From assembly GCA_963810095.1 (NCBI GenBank), contig CAWEMM010000006.1, positions 256,001 through 320,000 of the forward strand: a stretch of DNA of 64,000 nt, in the 5' to 3' direction. Below, one piece after another: positions 1 through 64,000 of this stretch. Both the position numbers and the translations under genes were made by a program. The stretch comes from an uncultured Chloroflexia bacterium. Lineage in GTDB: Bacteria > Chloroflexota > Anaerolineae > CG2-30-64-16. Positions within the stretch are counted from its first letter, which is position 1. Each line of letters begins with the position of its first letter. The notes under the pieces are model-generated. The model was not told the origin of the DNA and did not search any database. It worked only from the letters and a program-made list of their open reading frames with translations.

Positions 1-616
1 TGCCTTCGTCGCGGGCCTGGACCTTAAGGAAGCCGCGGAGGTTTTCTCGTCGGGCCGCACCGACCTGGCGCAGGAAGCGCTGGCACGGGCGAAAGGGCTC
101 TACCGGAAGATCGAATGCTCGCAGAAACCCGTCATCGCGGCCATCAACGCGGTCGCGTTGGGCGGCGGGCTCGAGCTGGCGCTGGCATGCCACATCCGCA
201 TCATGGCCGACCGGGCGCGCATCGGGTTGACCGAAACAAACCTGGGCCTGATCCCGGGCTGGGGCGGCACCCAGCGGCTGCAGCGGGTGGTGGGACAAGG
301 CAAGGCGCTCGAATTGATCCTGTCTGGCGACATGATCAACGCGCAGGAGGCGTTCCGCATCGGGCTGGCCAACAAGGTGGTGCCCGCGGGCCAGGTGCTG
401 CACGAGGCAATGGGCATGGCCAAGAAGATCGCGGCCAAGAGCAAGCTGGCCATTGGCGCAGCCATGACCGCGGTGGTCGAAGGCGGCGAGATGCCGCTGG
501 ACGAAGGCCTGAAGTTCGAAGGCGAGCAGTTCCTCCGCCTGGTCGGCAGCCACGACCTCGTCGAAGGGATCAGCGCGTTCGTGCAGAAACGGCAGCCGAA
601 GTTTACCGATAGTTAA
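1..616 (+). CDS. Enoyl-CoA hydratase/crotonase family protein (5' truncated by window edge)
   Basis: Motifs AFVAGLDL, AINAVALGGGLELALACHIRI, ETNLGLIPGWGGTQRL and C-terminal EGISAFVQKRQPKF. Confidence 0.93.
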   Translation, partial: AFVAGLDLKEAAEVFSSGRTDLAQEALARAKGLYRKIECSQKPVIAAINAVALGGGLELALACHIRIMADRARIGLTETNLGLIPGWGGTQRLQRVVGQGKALELILSGDMINAQEAFRIGLANKVVPAGQVLHEAMGMAKKIAAKSKLAIGAAMTAVVEGGEMPLDEGLKFEGEQFLRLVGSHDLVEGISAFVQKRQPKFTDS

Positions 617-676
617 TTGTGATTGCAGGCGAGCGGCAGCGAAGCTGTCGCTCGCCTGCAAAAGGAAATCCCACCA

Positions 677-2712
677 ATGGAAATGCGCCTGGATGCACCG
701 CAAATTGCGGTGTTCATCGACTTTGAAAACGTTGCTACATCCGCAGAAGCCAATTACGGCGATTTTGACGTAACGGCCGTCACCGACCTGCTGCGCTCGC
801 GGGGCGGCTTCTGATTAAGCGCGCATACGGCGATTGGGGCCGCTTTCACCGCTACCGCCGGCCGATGCTCGAAAACGGGGTCGACCTCTTGCAGTTGTAC
901 TCCGTCGGCATCCAACAGAAGAACCGGGCCGACGTCCGGTTGGCCATCGACGCCATGGAGACCGTCTTCACCCGGCCCAACATCGACGTCTACGCCATCG
1001 TTTCCGGCGACTCGGACTTTACCGAGTTGATTCACAAGCTGCGCGATTACGGGAAATACACGATCGGCATTGGCCTGCATTCGGCCACCTCCGACCTGCT
1101 GCGCCGGGCGTGCGATGAGTTCATCTTCTATGAAACACTGATTACCGAGGAACTGGACGACATCGCCAATGAGCTGCAGCTGCCCGACCCCCGCGAATTG
1201 CTGCGCCGAGCGTTGGTCGCGGCCGAGCAGAAGGGCGAAGTACCGGTTTTCGCCGGCCGGCTGAAGCAGATCATGCTGAGCCTCGACTCGTCGTTCAACG
1301 AGGCCAACTACGGCTACCAGCAATTCCGGTCGTTCCTGGAGGGCCAGCTCAGCCTGGTAACCTTGCAGGAAACAGACATGCAGCTTTATGTGAAGCTGCG
1401 CAAGCCCGGCGACGCGTCCGGCGGCTCGCCGGTGGGGCCGCTGACCGAAGCGCCTGCGCCGCCCATTGCCAAGCCGGTCGGCGACGTCGACCCCAGCCAG
1501 CGCTTCCGCAGCTTCCTGCGCGAGGCCGGGCTGCGCGTCATCGAGTCGGCCACACGCCAACAGGTGCTTGTGGACTTCCTGGCCGCGGTGCAGGCCGCCC
1601 CCACACCCCTCTCGCTAAACCAGGCGGCCGACTTGCTCAAGGACCGCTACGACGCGGAAAACGCGCTGACCCAGAAGATCGCGGTTGCCGAGATGATGCG
1701 CTTGCTGGTGATGAGCGACGCGCTGCGGTACGAAGGCGGCCAGGCTGGCAGCGACGCGCCGCTCCTCGACCCGCAATCGCTGGCGCTCGATGCGCTGAGC
1801 ACGGCCTGTGACTGCGTGTACGTCGCACGGGTGATCGAAGGGGGCGTCCCGGTGGATGCAGAGGCCCTCGCGCCGGTGCTGTACGGGCCAGGGGCCACAC
1901 CCGACCGTGTGCTGCTGCTGTGCGAGCGGCTGTCTGCGCTGGGCTTTGCGGCGCTGGCCGATGGCGGCTGCGCCGTGGCCGGCAGCCTGATCGACCGGCT
2001 GCTGGCACGCGAAGAACTGGCCCTGGCGGCAGCCGGACTGGCGAAGGTCGCGCTGCCCGGAGGCGAGCCGACCGTGGCCCTGGCCGAGAGCCTCTTCCGC
2101 GAGGCATCGGACCTGCGGCAGAAGGACTTCGCCGGCAGCGCGCAGCGCTACCTGCAGGCCGCCCGCATCCAACTGGACGCGGTGCGGGCGGGGCAGCCGC
2201 GGGCCGGGTTCGACGACCTGAAGTGGTACCTGGCAAGCTTCTGTTCGGTCAAAGCGGGGCACGCGTTCGTGTCGGGCAACTACGGCGAGGCGGTCCCCTA
2301 CTACCTGGCGTTCTTCGGCCTGGCGCAGGAGGCCGACTGTGTGTGGCCGCGAATTCAACGTCTCGTCAATCCGATGGCGAGCTACTACTTCGCCATTGCC
2401 GGCAAACGGCTAAACGAGCCCGTGCCCCAGAACCTCGGCCGCTCGCCTGCTGCGCAGGTGGCGCTGCGCCTGCACAATCACGCGAACCCGCAGGTGGGCG
2501 CAGGGTGGGAGGATCTGATGCGCCGGCTCGCATCCGTGAACCTGGGCATGGTGCGAATGACGTTCCGGGAACTGACCGGCCTGGCCGGACCGGTAACGCA
2601 AGTGGGCGACCCGGCGCGGGTCGAACACACCCGGGCGTTCCTGGCCGACCTGATCGCTCACTGCCAGGACGCGCCGGTGGTGGACATGCTCGTGCCCGTT
2701 GCCGAAGGATAA
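677..2712 (+). CDS. NYN (LabA/DUF88, PIN-like) domain protein with OST-HTH/LOTUS domain and helical C-terminal extension; one frameshift near 810
   Basis: AVFIDFENV in one frame continues as KRAYGDW...KNRADVRLAIDAM...IVSGDSDFTELIHKLR...ACDEFIFYE in the next. LOTUS-like LKQIMLSLDSSFNEANYGYQQFRSFLE follows. Confidence 0.85.
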
Positions 2713-2714
2713 TG

Positions 2715-2788
2715 ACCAGAAAGAACGAAGGAACAAAGCTTCACTAAGGCTGCCCTTCGCGAGCCTTCGATTCTTTGGTTCTGTGGTG
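2715..2788. repeat. REP-like inverted repeat, family A (9-nt-periodic arms)
   Basis: accagaaagaacgaaggaacaaag ... ccttcgattctttggttctgtggt directly after the stop codon. Confidence 0.6.
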
Positions 2789-2834
2789 AGTGATCGAGCC
2801 GATGAAGCGCTCTCGCGAGAGGAAAGGAGCCGCC

Positions 2835-4002
2835 ATGGACTTCGTACTGACCGAAGAACAGCAGATGTTCCAGAAACTGTTTCGCGACTTTGCGACAAAA
2901 GAGGTGGCGAAAGTTGCAGAACAGACCGACAAGCAGGAAGCGTACCCGGCCAAGTTGATCAAGCGCGCTGCAGGGCAGGGCTTTCTGGGCGTGTTCGCGC
3001 CCGAGGAACCGTACGGCGGCGCGGGGTTGGACTTCACCACGTACACGCTGCTGGCCGAGGCCATGGCCGCCGAGTGCGCCAGCACCGCGCTCACACTGCA
3101 CGTCCACAACGTCCTGGCGCTTCGGACGCTCGTGAAGCACGGGACGGAAGTTGCGAAACAGGACCTCGTGCCCGAAATGGTTGGCGGCGATCGGATCGGC
3201 GCCTTCGCTCTTACCGAAAGCGGGGCAGGCAGCGACCCGACGCGCCTTCGAACGGTGGCCTGCAAGGAAGACGGTCACTGGGTTATCACGGGCAACAAGA
3301 CGTGGGTCTCGAACGCAGGTGTGGCAGGCGTCTACATCGTCTTTGCCGCCACAGATCCCGCGGCCGGGGCAAAAGGCATCAGCGCTTTCGTCGTCCCGGC
3401 CGAGGCTGACGGGGTGGTGCTGGGCGGCCGCGAGAAGACGCTGGGGCTGCGCGGCGCGCAAATTCACCGCCTGTACCTGAAGGGTGTGCGCGTGCCGCAA
3501 GACTACCTGCTGGGCCAGGAGGGCGGCGGCTACAAGATCGCGATGGAGACGCTCGACTACGGCCGGGTGGGCATCTCGGCGGCAGCCGTGGGCGGCGCGG
3601 CGGAAGTCGGTGGAGCTTGCCACCGTGTTTGCCACCCAGCGCAGCCAGTTCGGCGCCAGCATCGCGACCAAGCAAGCGATCCAGATGTACCTGGCCGACG
3701 CCGCAACGCAGGTGCAGGCAGGCCAGTGGTTAGTGCGCCATGCCGCCTGGCTGGCAGACCAGGGGCAGCCTTTCACCCAGGAAGCGGCGATGGCGAAGCT
3801 GTACTGCGGCCGGATGGCCGGCGAAGTGACGAACAAGATGCTCCAGGTGCACGGCGGCGCCGGCTTCATCGCGGACTACCCGATCGAGCGCTACTACCGC
3901 GACGCGCGGGCCATGGAGCTTGTCGAAGGCACGTCGCAGATGCAGCAGATCGTTATCGCGGGCGGCCTGCTTGGCCCGGCCGGCATCAAGGTGAGGCCGT
4001 GA
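2835..4002 (+). CDS. Acyl-CoA dehydrogenase; frameshift near 3600
   Basis: AFALTESGAGSD, GNKTWVSNA, TLDYGRVGISA; second frame RSQFGASI...YPIERYYRDARAMELVEGTSQMQ. RBS aaggag before ATG 2835. Confidence 0.92.
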
Positions 4003-4005
4003 TTT

Positions 4006-4078
4006 ACCGCCAAGACACAAAGTCACGAAGACTCACAAAACCTTTGTGAACCTTCGTGTCCTCGAGTCGTCGTGGTGA
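4006..4078. repeat. REP-like inverted repeat, family A
   Basis: taccgccaagacacaaagtcacgaag ... ccttcgtgtcctcgagtcgtcgtggtga between the two ACAD genes. Confidence 0.65.
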
Positions 4079-4098
4079 GCGTAGTTCTGGAGGGAAGA

Positions 4099-5265
4099 AT
4101 GGATTTTACGCTTCCGAAGCACCTGCAGCTTTTCAGAGAGATGGTGCGTGAGTTCGCCGAGCAGGAAGTGCGGCCCAAGGCCAAGCAGGTCGACGCGCAG
4201 GGCTGGCCCGACATGGATGTGGTTCGCAAGCTGGGCGAGAACGGCCTGCTGGGCATTCCCTTTCCCACCAAGTACGGCGGGGGCGGGCTGGGCGAGCAGG
4301 GCTACTGTATCCTGATGGAAACCATGGGCGGCGTCTGCACCTCCACCGCGACCTTGATCGGGGCCCACATCGGGATCGGCGTGATGGCGCTGTATCTCGG
4401 CGGCACCGAGGACCAGAAGAAGAAGTACCTGCCCGACCTGTGCAACGGCCGGAAGATCGCCGCGTTCTGCCTGACCGAACCAGGCGCAGGGTCGGATGCG
4501 GCGGGCATCAAGACACGGGCAATCAAGGACGGCAACAACTGGGTCATCAGCGGCAACAAGATCTATATCACGAACGGACCCATTGCCGACGTGTTCACCG
4601 TGCTGGCCGTCACCGACCCTGGCCTGGGCGCGCGGGGAGGTGTAACGGCCTTCATCGTCGAAAAAGGCTACGCAGGCGTCTCGGTTGGCACGGTCGAACA
4701 CAAGATGGGCATTCGGGGCAGCGCGACCTCTGAGATGATCTTCGACGAGGTGGTCGTGCCGTCGGCCAATGTGCTGGGCCAGGTCGGGGCGGGGTTCGTC
4801 ACCTTCATGGCCACACTCGACACGGGGCGCCTTGGCTTGGGCGCAGCCTGCCTGGGCGGCGCAGATGCCGCGCTGGAGACCATGTGCCGGTACGCGGCGG
4901 GGCGCCAGCAGTTCGGCAAGCCAATTGCCGAGAAGCAGATGATCCAGTGGATGATCGCAGACACCGCATCCGAGGTGGAAGCCCTGCGCTCGATGGTCTA
5001 CCGGACCGCATGGATGGTCGATACCAACCAGCCGTACACGAAGGAAGCCGGCATCTGCAAATTGTTCGGCTCGGAGGTGGCCGCGCGGGCCATCAACCGG
5101 GCGGTCCAGGTGCACGGCGCGCTCGGCTACGACCGCGATTTCCCGATCGAACGCAACTGGCGCGATGCGCGCATCGCGGAGATCTTTGAGGGCACCAACG
5201 AGATCCAGCGCATCGTCATCGCCGAGCAGATGCTGCGCCCGTATGGCGTGCGCGTGCGGCCGTAA
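4099..5265 (+). CDS. Acyl-CoA dehydrogenase (butyryl-CoA DH-like)
   Basis: AFCLTEPGAGSDA, GNKIYITNG, KMGIRGS, RQQFGKPI, RDARIAEIFEGTNEIQR. Confidence 0.95.
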   Translation: MDFTLPKHLQLFREMVREFAEQEVRPKAKQVDAQGWPDMDVVRKLGENGLLGIPFPTKYGGGGLGEQGYCILMETMGGVCTSTATLIGAHIGIGVMALYLGGTEDQKKKYLPDLCNGRKIAAFCLTEPGAGSDAAGIKTRAIKDGNNWVISGNKIYITNGPIADVFTVLAVTDPGLGARGGVTAFIVEKGYAGVSVGTVEHKMGIRGSATSEMIFDEVVVPSANVLGQVGAGFVTFMATLDTGRLGLGAACLGGADAALETMCRYAAGRQQFGKPIAEKQMIQWMIADTASEVEALRSMVYRTAWMVDTNQPYTKEAGICKLFGSEVAARAINRAVQVHGALGYDRDFPIERNWRDARIAEIFEGTNEIQRIVIAEQMLRPYGVRVRP

Positions 5266-5283
5266 CGGCGTCTTGTGACCGGT

Positions 5284-5316
5284 AGACCTCACAGGTTTTG
5301 GAAATCTGCGGGGTAT
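5284..5316. repeat. Short REP-like palindrome (family C)
   Basis: agacctcacaggttttggaaatctgcggggtat, an imperfect hairpin between ACAD and the etfB-like gene. Confidence 0.45.
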
Positions 5317-5333
5317 GGACCAGGAGGAAACGG

Positions 5334-6104
5334 ATGCGAATTATCGTGTGCATGAAACAAGGCGTTGACCCGCAGAGCGTCAAGATCTCGCGCAGCCGCG
5401 AAGAGCTGGACTTGCGCGAGGCTCGCATGCGGACCCAGCCCGAAGACAAATATGCGCTCGAAGCGGGCCTCCGACTTAAGGAAGTGATGGGTGCGGAGGT
5501 GATTGCCCTGGTTGCCGGCGGTCGCAGCGCGGAAGACACCGCACGCGAAGCCGTGGCCATGGGCGCCGACAAGGCGGTCCTGATCGTACAGAAGGGGCAG
5601 CTGACCGGGCGGGCGGCGGCCGCGCTGCTGCAGGCCGGCATCGAACGACTCGGCGGAGCGGACCTCGTCCTCGCCGGCCGGTCGGGCGATCTGGACACGA
5701 TTGGCCCGCTCGCCGGCCGGCTCGCCGCCATGCTCGACCGGCCGCTGCTGATGGACGTCATTGCCTTCGAGGAAGGACCGGCGGGCCTGGCGGCCCTGGC
5801 GGCCTGCGACGGGGGGGCAGTGCGCGTGCCAGTCGCACTGCCCGCCGTCGCGCTGGTCATGCCCGGCCCCGAGCGGCCGCGTTACCCGCACCCGTCGCGG
5901 ATCGCGGTCGCCTGGAACGAAGGGTTTGTACAGGTTTGGCCGGCGGCGGAGTTGGGTGTCACGGAAGAGCAGTTGGCCGCGGAGGCGGAGATGGGCGGCC
6001 TTGTCTTGGGTGCAGAACGGCAGCGCGGGCAGGTCGTGAGCGGCTCGCCGGCCGCAGCTGCCCAGGAACTGGCCGGCATCCTGAACAGCCGTAGGCTGCT
6101 CTGA
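5334..6104 (+). CDS. Electron transfer flavoprotein beta subunit, divergent
   Basis: MRIIVCMKQGVDP, DKYALEAGLRLKE, AREAVAMGADKAVLI, PERPRYP; RBS aggagg. Confidence 0.85.
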   Translation: MRIIVCMKQGVDPQSVKISRSREELDLREARMRTQPEDKYALEAGLRLKEVMGAEVIALVAGGRSAEDTAREAVAMGADKAVLIVQKGQLTGRAAAALLQAGIERLGGADLVLAGRSGDLDTIGPLAGRLAAMLDRPLLMDVIAFEEGPAGLAALAACDGGAVRVPVALPAVALVMPGPERPRYPHPSRIAVAWNEGFVQVWPAAELGVTEEQLAAEAEMGGLVLGAERQRGQVVSGSPAAAAQELAGILNSRRLL

Positions 6105-6145
6105 ACCTTGCTGCGGCAAGTGCGGCTGAAGTAAGGAGACCAAGT

Positions 6146-7147
6146 ATGGGCTTTGATCTTTCCGATCTCCAGGCATTGATGGGTGGATCGTTTGAAGAGC
6201 CGACCGGTGAGACGGGCGGCGTTTGGGTGGTGACGCCCGACGGTACGATTGATGACGGCATGCTGCGGCTGATCGGCAAGGGCCGGGTGGTTGCGGATGC
6301 GCTGGGCAGCTATGTCTACCTGCTTGCCGGGTGCAATGCGGCGGGCGCCGATGCCGAGGGCGCGATCCAGGCCGGAAGCGACAAGGTGCTGACCGGGGGC
6401 GGCGTGCCGGGCGTGAACGACCTGGTCGAGTTCTTCCGCGAGCGGCAGCCAGACGCCGTGCTGCTGCCCCGCACCCAGCTCGGCCGTAGCCTGGCGCCAG
6501 GGCTGGCGCAGCTGCTTGGAGCCAGCCTGTGCCGCTATGCGGCCGACCTGGCCGTCGACTCGGTATACCAGCGCCTGGTGGCGCACCAGCCCGTGCTAGA
6601 TGATGCGGCACGGGTGCAGGTGGGGCTGCTGGGCAAACCCGCGGTCGTGCTGATGGATACCGGGCTGCTGCCCGCAGCGTTCAAGGAGTCGTGGCGGCAG
6701 GGCGAGGTGACCGACACCGGGCTCAACTGGGCCGAGCCGCCGATGTACGAAATGGTGGAGCTGCCCCCCAACCCGGCTGCCCTTCGCAACGCGGCAACGG
6801 TCGTGGTGGCAGGTCAGGGGCTGCAGGACGAGACAGGCTTTGGGGCGGCTAAGGAGCTGGCCGAGGCGCTGGGGGGCGTGCTCGCGGGTGATGTGACTGC
6901 GCTGGACGCGGGCTGGATCACGGAAGAAGCGCTCATCGGCCTCACGGGCACGACGATCGCCCCCAAGCTCTGCATCGCACTCGGCGTCGACGGCGACACG
7001 AGCTTCATGATGGGGGTGGCAGAAGCAGGTTGTGTGGTGGCCGTCCAGGCCGACGGCGCTGCGCCGATCGTCCCATTTGCGGATTATAACGTGGTAGGTG
7101 ACCCGGCGGAGTTTGCCCGGGCGCTGGCCGACGCCGTGCGGAAGTAG
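6146..7147 (+). CDS. Electron transfer flavoprotein alpha subunit, divergent (FAD motifs degenerate)
   Basis: C-terminal LRNAATVVVAGQG...LAEALGG...LDAGW...IGLTGTTIAPKLCIALGVDG...APIVPFADYNVVGD aligns by eye with EtfA. Confidence 0.82.
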   Translation: MGFDLSDLQALMGGSFEEPTGETGGVWVVTPDGTIDDGMLRLIGKGRVVADALGSYVYLLAGCNAAGADAEGAIQAGSDKVLTGGGVPGVNDLVEFFRERQPDAVLLPRTQLGRSLAPGLAQLLGASLCRYAADLAVDSVYQRLVAHQPVLDDAARVQVGLLGKPAVVLMDTGLLPAAFKESWRQGEVTDTGLNWAEPPMYEMVELPPNPAALRNAATVVVAGQGLQDETGFGAAKELAEALGGVLAGDVTALDAGWITEEALIGLTGTTIAPKLCIALGVDGDTSFMMGVAEAGCVVAVQADGAAPIVPFADYNVVGDPAEFARALADAVRK

Positions 7148-7155
7148 AGAAACCT

Positions 7156-7225
7156 TCACAGAAAGGCACAAAGAACCCGAAGCGGCACAAAGAGAGCTTT
7201 GTGAATCTTTGGTTCTTTGTGTCTT
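7156..7225. repeat. REP-like inverted repeat, family A
   Basis: cacagaaaggcacaaagaacccgaag ... ctttggttctttgtgtctt between convergent genes. Confidence 0.65.
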
Positions 7226-7246
7226 CCTGTTAGTGGCCCATTTCGT

Positions 7247-7556
7247 TCACCACTGGAAGCCGCCCTTGAAGGGGATCACCCGACGCGTTACCCTCCCGGT
7301 GTAGCCCTCGAGCCGCTTCATCATCGAGCGCCACTCGTCAGACTCCATGGCGCGGTGCACGCGAATGCAGGTCGTCGGCCACGAACCCGATCAGCCGCGC
7401 CGGGTACGAGCCGTAAGCCGTGTGCCAGGCGTCGGTGGGGGTGAGGCCAAGCTCCTGGGCCTTCGGAAGGAACTCTTCCAGGACGAAGCGCCGGTAGGCG
7501 TTCTCATGGCCGGGCTTGATATCGTAAGACAGCAGGAGTTTGACTTGTTCGCTCAT
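7247..7556 (-). CDS. Small hypothetical protein (dimeric alpha-beta barrel-like); frameshift near 7360
   Basis: MSEQVKLLLSYDIKPG...DAWHTAYGSYP continues in another frame to RVIPFKGGFQW-stop at 7247. Confidence 0.6.
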
Positions 7557-7558
7557 TG

Positions 7559-7783
7559 CTAAATCAACGTCTTCATCCGCAGCATGCGGTCTGTGAGTCC
7601 GCGGAGCGCATTTGCCGCAGACGGTTTGCCATCGCGTTCCAACTGCCGCGCCGCCGCGTCGGCCGTGCTGAAGAACGTGCCGTCCAAGCTCGCCAGGTTC
7701 AGGCTGACCAGTTGCATCAGTTCGCCTTCATCCTTCGCCTTCAATAGCTGCCGCACCAAATCCAGGGCTTCCTGTTGGGTCAT
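7559..7783 (-). CDS. Small helical hypothetical protein
   Basis: 74-aa ORF with protein-like composition, 2 nt from the next gene; TATAAT upstream on the minus strand near 7805. Confidence 0.65.
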   Translation of the reverse strand: MTQQEALDLVRQLLKAKDEGELMQLVSLNLASLDGTFFSTADAAARQLERDGKPSAANALRGLTDRMLRMKTLI

Positions 7784-7816
7784 GTTGAATCAGTCCTCAC
7801 GCCGATTATAGCCTTT

Positions 7817-7853
7817 TCACCACCAAGGCACAAAGAGACGAAGGCGCACAAAG
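7817..7853. repeat. Family A repeat, single arm
   Basis: tcaccaccaaggcacaaagagacgaaggcgcacaaag; no clear complementary arm. Confidence 0.5.
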
Positions 7854-7943
7854 CGGATACTCACCTTTCCGGTGACTGCGCAGCTTTGTCAGAACACCCC
7901 ACAACTCCGCAAGCCCTCATACGTTTAACGGTGTACATGGCTT

Positions 7944-7972
7944 TTGACACACGGTTTAGAGGCTAGTATAAT
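7944..7972 (+). promoter_or_regulatory. Consensus sigma-70/A promoter
   Basis: TTGACA (7944-7949), N17, TATAAT (7967-7972) upstream of the S1-domain gene. Confidence 0.85.
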
Positions 7973-8029
7973 ACCGAATCGCGGCTGGCAGGCCGCGCAA
8001 GTTTTAATCCTCAGAGGAGCAGGGACATC

Positions 8030-8812
8030 GTGGGGCAGGAAGGAAGCGCCCTCAACATTCCGCCTCGTAAGGTCGTCAAGACACTTGCAGTGGGTCAGGA
8101 AGTCGAGGGAGTCGTCAAGCGCGTCACCGAGTTCGGTGCGTTCATCGACATTGGCGTAGGCCGTGATGGTCTCGTCCATGTCTCTGAGATGGCTCAGGGC
8201 CGGGTCTCTAAGCCGTCCGACGTAGTCAAGGAAGGCGACAAAGTCCGGGTGTGGATCAAGGAGCTGGACCGGGAGAAGAACCGGATCAGCCTCAGCATGA
8301 TCGAACCGGGAACCACAACGCTGCGTGACCTGGAAGAGGGTTCAACCGTTCGGGGTCACGTCACGCGCCTAGAGCGCTACGGCGCATTCGTTGACATTGG
8401 GGTGGGCCGCGACGGCATGCTCCACGTCAAGGAAATGGGCCGCGGCTACGTCGAGAAGCCGGAAGACGTCGTCCACATTGGCGATGAGATCGACGTGCAG
8501 GTGATCGGACTGGATCGCCGCCGTGGTCGCATCGACCTGAGCATCAAAGAGCTGCTTCCGCCGGCTCCGGAGTCCGCAGTTGCGGGGGCTCCCACGTTCG
8601 GCGCAGCGCACCGAGATGAGGAAGCGCCGGTCGTCGTCGAAGAGCAGTTCCTCTCGCCCTTCGAAGTCGCGTTCCAACAGGCGCAGGGCGACCCTGACTC
8701 TCGACGCCGCGACCGCAAGAAGAAGACCCGCACGTGGGAATTTGAGGAAGATGAAGAAGAGGACCTGATCCAGCGGACGATCGCGCATCACCGCAAGAGC
8801 AAGGGCCAGTAA
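8030..8812 (+). CDS. Tandem S1 RNA-binding domain protein (2 x S1, charged C-tail)
   Basis: VTEFGAFIDIGVGRDGLVHVSEM and LERYGAFVDIGVGRDGMLHVKEM repeats. Confidence 0.9.
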   Translation: MGQEGSALNIPPRKVVKTLAVGQEVEGVVKRVTEFGAFIDIGVGRDGLVHVSEMAQGRVSKPSDVVKEGDKVRVWIKELDREKNRISLSMIEPGTTTLRDLEEGSTVRGHVTRLERYGAFVDIGVGRDGMLHVKEMGRGYVEKPEDVVHIGDEIDVQVIGLDRRRGRIDLSIKELLPPAPESAVAGAPTFGAAHRDEEAPVVVEEQFLSPFEVAFQQAQGDPDSRRRDRKKKTRTWEFEEDEEEDLIQRTIAHHRKSKGQ

Positions 8813-8898
8813 CTCAACTTCTGCTTTGTCTCAGACATTATGAACGCTAAGCCGGGACCGACACCCTGCCGACCCCGGCTTTTCCGCGCCCTGGCTCC

Positions 8899-8970
8899 AA
8901 ACACAAAGGCACCAAGACACAACGCCGGCAATTGAGCTGCCGGTCTATTGCGTCCTGGTGCCTTCCTGTT
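8899..8970. repeat. REP-like inverted repeat, family A
   Basis: acacaaaggcaccaagacacaa ... ttgcgtcctggtgcctt downstream of the moeA stop. Confidence 0.65.
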
Positions 8971-8983
8971 GAATGGGTGCCTG

Positions 8984-10259
8984 CTACCGGTCCATAATCA
9001 CGGCCACGTGGTCGCCGGCCGGTATCCCGTTGCTGTTCAGCGGCACCTCGACCACCCCTTCCGAGCGCACCAGGGTGAAAATGAGGTTGGACTTGCCAAA
9101 GACGGGCACCGCCCAGGTTTCGCCCGCCCGCTCCTCCAGCCGCACCCGGACAAAGTCTGCTCGGCCGCTGGCCGCAGGGATGTTCCGAGCGAGCCGCGCC
9201 GTCACAACGTGGGCAGCGTGGGGGTCGCGCACCTAGCATCAGCTGAATCGTCGGCACGACGAAGAACTTGAAGATGTTGATGCAGGAAACCGGGTTGCCA
9301 GGCAGGCCAAAAACCGGCTTGCCGTCGCACAAGGCCAGGATGGTGGGCTTTCCGGGCCGGATGGCCACCCCGTGGACGAGCACGCCCGGCAGTCCCAGTT
9401 TGTTGATCGCGCCGGCCGTCAGATCCCGGTAGCTGACCGAGCTTCCCGCCGTAACGACCACAAGGTCTGAGTCGCGATAGGCCTGCTGCACGACCGCGTC
9501 GATGCCGGCCTCGGTATCGGGCGCGATCGGGTAGTTCTGTGGGATGCCGCCGGCCTCCTGCACCAACCCCGCCAGCGTGTAGCTGTTAATATCGCGCACC
9601 TGGCCCGGCCCGGGCTCCTGTTCGGGTGGCACCACCTCGTCGCCCTGGCTGACGATGCCCACCCGCGGGCGCCGCGCTACCAGCACCTCCGTGATCCCCA
9701 CGGCCACGAGTCCGCCGATGTCCTGTGGCCTCAGCGTCTGCCCTGCTTCAAGGACCACGTCCCCGGCCCGGATATCCTCGCCCGGATAAATGCACGCGTC
9801 GCCGGCCGCGACGGGACGGTACACTTCCAACGCGTACGGCTCGAAACCCGGCTGGAGCGCGCGGCCGCCGAACATCGGCCCGCCTGCCCGGTGCGTCTGC
9901 TCGATCATCACGACCGCGTCCGCGCCCCGCGGCACCATGCCGCCCGTGTGGACGAGCGCAGCCTGGCCCGGCCCGATCACGAAATCGACGAGTTGGCCCA
10001 TCGGCGCTTCGGCCACGACGTCCAGATAGGCCGGCATGCCTGTCGATGCGCCATGCGTGTCGGCGGCGGAAACAGCGTAGCCGTCGACGGTGCTACGGAC
10101 GAACGTGGGAAGATCGTGCGGCGCTGTCGCGTCCTGGGCCAGCACTCGATGGAGCGCCCCGAACACCCGCATGGGCTCGGCAGTCGGCCGCGGGTCATAC
10201 TTCTCCCGGAACACGGCCCAGGCCGCTTCACCGGTCAGGAGGTTCAGAAACTCTGTCAT
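8984..10259 (-). CDS. moeA: Molybdopterin molybdotransferase MoeA; frameshift near 9230
   Basis: RSTVDGYAV, HTGGMVPRGADAVVMIE, GDEVV, RDINSYTL, RPGKPT, GLPGNPVS; C-terminus GRADFVRVRL in ORF 8984-9232. Confidence 0.92.
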
Positions 10260-10262
10260 AGC

Positions 10263-11061
10263 TTAGCGCACGCCGCTCAATCCGGCTGCCAGGCCCCCGA
10301 CGACCATTGTCAGGAGAACCAGCGCCACCACGGTCAGAAGCAACACGACCGGTGCAAAGACGGCCACAAGCGCACGCCCCGCCGAAAGCCGGTGGCTCAC
10401 GCCGGTCGCCACTGCGTAAATCACGATCCCCCAGATCAGCGCCACCGTGCCCAGGATGGGACCCGCAACGGGAACTCCCGCAAAGATGTCCAGGACGTGG
10501 GGCACGGCGAAGAAGGCGGTCGCGCCGAAGAAGCCGTGCAGAGTGCCGCGACCGCCCAGCAGCTTCGCAGCCAGCATGACCCAGATCCCGTACCCCAACC
10601 ACGTGCCGAGTGCGGCGGCAGCCAGCGGTACGGGGCTGCTGGCGAAAGGCCGTGACAGCCAGTGGCCGAGCCCGATGAACGCGCGGGCTAGCGGTCGCGG
10701 GAGCGCGGTGGGCAGGCGGTCGATTTGGGCGGCGAGCGAGCCCACCATCGCCGCGTTACCCTCCGCCATCTGCACCGCCTGATCGATCATGGCCGGCGGG
10801 CAGCCCCGAGTTCTGCAGCCAGGGCCGCAGGATGTCAAGCGTGGCCGCCGTGCCCGGCTCAAGCTCGCTCGGTTCGACCGCCGCGGGATACTGGAAGCCG
10901 CGGACAATCTCGCCTGCGAGGACGGGCAGTCCGGCGACCAGCGCGACCGCGATCAGCACCGTGAACCCACGGAACATGGCGTCGCGGCGGTCGGCCACCC
11001 GGGCGAGGCTGGCGCCGCGGAGCAGAAGTGCATCGAGAAGATCACGAAGCCAGGCCCTCAT
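10263..11061 (-). CDS. Yip1-like membrane protein; frameshift near 10850
   Basis: Several TM segments, AKLLGGRGT...VSHRLSAGRA pattern; paralog of the adjacent gene. Confidence 0.7.
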
Positions 11062-11064
11062 CGC

Positions 11065-11781
11065 TCACCTCCCCGCAACCAGCGCGACGACCAATGCCAG
11101 CATCAGCCCCAGTGCTAGCGAGACGATGAGATAGACCAGGTAGGGCAGCAAGGTCGCCGCCAGCGAGCGACCCCACGGCAGCGCATGGGCCGAACGTACC
11201 GCCTTATAACGTAGGAGCAGCTGCCAGGTGTTGAGCACGCCCCCGATCACCAGGAACGGCACGATACTCAGACCATGGAAGAGGAATGGCGTAAAGGAAA
11301 GCGAGATCACGCCCAGCGAGCTGCGCAGTGAAGCCCGGCCGCCTAACCAGCGGGCAAAGCCGTGCGCCAGCAGCCCGTACACCAGCCAGCTCAGGAGCAG
11401 CCAGATTGGCCAGACGAGCAGGTTGAGCGCGGCACGGGCGGGGTCGGGCGCGCCAAACAACGACGGAAAGACCTGCCAGCCGGCATCCCAGATACGCTGG
11501 AACACCGCCAGCACCTGTGGGTTGCTGCCGATGGCAGGCCACCAGGGTTGTTGCTGAAGCCCGTTCAAGACAACGTCGCGGATCGCCGTCATCTGGGGCA
11601 CGCTGCCCCACGCCAAAACCTGGCCGACGAGCGCCAACACGGCTGAAATGAGGCCAATGAGCACAAGCAGGAACAGGGCCTCGACAATCGGGTCGTCGTC
11701 GTCGCGCAGTTCGTCGAAAGCTTCACTATCTAGGAAGAGCGCCCGGAACACCAGGGCGAGCGAAAGGGTACGATGGCCCAT
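11065..11781 (-). CDS. Yip1-like membrane protein
   Basis: ARWLGGRAS...AVRSAHALPWGRS with about 5 TM segments; RBS ggagg. Confidence 0.75.
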   Translation of the reverse strand: MGHRTLSLALVFRALFLDSEAFDELRDDDDPIVEALFLLVLIGLISAVLALVGQVLAWGSVPQMTAIRDVVLNGLQQQPWWPAIGSNPQVLAVFQRIWDAGWQVFPSLFGAPDPARAALNLLVWPIWLLLSWLVYGLLAHGFARWLGGRASLRSSLGVISLSFTPFLFHGLSIVPFLVIGGVLNTWQLLLRYKAVRSAHALPWGRSLAATLLPYLVYLIVSLALGLMLALVVALVAGR

Positions 11782-11920
11782 GCGCAGTTAACCTCCCTGT
11801 GGCGCCAGCCAGACACGTCAAAACCGCAGCGAGCGGTGCTCTGGAAGCTGACCGCCCGGTGCGGCAGTATAGCACAAACGAAACCGCCGGGCCAGCGTGT
11901 CAGCTGATCCGGCGGCCTGG

Positions 11921-12013
11921 AACCCCTACAGCGGAGTCCGCTGTAGGGGCACAGTCATAACGGGGCCGTCTTGCTCGCACCTTGCCCCTGGTCCCGCAAG
12001 GCGGCCCCGTTCT
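11921..12013. terminator. Two strong hairpins downstream of the DUF5666 gene (terminator or REP-like)
   Basis: cccctacagcgg-agt-ccgctgtagggg and aacggggccgtcttgc...gcaaggcggccccgtt. Confidence 0.5.
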
Positions 12014-12057
12014 AACTCAATTGTCTTTACCCGCGGCGTACGCCTCAGCAGCGCCGT

Positions 12058-13322
12058 CTAGGGACGCGGCGTGCGGCTCGGCATCGGGGGCGGCGTCACA
12101 GTGCCCAGGTTCGCGGGGCGAAGACGGTAATCCGGGCCGCGAGGACGCTGCCATCCGCCCGCTTGATCCCGCCGCCGGCAGCCCACGCCCCGACCTTGGG
12201 CGCAGCGCCGAACAACTGGGTCTTCTCGTCGACCACGACCTTCTGGTCGCCGATCAGCCACTCGCCCAGCTTGCCCTCGGCCGGAAGGGCCTTGACCTCA
12301 CCGCGGAAGGAAGCGAACTCGCCGCCCTCCTGCGGGCTCTCCAGCACGGTGACCTCGCTCGCGACGAACTGACCTGCCCACGGCCACGCGACCACATGCA
12401 CGGTCGCCCCGACCATCAGCAACCCCTTCTCCTGGTGGATGCGGGTGTTCGGCATGAGGACGACCTTGTAGGTCTCGGCCGGCTCGGTCGACTCGATCGT
12501 CAGCAGGCGCGGCATGCGCGCATCGAGCGTCGTGATGGCCGTCACCTTGCCCGTGATCTCGGTCGTGAGCGCCGTGCGATCCGTCCACGCCACACGCAGC
12601 ACGGTCGCCTGGAGCGTATTGTCCTCCTGCTGTTCCGCGGCCGCATGCGCGATCAGCCCGACAACCGGCTTACCCGAGATCAGGGTGCCGTCCTGTTTGC
12701 CAGCCGCGGATTCGGGCTTGATATTCAGCTTGATGCTGCTGATCACCCAGTAGGTATCGGCCACTTCCTGGATTTCGCCGGACACCGTAACCGCGTCCTG
12801 GTCGCCAATCGCCAGGATCTGCTGCGCAGTGAGAACGCCGGCGTCCTCGGTCATCACCGCTTCGACCCACTTCCCGACGGCAATATCGCCCGTCCGCGAG
12901 CTGACCTTGGTGTCGGCAGTTGCTTTCACCGTGACGCCCGCGATGACCCAATCACCTGCAGTGCCTTCAGCCGGCTTGGCCGAGAGAATACCGCGCAGGC
13001 GCACCTGTTCTTTCCGGACCGTAATCTGGCGGGCCTGAAGCGAGCCGTCCGCCAGCTTCTTGGCGGCTACATCGGCCCAGAGGCCGGGGGTAACTGGCTC
13101 GACGAAGCGGATGACCACGGTTGTAGCGTCAGTGGTGAGTGTCTGGCCGCCGATGACCCACGGCTGCGTGTCAGTTCCGACCGTCTCAACCACGCCGGTG
13201 AACCGGACGTCAAAGCCAAGTTCAAGGGCCGCCGCAGGCGCCGCAGGCGCCAGGATCATGGCTGCAAGGGCGAAGACCGCGACTGCAATCATGACAGTGC
13301 GCGAAAACTTCCTAGGTAACAT
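12058..13322 (-). CDS. Secreted repeat beta-barrel protein (DUF5666-like, about 5 repeats); probable frameshift near the 3' end
   Basis: Signal peptide (...APAAA-LE) and repeats of the form FxGxV...WxIxG...V...T...G..V.V.G...DG.L.A..I. Confidence 0.78.
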
Positions 13323-13571
13323 TCTGATTCCTCCAGTTATCACTGCTCTGCCAGTCGCCAGCAGCACCTGGTATCGTCCCAGTTGCGAGACGGGCCCGCC
13401 TGTGAGCACAGCATAGCTGTGTGAGCACAGCGTGCTGTGTGAACACAGCGTGACGCGTTTGCCTGGCGATCTGTCTTCCCGGCCCGCCTGAAACCGGGGT
13501 CCCCCGCGCCTCGCGAATCTCGCAGAAACGTCGGGAGTCGGAGCGTAAGTACTTCACCGCTCACGTGGCGA

Positions 13572-15140
13572 TCACCGAGTAACGGGTGGCGTTACCTCGG
13601 AGGTCGCGGTCGGTTGGATGGGGGTGGGTGTGGCAGGCGCTCCACCCGCATCACTTGGGGTCGGCGTATCAGTCCGCTGGCGCCGGGGCGTTTGAGTCGG
13701 CGCGGGCGTCGAGCCCTGCGTCGGTCGCACCGGGACCTCAACCGTCGCCGTCAGGGTCGCCCGGATGTCGGGCCGAGACGTAGCTGTAGGCGCGGGCGTG
13801 AACGTCGCCCAGATCACCGTCGCCGTCGGCACTCTTGTGAGGACCGGCCGCGGCGTCAAAGTCGGCACGACAAGCGTTGGCACAACCAGGGTCGGGGTGG
13901 GTGGCATCCACCAAACCGTCGGCGTGGGCGTGTCAAAGGAGGCCTGGCCCGGCGTAGCCGTCGGTACCTCGGGCGTGAACCACAGCGTCGGCAGCACCAC
14001 GATCGGCGTCGGCGGCACAGTCGGAATGACAGGCGTCACCGGCGGCATGGGCAGCGTCGGCCGTTGCCGCGGCGTGAGGATGGGCGGCACAACCGATAAG
14101 GTGGCACGCGGCCGCAGCGTTGCGTGCGGTCGGGGGGTGCCTTCCCCGATACCTGGTCCGCCCGGCGTCAATGTCATGCCGGCCGGCGGCGTCACGCTGA
14201 GACGCGGCCGCGGTCGGAGCGTTACGGTCGCTGCCGGCGTTTGCACAGCCCCCGTTGGAAGCGGAACGACGACGGGTGGTGCGACGGGCGTAGGCGTCTT
14301 TACTACGACGACGGTCGGCAGGACCACCGTTACGGCTGCACCCGGCCTTGGGGTCGAAGTTGCGACGGGTCGGGTCGCGCTTGGCAGTACCGTCGGGGTG
14401 CTAACGAGCCGGTTCACCTCGCCCGCCGGGCCGCCTGCCAACAGCTGCGCCCGAGACGCGGCCGTGCGCAGCAGTTCTGCCACTTCGGGATCGCCGGCCC
14501 GGGCTGCCAGCCGCAGGAGTGCTTCCGCATGGCCCGCGACGCGCGCTGCGACGCGCTCGCGCTCGGCTTCGCTGAGACCGGCCGCACGTTGCACGGCCGC
14601 TTCGTCGCTGCTCAGCAGCGCGGCAAGCGCAGCGTAACCGCGGTCTTGATGACGAGTAACATCTGAGAGGCGCCGGTCCGCAGCAGCTAACTCAGCTGCC
14701 GCCCGCCGCGCCGGGTTGGTCTGCACCAGGGCCGGTGCGCGTTCCACTGCCACTCGCACCGGATAGGCGAAGTCGCCGGGCTGACTGGCCGCGACGGTCG
14801 TGAAGGCCACGGTCACAAAGAGCAGAAGCGCCACCATTACCGCCAGCGGCGCCACCCGCAACCGCGCCCAACTCACGATGCCGAGCGCGTGCCTGCTGCG
14901 CTCGCGCTGTGCCCGTTGGACCGCCAACTCCTCACGCAGGGCGACCTTAGCACGCAGACGCTGTCCCTCGGTCAGGCGGGCCTGTGAGAACGCGGCGAGT
15001 TGCTCGGCGGCCGAAAGGATCGGCCCGAGTTCTTCCGCGGCCTCCGGGTAGAGAGCAAGGCAATCTGCGATGCTCTCCCCGCGGGCAAGCCGTTCCAGGC
15101 AGTCATCCGTAATTCTCGTCAGGTCCATGTGCGACTTCAT
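13572..15140 (-). CDS. Putative anti-sigma factor: TM helix, DUF5667-like domain, long Pro/Thr-rich tail
   Basis: DDCLERLARGESIADCLALYP N-terminus, TM helix, SQPGDFAYPVRVAVER; overlaps the sigma gene by 4 nt. Confidence 0.75.
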   Translation of the reverse strand: MKSHMDLTRITDDCLERLARGESIADCLALYPEAAEELGPILSAAEQLAAFSQARLTEGQRLRAKVALREELAVQRAQRERSRHALGIVSWARLRVAPLAVMVALLLFVTVAFTTVAASQPGDFAYPVRVAVERAPALVQTNPARRAAAELAAADRRLSDVTRHQDRGYAALAALLSSDEAAVQRAAGLSEAERERVAARVAGHAEALLRLAARAGDPEVAELLRTAASRAQLLAGGPAGEVNRLVSTPTVLPSATRPVATSTPRPGAAVTVVLPTVVVVKTPTPVAPPVVVPLPTGAVQTPAATVTLRPRPRLSVTPPAGMTLTPGGPGIGEGTPRPHATLRPRATLSVVPPILTPRQRPTLPMPPVTPVIPTVPPTPIVVLPTLWFTPEVPTATPGQASFDTPTPTVWWMPPTPTLVVPTLVVPTLTPRPVLTRVPTATVIWATFTPAPTATSRPDIRATLTATVEVPVRPTQGSTPAPTQTPRRQRTDTPTPSDAGGAPATPTPIQPTATSEVTPPVTR

Positions 15141-15802
15141 CGCCCAGATTCCGATTGGCCCTGGCCCCCGCCGGCCAGGTTCCCGACCGTCCGATTTGCA
15201 TCGGTCGAGTCTCCCGCAACGCCCAGCAGCCTACCCAAAGCCTGCAAGGCACGGTGCTGTAGTGACTTAACGGCGCCTTCCGATTTGCCCAGCCATGCCG
15301 CCACCTCTGCGTTGCTCATGTCTTCGCCAAACTTGGCGAGAATCACGAGGCGCTGTTCTTCGCTCAGGCCTTGCATCGCCCGCTGCAGTCGGGCGAACGT
15401 CTCCTTTTGCTCGGCCATGCGCTGCGGGCTGGGCTCGACGGCAGGTAAGCGCAAATCCTCAGTGAGGCTGACTTGCGGCGCGCGCTGGGCCTGCCGGTGA
15501 TGGTCCGTGATCAGGTTGGCGGCGATGCGATAGAGCCAGGCGCTGAAGGAAGCCGCCGGTCGCCGCTCGTTCAGCCGGAACGAACCCATGTGTCTGATCA
15601 CCCGAACAAACAACTCCGTGTTGAGATCTGAGGCCACCTCCGGGTCGCCGACCCGCGCCAGCATGTAGCGGTACAGCCGGTCGGCATAGAGATCATAGAG
15701 CGTTTCGACGGCAGCCGCCTCACCTCGCTGGCACTGGGGCAGCAACGAGATGATCTGCTCGTCGGTTATCGCTGGTTGCATGGCCATGCCCGATCTAATC
15801 AA
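15137..15802 (-). CDS. ECF RNA polymerase sigma-70 factor
   Basis: LYDLYADRLYRY, FSAWLYRIAANLITDHHR, LSEEQRLVILAKF...EVAAWLGKSEGAVKSLQHRAL. Start may be ATG 15788 or 15782. Confidence 0.93.
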   Translation of the reverse strand: MIRSGMAMQPAITDEQIISLLPQCQRGEAAAVETLYDLYADRLYRYMLARVGDPEVASDLNTELFVRVIRHMGSFRLNERRPAASFSAWLYRIAANLITDHHRQAQRAPQVSLTEDLRLPAVEPSPQRMAEQKETFARLQRAMQGLSEEQRLVILAKFGEDMSNAEVAAWLGKSEGAVKSLQHRALQALGRLLGVAGDSTDANRTVGNLAGGGQGQSESGR

Positions 15803-18485
15803 CGGAAGTTTTGTCCGGAAGGTTCGCGTTTATGCGTTGCGTTTTGTGATTTTTCGGCATCCCGGGCGATAGCCCAGGCCGCGGCTTCTTCGTCTTCCCG
15901 GCTGTGAAGCGATCCGTCCAGGCGGCCGGCGCGCAGACGCTCGAGCACCTGGCGATAAATCCGGCCGGGCGGCAGGCCCATTGCCCGCAAATCATTCCCC
16001 GTCAACACGGGCTGAACGTGCCGCCAGCGCCGTTGGTAGCTGTCTAGCCGCTGGCGCACCAACCAATCATCGGACGCCACGCGGAGCACAAGCCGGGCGG
16101 CTTCGCTGGATTCGTCGAGAATCGCGACGACGTCGCTGGGACGAGCGCCGTTCTGCTTTAGCTCGTCCACTTTCCGCATGAGGAGGCGAACTTCAAGGAC
16201 CAGGTCGCGATACGTTTTCCGCAGGTGGAGGCGGTCCAGCACCTCCATTGTAGCCTCTTGTGTCGACCCGTACAAAAGCAGTGCAAGGTAAAGGGGCGGC
16301 GTGTCGCTCGCACTGATGGACATCGGCGGCGGCGCGACGCTTGCCGGACTCGCGACGGCGGTCAGCGCGGTGCGCAACTCCCCGGACTTCTCCACAAACC
16401 ACGTGTCGCAGCGCAGCGCCGGGTGCAGCTTGCCCAGCACGCCCAGTTGATGTAGTCGGCAGAGCGCGCGCTCCGGCTCACTTTCCGCCAGGATCAACTC
16501 GAGCTCGTGCCTGATCCGCTCGGGACTCACGCGGTCGAGCAGGGCCAGCGCGTCCGCAATCAGCTCCTCGGTGCGCGACTCGATCGCGAACCCGAAGCGC
16601 TGCTCGAATCGCGCCGCACGGAGCATGCGAGTGGGGTCCTCCACGAAGCTCAAGCTGTGAAGCGCGCGGATGATTCCGTCGTCCAGGTCCTTGCGTCCGC
16701 CGTAGAAGTCCAGCAGCTCACCCCACCGGTCGGGGGTCAGGCGCACGGCGAGCGTGTTGATGGTGAAGTCGCGGCGGTGCAGGTCCTGCTTGATGCTGCT
16801 CCGTTCCACCGTCGGCAGCGCGGTCGGGTGTTCATAGAACTCGGTACGCGCCGTGACAAAATCGAGCGATTCGGGCAGGCCGGGAGCCTGCGCCAACAGC
16901 TCCTCCGGCAAAATCCACTTCGCAGTGCCGAACCGGCGGTGGCTGCGCAGACGGCCACCGACCCGGTGCACAAGCTCCTGAGTCAGGCGAATGCCGTCCC
17001 CTTCGACCACCAGGTCCACGTCGAAGTTAGGTTGATCGAGGAGCAGATCGCGCACGAAGCCGCCCACCGCGTAGAGCGGATAGCCCAGCTCGTGGGCGGC
17101 AGCGCCGGCCCGCTTCAGCAGATCCAACAAGGAAGCCGGCAAGGTTTCGGCCATAAGACCCGCGAGCGATTCGGCCTTGCGCACGGTGGGCGTGGCCCAC
17201 TGCTTGATCAGGTCGGTACGGGTGACGATGCCCAGGAGTGCGTCGGTGTCGGGGTCCAAGACCGGCACCTGGCCCCAATCGTGCTCCGTCATCACCCGGC
17301 GCAGCTCGCTCACCGGGTCGTCGGGTGTGACGAAGACTTCGCCGGGGCGCATGTAGCGACTCACGAGGTGCTTGTCCAAGCCGTGATGCAGCGCGCGGTC
17401 GATCTCCCTGCGGGTCAGCATGCCCACGATGCGCCCGTCTTCGACGACGGGGAAACCCTCGAACCCATAGCGGCGCATGCGTTCCGCCGCGACTGCGATC
17501 GTGTCGGAAGGCTCCAGCGTCTGGGGCGCGCCGTAAGACATGATCTGGCCGACCGTCACGCTCGGGCGGATCGCGCCTTGCAGGTGATAGACCAGGGATT
17601 CGTAGACGCCCCAAAGCGGCGTATCGCGGACCAGGGCAGCCGCGGCACGGTTGTGCCCGCCTCCGCCAAAGGCGGACGCAATTTTGCCTACGTCGACCGC
17701 TTCGCTGCTCGAGCGCGCGACCAACTGGATGTAGTCACGCATTTCGACCAAGATAAACAACGCATCAGGCTCGTACAGGTCACGGAGCTTATGGGTCAGC
17801 GTAGAAATCTCGTCGACCGGTTTGGCGACGCGCGCACTGGCAATAATGACCGAATGGCCGTTAAACTGGTAGGGCTGGCTGTTGTCGGCCAACTGCTGGA
17901 ACAAGTCACGCTGCTCGTCGGTCAGCGGGTGGTTGAGGAACTTGTCGACCACGAGCAGGTTGGCCCCGCGCTCGAGCAACCAGGCGGCCGCCCGCATATC
18001 GCGGGCCGTCGTCGTCTGGTACACCAGGCCGCCGGTATCTTCGTAGATCCCCAGTGTGAGCAGAGTCGCCTCGACCGGGGTCAGCGCGACGCCCTGCTCT
18101 GCGAGCCGCTCGACCAACAGAGTGGACGTGGCGCCGACGACCTCACCCGAGAAGGAGTAGTTCGAAGGCAGCTCGCGGCCGAGTGGGTGATGGTCGATGA
18201 TCTGGATCGACGTCGGAGGGCTCATCCCACGGATCGGTTGCACCGTCTGCGTGTCAACCAGGATCACGTTGTCGATGCGGCGCTTGGGCAGGTCGTCGAG
18301 CCGCACAAATGGCAGCATCTCGGCGTACTCGGCCAGGAACGCCTCCAGGTTGCGGTTCATCTGGCGCGGCAGGACGGGGTCGCGTGGGGGAAGAGCCGCG
18401 CCGCGGCCAGCATGCTGGCGAGCGCGTCAAAATCCGTGTGCTCGTGCGTCAGGATGACGCTGACGGGCTGATTGGGAACGGCCAT
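15799..18485 (-). CDS. tRNA nucleotidyltransferase/poly(A) polymerase family with N-terminal DHH-DHHA1 and 2 CBS domains; frameshift near 18380
   Basis: THEHTDFDALAS, IIDHH, GIYEDTG, GGGGHNRAA; CBS pair; VGGFVRDLLL, DVDLVV, DLHRRDFTINT, EDPTRMLRAARF. Confidence 0.92.
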
Positions 18486-18594
18486 TCGTTACATCCTGGA
18501 CCCCGGCGGCGCCGCCACCAGAGGTCAACCGCGGCACAAGACAAACGCCCGGCGCGGAGGCCGGGCGTTGGAAAAAACGGTTATAGGCGAAGGT

Positions 18595-18933
18595 CTAACG
18601 CCGGCGTTGAGCGCATTGACTGCACACGGTCGTGTGGCTTAGGACCGCGAGCCGTTCCGGTTCGATCGGCTTTCCACAACGTTCGCAAAGACCATAGATA
18701 CCCATCTTGAGCTGGGCCAGCGCCTCGTCGATCTCGGCCAGGTGTTGCTGGGCGCGCTCGCGCAGGGCCAGGTTGAACTCCCATTGATAGATCATGGGAT
18801 CACCCTCGCCCAATTCATAGTCGCCCTTGGTCTCGAGACGGCTATTAAGCTGTTCGAGATCTTGGAGCACCTCGGCGCGCTCGGCCTGCAGCCGCTCGCG
18901 CGCCTCGGCGATGGGATCTGGATTCTCGCTCAT
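18595..18933 (-). CDS. TraR/DksA C4-type zinc finger protein
   Basis: Coiled coil plus IDEALAQLKMGIYGLCERCGKPIEPERL...CSQCA. Confidence 0.88.
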   Translation of the reverse strand: MSENPDPIAEARERLQAERAEVLQDLEQLNSRLETKGDYELGEGDPMIYQWEFNLALRERAQQHLAEIDEALAQLKMGIYGLCERCGKPIEPERLAVLSHTTVCSQCAQRRR

Positions 18934-19039
18934 GTCTTCGTTTGCAGGTGCGGGTGCGCCGCACAAAGGCGACCCGCCCGCACCTGCTTCATGGACCGTG
19001 GTTGCACGGACGAAAGGTGACTGGAGGTCGAACTCAGCC

Positions 19040-20756
19040 TTACGCCGTCGCGTCCTCGTCGACCGCAGCCGCATCATCCTCAGGAGTCTCGGTCTCCGCT
19101 GGTGCTTCCTCGACCGCGTCGAGCGGCAGTCCGGATTCCTCGCCGCTCAGGGACTTCGGCTCGCCCGGCTCTTCTTCGGCAGTCAGTTCTTCGGCGACTT
19201 CGGCCTCGGGCTCGACAACCGCTGCGGGTTCTTCGACCGCTTCGGCCTCAGGCTCGACAACCGCTGCAAGCTCTTCGACTGCTTCGGCCTCGGGCTCGAC
19301 AACCTCTGCGGGCTCTTCGACCGCTTCGGCTTCAGGCTCGACAACCGCTGCGGGCTCCTGCGACCGCTTCGGCCTCGGGCTCGACAACCGCTGCGGGTTC
19401 TTCGACCGCTTCGGCCTCGGGCTCGACGTCGAACTCCTCTTCAGACGCGGGCGGCGCCTCGAAGACCTCAGTCTCGTCGAGGGCAAGCTCGTCGCCGACC
19501 ATGGCGAACTGATCCATCTCGGACTGCCCTTCAGGGGCAGCTTCCTGCGCCTGGGCGGCTGCTTCCGCCTCGGCGGCCTCAGCCTCGGCAGCCGCGGCCG
19601 CGTGCTTCTCCCGGTAGCTGGCGGCCCATTCGGACCACTCGCTCTCAGAGACGGCGCGCAGGCTCAGGCCGATGCGGCGGCGGTCCGGCTCGATGCGCAG
19701 CACGCGCAGGAGGAGCAGGTCGCCCGGCGAGACGAGGCTCTGCGGATGGTCCGGCCGGATGTCGGCCATCTCGGAAACATGGAGCAGGCCTTCGACGCCG
19801 CTGCGCAGGCGGACAAACGCGCCGAAATCGGTCACGCGGGTCACCACGGCCTCAACCAGCTGATTGGGCGTGTACAGCTCGTCGATGTGGCTCCACGGGT
19901 CGGGCTGGACGCGCTTGAGGCTCAGGCCGACGCGTTCGCGCTGCTTGTCGATCCGCAGCACCTTGACCTCGACCACCTGGCCGACCTTGAGCACCTCGCT
20001 CGGGTGCGCCACCGGGAACCAGGCCAGCTCGGAGATGTGCACCAGGCCGTCTGCCCCGCCGAGGTCGACGAACGCGCCGAACTCGGAAAGGCTGCGCACC
20101 GTGCCCTCACGCACCTCGCCCACCTGGATCTCGTCCAGGAGTTGCTTGCGGTGCTCGCGCTGCCAGCGGCGGCGGGCCGCCCGCTCCGACATGATCAGGC
20201 GGCGGCGCTTGCGGTCAACCTCGACGACCTTGACCGGGATGGTCTTGCCGACGAAGGTGGCCAGGTGCGCCTTGCGCTCTTCCGGCGACATCTCGCGCGG
20301 GAGCGAGGAGAGGTGCGACGCCGGGACAAAGCCGCGGAGCTTGCCAAATTCGACTTCGAGGCCGCCGGCATTGTGGCCGGTGACCCGGGCCTCGAACATC
20401 TCATTGGCTTCCATCTTCTCCTGTGCGACCAGCCAATCCTTCTCCTGGAGCGCACGAGACAGCGAGACGATGAGGTTGCCTTCCCGGTCCGAGGGCTGCA
20501 GGATGTACACCGGCCAGGACGTACCTTCCTGAACTTCCGCCAGCGTGGCCTTGTCCAACCGCGAAAGGTCGTTGGCCGGTACGATGGCTTCTCGCTTCAG
20601 GCCCAGGTCGATGACGACTTCCTGGGGACTGACCGAGATGACCGTGCCCTCGCGAATGTCGCCTCGCTGCGGCATGTCATACCCGCCCTGATCGAGCAGG
20701 GCCTGCATCGGGTGGACTTCCGCCGGCGGCTTGGTCGGTGGTAAAGACGTAGACAT
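19040..20756 (-). CDS. rpsA: 30S ribosomal protein S1 (4 S1 domains) with acidic repeat C-tail; frameshift at about 19360
   Basis: Four S1 repeats (GFVPASHL, FGAFVDLGGADGLVHISELAW, FGAFVRLRSGVEGLLHVSEM); RBS ggagg before ATG 20756. Confidence 0.9.
19211..19421 (-). repeat. Five tandem 42-bp coding repeats (PEAEAVEEPAAVVE)
   Basis: Unit ctcgacaaccgctgcgggttcttcgaccgcttcggcctcggg; one copy is 43 nt and causes the frameshift. Confidence 0.9.
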
Positions 20757-20849
20757 GAAAGGAACCTCCGAAACGCTGGATAAGTTATGCGCACTCTCGA
20801 ACCCGGACGCTAGGCGAAGCCCCGCTTCGCACGCATGCAATGTTCGAGC

Positions 20850-21060
20850 CGACAAAAAAACTCCGACTGGTTCACCGAGCCTGCGCATCCACGGTGCAGT
20901 TCAGACCTGGTGCGCGTGGCGGCCCAGCCGGACTTCGCCCCTTGTCGATGACCCTGAGCGTCGCGCCAGAGACGTCAATCTAGCGCGATGAAAGGCGCGA
21001 GCGGCACCCCCGACTCGAGGGTGCTTTCCCGCGCCATAATCACTTGCCTGCGCTGGCGAA
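20850..21060 (-). ncRNA. Candidate structured RNA or cis-regulatory leader upstream of rpsA (family unassigned)
   Basis: Follows a consensus promoter; hairpins at 20994-21035 and 20961-20988; ends in a weak hairpin plus U7 (20854-20860). Confidence 0.5.
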
Positions 21061-21065
21061 GACCT

Positions 21066-21095
21066 ATTATAAACGATAGGCCGAAGGCGTGTCAA
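21066..21095 (-). promoter_or_regulatory. Consensus sigma-70/A promoter for the rpsA leader
   Basis: Minus strand TTGACA (21095-21090), N18, TATAAT (21071-21066). Confidence 0.8.
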
Positions 21096-21179
21096 CGCGC
21101 GGCCGCGCGCTTTTCGAGCCACTCAATGCATTGCGACCTCCGGCATCGGGGATCCCGGAAGTCGCAATGCCCCGCTTCC

Positions 21180-22163
21180 CTACTTCCCCAGCTTCTGCTT
21201 GAACGCCTGCTCCAGGGCCGGCACGATGTCGAACAGGTCGCCGATGATGCCGTAGCGAGCCACCTGGAAGATCGGCGCGTCCTTATCCTTATTAATCGCT
21301 ACGATGGTCTTTGCGCCGCTCATGCCCGCCAGGTGCTGGATAGCGCCCGAGATGCCGGCCGCGATATAGAGATCGGGGCGCACCGTCTTACCGGTCTGGC
21401 CGACCTGGTGCACGTAGGGAATCCAGCCTGCATCGACGGCCGCGCGGGAAGCACCCACAGCGCCGCCAAGCACCTTGGCCAACCGGCGAATCGGCTCGAA
21501 GCCCTCGGCCCCCTTGACCCCGCGACCGCCCGAGACGATGATGCCCGCGTTCTGCACGTCCAACTCGCCGGTCTCCACGCCTTCGAACCCGAGAATTTCT
21601 TCGCCCGCTGCCGCGCCCGAGAGTGTGACCGGGAGGGGCACGACCTCGCCGGTTCGACCGGCGGCCTTTTCGGGCATCGGGAAGCTGCGCACGCGCACCG
21701 TAGCCATCTGGCGGTCGCCCGCAAAAATGATCGTCGCGGTGATGTTGCCCGAGAAGACAGGCCGCTCGGCCGTGAGCTTTCCGCTCGCATCGAGGCTCAG
21801 GTCGGTCACTTCCGCGGCGAGGCCGATATTGCATTCGGCGGCGGCCATCGCGGCGACGTCGCGCGCGCCCGTCGTGGCCGGCGCCAGGATCACCGTCGCC
21901 TTTGCCGCGTCGATCGCGGCGGTCAGCGCGGCAGCGTACGCGCCGTTCCGGTACTGCGCGAAGTCGGGCCCGTCGACCACGAACACCTTGTCCGCCCCAT
22001 ACTCGATCGCTTCCTGAGCGATCGGGCCGACGCCCTGGCCGATCACCACCCCGGCGACGTCCGTGTTCAGCTTGCCCGCAAGCTCGCGCGCCTTACCCAG
22101 CATTTCCCAGGAAACCGGCTTGGCAGTGCCCTTGTATTGATCAACGTAAACGAGAATGCTCAT
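21180..22163 (-). CDS. etfA: Electron transfer flavoprotein alpha subunit
   Basis: [61 protein letters not shown]. Confidence 0.96.
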
Positions 22164-22182
22164 AAGTCGGTCCTCTCCTGCC

Positions 22183-22980
22183 CTAGATAGCCTTCTCGGC
22201 GATCAACTTGTCCACCAGGATCGCCGCGGTCTCGGCGGGCGAGCCGCCCTGGATGATCTCAACCTTGCCCGAGCGGGCCGGAGGCTTACGCAGGTTCGTC
22301 CACTTCAGCAGCGCGGCGCCCTCGCCCAGCCGGCTCTGATCCAGCCCGGGCAGGCCGCCTGCCGCAACCGCGGGATACTGCATGCGTGACGCCTTGCGGA
22401 TGCCCATGAAGTTCGGGTAGCGCGGCTCGTTGATCTCCGTGCTCACGGCCAGTACGGCGGGAAGCTTCACGCGCACCGTCTGCACACCCTCGTCCAGGTT
22501 GCGCTGAACCGTGGCAGTTTCTTCGTTCAGGTCCACGATCTTCTGCACGTTGGAGACGAATGGGATGCCCAGCTGTGCGGCCAGGCCGGGCCCAACCAGG
22601 CCGCCGTTGCCGTCGACCGACTGCTTGCCGGTCAGGATCAGCGTGTAGTCCCCAACCTTCTTGATCGCCTGTGCGAGGATGTGGGCCGTGGCCCACGCAT
22701 CGCTGCCCTGGAAAAGGTCATCGGAGAGCAGCGTCGCTTCCTCAATGCCCATTGCCACGGCGCGCTTGAGCGCCTCAGTCGATTCTTCGCCACCGACTGT
22801 GATGACGGCTGCCTCGCCGTCGAAGCGCTCCTGCAGCTGCAGGGCCTCCTCGACCGCAAACTCGTCCCAAGGATTCAAGACCATGGTGACGCCCAAGTCG
22901 TCCGAGCCGACGTCTTGTGGCTTGACGTCGCCCAGCTGCTCCGTGTCAGGCGTCAGCTTTGCACAGACAACAAACTTCAT
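22183..22980 (-). CDS. etfB: Electron transfer flavoprotein beta subunit
   Basis: LNPWDEFAVEEAL, AMG, GKQSVDG, INEPRYP. Confidence 0.95.
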   Translation of the reverse strand: MKFVVCAKLTPDTEQLGDVKPQDVGSDDLGVTMVLNPWDEFAVEEALQLQERFDGEAAVITVGGEESTEALKRAVAMGIEEATLLSDDLFQGSDAWATAHILAQAIKKVGDYTLILTGKQSVDGNGGLVGPGLAAQLGIPFVSNVQKIVDLNEETATVQRNLDEGVQTVRVKLPAVLAVSTEINEPRYPNFMGIRKASRMQYPAVAAGGLPGLDQSRLGEGAALLKWTNLRKPPARSGKVEIIQGGSPAETAAILVDKLIAEKAI

Positions 22981-23254
22981 CCCGTAGCCTCCTTGATCGA
23001 CACTCGTGAGGGTGTTTTGGCCGGTCGCCCAGCCAAAACGCAGCCCAGGCTGTCATAACGGACGCGGTCGCGCCAGGTTGTGACGCGAAGCGTCATGAGT
23101 ATACCATGCGCCCCAAGCGCCGCGCAAGGGAGTTTTGTTCTACATACACGGGCGCTGCGACTTAGCCTTGTCAGGGCGAGGCACCCACCGGTGAGTGCCT
23201 CGCCTCTACGGTCTCGAACCGTGCAAGCGGTTGCCCGAGGCGCGGTCCCTCCGG

Positions 23255-25321
23255 TCACCTCTGTATTTCTACTTGCCCGACAATTTGCGGCGTGCCGAGC
23301 TGCTGCAGCCCGCTGCCGTCCGCCCGGTATATCCCGACGAGGAGTTGGTACGGCCCCTCGCCGGCCGCCGGGCTGATTTGGAGCGCGTGCGTATCGCGCA
23401 GCTGCTCGCCCGGCCGCCACAGGTTCGTGGGATAGAAGGCTCCGCCCGGATGGTGGTCGCTCTGCCCGACCTTCTCGCCGGACCCATCGACCACCTGCAC
23501 GAAGGTCGTCCAGTCCTCCGCGGTCTCGCGCAGCGCCTGCCAGTAGAGCGTGACCTGGGCAGGCTGGCCGGCGACGAGCACAGCGGGCGCGACGTCGAAC
23601 CCAAGGAGACGGACCGTATCCCCGTACACCGCGTCTGCTGGGTGCGAAGGCGCGGCCGGCGGCGCTGCAGTCACGCGGACGGCCGGGCCCAGCGGCCCGA
23701 CGCTCTGACCGGGCGCGGGCGCCAGGTCGTACTTGACCTTCAGGCCCGGCATGGGCTTGACGAGATAGACCGGCCGGCCGGTTTGCAGCGCGGCATCGAG
23801 CACTGCGCCTACATCGGACCAACTCGCGCCGGGCTGGATGAGCGGGAAAAGCCCCGTGAGGTCGGGCCGCCGGCCTTCGACGTAAGCGAGGTACCAGAGC
23901 GGGACCATCTCGTCCCGGTCGTTGCTCACCAGGACCGCATCCTGCGGCAAGCCCGAGTCAAGCAGCGCGCTCCATGCGCGGCGGGCGGAATCGTCGCCCG
24001 CGCGCTGCACCTTGGGCCAATACTCCACAGCACCCCGGTACGCGAACGCCAGGAACACGACGAGCGCCAGGACGCCCGCAACCACAGTCGCCCAACGCAC
24101 GACACGTTCCCCCGAGCCGGCGAACAGCCATGCCACGATACGCACGAGCGCCCACCCGCCGAGCGCCATCCACAGGACCCACACCAAGTACGCGGGGATA
24201 TAAAACACCTGGATGTCGCCGATGGCGTAGAACAGGTTGAAGGCCACCTGGGCCAGGAAGAAGACGCCTGTCAGCGCGAGAACGGCCCAAGACCGCCAGT
24301 TTCGCTCGCGCGCGCCTGCGAATACCAGGAACGCCAGCCCGAAAAATCCCAGCAGCAGCCCGTTCAGAGACAGCTCATCGACCAGGCGGCCAACCAACCC
24401 GCCCGCATTGAGCCCACCCGGGCGCGGCGCCGTGAGCGCCGAGCTGAAGACGCTGCCGCTGGCGTGTGCCAGGAAGCCGCCGAGCGTCGAATCAAAGAGG
24501 GTGAGCGACTGGGTTGGCGAGAGTGGGAGCCGGTAGTACGGCGCGGCCGGCGCGGCGAGTGGGATGTACAGGTAGAGGAGCAGCGGCGCCAGCAGGCACA
24601 GCAGGAGCAGGCCGGCCCGCCGCAGCGTCAACCGCGGCCGCCAATGGGCGCCGGCCGCGACGATCAGAACGAAGAGGGCGGCGGGAACCATCAGCAGGAG
24701 GGTCGTGCGGTGGTGCGCCAGGCTCAGGCCGAAGAGGAGGGCCGTGACGTTGGCCAGGCGCCCCGCATCCCGGGTGCGGTGATCGACGACCCGGTGCGCC
24801 CACATCACCAGCGCCAGCAGCAACCCGGAGACGAAGGCCGCGTGCAGGGTGTAAACCTCGGCGATGACCGCCTGCGACCAGAAAGTAGGCGTGAAGGTGA
24901 ACAGCAGGGCCGCACCCAGCGCAATCAGGCGCGATGCAACGCTTAACCCCGGAGTCCTGGAACCCTCCACCGTCCCGGTTGCGGCGACAAACCGGATCAC
25001 CCGCATCACGAGCAGGGAGAACAGTGCGACGGCGACCCCGCCCCAAAGCGCAGAAAACAGGTTCATCCGGAAGGCAGGATCGCGGAGAGGCACCAGGTGC
25101 GTCCACAGCCAGCCGAGAATGAGGTAGAGAGGATAGCCGGTCGGGTGGGCAAAGCCGCCCAGCCAGGCGGCAAACTGGAACTCGGCGCTGTCGCCCCACA
25201 ACAGGCCCGGCGCGAGCGAGCGGACGAAGACGCCCAGCGCCAACACGCCGGCCAGGCCGGCGACCGCGAGGTCGATGGCCGCGCTGCGCCGCCCGCCGCT
25301 CACTGGCCCAGCTCCACCCAA
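23255..25321 (-). CDS. DUF2723 (TMEM260-like) GT-C membrane glycosyltransferase with C-terminal Ig-like domain
   Basis: GDSAEFQ...AHPTGYPLY, AVIAEVYTLH, SLAHH, multiple TM segments; C-terminal LYWQA...TFVQVVD...YPTNLWRPGE. Confidence 0.85.
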   Translation of the reverse strand: MGGAGPVSGGRRSAAIDLAVAGLAGVLALGVFVRSLAPGLLWGDSAEFQFAAWLGGFAHPTGYPLYLILGWLWTHLVPLRDPAFRMNLFSALWGGVAVALFSLLVMRVIRFVAATGTVEGSRTPGLSVASRLIALGAALLFTFTPTFWSQAVIAEVYTLHAAFVSGLLLALVMWAHRVVDHRTRDAGRLANVTALLFGLSLAHHRTTLLLMVPAALFVLIVAAGAHWRPRLTLRRAGLLLLCLLAPLLLYLYIPLAAPAAPYYRLPLSPTQSLTLFDSTLGGFLAHASGSVFSSALTAPRPGGLNAGGLVGRLVDELSLNGLLLGFFGLAFLVFAGARERNWRSWAVLALTGVFFLAQVAFNLFYAIGDIQVFYIPAYLVWVLWMALGGWALVRIVAWLFAGSGERVVRWATVVAGVLALVVFLAFAYRGAVEYWPKVQRAGDDSARRAWSALLDSGLPQDAVLVSNDRDEMVPLWYLAYVEGRRPDLTGLFPLIQPGASWSDVGAVLDAALQTGRPVYLVKPMPGLKVKYDLAPAPGQSVGPLGPAVRVTAAPPAAPSHPADAVYGDTVRLLGFDVAPAVLVAGQPAQVTLYWQALRETAEDWTTFVQVVDGSGEKVGQSDHHPGGAFYPTNLWRPGEQLRDTHALQISPAAGEGPYQLLVGIYRADGSGLQQLGTPQIVGQVEIQR

Positions 25322-28144
25322 TCTACGGCCGCGGCCAGGGTGCGGAAGTCGCCCGCAACCTGCAGATACGCGTCGGGGGCAATGACCTCGGCTGCGGAGC
25401 CGGGCGCGGCATACTTCACCCCGACGAGCGCATGCGACTGGCCGCGCAGCTGGGCCAGCCCGGTCACGCCCGAGCCGACATTCCTCAGCGCGCTCTCGGC
25501 AAGCGGCGTCAGCTTGCTCGTCGCGTCGCCCTTCGTCGCCAGGACGACGATGTGACCCTTCGGTATGTCATTAATATAAGCGGCCAGCGCGTCGGCCTCG
25601 CTCTCGCTCGCCACCGTATCAAACCCGCGCTTGTCGAGCAGCCGGCCGTCGCGCGGATCGAGGACGGCCACGTTATAGCCCGGCTGCCCACTGGACAACT
25701 CGACCTTCGTCCCGTCTGCGCCCGTTGCGGTCATGAACGCGTCGCTGAACCCGTGGACTTCAAGGTTCACCGGACTCTGGACCCCGGTCGTGCCGATCAT
25801 GGCCCGGGACGCCGCATCGGGGAAGACCGTCCGCGGGCTCTCGGCCCGGCCGAACGACAGGGTCACCCGGTTAGGGCCCTTCACCAGTAGGCCGGGCGCG
25901 ATGCGCGCACCCGTGGTCTGCCAGCCTTCGGCCAGGGGCTGATTCGTGATGATGGGCGTCCCGTTCACGCTGACCGAGAGAGTCTGCGGCGCCGCGCCGG
26001 CGTAACTCAGCGGCGCGATCTGAAGGCGCAAACCGACTTCCTGCCCCGGGTCGGTCACGGGCAGATACAGGTCGGCATCGGTGGCCGTCGCCCAGTTGGC
26101 CGTGGCCCCGTACGGCTGCTCGTCCGTCCGCACGTCCCAGCCCTCGCCCAGATACGGCTCGTTGCCTGGCGTGCCCAGGTCGAGGCGGAATGGGAGCGCG
26201 ACCGGGGGTTGGTTGACCCGGTAGACCCGATAGCCGTCCGCCTCCCAAACCGGGCTGCGGGTCCACCGGCAGCACGTCCAGGGCGTACTGCTCGGTGCGC
26301 TGCCAGGTGTCCTGATACGGATAGCGGCCGGCGATCGGCGGGGTGGTTACGAGATAACGGACGTCGTAAAGCGCCATGAGGCTGCCGGCTTGCGCGCGGG
26401 CGGCAGCATCCACTTCAGGCGCCACATCCTTGTACATCTCCAGGTCGGTCAGGGCCTTGAAGAGCGGGATGCGCGCGAAATACTCCATCTTGAAGGCCGG
26501 CGCGCGGCTGATGTTGCCCCCGATCATGGGCTTGCCGTGGGCCGTCTGGAAGTACTGCAGGTTCGTCTGCTCGCTGCCGAGCACGCCGAAACTGTTGCGC
26601 CAACCCAGCGGCAGCTGCAGGATGGCGAAGTCGCCGGGTTCGGCGGCGATGTTGCGGTAGACGGACGGGATCGTCGCGTCGGTGGTCGGCATGGGCACGG
26701 ACAGGTGCTCGACAAGGATCGCCGCGACCAACAGGACGACGATTGCCGCAGAGGTTGCAGAGACGCCGGAGAGACCCGGTTTCTTGGCGAAACCGGGTCT
26801 CTGAACGCGACGATGGCTCCAAGACATAATGGCGGCGGCGCCGTATGCCGCAAGCACTGCCAGCGCCAGCATGAGGATCACGCTGTTGCGGTTGGGAGCC
26901 CGGTTGCCGTTGACGAACGGGATGTAGTGGAGCAGTGCAAACGGGAGCGGGAAGGTCACGCCTTCGGGCAGCAGGTTGTCGACGCTGAAGCGGAATACGC
27001 CATTGATCTGCAGGAGCGGGCCGAGCACGAGGATGCCGAAGACGACGGCCACCCAGATCCAAGGCGCAATTCTGCGGCGCCCTGGAATGCTACGCAGCGC
27101 CGCAACCGCGCCCAACAACGCGAGCGCCAGCGTCGCCCAGCCGAGGAAGACCGTGTTGATGTCGTTGAAGCGGCTCTCGCCCTGCTCCACCGCACGGAGC
27201 GCGTCGCGCCAGTGCTGCCCGGTCGCCTCGTTGCCGCCAAACAGGGGGTTGAGGTTGGTGGGCGTCACCAGGCCAAGGGCGTCCGCACTGAGCTTGATGC
27301 TCTCGCCCCACCCCTCCAGCGCATAGCTGCCCCGGGTGAACTCGCGGGCGATGGGCACGAGGACGGGCGACCACAAAACGACGGCGACCAGCGCTGCAAC
27401 CCCTGCATAGAGCAGGGCCTTGCGGCGTTCCTTCAGCCCCCGCCACGACGCCAGCAGGAGGATCGCCGAAAGCAGCGCCAGGAACGACGCGAAAATCATT
27501 TCGGCCAGGGCGGCGAACGCAAAGAACAGCCCGGCCAGCGCGGCATTACGCAGTCTGGGCCGGCGGAGGGTGCGGAGGAAGTAGAGCGCGTAGAACGGCA
27601 GCCACTGCGTCGTGACCATGTCGTAGTGGCCGAGCGCGGCATAGACTGCCCGGTTTGCGCCCATCGCATAAATGACGCCCGCCACCAGCGCGGCCAGGCG
27701 CAGGGAGCCGTCCGCGAGATCCATCTTGGCGCGCCGCAGCAGGTCGAGCGCCAGCAGATACGCTCCGAGCCCGCTCAGGAACGTTGCCAGCAGCACGGTG
27801 ACGTTGCTGGCAACGACCGGGCTGAAGGCGAGGAGCAATGGCATGCCAATCAGGGCGTTGAAGAAGTTGTACGTATAGAGGATCAGGTCGATGCCGAGGG
27901 GCCGCCAGATCAGGTCGCTGTGCAGGGGGCTGGCGTGCAAATCGAGCAGGGAATGCTTGAAATTCCAGATGTTCCAGATGAACGTGGACTCGTCGAACGC
28001 CCAGGTTGCGGTGCCCGGCGCCCGGGATGCGAGGTTCGCCGGCATGGGCCAGGACTGGAGCAGCGCGAGCCCGCCGAAAAGCAGCAGCGGGACGAGCCAC
28101 ACGGCCCAGCGCCGGCGTGGGGCGGATGCGGCCGACGTGCTCAC
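25300..28144 (-). CDS. GT-C-like multi-TM protein with C-terminal ILEI/PANDER-like domain; frameshift near 26260
   Basis: [18 protein letters not shown]-like motif, [19 protein letters not shown]; ORF 25300-26133 has GYNVAVLDP...FDT...[15 protein letters not shown]...SHALVGVK. Confidence 0.75.
26770..26802. repeat. Family B palindrome lying in frame inside a CDS
   Basis: agagacccggtttc-ttggc-gaaaccgggtctct, a perfect 14-bp stem, encodes part of [12 protein letters not shown]. Confidence 0.75.
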
Positions 28145-30051
28145 GGCGCCACCACCTCGATCTCGGCGAGGGTCTGCGCGTTCTGCCCGTTCGCCCACGC
28201 TAGGCGCTCATTCCCGCGGTACCACCCGAACAGGATGCGGTAGCGGCCGGGCGCGAGGTCCGCCGGCAGCTTCATCTCGTACGGGTCGGCCACGACGAGC
28301 CCGGGCCGCCACTGCGAGACGGGAAACGCCGGCCCGCCCGGCTGCCTGTCTACCTGCGCAACTGGCATGTCATTCTCGCCGACCAGGTGAACGAAGGTAG
28401 TCCAGCCCTCCTCCACCGGTTTCAACGCCTCCCAGTAGAGGCGGATGCCGAGGACGTCGCCCGGACGCGCGGTGGATTCGCTCAGCGAATACCCGCGCCA
28501 GCGCACCGCATCGCTCAGCCCCTGCTGGTCCGCAGGCGCGGGATGGGCGATTGCCGCCGTGTCATGCAGCGGAATTGGGAGCAACTCCAGGCCAGACGCG
28601 CCCGACCGCAGCTCGTAGAAAGCGGTCCCGTCGTCGAGCGCCCGGTTCGCCAGCAGGCGCACGCCGGCCGCATCCGCGTGAAAGACGGAAATGTCGGGCC
28701 GGACGCCCTCGACGAGTTGCTGATAGCGCAGGGGCGTGATGTCTTCCCACGCGCCGGCGATGACTGCGCCCGCGGGGAGGTCGGGCGTGAGCAGCGCGGG
28801 CGGCCTTTCGGTGCGCGATGCCAGCATGGCCGGCATGGTCCTGGCCGCGCTGTAAACGGGCAGCGCCAGCAGCGCCAGGGCCACGAGCGCCGGAGCCCAT
28901 TTCTTCCCGGGCAGCCGCCGCTCGGCCCAGGCCAACAGTGCCTCGGCGCCCACCCCGAAGCAGAACGCCAGCAGCATGTAGACGGGGATGAAGTGGTCGC
29001 CGTCCTCGCCGATGATCGTCAGCCAGCGCAGCGCCACCAACAGCGTGAAGACCGCGCCCAGGACGACCAGCAGCCCAACCCGCCACTGCCTGCGGAAAAG
29101 CACGCCCAGCCCCAGCAGCATGACCGGCGCGGCGAGCAGCGGGAACTGCAGCCGGAGCATCTGCAGGAAGTTGAGCGTGGCCGGCATGCCGATGGACAGG
29201 CCGCCCTGGAAAAATCCCGAGTAGCTGCTGGCGAGGAACATGCCCACCGGGCCGGCCGCATAATAGTGCGGGTTGACGAGGCCGGCCGCGATCAGCTTGG
29301 GGAAGCCGAGCACGTCGCCCGCATACTGCGGGAGGCTGTTGAAATAGGCGAAGCGAATGGGTAAGTAGACGTAGACGGCGAGCGGCAGCAGGAGCGCGAC
29401 CAGCGCCGGCAGCCATTTGCGCGGCTGGATGGGCAGTCGGGGGTTGACGGTGAGCAGGAAGACGAGCACGGCCGGGCCGAACAGCCGGATGCTGACATGG
29501 TGGCTGAGCGCAAAACCCAGCGCCAGCATGGGCACCCAGAGCGGCGCCCGGCCATTCGCCCAGCGGATGAGCAGCCACAAGCTCAGGGCCATGAGCAGTT
29601 CGGAGAGCGGATACACCTCCGCGGCGGATGCGTGCATCCACAGCCGCGGCGCGGCGGCCATCAGCCATGCGCCGGCCAATGCGGCCACCGGGCGGGCGCC
29701 GCTCTCCCGCAGCATGAAGTACATGGCGAGCACTGCGCCGGCCGTCAGCACCGCGCACAACAAGGTCACCCGGTACGCCAGGTCGCCGCCAAGCGGCAGG
29801 GAGGCAAACGCTCGGTTGAGCAGCAGCAGCAGGGGGTAGCCGGTGGGGTGGGAGATGCCCATGACGCCGGTCAGTGTTTGCAGCTCGCCGCCGTCGCCGG
29901 GCACGACGCTGGGCGCCAGGGTGGGGAGATAGATCGCAAGCGCGCCGAAGAATGCTGCCAGGGCGCCCAGTGTATCCCAATTCAGGAGCACGGCACGCGC
30001 ACGTTGCAGCCAGCGCGGCGAGGAAGGGCCAGGAGTCGTTGTGCTACTCAA
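28141..30051 (-). CDS. DUF2723 (TMEM260-like) GT-C membrane glycosyltransferase
   Basis: GDGGELQ...[21 protein letters not shown]-terminal LYWEA...TFVHLV...WRPG domain. Confidence 0.85.
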
Positions 30052-30886
30052 CGATCTTCTTACCGAGCACCCAACGATGGTGCGACCAGATCTGCTTCAT
30101 CTGCCAGGGCAAGCGCCACCGTTCCAACCGGGCATACTTCATCACCCGCGGATACAGGCTTGGATCGCGGTCGAGGTAATAATCCATCGTCGACCAACGC
30201 CAGCCTTCGCCCTGGAACTTACCCTGCAGCTTCTTTGACCTGATGCCGAGCTTACCGAGCAGCTGGCTGGCGGGCATGACAGTGTCGGGCCACGGCGGGG
30301 TGTCGAGCACGCCCTGCTCCAGGATGCGGAGGCCGAGCCCTTCGAGCGTTCGCCGCACGAGGCCGATGTCCGTCCACCGCTCGTCGATCTCCTTGACAAA
30401 CTCCGGCTCGACGATGTGCTTGCGCACCTGGTAACCGACCTGGACGGGGTTAGGCACCGCCACGAAGACGAGCTTGTTGCTTACGCGGACCAGCTCTGAG
30501 AGGAGCGCCGCCGGTTCTTGGAGATGCCAGATGGCCGCCCAGTTCCAGGCGAACTCGAACGAGTTGTCGGGGAAGGGCAGGCTGGCCCAGTCTGAGACCA
30601 GGCTGAACTGAGCCGGGAGGTCCAGCTCGCCCCAAATGCGCTCGACGCCGGCGAGGCGCTCGGCATTGTCGTCGACGAGGGTGACGGGCGTTTTGACGCG
30701 CGCAAGTGCGACGCTGTTGATGCCGCTGACGCCCGCCATGCCATACAGCGGCGCCTCGATCGCGTTGGCAAAACCGTAGCGCCCCTTCAGCTTGAGCAGG
30801 AAGTCGTTAAGCACGAAGCGCTCGTACACGAGGCCGAGCCCTTCGTTATAATCGGTGAGATACTTCTTCCAGGTAGGTTCTGTCAC
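30044..30886 (-). CDS. Class I SAM-dependent methyltransferase-like protein
   Basis: LPFPDNSFEFAWNWAAIWHL...LSELVRVS; motif I is atypical. Confidence 0.7.
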   Translation of the reverse strand: MTEPTWKKYLTDYNEGLGLVYERFVLNDFLLKLKGRYGFANAIEAPLYGMAGVSGINSVALARVKTPVTLVDDNAERLAGVERIWGELDLPAQFSLVSDWASLPFPDNSFEFAWNWAAIWHLQEPAALLSELVRVSNKLVFVAVPNPVQVGYQVRKHIVEPEFVKEIDERWTDIGLVRRTLEGLGLRILEQGVLDTPPWPDTVMPASQLLGKLGIRSKKLQGKFQGEGWRWSTMDYYLDRDPSLYPRVMKYARLERWRLPWQMKQIWSHHRWVLGKKIVE

Positions 30887-31048
30887 AGCAGTGGACCATG
30901 ATTCGCAGGATTGGGTTGATCAGGTGTCTCCAAGCGCACAGTCTAGCACAACGCGGCCAGATGCGCTAAGCTGTGCCGGGCTTCCTATCTCGGCTCCTCC
31001 CGGCAGCGCACCTTTGCGCCTGGCCCGGAACAGGATAGAATCGCACCC

Positions 31049-32032
31049 ATGCCAGAAAGGATTCTCGTCACCGGCGTCAACGGCTTCATCGCCGGCCACC
31101 TGGCCGAGCGGCTGCTGCGCGAGGGTTTTCACGTCAGGGGGACGGCCCGCCGGCCCGAGGCTGCTGCGCGGCTGGCCGCGCAAGGCGTCGAGGTCGTCCA
31201 AGCCGACCTGACGGACGTTGCAGCCTTGGAAAAAGCCGCCGCGGGCAGCAGTGCAATCGTCCACGCCGCGGCGTGGACCGGCGGGCCCGAAGTCGCCGCG
31301 GAGGTTGGCTACCAGGTCAATGTGGACGGCACGGCGAACATGCTGGCCGCCGCCCGGCGCAGCGGGGTCGACCGCCTTATCTACATCAGCAGCGTCGCCG
31401 TGTACGGGCGCAACCGTACGCCTGTCATCGACGAAACTGCCGCGACGCCGCGCGTGGGCCAGGCGTACCCCGACAGCAAGATTGTCGCCGAAGCCCTGGT
31501 GCGCGGCGCACAAGTCCCTTATGTCATCATTCGCCCCGCTTCCACCTACGGCCCGGGCGGCAGCGCGTGGACCCTGGGACCCGTCGAGAACATCAAGGCG
31601 GGGCGACTCGTGCTGCTGGGAAAGGACACGGGGCTGGTCACGCCGGGCTACATCGACAACGTCGTCGACGGGCTCCTCCTGGCGCTGGCCCGACCGGAGG
31701 CGCTCGGGGAGACGTTCAACCTGGCGGACGACCGGACGGTCACCTACCGCGAGTTCTACCTGGCCTATGCCCGCATGCTTGGGCATGACTCCCTCCCGAC
31801 CGTGCCGGGCATTGCCGCGCAGCTGGCCCGGTTTGGGCCGGCCCAGGTCATGCGACGGATGCTCGGGCGCCCGTCGGCCGGCCCCTGGTCGCTGCACTTC
31901 CGTTTCAACCCCTCACAGTTCAGCGTGGCGAAGGCCAAGCGCTTACTGGGCTATAGTCCGCAGGTGTCTTTCGAGGAAGGCATGCGCCGCACGGAGCAGT
32001 GGCTGCGGGACGAAGGTCACATTCCAAGGTGA
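31049..32032 (+). CDS. NAD-dependent epimerase/dehydratase (extended SDR)
   Basis: ILVTGVNGFIAG, SSVAVYG, YPDSK. Confidence 0.92.
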   Translation: MPERILVTGVNGFIAGHLAERLLREGFHVRGTARRPEAAARLAAQGVEVVQADLTDVAALEKAAAGSSAIVHAAAWTGGPEVAAEVGYQVNVDGTANMLAAARRSGVDRLIYISSVAVYGRNRTPVIDETAATPRVGQAYPDSKIVAEALVRGAQVPYVIIRPASTYGPGGSAWTLGPVENIKAGRLVLLGKDTGLVTPGYIDNVVDGLLLALARPEALGETFNLADDRTVTYREFYLAYARMLGHDSLPTVPGIAAQLARFGPAQVMRRMLGRPSAGPWSLHFRFNPSQFSVAKAKRLLGYSPQVSFEEGMRRTEQWLRDEGHIPR

Positions 32033-32040
32033 GAACTGCG

Positions 32041-32133
32041 AACCACAAAGACACCAAGCCACGCAGCGATACTCAGAACGCCTGCGTAAACCGGCCTTGG
32101 TGATCCCTTCGTGGCCTTTGTGCCTTTGTGGTT
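32041..32133. repeat. REP-like inverted repeat, family A
   Basis: aaccacaaagacaccaagccacg ... cgtggcctttgtgcctttgtggtt. Confidence 0.7.
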
Positions 32134-32197
32134 CGTCCCCTCGACGTTTCGCCGCGTTCCTTGCCGCGCACCTCGGTTTGGGCTATACTCACCCATT

Positions 32198-33534
32198 ATG
32201 CGAGTTTACTTGGAAACGCTGGGCTGCCGGCTGAACTACGCCGAGATGGCCGCCCTGGGTCGGCAGCTGGCCGCGGCCGGGCACGAGCTGGCCGAGTCGG
32301 CGAGCGAAGCCGACCTGTGTGTGCTCAACAGCTGTGCGGTAACGGGCGAGGCGGCACGTCAAAGCCGCCAGCTGGCCCGCCAGATGGCGCGGCGCAAATC
32401 CTGCTTCGAAGCTGATCGTCACGGGCTGCTATGCCACCCTTGAAGGCGAAACGGTCGGCAAGCTGCCAAACGTCCAACTGGTCGTCGGCAACGCTCGCAA
32501 AGACGAGCTTCTTTCGGTCATCCGGGAACAGGTCGCCGCAAGCAGCGGGCTGGAGGACGGGAGCCCGGACGTCTCGCCCCTGCCCCCATCCCACGCCACG
32601 CCACACAGCCGGACGCGCGCTTTTGTGAAGGTGCAAGACGGCTGCCGGAATAAGTGCACGTTTTGCATCGTAACCGTGGCCCGCGGCGACGAGCACAGTC
32701 GCGCCATTCCCGAGATCGTCGCCGAAGTGCGCAGCCTCCACGAGGAGGGCTACCAGGAGGCTGTCCTCACCGGCGTGCATCTCGGCGGCTACGGCTCGGA
32801 TCTGGGGCCCGGCCTTGCAGATCTCACCTCTGCTATCCTCGCCGGGACGGCGATACCCCGCCTGCGCCTCTCGTCGCTCGAGCCGTTTGACCTCCAGTCC
32901 GGCTTCTTCGACTTGTGGGCAACATCTGGGGGCCGCCTGATGCCGCACCTGCACCTGCCCGCGCAGTCGGGCAGCGACGCCGTGCTGAAGCGCATGGCGC
33001 GGCGCAACCGGGTGGCCGACTTCGAGCGGCTGGTCGAGGCGGCGCGCGCCGCAATCCCCGGCCTGGCCGTCACGACCGACCTGATCGTCGGGTTCCCGGG
33101 TGAGACCGAAAGCGATTTCGACGAGACCGTGCAGTTCGCCGAGCGGGCTCGGCTTCGCCCATATGCACATCTTCCCATACTCTGCCCGTCAAGGGACGGC
33201 CGCCGCACGCTTTAGCGGTCAAATCCCGGAGTCCGAGCGCAAGCGCCGGGTGCACCGGCTGACGGACCTGGACGCTCGCCTCGGTCATCAGGTGCACGCG
33301 TCTTTCGTCGGCCAAGTCCGTCCGGTCCTCTGGGAGAATGCGGCTGCTGAGACCCCCCGCGGCTTGTCTGAGGCCGCATCGGGCGACACCCGCCAGGTCA
33401 CGTGGTCAGGCTTGACCGACAACTACTTGCGGGTACGAATGACCCTCGATGCCGGTGTGGACCTCCACAACCGCATCACGAGCACTCATCTCGTGGGGCT
33501 CGACGGCGATGACTTGCTGGGCGCCCTGATTTAG
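32198..33534 (+). CDS. mtaB: tRNA methylthiotransferase MtaB-like radical SAM enzyme; frameshifts near 32400 and 33145
   Basis: ETLGCRLNYAE, NSCAVT, KVQDGCRNKCTFC, HLPAQSGSD, DLIVGFPGET, HIFPYSARQGT, GLTDNYLRV. Confidence 0.85.
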
Positions 33535-33551
33535 GATAGGAGCAACAACAG

Positions 33552-34007
33552 ATGACCCTCGAAGAACGCCTGGACGCGGACCTCAAGGACGCGATGCGCA
33601 GCGGCGACAACGTCAGCAAGCTGGCGATCCGGGCCGTGAAGACCTCGATCACCGAAGCGAAGGTGGCCGGCACGGAGCAGCGCGCGCTCACCGACGAAGA
33701 CGTGCTCCGGATCTTGCAGAAGCAGGTCAAGCAGCGCCGCGACAGCGTGGCCGAGTTTACCAAGGGCGGTCGTCCGGACCTGGCGGTCAAGGAAGAAGCC
33801 GAGATCGCCGTCCTCGAGAAGTACCTCCCCCAGCAAATGAGCGAGGACGAGATCCGCGTGCGGGCACAGGCCGTGATCGCGGAACTCGGCGTTACCGATC
33901 AAAAAGGCATGGGCCCGGTCATGAAGCGGCTCACGGCAGACCTGCGCGGCCAGGCCGACGGCACGACCGTCAGCCGGGTGGTGCGCGAACTACTCGCGGC
34001 GCAGTAG
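33552..34007 (+). CDS. yqeY: GatB/YqeY domain protein
   Basis: DLKDAMRSGD, KQVKQRRDS...GRPDLA..EEAEIAVLEKYLP. Confidence 0.92.
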   Translation: MTLEERLDADLKDAMRSGDNVSKLAIRAVKTSITEAKVAGTEQRALTDEDVLRILQKQVKQRRDSVAEFTKGGRPDLAVKEEAEIAVLEKYLPQQMSEDEIRVRAQAVIAELGVTDQKGMGPVMKRLTADLRGQADGTTVSRVVRELLAAQ

Positions 34008-34022
34008 AAATCCAAGACGCTC

Positions 34023-36260
34023 ATGAGCGATGCCGCGCCCGACGCACCCATCGTGACGCCTAATGGGCCGCTCCAGGGGGAAGACATTCCCTGGAACGCC
34101 CGGCTGCGCGTCCTGCTCGTGTGGCTGGCGCTCCTCGTCTTCATCACCTTCGTCCTCGTGGTGCGATTACCCCTCACCGGGCAAGTTACGCTTGACGTAG
34201 GAGACGTTGCAGGCCGCGACGTCGTCGCACCCCGCCAGGTGACCTACGTCAGCGAGCTCCAGACCGAGCAGCGGCGGGAGATGGCCGCGAACGCGGTCGG
34301 CGAGGTGTACGATCCCCCACAGGCCCGCATCGGCCGGCAGCAACTCACCCTTGCCGGGCAGATTCTCGACTACATCAACACGGTGCGGGCAGACAGTTTT
34401 GCCGATCTCAGCCGCCAAGGCCGCGGCCATCAAATCCATCCAGGGCGTGGACCTCCCGGACAGCGTCGTCGATCGCATCGTGACTTTGCCGGGGCCCGCC
34501 TGGGAATCGGTGGCAACCGAAATCCAGGTCGTCCTCGAACGGGCGATGCGCGAGGAGGTCCGAGAGAACACCCTGGCCGACGAGCGCCGGAAGGTAGCCG
34601 CCCGCGTGCGGCTCGACCTGCCCGACGAGGACGCCGCGGTCGTCACGGATGTGGTCCAGGACCTGCTGGTGCCCAATAGCTTCTACAACCCGGAGCGCAC
34701 GACGCAGCGCCGGCAGGAGGCACGTGACGCGGTCGAACCCGTGACGCAGACGTTCGAACGCAACGAAGTGATCCTGCGGGCAGGCGACATCGTGACGGCG
34801 CCGGACATCGAGGCGCTGCAAGCGCTGGGCTTGCAACAGCGGACCTGGTCGTGGCTGGAGTTTGCCAGCGCAGCAGGTTTTGCGCTCCTGCTGAGCGTCA
34901 TCTTGCTCTACTACCTATGGCGGATGGAGCCGCAGCTGTGGTTCCGGCGCAGCGAGGTGCTGCTCCTCGGGCTGGTGCTTGCGGTGTTCGTGCTGAGCGC
35001 GAAGCTGGCCATCCCCGTCCGGACGGTCGCACCCTATATCTTCCCGTACGCGGCCCTGACGATCATCCTGTCCATCGCGCTCAATCCCCGGCTCGCCATC
35101 GTCGCCACTGCCCTCTTCACCCTGGTCATCGGATACCTCACCGGCGGCAGCGTCGAGCTCATGACCTACGCGTTGGCGGGCAGCTTGATCGGCATGCTGA
35201 AGGTGCGCCGCGGCGACCGGCTCGCAAGCTTCGCATGGGGTGTGCTCTATATCGCCGTCGTGAACCTGTTTACCGTGCTGGCATTCCGGCTTCCCTCCGG
35301 CCAGTGGGACTGGCGCGGGCTGCTCGAGTTGAGCACGGCGGCGGTGGGCAACGCGCTTGCCGCCATGACGGTCACCATTGCCGGCGCTCTACCTGCTGGG
35401 TGCGCTATTTGGCATCACGACCACCTTGCAGCTGCTCGAGATTTCGCGACCCACGCACCCCCTGCTGCGCCAGTTGCTGCTCAAGGCGCCGGGCACGTAT
35501 CACCACACCCTGATTGTCAGCAACATGGCCGAACGCGCCGCAGAGGCCATCGGCGCGGACGCCCTGCTCACCCGTGTCGGCGCGTATTATCACGATGTGG
35601 GCAAAACGATCCGGCCCTACTTCTTCGTGGAAAACCGGACGGAAGGCGCCGACCCGCACGCCCGGCTCGATCCTTACACCAGCGCGCAGATCATCGTCAC
35701 GCACGTGAAGGACGGCATCGACCTGGCGCGCAAGTACCGGCTCCCCAAGCGCATCATCGACTTCATCCCCGAGCATCAGGGCACCCTGTTGGTGTCCTAT
35801 TTCTATCACCAGGCAGTGCAGCAGGCGGGCGGGGCCGACAAGGTCGACAAGACGCAGTTCCAGTACCCCGGCCCCAGGCCGCGCAGCCGCGAGACCGCCC
35901 TGACGATGCTGGCCGACGGCGCAGAAGCGACCGTGCGCTCGCGGCGCCCGGCTTCGATCGAGGAACTGGACCATATCGTCGGCGAGAGCATCCAGAGCCG
36001 GGTGCTGTCGGGCCAATTGGACGAGTGTCCGCTGACCCTGTGCCGACCTGGCTGCCATCCGCCGGGCGTTCGTCGACGTGCTGCGCGGGCTGCACCATCC
36101 GCGAGTCGCCTATCCCGGCGAGGCGGCAGCGGCCGCTGCGCCCGTGTCCGCAGTTCCGCTGGGCTCGGCGCCTTCGGCGCCCGGCAGCAGCGATGAGACG
36201 CAGGAGGAACCGAGTGAGCCAGTCTCAGAAGCGATCAACGGGAACCAGCCCGCTTTCTGA
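34023..36260 (+). CDS. 7TM-HD (HDIG) phosphohydrolase, PgpH-like cyclic-dinucleotide phosphodiesterase; frameshifts near 34410, 35385 and 36040
   Basis: Extracellular 7TMR-HD domain, TM block, [47 protein letters not shown]. Confidence 0.88.
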
Positions 36261-36268
36261 CGCAGACG

Positions 36269-36769
36269 ATGCCCGCTGTCGACGATGTCGACGAAGCAGG
36301 CGCGGAGATGTCGAGCGACCCCGACGCGGCGATCGTCGTCGAGGTCGACGACGAGTTTGCAGACCGGGTGAATGGCGCGGACCTGGTGGCGGCAGTCGAG
36401 GCAGCGCTCGAAGCAGAGGGGCGCTCAGGCGAAGTGACCGTGGTCATCACGACCGACGAGGCGGTGGCCGAGCTCAACCTGCAGTACCGCGAGACCGATG
36501 GTCCGACCGACGTCCTGTCGTTCCCTGCGCAAGACCCCACCCCCGGATTTGTCTCCGCGCCCGAGATGGCTTCGTACCTGGGCGACATCATCATTGCGCT
36601 GCCCTTCACCGAGCGGCAAGCGGCCAGCCTCAACCGGCCGCTGCAGGCCGAACTCCGCCTCCTCGCGGTTCACGGCACACTCCACCTGCTTGGATACGAC
36701 CACGCGGAGCCCGTCGAAGAGGCTGACATGTGGGCGAGGCAAGATGCGGTCCTTGCGCGCCTTCCTTAA
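36269..36769 (+). CDS. ybeY: rRNA maturation RNase YbeY
   Basis: LNLQYRETDGPTDVLSF, YLGDIII, HGTLHLLGYDH. Confidence 0.95.
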   Translation: MPAVDDVDEAGAEMSSDPDAAIVVEVDDEFADRVNGADLVAAVEAALEAEGRSGEVTVVITTDEAVAELNLQYRETDGPTDVLSFPAQDPTPGFVSAPEMASYLGDIIIALPFTERQAASLNRPLQAELRLLAVHGTLHLLGYDHAEPVEEADMWARQDAVLARLP

Positions 36770-37119
36770 GAGCTTCGTCTACGCGAGCCAAGGCATCGCG
36801 CACGGGTTCCGCACTCAGCGCAACATGCGGGTGGAACTCGGTATCGCCGATCGTCGTCATCCTCGCCGGCATCGCCTTTCGCATCGCTCCCGTCGAATGG
36901 GCCGTGATCTTCGTGTGCATCGGCCTCGTGCTCAGCGCCGAACTGATCAACACCGTGACCGAGCTGGCGGTGGATCTGCTGACGCAGCGATATCACCCGA
37001 TGGCGAAGCTTGCGAAGGATGCCGGCGCGGGCGCGGTGCTGATCGCCGCGCTGGCGTCGGTGGCTGTCGGCATTGCGATATTCGGGCCGCGGCTGTGGCG
37101 GCTGTTCTTCGGAGGTTGA
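36744..37119 (+). CDS. dgkA: Diacylglycerol/undecaprenol kinase (prokaryotic DgkA); frameshift near 36849
   Basis: SFVYASQGI...QRNMRV joined to VLSAELINT..E..VDL...AKLAKDAGAGAVL. Confidence 0.88.
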
Positions 37120-37122
37120 TGA

Positions 37123-38125
37123 ATGGCTCAGATGACGCGCCGCGAGCGCCTGGCGGCAACGGTGGCGGGCGAACCGGTCGATCGCACGGCGGTGGCCCTC
37201 TGGCGGCACTTTCCCGGCGACGATCAGCGGCCGGCCGACCTGGCCGCCGCGACCCTCATGTGGCAACAGCAGTGGGACTGGGACTTCATCAAGGTCTCGC
37301 CGGCCAGCAGTTTCTGCCTGCTCGACTGGGGTGCGGGGGATCGCTGGGTTGGCGGCGATGAAGGCAACCGGGAGTACACCCGCCGGGTCATCACAGAGCC
37401 CGAGGATTGGACGCGGCTGCGGCCGCTCGATCCAGGCAGCGGCGCGCTCGGCGCGGCAGATCGAGTGCCTGCGCCGCATTGCGGACGGAGCCGGCAGCGA
37501 AGTTCCGTTCCTCCAGACGGTCTTCAGCCCGCTCGCCCAGGCGAAGAACCTCGCCGGGCAAGAACGCCTGATCGTGCACCTGCGCCAGTCGCCGGACGCG
37601 GGTGCGGGCCGGGCTGCAGGTGATTGCCGAGACGACCCTGCGCTTCCTCGAGGCGGCGAAGGCGACGGGGATTGCGGGCATCTACTATGCGGTCAGCTGG
37701 CAAATTATGGCTTGTTGAGCGAGGCAGAGTATCGCGAGTTCGGCGAGCCGTACGACCGGCGCATCCTGCGGGAGGCGGGCGACCTGCTCGTTCAACATGG
37801 TCCACCTGCACGGCCCGGACGGGATGTTCGACCTGGTGGCGGAGTATCCCGCGCAGGCGCTGAACTGGCACGACCGCGAGTCAGGGCCGTCGCTGCGCGA
37901 CGGGGCAGGCTGCGCTTCGGGGGCGCGGTCTGCGGCGGGCTGGAGCACTGGGAGCACCTGCTGCGCGGCGAACCGGACCAGATCCGCCGGCTGGTGGCGG
38001 ATGCTATCGCACAGACCGGCGGCCGGCGCCTGATCGTCTCGTCGGGATGCGTCGCACCCGTCAATGCGCCGTTCTCGAACCTGCGCGCCGTGCGCCAGGC
38101 CGTCGAGGACGCTCCGGGTGTGAGG
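37123..38125 (+). CDS. Uroporphyrinogen decarboxylase/MtaA-like family protein; several frameshifts, 3' end approximate
   Basis: MTRRERL..TVAGEPVDR..VALWRHF, QTVFSPL, HLHG, NWHDR, LIVSSGCV. Confidence 0.78.
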
Positions 38126-38131
38126 GGGATT

Positions 38132-38217
38132 AACCACAAAGACACAAGGACTCAAAGCCGCGCAGAGCTCCGACTGAGGAGACTTCGTGTACCTTTGCGT
38201 CTTCGTGCCTTTGTGGT
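38132..38217. repeat. REP-like inverted repeat, family A
   Basis: aaccacaaagacacaaggactcaaag ... ctttgcgtcttcgtgcctttgtggt. Confidence 0.72.
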
Positions 38218-38228
38218 CAGGGGAACGC

Positions 38229-38745
38229 ATGGATAGAACTTACCTGTTTTGCCCGCACTGCTCGGCGCCGCTCGCCCAGGGCGAGAAGTTCGGCCGCACG
38301 CGCCGCTACTGCCGCTACTGCGGTTTCATCCATTTCGTCGAGCCGAAGGTGGCGGTGGCCGCGCTGGTCAGCGACGGCGATCACGTCCTGCTCGTGCGGC
38401 GCAGCGCCATCCCGCGCATCGGCTATTGGGCGCTGCCGGCGGGATATATGGACGCGGACGAACTTCCCGAAGAGGCGCTGGTGCGCGAGGTGGCCGAGGA
38501 AACCGGGCTGGCCGTGCGGGTGACCGGCGCTCGAGGCGTCGCACCCCTGGCAGGGTGGCAGGAGCGGCGGGGCATCCTGCTGCTGTACCGGGCACCGCGG
38601 GCGGAGCGGCGAGGGGACGCCGGCGCCGTCGCCGGCGACGACGTCAGCGAGGCGCGCTGGTTTCGCCGCGACGAGATGCCCTGGGACCGAGTTGGCCTTC
38701 GAATCGACTGCCGAGCTGGTCGGCCGGGTGGGCCGAAAGGTCTAG
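38229..38745 (+). CDS. NUDIX hydrolase with N-terminal zinc ribbon; frameshift near 38688
   Basis: FCPHCS...YCRYCG; Nudix box GYMDADELPEEALVREVAEETG; WDELAF after the shift. Confidence 0.88.
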
Positions 38746-38852
38746 CCGAGCAGAGACCGTCGGAGCAAACAGCCGGTAGCCGTCGCCGCCGCCCTGTCAC
38801 GCACAAACTGCACGCCGTCAACCCAGATCTCCGTCCGGCTGCGGTGTCCGCG

Positions 38853-40651
38853 TCATTCTGCGAAGTAAACACGAGATTCAACCGGCCCGGCCGCCCGCAG
38901 CGCCGCCAGGTCCGCGGCGCTCCAGCGGTAGATATAGTGGTCCCAGTCCAGCCCGCCGGAGACCGTGTCTGCCGTGTTGCCGGTGCGCAGCAGCTCGCGC
39001 ACGGCGCCTACCATCGCTCGACGCGCCATTCGGCCGTGAACCAGTCGTCGAACGGCCATGCCGGCGACGAGCCGCGGCCGTAGTCCTGGGCGTCGATCCG
39101 GTAATCGAAGCGCAGGATCGCTGCGTTAGCCGCCTCGGGGATGGAAACGGTCTGCGTGACGACGCCGCGTGCCGAAGGCCCGCCCGCGAAGTAGCAGCGA
39201 CGCGGCTCCCGACGTCACCGTACCGGTTACCACCGCTGCAGCCGTTCCCGAAGCTTGCCAATCGCTCAGCCCCGCCTCGAACCCCCCGTTGCTCATCAGC
39301 TCGGTGCACCCTGGAGATCGATATCCTGCCCCGGTCCAGGCGCCGGGATCGGCGGCGGCGGCTCGCCAGCCGGCGTGGCGGCCAGCGCGCGGCCGGCATT
39401 GATGCGCCCGGCGCCGAAATAGATATCGCGGCCCGGGGTCCCAGGTCGTCGGCCGTGCTTTCGATGATCGCCCGCACCTGGTCGGGGGTGAGGTCCGGAT
39501 TGCGGCTCAGGATCAGCGCGGCCAGGCCCGACACGTGCGGCGTTGCCATGCTGGTGCCGCTCATGTAGCCGTAGCCTTCGGCGTAATCTCGGGCGGCTTC
39601 GTCGAGTAGATGCTCGAGCCCGGCGCGGCCACGTCGACCCAGTCGCCCCGGGTCGAGAAGGAAGACAGGTTGTCGTTCGCCGTCGTCGATGCGACTGCGA
39701 TCGCGTGGACGTGCGCGGCCGGATAGTGGTACTCCTCCCGGCCGCTGTTGCCCGCCGCGGCGACCACCACGACGCCGTGCGAGTAGGCGTAGTCGACCGC
39801 CGCTTCTTCGCCCAGGCTGTAGCTGCTTGCGCCCAGGCTCATGTTGATGACCCGCGCGCCGTTATCGGTCGCGTAGATGATGGCCCGAATCAGCGCCTCG
39901 TAGGTGCCGATGCCATCCTGGAACACGTCGACCGGCATGATCGTGGCGCTGGCCGGCGATGCCCGGCAATCCCCATGCCGTTGTCGATCCGGGCGGCGGC
40001 GATGCCCGCGACATGGGTGCCGTGGCCGTGGTCGTCGTCAGCGGCTCGTTGTCGCCGTCGGCGAAATCCCAGCCGTGGACGTCGTCGACGAAGCCGTTGC
40101 CCTCGTCGTCGATCCCGTTGTCCGGGATTTCGCCGGGTTGGTCCAGATGCGCATCCCGCAGGTCCTCGTGGCCATGTCGACGCCGGTATCGAGCACCGCG
40201 ATCACGATTTCGGGCCGGCCCAGTGTAGCATCCCAGGCCGCGGGCGCGCCGATCCGCTGCAAGTACGGCTGCCTGGAAGGACGCATATCGGGATCGTTGG
40301 GCACGGCGTCGAGGCGGATCGTGTAGTTCGGCTCGGCCCACTCGACGCCGCCCGATTCGGCCAGGTCAGCGGCTGCCTGCGCAAGGGCTTCGCCGGCCGG
40401 CAGCCGACAAGCGCAAGGCCAAGCTCGGGAATCTCGCGCAGCACCCTGCCGCCGCCGGGCAGCAGCGCCGGGTGAGCACCCGGTGGCAGCTTGACGAGCA
40501 GTTCGGTTGGCGGCGTGCGGCGCGCTCCCAGCTGGAAGCCAGCGGACCGGGAGCGGGATGCAGGCGCGCGGACGGCCAGCGAAGGCGGTAGGAGTCAGGA
40601 GAACGCCGAGCGCAGGAGCGCGAGCGCAATCAGGGAGCGGAACATGGTCAT
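38853..40651 (-). CDS. Subtilisin-like S8 serine protease; many frameshifts, ends approximate
   Basis: Catalytic motifs in successive frames: VIAVLDTGVD, HGTHVAG, VINMSLG/AAAGNSG, SGTSMATPHVSG. Confidence 0.85.
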
Positions 40652-40660
40652 GGCGATGCC

Positions 40661-41956
40661 TCAATGGTAGTGTGACGTGCGGGGGCCGACCCCGCTGGCC
40701 AGCTGGCCCAGCGCTTCCGCCAGGTCGTCGCCGTTCTTTACCACGTAGGCTGCCAAGCCGCTGGCCTGGAGATCGGCAAGCGTCGGCGCCCAGTCAGGTG
40801 CGGGCCCGAACGTGCGGCCGGCCAGCAGAATGGCGACGCCGTGGACGCCGCGGGCGCGCAGGCCGCGCAGGACGGTGACCCACCGGCTGTCGGTGGAAGG
40901 CGTGATGACGATCAGCGTGGTGTGGCGCGCTAAGGTTGCGCCGTCGGTCGCCAGCGCCTCGGCGATGGGCAGCCGGCCGCGCGCCTGGATGACGGCCAGG
41001 ATTTCCAGCAGGCGGGTCAGCTGGCGCTCGCCGCGGTCGGGCTGCACGACCTCCCGCGTCTCTGCATAACTGAGGAAGCCGACTTCGCGGTCGGACTGCA
41101 GGAAGTGCTGGGCCAGCGACGCCGCGATGGTGACCCCGTACTCCACCGTGCTGGGCGGCAGCTCCATGTGCTCCACCCGCCGCGTCAGCCAGGGCATCAC
41201 CGTATCGTCGTCCGCCTCGTTCCAGGGCGCCTCGGCGTGCGCGTCCTCGTACATGTCGAGGAACATCCACACGTCGGCCAGCGGATCGAGCTCGAACTCC
41301 TTCGAAATCAGCCGGCCCGTGCGGGCGGTGGACGGCCAGTGGATGCGGTTGATGCTGTCGCCGGGCACGTAGTCGCGTACGCCCGAGACGCTCGACGTGA
41401 CGTAGGGCGTGCGCCGGTGAACCGACTCGCCGCCCGGCAGGTAGCCGGTGGGCGGGCTGAAGCCGGGCAGGTCGACGGTCGGCGGCGTGACCACCAGCGA
41501 GGCCGTGTCCGGGGTTTCCCGCGTGAAACCGGAAAATGCCCAGCGGGTCGCCGCTGGTCAGGGTCACCGGGCCAAGCGTGAAGCGCCCGCGGCGCCGGGC
41601 CAGCGTGCGAACCTGCCAGCGGGAGGTCGCGCCGCGGCCGAGCGAATTGACGACCCGGCTCACCTGGTGGCCGGGCAAGTCAGAGAAGTCGTGCACTTCG
41701 ACCCAAAGCTTCGGCCAGCGCGGAGCGGTTCACGAGTTCGAGCGTCTCCTCGAAGTACTTGCCGACCTGTGAGCGGTGCGTGCGCGTCGCGCGGCGCAGG
41801 CTCAGCCCGCGCTGGTTGAGCCACGCCCACAACAGCGAGACCACGATCACGCCGTGACACGAAGTACCAGAGATTGAAGGCCAGCGTCCGGCCGGATGCG
41901 AACGCGAAGACCGCGGTCACGATCCAGAGCAGGAAAATCGCCCAGGAACGTCGCAA
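40661..41956 (-). CDS. DUF58 domain protein; frameshifts
   Basis: [16 protein letters not shown]; [31 protein letters not shown]. Confidence 0.88.
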
Positions 41957-41974
41957 GTAACGTCTCCCTTCCCT

Positions 41975-42958
41975 CTAGCGTCGCGCGGATGCGCGTGCCG
42001 GGCACGGGCACCGACTGGGCGATCTGGTCGACCACGGCGCGAGCCTCGACGTTCTTGATGCGGGCCGAGGGGCTGATGATCAGGCGATGGGCGAAGGTCG
42101 CTTCGAGCAGGGCCTTGACGTCGTCCGGGATTACGTAGGTGCGCTCCTGCAGGGCCGCGTAGGCTCGGGCGGCCCGGAACAGGGCCAGGCTGCCGCGTGG
42201 GCTGACGCCCAGGTAGATGTCGGGGTGGCGCCGGGTGGCATTGGCCAGCTCGACGATGTATTCCTTGATCAGGTCGTCCGCGTAGATCTGGCGGGCTCGC
42301 GGCCTGCGCCTCGATCAGCTCCTCGGCCGAGACGACCTGGCCCAGATCCTGCAGCGGGTGGCGCTCGCGCTGCGATTCCAGCACCCGCATCTCGTCGGCC
42401 GGCGACGGGTAGCCCAGGCTGACGCGCATCATGAAGCGGTCGATCTGCGCTTCGGGCAGCGGGAAGGTGCCTTCGTACTCGATCGGGTTCTGCGTCGCCA
42501 GCACCAGGAAGGGCCGCTCCATCGGGTAGGTCCGGCCGTCCACGCTGACCTGCCGCTCTTCCATGGCCTCGAGCAGCGCCGACTGCGTCTTCGGCGTCGC
42601 CCGGTTGATCTCGTCGGCGAGCACGATCTGGGCCATGATCGGGCCGGGGCGGAACTCGAACTCGCGGTCCCGCTGGTTGAAGATCGACACGCCGGTCACG
42701 TCGCTGGGCAGCATGTCGGGCGTGAACTGGATGCGGCGGAACGAGCAGCCGATGGACTTGGCGATCGGCGCGCGCCAGCATCGTCTTGCCGACGCCCGGC
42801 ACGTCTTCGATCAGCAGATGGCCCTCGCACAGGAGGGCGATGAAGGTCATCTCCACTTCGCGGCGCTTGCCGAGGATGACCTTCTCGACATTCTGAACCA
42901 CGCGGTCCGCAAGGGAACCGATCACCTGGACGTTGGCGGCGGCTTGCGTATTATCCAT
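41975..42958 (-). CDS. moxR: MoxR family AAA+ ATPase; frameshifts near 42768 and 42295
   Basis: [57 protein letters not shown]. Confidence 0.93.
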
Positions 42959-43041
42959 GCGGTCAACTGACTCCTCTAGAGTGAAACAGAGAACGAATTA
43001 TACCCCGTCTGCCTGCTTATGACAACGACGACTCAGGACAC

Positions 43042-43118
43042 TCACCACAAAGACACGCAGATACGAAGGCACGAAGGCAGTGTCGTGACAGCCTCGGTGT
43101 CTATTGCGCCTTCGTGCG
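43042..43118. repeat. REP-like inverted repeat, family A
   Basis: tcaccacaaagacacgcagatacgaaggcacgaagg ... cctcggtgtctattgcgccttcgtg. Confidence 0.65.
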
Positions 43119-43218
43119 TAAGGCGCTCTGTGCGCTTGCTCACGGCACGTAAGCCGTGTAGAATCATGCCAGAGTTTAGGTATACGGCCCGTCATTGTAC
43201 TTACCAAGATCGGGAAAT

Positions 43219-43896
43219 ATGGCAGAACACATCCTGGTCATCGAAGACGACCCGCAGATCGCGGATTTGCTGCGCCGCGGCCTGATTTACGAGGGCTACT
43301 CGGTCAAGGTCGCGGGGGACGGCGCCGAAGGCTTGGCGGCCGCGCGCGACCGCCAGCCAGACCTCGTGCTGCTCGACCTCATGTTGCCCGGCATGGACGG
43401 CCTGACCGTGTGCCAACGCCTCCGTGCGGCAAGCGACGTGCCCATCCTGATCCTGACGGCCAAGGACGCGGTGCCCGACCGGGTCAAGGGACTGGATGCG
43501 GGCGCGGACGACTATGTCGTCAAGCCGTTTGCGTTCGACGAGCTGCTGGCCCGCATCCGGGCCCTGCTGCGCCGGCGACAGCCCGCCGCGGCCGAAGAAG
43601 CCCTGCGCTTCGCCGACCTCAGCCTGAACCCGGCCACGCACGAGGTCTACCGGGGCGCGCGCCGGGTCGAGCTGACCGCCCGCGAGTTCGAGCTGCTGAA
43701 CCTGTTCCTGCAGCACCCGCGCCAGGTTATCACCCGCGATACGCTCTACGACCGCATCTGGGGCTACGACTTCGGCGGCGAGTCGAACATCATCGAGGTC
43801 TACATCCGCTATCTTCGCTCGAAGCTCGAAGAAGGCGGCGAACCACGCCTGATCCAGACCGTCCGCGGGGTGGGTTACGCGCTAAGAGAAGAGTAA
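43219..43896 (+). CDS. OmpR/PhoB-family response regulator (MprA-like)
   Basis: [45 protein letters not shown]. Confidence 0.95.
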
Positions 43897-43897
43897 C

Positions 43898-45319
43898 ATG
43901 ACCATTCGCACCCGGCTGACCCTGTGGTATACGGGGCTGCTGGCGCTGACCTTGCTCCTCCTCGGCATCCTGATCTACTCCGTCGTCGGTCGGATCCTCC
44001 TTGTCAACCTGCAGGAGCGGCTGTCGGCCCAGGCCCAGGACGTGGTCGAGGCCATCCAGCAGGAAAACGACCCGATGGCGGTGATGGCTTCGGGCAACGT
44101 CCGCCTGCCGCCGATCGAGACGTTCGGCTCGCAGTACTTCATCCAGATCGTGCAGCTCAACGGCGTGACAAGGCAGATCTCGGAAAATCTGCGGGGCCAG
44201 CAGCTTCCCCGCGATCGCATGATGCTCCAGAACCCGGACGTGGAGCGGCCTCACTTTATGACGGTGCCGGCCGGCAACGGCGTTCGCTTGCACATGGCGA
44301 GCCTGGCCATCCCCATCGGGGGCCGTGCGGTGGGCATTGTCGAGGTGGCGAGCCTCATGTCCACCATCGACGACTCGCTGGTGGTCATCCGCCGGGCGCT
44401 GCTGTTTGGCAGCGTGCTGGCGCTGATCTTCGCCGCGGTGGGCGGCAGCATCCTGGCGCGCGCCGCGCTGCGCCCGATCAAGAACATCACCGAAACGGCA
44501 CAGCGCATCACCGGCACCAGCGACCTCAGCCAGCGCATTCCTGCCGGCGTGCCTACCGACGAAGTGGGCCAGCTGACGGCGACGATCAACGACATGCTGG
44601 GCCGGCTCGAGGCCTCGTTCGAGACCCAGCAGCGCCTGGTGGCCGACGTCAGCCACGAGCTGCGCACCCCACTGACGACCATCCAGGGCAACCTGGACCT
44701 GCTGCGCCGGGGCGCGGCCGACGACCCGGGCATGCGCGGCGAGGCCCTGGCCGCGATCGGCAACGAGACCGTGCGCATGCGCCGGCTGGTGAACGATCTG
44801 CTGCTGCTGGCCCAGGCCGACGCCGGGCTGCAGCTCCAGCTACAGCCGGTCGAGCTGGACACGCTGCTGCTCGACGTCTACCGCCAGGGCCAGGTCATCA
44901 GCCAGGGCACGGGCGTGCGCGTCCGGCTGGGCGCGGAGGACCAGGCAGTGGTCCTGGGCGACGCGGACCGGCTGCGCCAACTGCTGCTGAACCTCGTCGA
45001 CAACGCAATCAAGTACACGCCGTCGGGCGGCGACGTGACGCTGACGCTCAAGCGCCAGGCCGGCTGGGTGCAGATCAGCGTGGCGGACACCGGCTGCGGC
45101 ATCCCCGCGCAGGACTTGCCGCACATCTTCGAGCGTTTCTACCGGGCCGATCGCAGCCGGACGCGGCCGGGCGGCGCGGGGCTGGGCCTGTCGATCGCGA
45201 AGTGGGTGGCCGAGGCGCACGGCGGCGAGCTGGAGGTGGAAAGCGAGGTGGGCCAGGGCACGGTGTTCACCCTGTACCTGCCCGAGCCACACGCCGACGA
45301 GGACGAGGAGCAGGCATGA
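43898..45319 (+). CDS. Sensor histidine kinase (2 TM, HAMP, HisKA, HATPase)
   Basis: VSHELRTPLT, NLVDNAIKYT, DTGCGI, FERFYR, GLGLSI. Confidence 0.95.
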   Translation: MTIRTRLTLWYTGLLALTLLLLGILIYSVVGRILLVNLQERLSAQAQDVVEAIQQENDPMAVMASGNVRLPPIETFGSQYFIQIVQLNGVTRQISENLRGQQLPRDRMMLQNPDVERPHFMTVPAGNGVRLHMASLAIPIGGRAVGIVEVASLMSTIDDSLVVIRRALLFGSVLALIFAAVGGSILARAALRPIKNITETAQRITGTSDLSQRIPAGVPTDEVGQLTATINDMLGRLEASFETQQRLVADVSHELRTPLTTIQGNLDLLRRGAADDPGMRGEALAAIGNETVRMRRLVNDLLLLAQADAGLQLQLQPVELDTLLLDVYRQGQVISQGTGVRVRLGAEDQAVVLGDADRLRQLLLNLVDNAIKYTPSGGDVTLTLKRQAGWVQISVADTGCGIPAQDLPHIFERFYRADRSRTRPGGAGLGLSIAKWVAEAHGGELEVESEVGQGTVFTLYLPEPHADEDEEQA

Positions 45320-45845
45320 GCGAGAACGACCGGGACACAGGAAACGTGCGGCGACTGAGCACGGCCCCACCCGCTCGCGCTCGAGGTGCATGCCCGGCTG
45401 GTCGACTCGGGGCTGACGCTCGCCTTCGCCGAGTCGTGCACCGGGGGCCTGATTGCCGACCTCATCACCGACATTTCGGGCAGCTCGGCCTACTTCCTGC
45501 GGCAGCGCGGTCACGTACGCGAACAGTGCGAAAGAGGGCATCGTGGGCGTGCGGGCCGAGACGCTGGCCGCGCACGGCGCGGTCAGTGCGGAGACCGCGG
45601 CCGAGATGGCGCAGGGCGCGCGGCGCGCTTACGGTGCCGACATCGCGGCGTCGGTGACGGGCATCGCCGGCCCGACCGGCGCGACGCCGGGCAAGCCCGT
45701 GGGCCTGGTCTACATCCACCTGTCGGCCGAGGGTGCGGAGTGGGGCGAGCGGCACGTGTGGGACGGCGACCGGCTGGCGAACAAGGCGCTGTCGGCCGAG
45801 GCGGTGCTGCGGCTGGTGCTGCGATACCTGACGCGTCGCGACTGA
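45316..45845 (+). CDS. CinA C-terminal domain / NMN deamidase PncC; frameshifts
   Basis: AFAESCTGGLIA...ISGSSAYF, then VTYANSAK...GAVSAETA.EMA.G...TGIAGPTG...KPVGLVY. Confidence 0.88.
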
Positions 45846-45948
45846 GCGGAGGAACCCCGCTTCGCGCGACCGCATTGTCGCGGCGGCATTGTGGCGAGCT
45901 TCCGTGCACCGTCTGCAGCGGCGAGCTTTTGCTCGCCGCTGCAGACGG

Positions 45949-48900
45949 CTACTTCGGGATCTTCCGCAGCTTCGCAAACCCCGCCAGCAGGGTCTTCGTC
46001 CCCTTGCCGGCGAACGCCACCGTCACTTCCTCGTCGTCCGCGGTCACTTCCGACTTCAGCACGATCCCCTGGCCAAACAGGCCGTGGTCGACGCGGTCGC
46101 CCGGCTTGAATTCCGCGGGGCGCTGCGGCCGCTCCTGCTTCTTCGGCGGCTCAGGGGGCTTCGGCGGCCAGGCAGGCGTGGCCCGGCTCGGGCCCCGGTT
46201 TCCATATGGTGTCGGGCGCTCGTCGGGCCGCGCGCGCCGGCTGGCCCCGCCCCAACTGTCTTCGTCGTCCGAACGCCGGCGCTCGCGCGGGTTTTGTGCC
46301 CAGCCGCTCGTCGCGCTGCCCCCTCGCCCGCCGCCCGCGCTGACCCCGCGCACCGGGCTCATGCCCATCGTCGTCCCCTGCGCCGCGGCCACGTCCCTGA
46401 GAAAGCGCGACGGCTCGTTGATCTCGCTGCGGCCCCAGAGCATCCGCCGGAACGCCCGCAGGAGATAGAGCCGGTCCTTGGCGCGCGTGAGCCCGACGTA
46501 CATCAGGCGGCGCTCCTCTTCCATCTGGTCCGGGTCTTCCATGCTGCGGCTGTGCGGGAAGATGTTCTCTTCCAGCCCCACCAGGAACACGACCTTGAAC
46601 TCGAGCCCCTTGGCCGTGTGCACGGTTAGCAGCGTCACCCGCTCGTCCTGCTCGGCCAGTTCGTCCTGGTCTGACACGAGCGCGACCTCTTCGAGGAACG
46701 CGGTCAGGCGTAGGTCGGGCGGGAAGTCGTCGTAGTGCGCGGCGACTGAGGAAAGCTCCTGCAGGTTCTCCCAGCGGTCCTCGCCCTCTTCCGTCCCGTC
46801 GCGGAGCCAGGTCGCATAGCCCGACTGCTCCGTGATCTTGTCGAGCATCTTGCTGACCGTGAGCCCGTCTTTCACGTCGAGCCAGCCCTTGAGCAGGCGA
46901 TAGAACGCGACCAGCGCGCGCTGCGCGGCCGCGCCGAACGCGTGCTGGGGCGGGTTGCCGCTTTCGCTGCGCCGGTAGCCGGCTGCCAGCGGGCTGGCAA
47001 GGTCGCCCGCGACCAGCGCCAGCCCACCCGTCATGGGCACGCCCTGCTCCGCGCTGAAGGTCGCCAGGGTCGAAATCGTCTTGTCGCCGATCGCACGCGG
47101 GGGCACGTTGATCACCCGCATCAGGCTCACGTTGTCGGCCGGGTTATGCACCAGCCGCAGATATGCGAGCGCGTCCTTGATCTCCTTACGCTGATAGAAC
47201 CGGGTGCCGCCGATCAGGCGATACGGGACGCCGCGTGCCACGAACGTGTCTTCCAGCGAGCGAGATTGCGCGTTGGTGCGGTACATCACCGCGACGTCGC
47301 TTAGCCGGAGCTCGCCCGAACCGGCCAGTCTTTGGATCGTGTTGACCACAAACTGCGCCTCGTCCGACTCGTCGTAAGCCTCGTGCATGATCACCTGGGC
47401 GCCCGCCCCGCGGTCGGTGCGCAGGTGCTTGGGCGTACGCTTGATGTTATGCGCGATGACGGCATTGGCCGCGTCGAGGATGCTCTGCGTGGAACGGTAA
47501 TTCTGCTCGAGCAGGATGACCTTGGCGTCGGGGAAGTTCTCACGGAAGCGCAGGACGTTGCGGTAGTCCGCCCCGCGGAAGCCGTAAATGGAATTGTGGA
47601 CCACGATGCCGTTCGCGATGTAGTTGCGATAGTTCGGCACAGACAGGTCAAACACCGGGCCATCGTATTCTTCGCGGGTGACGCTGACCACCTCGTCCTC
47701 ACCGATGTTGCCATCGTCTGCGAGGATCGGCACGCGGGCGCCGGGCGCCAGATTACCGATTGGCAGGAAGGCGTAGACGCGGTCCGTCAGCTTGGCGCGC
47801 CGCGACACATGCGCATCGGGCGCTGCATCAGCCAGCTCGCCCAACGCCTCCAGCATGGCATCGTAGTCCGCACCTTGCCTCCGCGCCGCCCAGTAACGGG
47901 TCTTGTGGACTTTCGTCCGCATCACCGTCTCCACCTGATCCCGGTACTCCGCGCTGCAGCTGCAAATAGACAACTCGTGTCCGTGCCACAGGCCGTGTGG
48001 CTTGTGCCACCGGTTGCCCGCGCGACTTGAGTTCTTGCGCCCCAAACATCGTAAACGAGATGGTCTTTCGCACCGAGCCGCCGCGGATCGTCGTCTGCGG
48101 AACATGATACGGATACGCAAGGCTCAAGCCATAATCGCCGGCGAGCCGTCGGGCAGAAGCCTCCGTATCGAGTGACTCGTACAGGAGGCTGATGGTCTCG
48201 GAGTTGAGCGCAATGCGCCGGCCATCGGCGTGAAAGCATGTCGTCGGCAGGCTGTACTTTGCCGCAAGGTAAGCCTCCCAGAAAGCCGCCTCGCCCTCGC
48301 TCTCGCAGGCATGCACCAGCCATATCGCGTCGCCCCGTTCCTGCCGCAGCCGCTCCTCGAATCCAGGATAGGCCTTGCCTCCGTTGGTTCTGATGGCACC
48401 GGTCCGGCCCACCCGATACCCTAAGCGATGCGAGTACATCAGGTACACGTACCGATAACGGCCATTAGGATCGAACCTTGCGAACACACAGTGTTCCGGC
48501 GTCGCAGTCAGAGATCGACCTTCGCGCGGTCGAAACATGCACGACCTGGCCCGAGTAGTGGTGCGACGAGAGCGCATCGACGGTCGCGCTTGCAGCCGCA
48601 CCGTGGCCGGCAGCGGCGATAACTTGGTCTCCCGCCTTGAACTGTTCGACAGGAATGCGCCCCTCCGGCGTCTCTATACCCGTACCGGCCACAAGGCATT
48701 GGTCCTCGTCGCCCACGGCAAACAGGTTGCGAGTCTTGCCGGCCAGCATGCAGACCATTTCGTATTGGGCCGAGTTCGTATCCTGGAACTCGTCGACCAG
48801 CAGATACTCGTACCGGTCCTGGTAGCGCGCCAGCACTTCCGGCTGGTCCTTGAACAGCCACGTCGTACGGCACAACAGGTCGTCGAAGTCCAGCGCGCCG

Positions 48901-49463
48901 TTGGCCTTGAGGATCTCCTCGTAGCGGCCGTAAACTCGCTTGGCGACTTCTTCGTAATAGGTGGTCGCGACGAAGTCTGTAGGCTTGACCAACTCGTTCT
49001 TGGCCTTTGAGATCGCGGAGCGCATCGCTTCGGGCCGGTACATCTTCTCGTCGATCTTGAGGTCTTTCAGCGCGCCACGGATGGCCGAGAGCTGTTCGCC
49101 GTCGTCGTAGATCACGTAGTTCGGGTTGAGGCCTGCGGGCCCTGCTTCGGCACGGAGGATGCGCGCGCAGATCGAGTGAAAGGTGCCGATGGTCAGGCCC
49201 TTCCAGCCCGAGCTCACCGGCACCGCCTCGCCCAGGAGACGGCTGATGCGCTCACGCATCTCGCCGGCGGCCTTGTTCGTAAACGTTACCGCCATGACCG
49301 CGCGGGGGTGCGCGCCCGCGACCCGGAGCAGGTATGCCACCCGGTGCGCCAGCACGCGCGTCTTCCCCGAGCCCGGCCCGGCTAACACCAGGACCGGACC
49401 CTTAACCGTCGTGACCGCCTCCCGCTCCGCGGGGTTCAGCCCGGCAAGAATATCATCTGGCAT
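45949..49463 (-). CDS. pcrA: ATP-dependent DNA helicase PcrA/UvrD, interrupted by an intein
   Basis: LAGPGSGKT, TFTNKAA, VDEFQDTN, VGDEDQ|SIYGFRGA, LEQNYRST, YRTNAQSR, TVHTAKGLEF, EERRLMYVGLTRAK; C-terminal Tudor-like HGLFGQG. Confidence 0.95.
47593..48698 (-). mobile_element. Intein (about 368 aa) in PcrA with a GIY-YIG-like central domain; two apparent indels
   Basis: Block A CLVAGTGIETPEG, block B LTATPEH, blocks F/G VFDLSVPNYRNYIANGIVVHN followed by +1 Ser. Removal restores GDEDQSIYGFRGA. Confidence 0.93.
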
Positions 49464-49499
49464 ATCCCCATCTATCCTATCGAAGCTCCGACCGGGGCG

Positions 49500-50174
49500 C
49501 TACGAGCAACGCTCTCGCCGCCCCTCGCCCAGCCCACCCTCGCGCAGGCAGCACCGGTCGCCGGTCATCGCCTCGCATGCATGCACGACATCTTGCCCCG
49601 GCCCGATCCCTACCCCGCCCAACATCTCGGACGCCAGGCCCAACGGTAACCCCATCACGGCCGAATAGCACCCGTCCCACGCCGCGACCGGTGCAAACTG
49701 CGGGTCCTGGATGCCGTAGGCGCCTGCCTTGTCCAGCGGGTCGCCGGTTTCCACGTACGCCTCGATCTCGGCGTCGGTGTAGGCGCGCATTTTCACGTCG
49801 GTCGCCGACACGCGCGTCTCGGCGCCGCTGCCGTTCAGGACGCACACGGCCGTGTAGACGACGTGCACGCGGTCGCGCAGCGCGGTGAGCATGGCGACGG
49901 CTTCGAGCGCATCCGCGGGCTTGCCCAGCAGCGCGCCGTCGAGCACGACCAAGGTGTCGGCTGCCAACACGACCTCGCCAGGGCGCCGCTCGGCGACTGC
50001 GGCGGCCTTCGCCCGGCACAGGCGGCAGACAAGTTCCTCGGGCGGCTCGCCGGGCAGCGGGTTTTCGTCCACGTCGGCCGCGTCGACCGTGAAATCAAGC
50101 CCCAGCGCGCTTAACAGCTGCATCCGCCGGGGCGACCTCGACGCCAGGACAAACGACTGCGCAAGCGGCATCAT
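49500..50174 (-). CDS. maf: Maf-family nucleoside triphosphate pyrophosphatase
   Basis: [39 protein letters not shown]. Confidence 0.93.
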
Positions 50175-52063
50175 GCTCGATCCTTCACGACGTCCAACAC
50201 CTCGCACGCGACCTCGTACCGGCCGAAGCTCGGCATCAGGTACACGCCCTGCACCTTCGGCAGCTCCATCAACTCCAACAGCAGCTCTTGCGCCATCTTC
50301 ACGCCTTCCCGCCGGCCTTCCGCGCCGGCCGCCTCCATGCGCGCCAGGGCCGTCTCGGGAATGGTGATGCCGGGCACCTCGTTGTGCAAGAAGGAGGCGT
50401 GCCGGTGGCTCTGGAGGGGCAGCACCCCTATCAGAACGGGCACCGGGAATGCGCCGTGACGCTCCTCGTACAGGTTGAAAAAGCGCTGCCACAGCCCCGC
50501 ATCGAAGATTGGCTGCGTCATGGTCAGGTGTGCCCCCACGCTCACCTTCCGGTGAAAACGGTCGACCTCCTGCACCAGGTCGGCCCGCGTCGGATCGCTG
50601 GCGACGATGATCGTAAACGCGGACTGGCCGCCGAACGGCTTGCCCGAGCGGTCGAGTCCCTGGTTGAACTGGCTGATGATTTTGGCGAGCCCGATCGAAT
50701 CGACGTCGTACACCGCGCTGCTCTCGGCCGTGTCGCCCAGGCTTGGCGGGTCGCCGGTCAGCGCGATGATGTTGCGGATGCCGAGCGCGTGCGCGCCGAT
50801 CAAGTCGGCCTGGAGCCCCATCAGCGAGCGGTCGCGGGTGGTGAGGTGCAGGATCGTCTCGATGCCCACCTGCTGCTGGATCAGCACGCAGAGGGCGAGT
50901 GCGCCCATCCGGACGCGGGCCATGGGGCTGTCCGCGACGTTCACCGCGTCCGCGCCGCGTGCCAGGGCGACCCGGGCGCCCTCGAGCATCTTCGCGGCGC
51001 TGAACCCGCGTGGAGGGTCCACCTCGACGCTCACCACGAACTGGCCGGCCCGGATTTTCTGGAGCAGCCCGGTCGGCTCCGGCGCGTCCTCGTCGTCGGC
51101 GAAGCCGGTGCCTGCCCCGGGCGAGCTGACGCGCACCATCGGCAGCGGGGTCAGTTCCTCCTTGGCGTGGGCCGTGCCGACTGCTTGGTCGAGCGCGGCG
51201 CGCATGGCCTGGATGTGGGCCGGCGTCGTACCGCAGCAGCCGCCGATCAGCGCGGCGCCCTGCGCGAGAAACTGGGGCACACGTTCGGCGAAGTAATGCG
51301 GCGCGGTCGGGTAGACCATGCGCTCGCCCGCACGATAGGGGAGGCCCGCGTTGGGCATCGCCGACAGCTTTAGGCCAGGCTCGGCCGCGTGCATCTCGGC
51401 AACGAAGTCGAGCAGCCGGGCGGGACCGAGTGAGCAGTTCACCCCTGCAACGTCAGCCCCCGCCGCCGCCAGGGCATGTGCAACTTCCGAAGGCCATGCG
51501 CCATCCCCCGTCACGCCGTCGTTTCCGAACGTCACTTCGGCCACGACGGGCAGATCCGTCGTGGTCTTTGCCACTCGCACTGCCAACACGAGCTCAGGCA
51601 GGTCGGAAAAGGTTTCCAGGAGCACCAGGTCCGCGCCGGCCTCCCAGAGCGCCGCGAGCTGCTCGGCGAAGGCGGCCTCGGCCACGTCGGGCAGCAACTC
51701 GTCGCCCCGTCGTGCGCGCTTGCCCAACGGGCCCACGTCTCCGGCCAGCCAGACCGGCTGCCCGCTGATCTCGCGCGCCTCGCGCGCCAGCTTGACGCCG
51801 CGAAAGTTGAGCTCGCGCACGCGGTCCTGCATCCCGCACTCGGCCAGCTTCGTTGCGCTGGCGCCGAACGTGTTGGTCTGGATGACCTCCGCGCCGGCAC
51901 GGATGTAGGCCAGGTGCACTTCGCGCACCCAATCGGGCTGTTCCAGGTTAAGGACGTCGAGGCATTGGTCGAGCCGGGCGCCGCGCGCGTAGAGCATCGT
52001 GCCCATTGCGCCGTCGCTCAGCACCGGCCCCCGTGCGAGTCGTTCAAGAAAAGGATGCGCCAT
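50171..52063 (-). CDS. yitJ: Bifunctional homocysteine S-methyltransferase / methylenetetrahydrofolate reductase
   Basis: [29 protein letters not shown]; [34 protein letters not shown]. Confidence 0.93.
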
Positions 52064-52104
52064 ACCGCTCCTTTATGGACTTGATGGCTGTGAGCCACCG
52101 GGAG

Positions 52105-52199
52105 CCGGATTATAGCATTTTGGCCCGCGGCGCGGTAATTACAGGGCGCGGTCAGCCATTTTGCAGTTGGCGCGGTTCGTGAAGGATGCTATAATCCGG
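52105..52199. promoter_or_regulatory. Divergent extended -10 promoters
   Basis: ATGCTATAATCCGG on both strands (52105-52118 minus; 52186-52199 plus). Confidence 0.6.
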
Positions 52200-52283
52200 A
52201 CGCGTCGCGTCATGTTACGTCGTCATCGACGACGCGCGCGTGGACTGTTCGCCGACCGTCATCGTATCGCCTCGGAGGTTGCC

Positions 52284-53693
52284 ATGTATCGACGCGGGAA
52301 GCGCCTTGGGGCGCGCCGCCTGCTGCCGTGGTTGGTGGCCCTTGTGCTGGTCCTCGCCCTTGCCGCGTGCACCCCTGCTACGACGCCCACCCCGGCCGCG
52401 CCGACCACTGCCGCACCTGCCGCGCCGACCGCTGTCGCAGCCGCCGGTGCAGGCACCGGTGCAGGCACCGCTGCAGGCACCGCTGCCCCAGGCGCGGCCA
52501 CGGGGGTGGCCCCTGCGACGCCGGGCGCCGCCGGCACTGGGGGAGGGACGCCGGCGGGCACCGCTGCCTCAGGCACCCCGGGCTCTCGCACGCCAACATT
52601 GACCCCGACGCCTGTGCCCACCCTCACCGAATTGCAGGCGCGGCTAATGCTGGCGAAGGCGTACCTCGACGGCAAAGACTACGAGAACGCTGCCACCCTA
52701 TACGCGCAGATCGCGCAAGACACGCGGGGCAATGCCGAAGCACTTCAGGGATTGCAGGCCGCCCTGGCCGGGAAAGCCGACATCCAGGCCACGCAGATGG
52801 CGCCGATCCCAACCGAGGCTCCCACCCCCGTGCCCACAGCCGTGCCCGCACCGACCCTGATGAGCGCGACCCGCTCCAAGGTGCTGGATGCGTTTGGCTT
52901 CGTCGTGGCCGCGCTCTTGCTCATCGCGTTACTTTACCTCTTCGGCGCGTTACTACGCTGGGTGCTGACCGCGCTGCGCGAACTCTGGTACATGCGGATC
53001 CTGCCGTTGTTCGGCCGTCCGGCCGTGCCGCCGGGCTTCCTGATTGGGGAGTTCGTCGGCTCGTGGACGACGGACGAGGAACTCGCCTCGCGGATCGTCC
53101 CGATCGCGATCACGCAGAAGCTGACCGAGTGGAACCAGTTGGTGCGCGACAAGCAGGCGCCGATCGAGCTGGAGCGGGAGCCGACCACGGGCGCGCTCGC
53201 CTGGCTGCGTGTGCTGTGGGCCTGGGTGCTGCCGCCGCCCCGAGGGTACCGCGTGACGGGCACCTTCCTTAAGGGCCCGGCCGGAACCCAGCAGATGACG
53301 GTGCAGCGCACGCACCTCGGACAGCACAGCGTGGACCGCAGCCGCACCTTCGAGAGCACGCGGGAGCCGGCCTCGGAAGCGTACGCAGACATGGCCTCCG
53401 AAGCGGGCAAGTGGCTGATCGTTCCTGCCGATATCGAGGCAGATGCCGCGATTGCCCTGGCTCGCGGCGCGGCCGGCGAGACGGTCTCGGCGAGTGCCAC
53501 ATTCGACGAGGTCCTCAACACCCTGCTGCCCGTGCGCCAGCAGGTCGACCAGGGACTTGTCGACTTCCCCGAGGCCCGGCGACGGATGACGCTGGCGGAG
53601 GGGTTGATCAACCGGCTGCCGGCCGACTCCGCCCTCCGCGCCGAGCTCACGCGCGTCTTTGCCGGCTTGCGGCGGGCCGTGCCCGGGGGTTGA
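52284..53693 (+). CDS. Hypothetical lipoprotein: Pro/Thr/Ala linker, TPR-like repeat, TM helix, C-terminal domain
   Basis: RBS ggagg, lipobox LALAAC, LAKAYLDGKDYENAATLY, hydrophobic FVVAALLLIALLYLFGALL. Confidence 0.72.
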   Translation: MYRRGKRLGARRLLPWLVALVLVLALAACTPATTPTPAAPTTAAPAAPTAVAAAGAGTGAGTAAGTAAPGAATGVAPATPGAAGTGGGTPAGTAASGTPGSRTPTLTPTPVPTLTELQARLMLAKAYLDGKDYENAATLYAQIAQDTRGNAEALQGLQAALAGKADIQATQMAPIPTEAPTPVPTAVPAPTLMSATRSKVLDAFGFVVAALLLIALLYLFGALLRWVLTALRELWYMRILPLFGRPAVPPGFLIGEFVGSWTTDEELASRIVPIAITQKLTEWNQLVRDKQAPIELEREPTTGALAWLRVLWAWVLPPPRGYRVTGTFLKGPAGTQQMTVQRTHLGQHSVDRSRTFESTREPASEAYADMASEAGKWLIVPADIEADAAIALARGAAGETVSASATFDEVLNTLLPVRQQVDQGLVDFPEARRRMTLAEGLINRLPADSALRAELTRVFAGLRRAVPGG

Positions 53694-53717
53694 CAGTAAA
53701 GCCCGAAGTGGTATAAT
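53690..53717 (+). promoter_or_regulatory. Sigma-70/A promoter of the T-box-valS unit
   Basis: TTGACA, N16, TATAAT with extended TG; the -35 box overlaps the upstream TGA stop. Confidence 0.8.
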
Positions 53718-53729
53718 GCCGCCAACCGA

Positions 53730-54040
53730 ATAGAGACGTGGAACCGGAGGAGTAGGCGCGGTATGTGGTGCTTCGCACCCCATACCATATCGTCGCCAGA
53801 GAGAAGGGGTCACCGGGTGAGAGCCCCTTCCGATGTGAGCAGCGTCGAACGTCGCCGGGGAGTCTGGCTGCCGAGCCTGCCTGTGTGCAAAACACGGGCC
53901 GGACAAGCGGCCACGGGCCAGCCCGTTATAGCTAAGAGTGGGCGTGTCGCAACTGTAAACTGCGTTTCCAGTTGCTTCTAGCCAACCAAGGTGGCACCGC
54001 GGAGACCTTCCGTCCTTGAGGACGGGAGGTCTTTTTGTTT
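53730..54040 (+). promoter_or_regulatory. T-box riboswitch (Val, specifier GUC) with intrinsic terminator
   Basis: AGAGAG and GGTGAGA stem I motifs, specifier gaacGTCgcc at 53851, CCGTTA, T-box AAGGTGGCACCGCG near 53988, terminator agaccttccgtcc-ttga-ggacgggaggtct-TTTT; upstream of valS. Confidence 0.92.
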
Positions 54041-54081
54041 TCCCGGGCCAGGGTCCGGCCAGGACAACAGGAGAAGGAATC

Positions 54082-56847
54082 ATGACCAGTTTCGAAATGC
54101 CGAAGACCTACGATCCCAGCGCATCCGAGCGCCGGATCTACGATTGGTGGGAGTCATCGGGCTTTTTCAAGCCGGAGATAGCGCCGGCCGACGCCAAGCC
54201 GTTCGTGATCTCCATCCCGCCGCCGAACATTACGGGCGAACTGCACCTGGGCCACGTGATGTTCGTGTCACTCGAGGACCTGATGATCCGGTACAAGCGC
54301 ATGCGCGGTTATGCCGCCTTGTGGGTGCCGGGCTACGACCACGCGGGCATCGCGACGCAGCTCCAGGTGGAGAAGATGCTGAGCCGTGAGGGGCTGCGCC
54401 GGCAGGACATCGGCCGCGCCGAGTTCCTGCGGCGGACGTGGGAGTGGAAGGACAAGTACGGCGACCACATCGTGCGTCAACTGCGGCGACTCGGCGCGTC
54501 CTGCGACTGGGACCGGATGCGCTTCACGATGGATGAGGGCCTCAGCCGCGCCGTGCGCGAGGCGTTCGTGCGGCTCTACCGCATGGGGCTGATCTACCGC
54601 GGGGAGTATCTGATCAACTGGTCGCCGGGCCTGCAAACCGCGGTCAGCGATCTCGAGGTGGAGTACAGCGAGGAAGAGGCGACCCTCTACTATTTCAAGT
54701 ACCCGATTGCCGGCGCCAACCTCGACGACGGGCCGGGCAAGGGCTACATTCCGGTGGCGACCACCCGGCCCGAGACCATCCTGGGCGACACCGCGGTGGC
54801 CGTGCATCCCGACGACGAACGCTACAAGCACCTGATCGGCGCCACCTGCCTGGTGCCCCTTCTCAAGCGCACAATCCCGGTGATCCATGATACTTACGTA
54901 GACATGGGGTTCGGCACGGGCGCGCTCAAGATCACCCCGGGACACGACCCGAACGACTTCGAGATCGGCCAGCGCCACGGCCTGCAAATCATCGGCATGC
55001 TCGACAAAGACGCGAAGGTGAACGCGGCCGGCGGTCCTTATGCCGGCATGGACCGCTTTGAAGCGCGCAAGAAACTGTGGGCCGACATGGAAGCAGCGGG
55101 CCTCACCATCAAGACCGAGGCGTATCGGACCCAGGTGCCCCGGTCGCAGCGTGGCGGCGAAATCGTCGAGCCGATGGTCAGCACGCAGTGGTTCGTGAAG
55201 ATCAAGCCGATGGCCGACATGGGCCTCGAGGCCGTGCGCTCTGGCCGGATCGAGATCATCCCGGAGCGCTTCACGAAGGTGTACTATAACTGGCTGGAGA
55301 ACATCCGCGACTGGTGCATCAGCCGGCAGCTGTGGTGGGGCCACCGCATCCCGGCCTGGCACTGCGCGGACTGCGGCCACACCACCGTGGCCAAGACCGA
55401 CCCCGACCGGTGCGAGAACTGCGGTTCGGCCCACATCGAGCAGGACCCCGACGTGCTGGACACCTGGTTCTCGTCTGGCCTGTGGCCCTTCTCGACGCTC
55501 GGCTGGCCCGACGACACGCCGGACCTGCGCCGTTTCTACCCCACGACGGTCATGGAGACAGGCTACGACATCCTGTTCTTCTGGGTGGCGCGCATGATCA
55601 TGCAAGGGCTGCTGTACACCAATGACATCCCCTTCGAGACGGTGTATCTGCACGGGATGGTGCGCGACGACCAGGGCCGCAAGATGTCGAAGACGACCGG
55701 CAACGTGCTCGATCCGATCGCCTTGCTCGACGGCGCGGCTCGCGACGAGCTCGGCGACTACCTCCAGCGCCAGTATCCGGAAGGCATCCCGGCCATGGGG
55801 GCAGACGCGCTTCGCTTCACGCTGCTAACGGGATCGGCGCCCGGCGCAGACATGAACCTCAGCCTGCAGCGGGTGGAAGGCAACCGGAACTTCACGAACA
55901 AGATCTGGAATGCGACCCGCTACATCCTGTCGCAGCTGGGCGAGCGCCCGCCGACGGACATCGATCTGGAACACGAAACCCTCGATCTCCCCGAACGCTG
56001 GATCCTGAGCCGCCTGTCGGATACCCTCGCGGACGCGACCCGGCTGATGGACACGTTTCAGTTCGGCGAGGCTGGCCGGCAAATCTACGACTTCTTCTGG
56101 AGCGAGTTCTGCGACTGGTATCTCGAAATCAGCAAGATCGCGATCTACCGCGGCTCGCTCGAGGCCAAGGCGCGCACCCAGGCCGTGCTGGTCAAGGTGT
56201 TGGACGAGTCCTTGCGGATGCTGCATCCCTTCATCCCATACGTGACGGAAGAGACGTGGGGGTATCTGAAGCAGGCCTGCGCGGGTGGGGCCGGGGAGGG
56301 CGCGGCCGGCGCGGCCGCCTGGCCGGCCGGTCTCATCGTCGCGCCCTGGCCCACGACCGCGCGCAGCGATGACGCGGCCGAGTCGGAGATGGGCTTGATC
56401 ATGGACATGGTCCGGGCGATCCGCAATGCGCGGGCCGAGTACGACGTCAAACCCGGCCAGCAGCTTCACGCAAGCATCTCGGCCGGCGACCGGGCGCCGC
56501 AGCTCAAGGCCAACGCCGAAATCCTGTGCACGCTCGCCCGGCTCGATCCGGCGCAGCTCACCGTGGCCGAGCGGCTGGAAGCGCCCGCCCAGGCGCTGAC
56601 GCTGGTGACGGGTGCGGTGACAACCTACTTGCCCCTGGCCGATCTGATCGACTTTGAGGCAGAACGGCGGCGGCTCGCGAAGGAGTTGGAAGAGACAGAA
56701 TCCCAGCTCGTGCGCACCCGCGGGCTGCTCGACGGGCCGTTTGCCCAGCGCGCGCCGGCGAACGTGGTCCAGCGGGAGCGGGAGAAACTCGGCGAGCTCG
56801 AGGGACGCGCGCTCCGGCTGCGCGAGCGACTGGCAGACTTAACGTAA
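54082..56847 (+). CDS. valS: Valine--tRNA ligase
   Basis: PPPNITGELHLGH, DWCISRQLWWGHRIP, DVLDTWFSS, KMSKT, C-terminal coiled coil. Confidence 0.98.
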   Translation: MTSFEMPKTYDPSASERRIYDWWESSGFFKPEIAPADAKPFVISIPPPNITGELHLGHVMFVSLEDLMIRYKRMRGYAALWVPGYDHAGIATQLQVEKMLSREGLRRQDIGRAEFLRRTWEWKDKYGDHIVRQLRRLGASCDWDRMRFTMDEGLSRAVREAFVRLYRMGLIYRGEYLINWSPGLQTAVSDLEVEYSEEEATLYYFKYPIAGANLDDGPGKGYIPVATTRPETILGDTAVAVHPDDERYKHLIGATCLVPLLKRTIPVIHDTYVDMGFGTGALKITPGHDPNDFEIGQRHGLQIIGMLDKDAKVNAAGGPYAGMDRFEARKKLWADMEAAGLTIKTEAYRTQVPRSQRGGEIVEPMVSTQWFVKIKPMADMGLEAVRSGRIEIIPERFTKVYYNWLENIRDWCISRQLWWGHRIPAWHCADCGHTTVAKTDPDRCENCGSAHIEQDPDVLDTWFSSGLWPFSTLGWPDDTPDLRRFYPTTVMETGYDILFFWVARMIMQGLLYTNDIPFETVYLHGMVRDDQGRKMSKTTGNVLDPIALLDGAARDELGDYLQRQYPEGIPAMGADALRFTLLTGSAPGADMNLSLQRVEGNRNFTNKIWNATRYILSQLGERPPTDIDLEHETLDLPERWILSRLSDTLADATRLMDTFQFGEAGRQIYDFFWSEFCDWYLEISKIAIYRGSLEAKARTQAVLVKVLDESLRMLHPFIPYVTEETWGYLKQACAGGAGEGAAGAAAWPAGLIVAPWPTTARSDDAAESEMGLIMDMVRAIRNARAEYDVKPGQQLHASISAGDRAPQLKANAEILCTLARLDPAQLTVAERLEAPAQALTLVTGAVTTYLPLADLIDFEAERRRLAKELEETESQLVRTRGLLDGPFAQRAPANVVQREREKLGELEGRALRLRERLADLT

Positions 56848-56863
56848 GGCGGAAGCTAAACGC

Positions 56864-56962
56864 AACCACAAAGGCACCAAGACACGAAGGCTCCCAAAGG
56901 CGAGCGGCCGGCCGTCGGCGAGAGCTGTGCGTGACCTTGTGTCTTGATGCCTTTGTGGTGAG
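56864..56962. repeat. REP-like inverted repeat, family A
   Basis: accacaaaggcaccaagacacgaagg ... ccttgtgtcttgatgcctttgtggt. Confidence 0.75.
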
Positions 56963-57044
56963 CAGCGCGCTGCGGCGAGCAGGCCGCGCAACTATTTGGG
57001 CCATCTTCGAATTTTCTATCCGACTCGGTACTTCCGCACAAAAA

Positions 57045-57062
57045 ATGTGACGTCTTTCACAT
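57045..57062. promoter_or_regulatory. CRP/FNR- or Rex-type palindromic operator
   Basis: ATGTGA-cgtctt-TCACAT (TGTGA-N6-TCACA) in an AT-rich stretch. Confidence 0.6.
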
Positions 57063-57386
57063 GATGAAGATCATAGACTTGTGACGCCGATATGCGTAAC
57101 ATAGGGATGTAAGACAGGCGTATCAATCAGCGACTCATCGCGCATCGCACTTTCATCGCAGCAGCTCCGGTACGCCTGATCTTGAACTTCAGGCGTCTCC
57201 ACGCCTGGACGATGTCCCTGGTAACGAGAGGCTCGCTTCCCCCGTTTCATTACGGAAGCGCTCTTTCGCGCCAGGGACTTTTACTGTTATCCTTACAGGT
57301 GTCACGGTCGGGTTTTCCACGTAGATCAGGCGCGCGTCCGTGACCTTTGCATCGAACAAGATGTCATCGCGAGGAGCAATAGCTGA

Positions 57387-57648
57387 ATGAGCGAACCGAT
57401 CGTGACGATTAGTGGGCAACGCGTCTGATCCACGGGGCCAAACCCCCGAAGCAGGCACTTCCTCTGAGCGGGGCGAACCAATCGACACGCAGGGCCGGCC
57501 CGTCTGGCTGACGGAAATGTCGCCCAGCGGCTGGGCAAGCGGCGGCAACGAGGAGACCTTCGAAGCCGGGCTGCCGTTCCTGGCCGGCCTGGTCGTCGTC
57601 GTCGCGCTTGTCGTCACCGTGCTCCTGATCCTGACTCGCCGCCGCTGA
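57387..57648 (+). CDS. Small single-pass membrane protein; start probably ATG 57387 with a frameshift near 57415
   Basis: RBS aggag then MSEPIVTIS; ORF 57412-57648 ends LAGLVVVVALVVTVLLILTRRR. Confidence 0.45.
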
Positions 57649-57812
57649 TCGTCTATCTCTGCAACGCTTCGTGAAAAAATACACCGCATAAACCATGACG
57701 AGCGTCATATAGTGCGCAAAGTTACAGGGCTTATAATGCATGTCTGCGACTTTCTGCACTATTTCACCATGCCGTAGTGCCATCTGAAGAACCATACGGA
57801 GGAGTAACCACG

Positions 57813-58913
57813 ATGACCCTTGCTTGCCCAGGCAGGCATCCCGTCCGGTGGTTGATCGTAGCGGGGCTGGCCGCCCTGCTTTTTGCCGCACTTGCCGCGG
57901 GCGCCAGCGCTCAAGCGGAAGGCGGGGATAACGCCACCTGTCTCGGCTGCCACTCGAACCCCGGGTTGAGCGTTGAGCTCGCCAGCGGTGAGACACTGCC
58001 GCTCACTGTGGATCCCCAGGTGTATCACTCATCTGTCCACGCAAACCTGACGTGTACGTCGTGCCATACGAACATCTCGGGTTACCCGCATCCCAAGCTG
58101 ACCGCGGGCGACCGCCGCTCGTTCCAACTCGAGCGCTACCAGCAGTGCAAGACCTGTCACCAGGACCAGTACATGCAGTCGCTGGACAGCAACCACGCTC
58201 GGGCACTTGCCGCGGGTAATCGGACCGCGGCAATCTGCACGGACTGCCACGGCGCACATAACGTCACCAAACCGGACCAGCCGCGCCAAAAGGTCTCCGA
58301 GACCTGCAAGAAGTGCCATAGCGTCATCCAGGACCAGTACGCGCACAGCGTCCACGGTGCGGCTCTCACAGACAACAGCAATCCCGACGTACCCGTCTGC
58401 ACCGACTGCCATGGCGCACACACGCAGGAAGACCCCACCACCGCCGCCTTCCGGCTCAAGTCGCCCAACATTTGCGGCGGCTGCCATGGCAATGCAGCCA
58501 TGATGCAGAAGTACGGCATTTCGACCGATGTCTTCAACACCTACGTGGCCGACTTCCACGGCACCACGGTCACGTTGTTTGAGAAGCAGCATCCGGATCA
58601 GCAGACCAACAAGGCCGTCTGCACCGACTGCCACGGCGTCCACAACATCCTCCCGGTCACCGATCAAAACGCGACGGTGGTCAAGGAGAACCTGCTGGCG
58701 ACGTGCAAGCGCTGCCATCCGGACGCGACGGCCAACTTCCCGAGCAGCTGGGTCGGCCACTTCCAGCCCAGCCGCACGAACCAGCCCTTGGTCTACTACG
58801 TGAACCTTTTCTATAAACTCCTGATTCCGGCCGTAATCGGCGGCATGGCGCTGTTCGTCGGTCTCGACGCAGTGAGCCGAATCGTCCGCCGCGTGCGGCG
58901 AAAGGGGGCGTGA
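57813..58913 (+). CDS. Nonaheme cytochrome c (signal peptide, C-terminal TM anchor), CbcL c-domain-like
   Basis: Nine CxxCH: CLGCH, CTSCH, CKTCH, CTDCH, CKKCH, CTDCH, CGGCH, CTDCH, CKRCH; RBS ggagg. Confidence 0.92.
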   Translation: MTLACPGRHPVRWLIVAGLAALLFAALAAGASAQAEGGDNATCLGCHSNPGLSVELASGETLPLTVDPQVYHSSVHANLTCTSCHTNISGYPHPKLTAGDRRSFQLERYQQCKTCHQDQYMQSLDSNHARALAAGNRTAAICTDCHGAHNVTKPDQPRQKVSETCKKCHSVIQDQYAHSVHGAALTDNSNPDVPVCTDCHGAHTQEDPTTAAFRLKSPNICGGCHGNAAMMQKYGISTDVFNTYVADFHGTTVTLFEKQHPDQQTNKAVCTDCHGVHNILPVTDQNATVVKENLLATCKRCHPDATANFPSSWVGHFQPSRTNQPLVYYVNLFYKLLIPAVIGGMALFVGLDAVSRIVRRVRRKGA

Positions 58914-58916
58914 TCC

Positions 58917-60602
58917 ATGGCGACCGCACAGACGACTGACAATCACGTCCCAAGCAAGACCTACTTCGAGCGTTTCACGCTGGCGCAGCGGATCGAGCAC
59001 ATCGTGCTGCTCGCCTCCTTTACCGCGCTGGCGCTCACCGGCCTCCCCCAGAAGTTCGCAGGGAACGCTGTTGCCGATACCCTCATCGCCTGGATGGGCG
59101 GGATCGAGGCGGTGCGCATCATCCACCGCATCGCCGCGGTGACCATCGTGCTGATGAGCGTGTATCACGTCATTGTCCTGGGCTACAAGATCTGGGTGCG
59201 CCGCGTCGAGATGACGATGCTGCCCGGCCTGAAAGACCTGACGGACGCACTCGACCTGGTGCTCTACAACCTGGGGCTCAACAAGTCACACCCCCGCATG
59301 CCGCGGTACAACTTCGGTGAGAAGGTCGAGTATTGGGCCATGGTGTGGGGCACGGTGGTCATGGCAATCACCGGGTTCATGCTGTGGAACCCCATCTCGA
59401 CCACTCGCTACCTGCCCGGCCAGGTTATCCCGGCCGCGAAGGCAGCACACGGCGGCGAGGCCGTGCTTGCCGTGCTGGCGATCCTCATCTGGCACTTCTA
59501 TAACGTGCACGTAAAGAGCCTGAACAAGAGCATGTTCAACGGCAAGATGTCGAAGCACCAGATGGAAGAAGAGCACGGCCACGAGCTGGAACAACGGCTG
59601 GCCGGCGAGACCCGACCCGCGCCGGATCCGGCGGGCGTGCGGCGCCGCGAGCGCATCTACCTGCCCGTTGCCATCGTGTTGGCGTTGATCGGCATCTTTG
59701 CCGTCTACCAGTTCGCCACCTTCGAGCAAACCGCGATTGCGACGCTGCCCGCGCCGATCGAGCGCCAGGAGGTCTTCACACCTCTCACGCCGACACCCGG
59801 CCCGAGCTTGACGCAGGTCGCGGCTGCGCTGATCCCGCACCCGATCAAGGGCCAGGAGCAGTGTGACACGTGCCACGGCCCGAACGGGATGAAGCCTTTC
59901 CCGGCGGATCACGCGGGCCGGCCAAACGAGTCGTGCACCGTCTGCCACCAGCCGGGTCCGACGCCAACGCCGGGCGCGGCCACGGAAACGGGCGGCCAAG
60001 CCGGCGTGCCAGCGGCCATCCCGCATCCGATCGAAGGCGATACCTACAAGGATTGCACGACGTGCCACGGCGAGGGCAAGATCAAGCCGTTCCCGGCCAA
60101 TCACACGTCCTTCCCCGTCGATTCGTGCACGGGCTGCCATAAGCCGGCCGCCAGCGGCGCGGCAACGCCAGAAGCTGCGGCTTCGCCGGCCGCGGGTGCT
60201 ACGGCAACGAGCGGCCAGGCCGCCGGTCCGGCCGCCATCCCGCATCCCATCGAAGGCGACATGTACAAGGACTGCACGACGTGCCACGGCGAAGGCAAGC
60301 TGAAGCCGTACCCGGCGAACCACACGTCGTTCACGGTGGATCAGTGCACGAGCTGCCACAAGCCGGCCGACACAACCGGGGCCACGGGCAGTAGCGGTTC
60401 GACCGGCGGTTCGACCGGCGGGACGAGCGGCGGCGCAGCGGCTGCGGCGCCCGTCATCCCGGCCAACCACGACCTGACCAGCCCGCTGTTCAAGGACTGC
60501 ACGACCTGCCACGGCGAGGGCAAGCTGAAGCCATTCCCGGCGAACCACGCAAGCTTCACCGTGGAGCAGTGCCAGACTTGCCATAAGCCGGCGGCGCAGT
60601 AG
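58917..60602 (+). CDS. FdnI/HydC-like cytochrome b fused to four diheme cytochrome c repeats (8 CxxCH)
   Basis: ERF..AQRIEH, IIHR, RYNFGEKVEYW, AHGGEAVLA...IWHFY; fifth TM helix; four repeats IPH...CxxCH...P.NH...CxxCH. Confidence 0.9.
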   Translation: MATAQTTDNHVPSKTYFERFTLAQRIEHIVLLASFTALALTGLPQKFAGNAVADTLIAWMGGIEAVRIIHRIAAVTIVLMSVYHVIVLGYKIWVRRVEMTMLPGLKDLTDALDLVLYNLGLNKSHPRMPRYNFGEKVEYWAMVWGTVVMAITGFMLWNPISTTRYLPGQVIPAAKAAHGGEAVLAVLAILIWHFYNVHVKSLNKSMFNGKMSKHQMEEEHGHELEQRLAGETRPAPDPAGVRRRERIYLPVAIVLALIGIFAVYQFATFEQTAIATLPAPIERQEVFTPLTPTPGPSLTQVAAALIPHPIKGQEQCDTCHGPNGMKPFPADHAGRPNESCTVCHQPGPTPTPGAATETGGQAGVPAAIPHPIEGDTYKDCTTCHGEGKIKPFPANHTSFPVDSCTGCHKPAASGAATPEAAASPAAGATATSGQAAGPAAIPHPIEGDMYKDCTTCHGEGKLKPYPANHTSFTVDQCTSCHKPADTTGATGSSGSTGGSTGGTSGGAAAAAPVIPANHDLTSPLFKDCTTCHGEGKLKPFPANHASFTVEQCQTCHKPAAQ

Positions 60603-60617
60603 GCGCGATAAGCAATA

Positions 60618-60710
60618 AGACCTGGTTTCTTCACGAAACCAGGTCTCCGGCAGACGATGATAAGAACCAGGTTCCTCTCGCCAATGGCGCCGAGAGGAAC
60701 CTGTTTTGTT
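60618..60710. repeat. Family B palindromes between convergent genes (possible terminator)
   Basis: agacctggtttc-ttcac-gaaaccaggtct and caggttcctctcg...cgagaggaacctg. Confidence 0.65.
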
Positions 60711-60716
60711 TTTGGC

Positions 60717-61745
60717 CTATGGCAGGATCACGGTTCGCACCTCGCCGCCCCAGCGCTCGAGCGCATCGAGCGTCGCGTTGACCCGCCCGGCCTCCAGCGG
60801 CACGGTCTGCGTCACCACGTGCGACAGGTTCAGCACGCCCCGCCGTGCAAAATCCATCAGCAGCGGGAACTCCTGCAGCAGGTGATCGGACACGCCGACG
60901 ATCTCCGCCTCCCGGCCGATGACCTCCTGGTACGAATCCACCTCGAACGGCTTGCGCGTGATGCCCGCCAGCGCCGCGCGGCCCTGCACAGCCAGCACCT
61001 GTACGGCCTGGCGCATCGTGAGGGGCAGGCCGATCAGCTCCAGGCTGACGTCGACCCCCCGCCCGCCGGTCAGCTGGCGCACCAGCTCGACCGGGTCGGC
61101 GCCCGCGGCATCGACCGGGATTGCGCCGAAGCTGGCCGCGAGGACGAGCTTCTCCCGGTTCAGGTCGACCGCATATACCTCGGCGGCGCCAAGTCCCTTG
61201 GCCAACTGGATGGCCGACATGCCAAGCCCGCCCGCACCGAACACCGCGACCGTCTCGCCTGGCTGCAGCCTTGCCTTGCGCAGCGCGTGAAATGAGGTCG
61301 ACGACGAGCACATCATAATCGCGCCCGCCTCGAACGAGACCTGCTCGGGCAGGGGCACGATGCCCCGCTCGGGGACGGCGATGTACTCCGCATAGCCCCC
61401 GTCGCGGTGCTTCCCCAGCATCTTGCCCGTCTCGCAGAATTGCTCCTGCCCGCGGTTGCAGTGCTGGCACTGCCCGCAGGTGACCAGGTAATGGAGCGCG
61501 ACGCGATCGCCGATGCGGGTGCGCGTCGTACCGGGCCCGAGCGCTTCGACGATGCCCGCAACCTCGTGGCCGAGCGTGAGGGGCAGCGGCCCCGCGTAAG
61601 ACGCACCGCCGCGATAGTGCGCGTCGGAGTGGCAAATGCCTGCTGCCTTAATGCGCACGAGCACTTCGCCGTGCTCTGGTGTGGGCGTCGGAGTTTCCTG
61701 GTCCTCCAGCGGTTTGCCAATTTCAGTTAGTCGAACTGCTTTCAA
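60717..61745 (-). CDS. Zinc-dependent alcohol dehydrogenase (MDR family)
   Basis: GICHSD, LGHEVAG, CGQCQHCNRGQEQFC, GAGGLG. Confidence 0.93.
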   Translation of the reverse strand: MKAVRLTEIGKPLEDQETPTPTPEHGEVLVRIKAAGICHSDAHYRGGASYAGPLPLTLGHEVAGIVEALGPGTTRTRIGDRVALHYLVTCGQCQHCNRGQEQFCETGKMLGKHRDGGYAEYIAVPERGIVPLPEQVSFEAGAIMMCSSSTSFHALRKARLQPGETVAVFGAGGLGMSAIQLAKGLGAAEVYAVDLNREKLVLAASFGAIPVDAAGADPVELVRQLTGGRGVDVSLELIGLPLTMRQAVQVLAVQGRAALAGITRKPFEVDSYQEVIGREAEIVGVSDHLLQEFPLLMDFARRGVLNLSHVVTQTVPLEAGRVNATLDALERWGGEVRTVILP

Positions 61746-61808
61746 GATTCAATCCTCCATGTTATCTTTGAACGGGTGCAAGGCCCATGATATAATAGGG
61801 GGAAATCT

Positions 61809-61943
61809 ACCACAAAGACACCAGGACGCGAAGGTCAGGCGTGCCAGAAACCCGGTCTCAACCGCCAGCTTCGCCGGCGCAGAAGACCCGGTTTCTTTGT
61901 CGTTCGTACGTCGTTCAGCTTCGTGTCTTGGTGTCTTTGTGGC
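61809..61943. repeat. Composite element: family A inverted repeat enclosing a family B palindrome
   Basis: ccacaaagacaccaggacgcgaag ... [gaaacccggtct ... agacccggtttc] ... cttcgtgtcttggtgtctttgtgg. Confidence 0.75.
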
Positions 61944-61974
61944 AAGTACACCTTTCCCGCGATGAGGACTTCCC

Positions 61975-63402
61975 ATGCCCAAGATCACCCTTATCGGCGC
62001 CGGCAGCACGGTCTTCGCCAAGAACCTCCTTGGCGACATCCTGGCCTACCCGGAACTTGGCGACGCGACGATTGCGCTGCACGACATCGATCCGCAGCGC
62101 CTGAACACCACCAAGAATGTGGCGGAACGGCTGGCCCAGGGCCGCGGCGCGCACCCCCGGATCGAAACCCACCTCGATCGCTGCGCCGCGCTCGAAGGCG
62201 CCGACTACGCCATCTCCATGTTCCAGATCGGCGGCTACCGCCCGTCGACCGTCGTCGACTTTGAAATCCCGAAGAAGTATGGCCTGCGGCAGACGATCGG
62301 GGACACGCTCGGCATCGGCGGGATCATGCGCGGCCTGCGCACCATCCCCGTATTCCTCGATATTGCCCGGGACATGGAGCAGGTGTGCCCGGATGCATGG
62401 CTGCTGAATTACGTGAACCCCATGGCAATCATTACGTGGGCCATCCAAAAGGCGACGAAGATCAAGAACGTCGGGCTGTGTCACAGCGTGCAAGGGACGG
62501 CGGAACACCTGGCGGAAGACATCAACGTGCCGGTGGACGAAATACGCTACACCTGTGCGGGCATCAACCACATGGCCTTCTACCTGAACTTCTGGCGCCG
62601 TACGCCCGACGGCGGCGTGGAAGACCTCTACCCGCGCATCCACCAGGTCGTCGAAGAGGGCCGCGTCCCGGAACACAACCGCGTGCGTTACGAGATGCTA
62701 AAGCGGCTGGGTTACTTCGTGACCGAGTCGAGCGAGCACTTTGCCGAGTACGTGCCGTGGTTCATCAAGCGCGACCGGCCCGACCTGATCGAGAAGTTCA
62801 ACATCCCGCTGGACGAGTACCTGCAGCGCTGCGAGTTTCAGATCGCAGGCTGGGAGTTCGTCCGCAAGCAGATGGAGAATCCCGCTGCCATCACCGATGC
62901 CGACATCCAGGCCTTTATCGATTTCATTCGCAGCCAGCCGGTCACTTCGGAGAAAATGGTCGAGGGTGCGATCGAGCAGGTGCTGGAGTTTGACAAGCCC
63001 AAGAAGAGCATGGAGTACGGATCGGGGATCATCCACAGCATCGAGACGAACACACCCCGGGTGATCTACGGCAATGTGCTCAATCACGGGCTGATCGACA
63101 ACCTGCCGCAAGGGTGCGCCGTGGAAGTGCCGTGCCTCGTCGACGCCAACGGGGTCCAGCCGACCCGGATCGGCGCGCTGCCCACCCACCTGGCCGCCTT
63201 GATGCGCACGCAGATTAACGTGCAGGAGCTGACCGTCGAAGCCGCGCTGACGGGCAAGCGCGAGGCCGTCTACCATGCGGCCATGCTCGACCCGCACACG
63301 GCCGCCGAGCTGGACCTGGATCAGATCTGGCATCTTGTGGATGACCTGATCGAAGCCCACGGCGACTGGCTGCCTGCGCTGAGTAAATGGCACGCAGATT
63401 GA
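61975..63402 (+). CDS. melA: Glycoside hydrolase family 4 alpha-galactosidase
   Basis: [73 protein letters not shown]. Confidence 0.93.
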
Positions 63403-63474
63403 ACTGATTGAACTGGTCCTCATGCTCTTTGCCGACGGGATCATCGAATCAGTCAGATCAGTTCAATCTGCGTC
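63391..63474. repeat. 9-nt-periodic inverted repeat (family D)
   Basis: acgcagattgaactgattgaactg ... cagtcagatcagttcaatctgcgt, overlapping the melA stop. Confidence 0.65.
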
Positions 63475-63480
63475 CTGTCG

Positions 63481-64000
63481 TCAGAACGCCGGCGTCGGGT
63501 AGCCGGGCGGATAAATCAGGTACACGGTCCCGCCGGAGTTCGTCAGCCAGAGCGGCTCGAGCTCGGAACGCAGGTAGGTGCGCTGGACATCTTCGTCGGC
63601 TGCCGCGGCCGGGTCGTTCACGATGGGGTTGCCGGCGTTGTCAAACCCGACGATGACGGCCAGGTGCCCACTGCTGGACGGGATGGCCGCGCCGGTCAGA
63701 TCGTTCTTGCCCCACGCAAAGCTGAAGACCACCGGCACGCCCGCTTTCACCCACGGCTCGACCTGGTCGAAGCTGGCGAAGCGTGCGACGTACGCCTCCA
63801 TGCCCCGGCTGGCCGCATAGGCCGTATTGAAGGGCCAGTTGCCGTGGCCGTCATACACGTAGTCGTAGACGCCCTCGACGGCCTTGCGCACCCGCAGCTC
63901 ACACGCCCCAGAATCAATCCCCCAGTAGCCCAGGACCATCGAGACCGAGGTCGGGCTGCACCAGACATTTCCGCCATCCGGGTAGACCATCTGCGAGCAC
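63481..64000 (-). CDS. C39-like peptidase (5' truncated by window edge)
   Basis: SQM...WCSPTSVSMVL, GNWPFNTAYA, GHLAVIVGFD..GNPIVNDPA (Cys-His-Asp). Confidence 0.85.
   Translation of the reverse strand, partial: CSQMVYPDGGNVWCSPTSVSMVLGYWGIDSGACELRVRKAVEGVYDYVYDGHGNWPFNTAYAASRGMEAYVARFASFDQVEPWVKAGVPVVFSFAWGKNDLTGAAIPSSSGHLAVIVGFDNAGNPIVNDPAAAADEDVQRTYLRSELEPLWLTNSGGTVYLIYPPGYPTPAF

Follow-up and report, generated by a model that had tools for sequence, protein, structure and literature searches.

A two-gene multihaem cytochrome c and cytochrome b pair with a modular dihaem tail from an Anaerolineae-type bacterium: a candidate link between the quinone pool and the cell exterior

The two adjacent genes described here encode a nine-haem cytochrome c and a dihaem cytochrome b that is extended by a chain of four dihaem modules, and this haem-chain-tailed pair is an unstudied variant of known electron-export enzymes. 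Its probable role is to link the quinone pool with the cell exterior. On balance we favour a single membrane complex, a bc-type quinol:multihaem-cytochrome oxidoreductase of the kind represented by CbcL and CbcBA, in which the tail would act as a tethered stand-in for soluble periplasmic carriers. The genes lie in a window of 64,000 nt (the whole stretch of DNA analysed; GCA_963810095.1, contig CAWEMM010000006.1, 256,001-320,000, forward strand) from an uncultured Anaerolineae-type bacterium, and all coordinates are those of the window. We describe how the pair is built, its topology with the tail outside, how the two genes are linked, the conservation of the haem ligands and the variable number of dihaem beads; for the direction of flow, the partner and the extracellular acceptor we offer what the sequences suggest.

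Gene 1 (57813..58913, plus strand), defined from its reading frame, motifs, alignment and hydropathy, encodes a protein of 366 amino acids. The open frame spans 57777..58913, and the likely start is the ATG at 57813, 8 nt after a GGAGGAG sequence. The protein contains nine CxxCH motifs (shuffled sequences average 0.05 and never have more than 2), and 18 of its 19 cysteines lie inside these motifs. There are two hydropathy peaks. The first is at the N-terminus and belongs to a signal peptide (aa 1-35; 57813..57917, plus strand) ending in AQA, with the cleavage site placed by eye from the peak and the sequence. The second, at residues ~336-354, is followed by RIVRRVRRKGA and marks a C-terminal anchor helix (58800..58880, plus strand) leading into a basic cytoplasmic tail. 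Thus gene 1 is indeed the signal-peptide-bearing, C-anchored nine-haem cytochrome c of the original prediction. Nine histidines outside the motifs are conserved. All are invariant in a 16-row alignment (A2), and in a 55-row alignment (A4) eight are invariant and H181 nearly so. The anchor helix itself has no histidine, and none is conserved there in the Chloroflexota alignments A2 and A4; in relatives where the c and b parts are fused (alignment A1) an anchor-helix histidine is invariant.

Gene 2 (58917..60602, plus strand; 561 amino acids) starts 3 nt past the stop codon of gene 1 and is a separate reading frame; it was defined from the frame, PF01292, alignments and hydropathy. Its first part is an FdnI-type four-helix cytochrome b domain (58917..59591, plus strand), which scores 47.6 bits with PF01292 (cut-off 30.1) and is the only domain of the genome that this family matches. 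It aligns with the gamma subunit FdnI of E. coli formate dehydrogenase-N (1KQF chain C, 1kqf_C) at E 4e-11, placing H70 and H178 on the columns of His57 and His155, and H193 one residue past that of His169. In alignment A3 (55 sequences) His28, 70, 178 and 193 are invariant and His84 nearly so. A fifth transmembrane helix (aa 247-268; 59655..59720, plus strand) gives the highest hydropathy peak, at 2.29, and would carry the chain to the outer face. This helix and the E-x-T-A-I motif that follows are retained in all the Chloroflexota relatives inspected. There are five hydropathy peaks in total, the helices having been counted in this way and not by a dedicated topology predictor, and lysine plus arginine number 20 in the predicted inner segments against 4 in the outer ones. 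Since attachment of c-type haem takes place on the outer face of the membrane, the tail of gene 2 is on these topological grounds predicted to be outside. The expected four-helix FdnI-type b domain with its histidine ligands and additional fifth helix is thus present, and by topology the repeats fall outside and not in the cytoplasm.

The tail begins with a Pro/Thr-rich stalk (59721..59819, plus strand, from sequence and hydropathy) that runs from helix 5 to the first of four modules of 46 amino acids. All four are on the plus strand: module 1 at 59820..59957, and, from the repeat alignment, module 2 at 60012..60149, module 3 at 60231..60368 and module 4, of the IPANH type, at 60456..60593, the protein ending two amino acids later. 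Each module has two of the eight CxxCH motifs of the tail and two further invariant histidines. Across 55 sequences all eight motifs are invariant, as are six of the distal histidines, with H396 and H544 nearly so. Coordinates and counts therefore bear out the predicted four dihaem modules joined by Ala/Gly/Thr/Ser/Pro linkers, and the total of 17 c-haem motifs in the two genes together (shuffles give <0.1). The gaps between modules are ~16-18, 25-27 and 27-29 amino acids, depending on where the module bounds are set. Across the relatives the linkers are of low complexity (30% Ala, 18% Gly, 14% Pro, 13% Thr). At the nucleotide level Tandem Repeats Finder reports a period of 219 nt with 2.6 copies and 76% matches. 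To call the modules near-identical was an overstatement. Amino acid identity is 83% between modules 2 and 3 and 38-62% for every other pair. Module 1 is of a proximal type that is orthologous across species, and is matched by PF09699 (Paired_CXXCH_1; cut-off 20.6 bits) with 23.2 bits; module 2 scores 19.4 and the whole tail 47.3. The modules share with NapB two CxxCH motifs with bis-His ligation, and a resemblance to NapB had been proposed. This kinship is not supported: a profile of 31 modules matches NapB (3ml1_B) at only E 0.14, over no more than 21 positions of the profile (2-22), those surrounding the first CxxCH, and Pfam finds only the generic Paired_CXXCH_1, near threshold.

How general is the pair? 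Relatives at E<=0.001 are common, amounting to 7221 for gene 1 and 3334 for gene 2, each among 8000 candidates scored; in databases they go by no more specific name than 'formate dehydrogenase gamma subunit' or 'CXXCH cytochrome family protein'. Of 401 sampled genomes of the phylum, 33 have a homologue of the b domain, and in one family the share is 17 of 24 genomes. The sequence evidence indicates that genes 1 and 2 are one real unit, because gene 1 lies immediately before gene 2 in 32 of 32 related loci, because a Chloroflexota-type protein (P0116; 891 amino acids, 15 haem motifs) is a natural fusion of both, and because other phyla have at least 580 loci in which a single protein combines the c and b parts. 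The fused proteins of Acidobacteriota, Verrucomicrobiota and KSB1 align over both parts, and gene 1 is 31-33% identical to their c part (E ~1e-37). Fused relatives are found in phyla that a 2018 survey also lists for the CbcL/MtoC/MtrH group: Acidobacteria, Verrucomicrobia, Ignavibacteriae, Bacteroidetes, Calditrichaeota, Elusimicrobia and Planctomycetes (PMC6295460). No named Geobacter is present among the best 80 of the at least 580-596 confirmed matches in any of three profile scans.

The tail is not restricted to this b domain. In the same genome it also ends a NapC/NirT-anchored protein of 15 haems (39% identity over 262 amino acids, E 6e-44), and in one related locus (L016) a four-module tail also ends the frame just after the pair. 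Among 41 long tail-bearing representatives, nine have PF01292, 11 a NapC/NirT N-terminal region and 11 Cytochrome_CBB3. The length of the tail varies with its surroundings: of 16 short-tailed Chloroflexota loci, 15 have a further frame with at least four haem motifs no more than 5 kb away, against 0 of 10 long-tailed ones, a contrast that amounts to about one evolutionary event because it is confined to one clade. No catalytic subunit adjoins the pair, as had been noted, and none recurs beside the relatives examined. Among 90 non-cytochrome neighbour frames from 18 related loci, those that recur encode Ccm proteins and two-component regulators; the top 25 families of this set include none of the Mo, NiFe or nitrite-reductase kind, and no catalytic partner recurs in this set or among ten sampled neighbours.

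In the window the pair is preceded by the gene for ValRS and followed by a Zn-ADH gene on the minus strand and then by GH4. Long antisense frames have GC3 values of 0.58-0.61, compared with 0.81-0.86 for the genes, and have no Pfam match. Upstream of gene 1 is a small conserved frame (57412..57648, plus strand) encoding 78 amino acids with a C-terminal hydrophobic helix. Its tblastn conservation in L001-L003 (E 4e-22 to 3e-15) is better than that of the antisense frames, and equivalents with the C-terminal helix are found in the same place in L001, L002, L003, L005, L006, L008 and L009. A Pfam search with it gave no match; it may belong to the unit formed by genes 1 and 2. A terminator-like hairpin with a 13-bp stem (60617..60647, not assigned to a strand, the scan having placed the site on the minus strand) lies between gene 2 and the convergent ADH gene. 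It is weak by itself because one site was found and 2.4 are expected from shuffles. Soil metatranscriptome contigs identical to the window over 245 nt in gene 1 and 186 nt in gene 2 provide a weak hint at the RNA level.

The four-helix domain would hold two b haems and exchange electrons with the menaquinone pool at a quinone site that, by analogy with FdnI, would be near the inner face. The C-terminal helix of gene 1 would keep this protein next to the b subunit. The b haems would lead electrons across the membrane to c haems at its outer face, presumably the nine bis-His haems of gene 1 and the eight of the gene 2 tail. The tail would then be a covalently tethered carrier of four two-haem beads on a putatively flexible chain, passing electrons across the wall zone to multihaem cytochromes of the cell surface whose genes lie elsewhere, or straight to and from external acceptors and donors. 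Candidate surface partners in the genome are MtrC/MtrF-domain decahaems and an 18-haem c7 polymer, and on contig C2 the multihaem genes are interleaved with those for enolase and a P-type ATPase, with no tidy island. Neither Omp85 nor LpxC was found in the genome, which is 88.5% complete, consistent with the monoderm envelope that had been proposed. CbcL hands electrons to the soluble cytochrome PpcA, according to published accounts. Carriers of this soluble periplasmic kind, such as Geobacter PpcA, would escape from a cell that has no outer membrane; a tethered carrier could do their work. A more specific reading is that the tail is a new built-in shuttle working by tethered diffusion with a tunable copy number, which replaces soluble periplasmic cytochromes in Chloroflexota that have no outer membrane. 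On this view evolution would have used the tail as a portable output module on at least three scaffolds (FdnI-type b, NapC/NirT-type and class-I cytochrome c proteins), its two to six beads fitted by tandem duplication to the wall distance. We put this forward tentatively, as a possibility with rather less than even chances.

The same complex might work mainly inward. In formate dehydrogenase-N, FdnI reduces quinone; the b domain of gene 2 is of this type, and the flow here may therefore be inward. The complex would then be a quinone reductase that draws electrons in by way of the tail and gene 1, the donor being Fe(II), reduced humics, a cathode or another cell acting as partner, and that reduces menaquinone at the inner face as in formate dehydrogenase-N, half of an energy-conserving redox loop. 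Fe(III) reducers as well as Fe(II) oxidisers have homologues of CbcL, MtoC and MtrH, and the survey found no direction-telling feature (PMC6295460). Moreover Ardenticatena maritima, a cultured monoderm of the phylum, is described as giving both anodic and cathodic current (PMC5808234), and the oxidases and NrfHA of the present genome are possible sinks. Yet the sequence itself does not fix the direction, and the 17 c haems all look bis-His, a ligation that in descriptions of CbcL accompanies low potentials; such potentials suit export as well as uptake from a low-potential donor. The loci read show no known gene of Fe(II) oxidation next to the pair, and we consider a mainly inward flow unlikely.

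Export need not involve a swinging chain. Most characterised multihaem conduits are described as closely packed chains (PMC11520253), and the modules could similarly pack against one another and against gene 1 as a rigid, continuous haem wire in which the Ala/Gly/Pro/Thr stretches are surface loops. Strict conservation of all the ligands and of the spacing inside the module (median 24, range 24-28, n=458) would fit such a structure. However, the spacing between modules, which falls in the low-complexity stretches, is variable (median 39, range 25-102, n=344). A survey of repeat number, suggested with the original prediction, shows that this also varies: among the top 120 matches tails have 4 (5 proteins), 6 (24), 8 (55), 10 (23) or 12 (7) motifs, and close relatives have two to six modules. 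In addition the distal modules are homogenised within species: L002 has three identical copies and L004 two. Independent beads are therefore easier to reconcile with the data than a fixed interface, and a rigid wire seems improbable.

Finally, the pair could be a general respiratory quinol:cytochrome c oxidoreductase with no extracellular acceptor, its tail feeding terminal enzymes of the same cell in the membrane or wall zone (haem-copper oxidases, nitrite reductase), like the membrane-anchored cytochrome c of other bacteria without a closed periplasm. The pair is set amid housekeeping genes (ValRS, ADH, GH4) in eight syntenic loci and not in an electron-export cluster, with no regulator beside it in any of the eight. 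The genome has three COX1 (haem-copper oxidase) genes, so the organism is probably a facultative aerobe, together with NrfHA, a cytochrome b complex and NrfD-type complexes; related gene 2 proteins have, in place of the dihaem chain, a single monohaem domain of class-I-like type, pointing to higher-potential partners such as oxidases, and the Cytochrome_CBB3 domains of the 11 tail-bearing proteins could be read in the same way. Nevertheless this role is quite unlikely, as the cytochrome b and NrfD-type complexes are already there (two of them near pentahaem and COX1 genes), so that the pair is not the sole quinol:cytochrome c route, NrfA has its own NrfH, the short-tailed relatives adjoin large MtrC/MtrF-domain and c7-type multihaem cytochromes and not oxidases, and 17 bis-His haems would far exceed the need of a simple oxidase carrier.

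In sediments, soils and digesters, Anaerolineae and their Chloroflexota relatives rank with the most abundant bacteria, and to our knowledge almost nothing is known of how they handle electrons at the cell surface. If the tethered shuttle is real, Anaerolineae would have a route of their own design for electron export or uptake. If the favoured reading is right, the length-variable modular haem string might become a part for engineered conduits in single-membrane bacteria, and the pair could mark genomes whose quinone pool exchanges electrons with the exterior, in a phylum for which the 2018 survey counted no CbcL, MtoC or MtrH homologue (PMC6295460). It would be a second, membrane-anchored case of electron transfer by tethered haem domains, so far shown, on the published account, for PgcA (PMC11520253).

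The likeness of the pair to the Geobacter proteins CbcL, CbcA and CbcB rests on published descriptions and not on sequence alignment. CbcL of G. sulfurreducens is described as having nine bis-His CxxCH haems on the outer face, with the c part before a HydC/FdnI-like dihaem b domain that has two histidines in one helix as in formate dehydrogenase. It has six helices, and by hydropathy so does the pair, one in gene 1 and five in gene 2. With the helices of the pair counted one to six, His28, His70/84 and His178 plus His193 of gene 2 would fit helices 2, 3 and 5, helix 1 (the anchor) being without histidine. In contrast to CbcL, where c and b are on one polypeptide, the pair is two, and the four-module chain is added after the sixth helix. 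The original prediction of a split CbcL thus holds for these descriptors; the split itself is the known layout of CbcBA, and gene 1 is missing the anchor-helix histidine of the fused proteins.

CbcBA of G. sulfurreducens, as published, likewise consists of two proteins encoded by neighbouring genes, a multihaem c subunit ending in a membrane helix and a dihaem b subunit; fusions of cbcB and cbcA in genomes of Chloroflexi are mentioned in the same account. In the PDB, gene 1 has its best sequence match in 28pb_A (E 9e-5, the alignment shown including at least seven CxxCH motifs), which may be CbcA, although a 2026 review cites a CbcA structure under another code. CbcA is reported to have seven haems whereas gene 1 has nine. 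CbcB has four helices and three histidines, the fourth coming from the CbcA helix, while gene 2 has five helices and its own histidine set. CbcBA has no tail, and is described as part of an operon under sigma-54/BccR-type regulation; no such regulator is among the neighbours of the pair (ValRS, the small frame and the convergent ADH).

FdnI shares the four-helix dihaem b domain with gene 2, and FdnI models are its top NCBIfam matches, but the scores are far under the equivalog cut-offs (53.7 against 339 and 52 against 115.85 bits). Unlike FdnI, gene 2 has no adjacent FdnG/FdnH (no molybdoenzyme gene), and it has the fifth helix and the c-haem tail. As a tethered, non-diffusing carrier the tail may be likened, by general analogy, to cytochrome c_y of Rhodobacter, a separate protein with one haem that is held at the membrane by a helix and flexible linker and serves oxidases. 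A parallel to its construction is PgcA of G. sulfurreducens, described as 'hemes on a string', in which small haem domains are joined by low-complexity linkers (PMC11520253, PMC10570954) and electron transfer by tethered diffusion has been proposed (PMC11520253). In these accounts PgcA is a free extracellular protein of three monohaem domains with (PT)x linkers, whereas the tail consists of dihaem beads on Ala/Gly-rich linkers, fused to a membrane protein with a putative quinol site.

The segment at 57813-60602 of the window is occupied by two open reading frames that run in the same direction, and the two-gene feature is real. The first of these (gene 1, 57813-58913 on the plus strand) encodes 366 amino acids, most likely beginning at the ATG at 57813, which is preceded by GGAGGAG. 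Sequence and hydropathy give the order as a hydrophobic N-terminus ending in AQA, nine CxxCH motifs, a C-terminal helix and then a basic tail; residue shuffling leads us to expect a mean of 0.05 motifs, against the nine observed. Nine further histidines are conserved in the relatives of gene 1, all of them invariant in a 16-row alignment, and eight invariant with one nearly so in a 55-row alignment. Thus all nine haems can be bis-His ligated. The second frame (gene 2, 58917-60602 on the plus strand) begins 3 nt past the stop codon of gene 1 and encodes 561 amino acids. Long antisense ORFs of the pair lack any family match and have lower GC3. In the upstream region Rfam returned sub-threshold miRNA noise only, and a scan for sigma-70 promoters found none on the plus strand ahead of gene 1.

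The best sequence match of gene 1 in the PDB is 28pb_A, a 278-residue chain entitled 'Cytochrome c' with at least seven motifs within the alignment shown. This may be the CbcA structure cited under another code in a 2026 review (PMC13591261); that review gives it as 'PDB 2BPB', and the two codes may denote one entry, mistyped. The idea of a single PDB relative for the c domain was set aside, because matches are scattered over 28pb_A, 6r2q_A, NrfB, NrfA, HAO and HMC, and other multihaem proteins score similarly to 28pb_A.

Residues 1-225 of gene 2 are matched by the PF01292 and FdnI models, and the solved E. coli FdnI chain matches this cytochrome b part with E = 4e-11. H70 and H178 fall on the columns of FdnI His57 and His155, while H193 lies one residue after His169. 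There are five hydropathy peaks, and lysine plus arginine are split 20 versus 4 between the two sides; this distribution predicts that the N-terminus is inside and that everything beyond helix 5 is outside. Gene 2 is the only match to PF01292 in its genome. Every Chloroflexota relative inspected retains helix 5 and the motif after it. Beyond this point the relatives vary, having nothing, a linker with a class-I-like monohaem domain, a single dihaem module, or two to six modules.

In gene 2 the outside part comprises a Pro/Thr stalk and then four modules of 46 amino acids. In every module the two CxxCH motifs stand exactly 24 residues from each other, and two more histidines are invariant. The modules are separated by gaps of 18, 27 and 29 residues that are rich in Ala, Gly, Thr, Ser and Pro. 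The anatomy of a two-gene multihaem system given in the original prediction is confirmed, but its description of the modules as near-identical is not, since modules 2 and 3 share 83% identity and the remaining pairs 38-62%. The modules had also been likened to NapB; a 31-module profile matches NapB with E = 0.14, and Pfam returns only the generic Paired_CXXCH_1, near threshold, so that this kinship has been dropped.

How variable is the tail? Of gene 2's 120 best relatives, 5 have four tail motifs, 24 have six, 55 have eight, 23 have ten and 7 have twelve, the remainder having odd motif counts or being truncated. The spacing of motifs within a module is fixed at 24-28 (n = 458), compared with 25-102 between modules (n = 344), and the inter-module residues across the relatives are 30% Ala, 18% Gly, 14% Pro and 13% Thr. 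Module 1 is of a distinct type and is orthologous between species. The distal modules are alike inside one species, with copies identical in amino acid sequence in two relatives (three in L002:11102-11677 and two in L004:1881-2213), which points to very recent tandem duplication, homogenization or gene conversion. In a 60-row tree of the b domain, the ten rows having four or more tail motifs group together as a single clade (support 91).

Gene 1 directly precedes gene 2 in 32 of the 32 loci found with gene 2, and the two genes are one unit. The order ValRS, gene 1, gene 2, ADH (on the minus strand) and GH4 is kept in eight Anaerolineae-type MAG loci, of which one (L004) is too short to reveal ValRS. 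A natural fusion of the two genes is provided by P0116, a Chloroflexota-type database protein of 891 amino acids with 15 motifs. The c and b parts form a single ORF of 605-1111 amino acids with 9-21 motifs in Acidobacteriota, Verrucomicrobiota, KSB1 and numerous further phyla, and at least 580 such fused loci were confirmed in each of three contig profile scans. Gene 1 is 31-33% identical to the c part of the fused relatives (E about 1e-37). All 26 Chloroflexota-type split forms fall into one clade of the b-domain tree (SH-aLRT 100), the sister of which is a six-helix group containing both fused and split forms (support 94); a second fused group, with 24 rows, is separate from the clade.

Many genomes outside the Chloroflexota have two nearby paralogous c plus b genes resembling quinol oxidases, one with five helices and the other with six helices and 11-21 motifs (L026, L027, L028, L030, L036, L039, L045, L052, L055, L062, L072, L084, L101 and L108). 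At several loci the label of the MAG and the kinship of its gene disagree (L007, L072/L123, L201, L215, L251 and L209). A contig labelled Acidobacteriota holds a Chloroflexota-type pair, and contigs labelled Bifidobacterium, Pseudomonadales and Hyphomicrobiales hold fused cytochromes like those of Verrucomicrobiota or Bacteroidota. Mis-binning is the likely cause, and transfer is possible.

The surroundings of the pair differ with the length of the tail. In the window, and also at the eight syntenic loci (L001-L006, L008 and L009), the 5 kb around the pair contain no further ORF with two or more motifs; at L007 there is none with four or more motifs in the same distance. Extra ORFs of at least four motifs do occur within that distance, one to three per locus, at 15 of 16 short-tailed Chloroflexota loci, and such ORFs are present at 20 of 24 non-syntenic loci overall. 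This difference counts as about one event, given that all the long-tailed forms belong to a single clade. The multihaem neighbours sampled were MtrC/MtrF-domain, c7-type or NapC/NirT-anchored cytochromes. The families that recurred in 90 non-cytochrome neighbour ORFs, drawn from 18 loci, were Cytochrom_C_asm (five), CcmE (three), CcmF_C (two) and two-component regulators. Molybdoenzyme, hydrogenase and nitrite-reductase families were absent from the top 25, so a consistent catalytic partner does not appear in this sample, in agreement with the original prediction.

Two smaller features accompany the pair. The gap of about 960 bp between ValRS and gene 1 contains an ORF of 78 amino acids (57412-57648, plus strand) with a C-terminal hydrophobic helix and no Pfam match. 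Seven syntenic loci have an equivalent ORF in this position, the closest relatives sharing a TEMSPSGW..GGNEE motif, and the ORF of the window lacks the N-terminal 'TIGG' stretch of its relatives. Upstream of ValRS there is a protein of 510 amino acids (52161-53693, plus strand), again with no Pfam match, in which a helix precedes a long stalk of Ala, Gly, Thr and Pro that resembles the linkers of the tail; it is kept in this position in L001, L002, L003, L008 and L009.

The same four-module tail is found at the end of a second protein of this genome, with 15 motifs in 730 amino acids and an N-terminal anchor of NapC/NirT type (L114:5096-7285, minus strand; contig C2, 13092-15284); the two are 39% identical over 262 amino acids (E = 6e-44). 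At 5-10 kb from it lie two decahaem genes that match MtrC/MtrF-type domains, one of them above the Pfam cut-off. The notion of an 'EET island' on contig C2 is weakened, as genes for enolase, a P-type ATPase and a DUF6062 protein lie between the multihaem genes. In a relative's locus (L016) a protein like this NapC/NirT-type one directly follows the pair. Searching 1.84 billion representatives with the tail gave 625 proteins at E <= 0.001, of which 47 reach E <= 1e-30. Of the tail-bearing proteins, 41 are at least 430 amino acids long, and among these 9 have PF01292, 11 a NapC/NirT N-terminal region, 11 Cytochrome_CBB3 and 22 an MtrC/MtrF-type domain. Judged from these sequences, the tail is portable.

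The source genome (6.1 Mb, 65% G+C) is 88.5% complete, and within that completeness neither Omp85 nor LpxC was found, which is consistent with a cell that has no classical outer membrane. It also encodes NrfH-NrfA, two MtrC/MtrF-domain decahaems, a c7-type polymer of 18 motifs and other multihaem proteins. The polymer is a 407-amino-acid ORF on the plus strand, 14 kb past the end of the window (L113:7706-9416; contig C6, 333705-335415); it is overlapped by a 217-amino-acid ORF with three motifs in a different frame, and the two could represent a single gene that is frameshifted or whose start is wrongly placed. The NrfH-like tetrahaem gene is followed by pentahaem NrfA (PF02335, 482 bits) at L117:4186-6128, plus strand (contig C10, 228185-230130), and the organism can probably reduce nitrite to ammonium. 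Given three COX1 genes, one bc-type cytochrome b and five NrfD-family proteins, the organism is probably a facultative aerobe that has ordinary routes from quinol to cytochrome c. This makes it more probable that the pair serves a special purpose, though a respiratory one is still compatible. Homologues of the b domain at E <= 1e-20 occur in 33 of 401 sampled genomes of the phylum, including 17 of 24 in one family. Two soil metatranscriptome runs of one study contain contigs identical to parts of both genes, plus many from relatives; this is a weak hint of expression, as contigs of an RNA library prove neither transcription nor its level.

In the mechanism that we propose, the b domain would exchange electrons with menaquinone at a site near the inner face, by analogy with FdnI. 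The electrons would cross the membrane via two b haems and be received outside by 9 + 8 bis-His c haems. Geobacter CbcL passes electrons to PpcA, a soluble trihaem cytochrome. We read the tail as a tethered substitute for carriers of the PpcA type, because a cell without an outer membrane cannot retain soluble carriers; it could reach cytochromes of the wall zone or surface, or external acceptors or donors. Other bacteria have anchored cytochrome c carriers, which the tail would resemble. It would also resemble PgcA, for which a tethered-diffusion mechanism is described in PMC11520253. Several features fit a tethered carrier: the number of beads varies, the linkers are of low complexity, the tail is portable, and the long-tailed clade has lost its neighbouring cytochrome genes. 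We infer the quinol coupling, and equally the direction of transfer, the partner and the flexibility of the tail.

How does the pair relate to known systems? A 2018 survey (PMC6295460) counted homologues of CbcL, MtoC and MtrH across 15 phyla, but for Chloroflexi its count was zero. Of at least 580-596 confirmed matches in each of the three fused-relative scans, the 80 best are all from uncultured MAGs, with no named Geobacter, Gallionella, Dechloromonas or Rhodoferax among them. In the openly available papers searched we found no description of a string of dihaem modules joined to a cytochrome b, although Table S2 of PMC6295460 could name some of the homologues reported here. [quoted passage not shown] As so described, CbcL shares with the pair the haem number of gene 1, the type of b domain and the total of helices, and CbcBA shares the division into two subunits. 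The split CbcL of the original prediction fits on the first three counts, but the anchor-helix histidine that is invariant in the fused relatives is absent from gene 1, and kinship with CbcL or CbcBA is by published descriptor only. Compared with them by description, the pair is a putative split quinol:multihaem oxidoreductase of the CbcL/CbcBA type in Chloroflexota, with a string of dihaem beads that is portable and varies in length.
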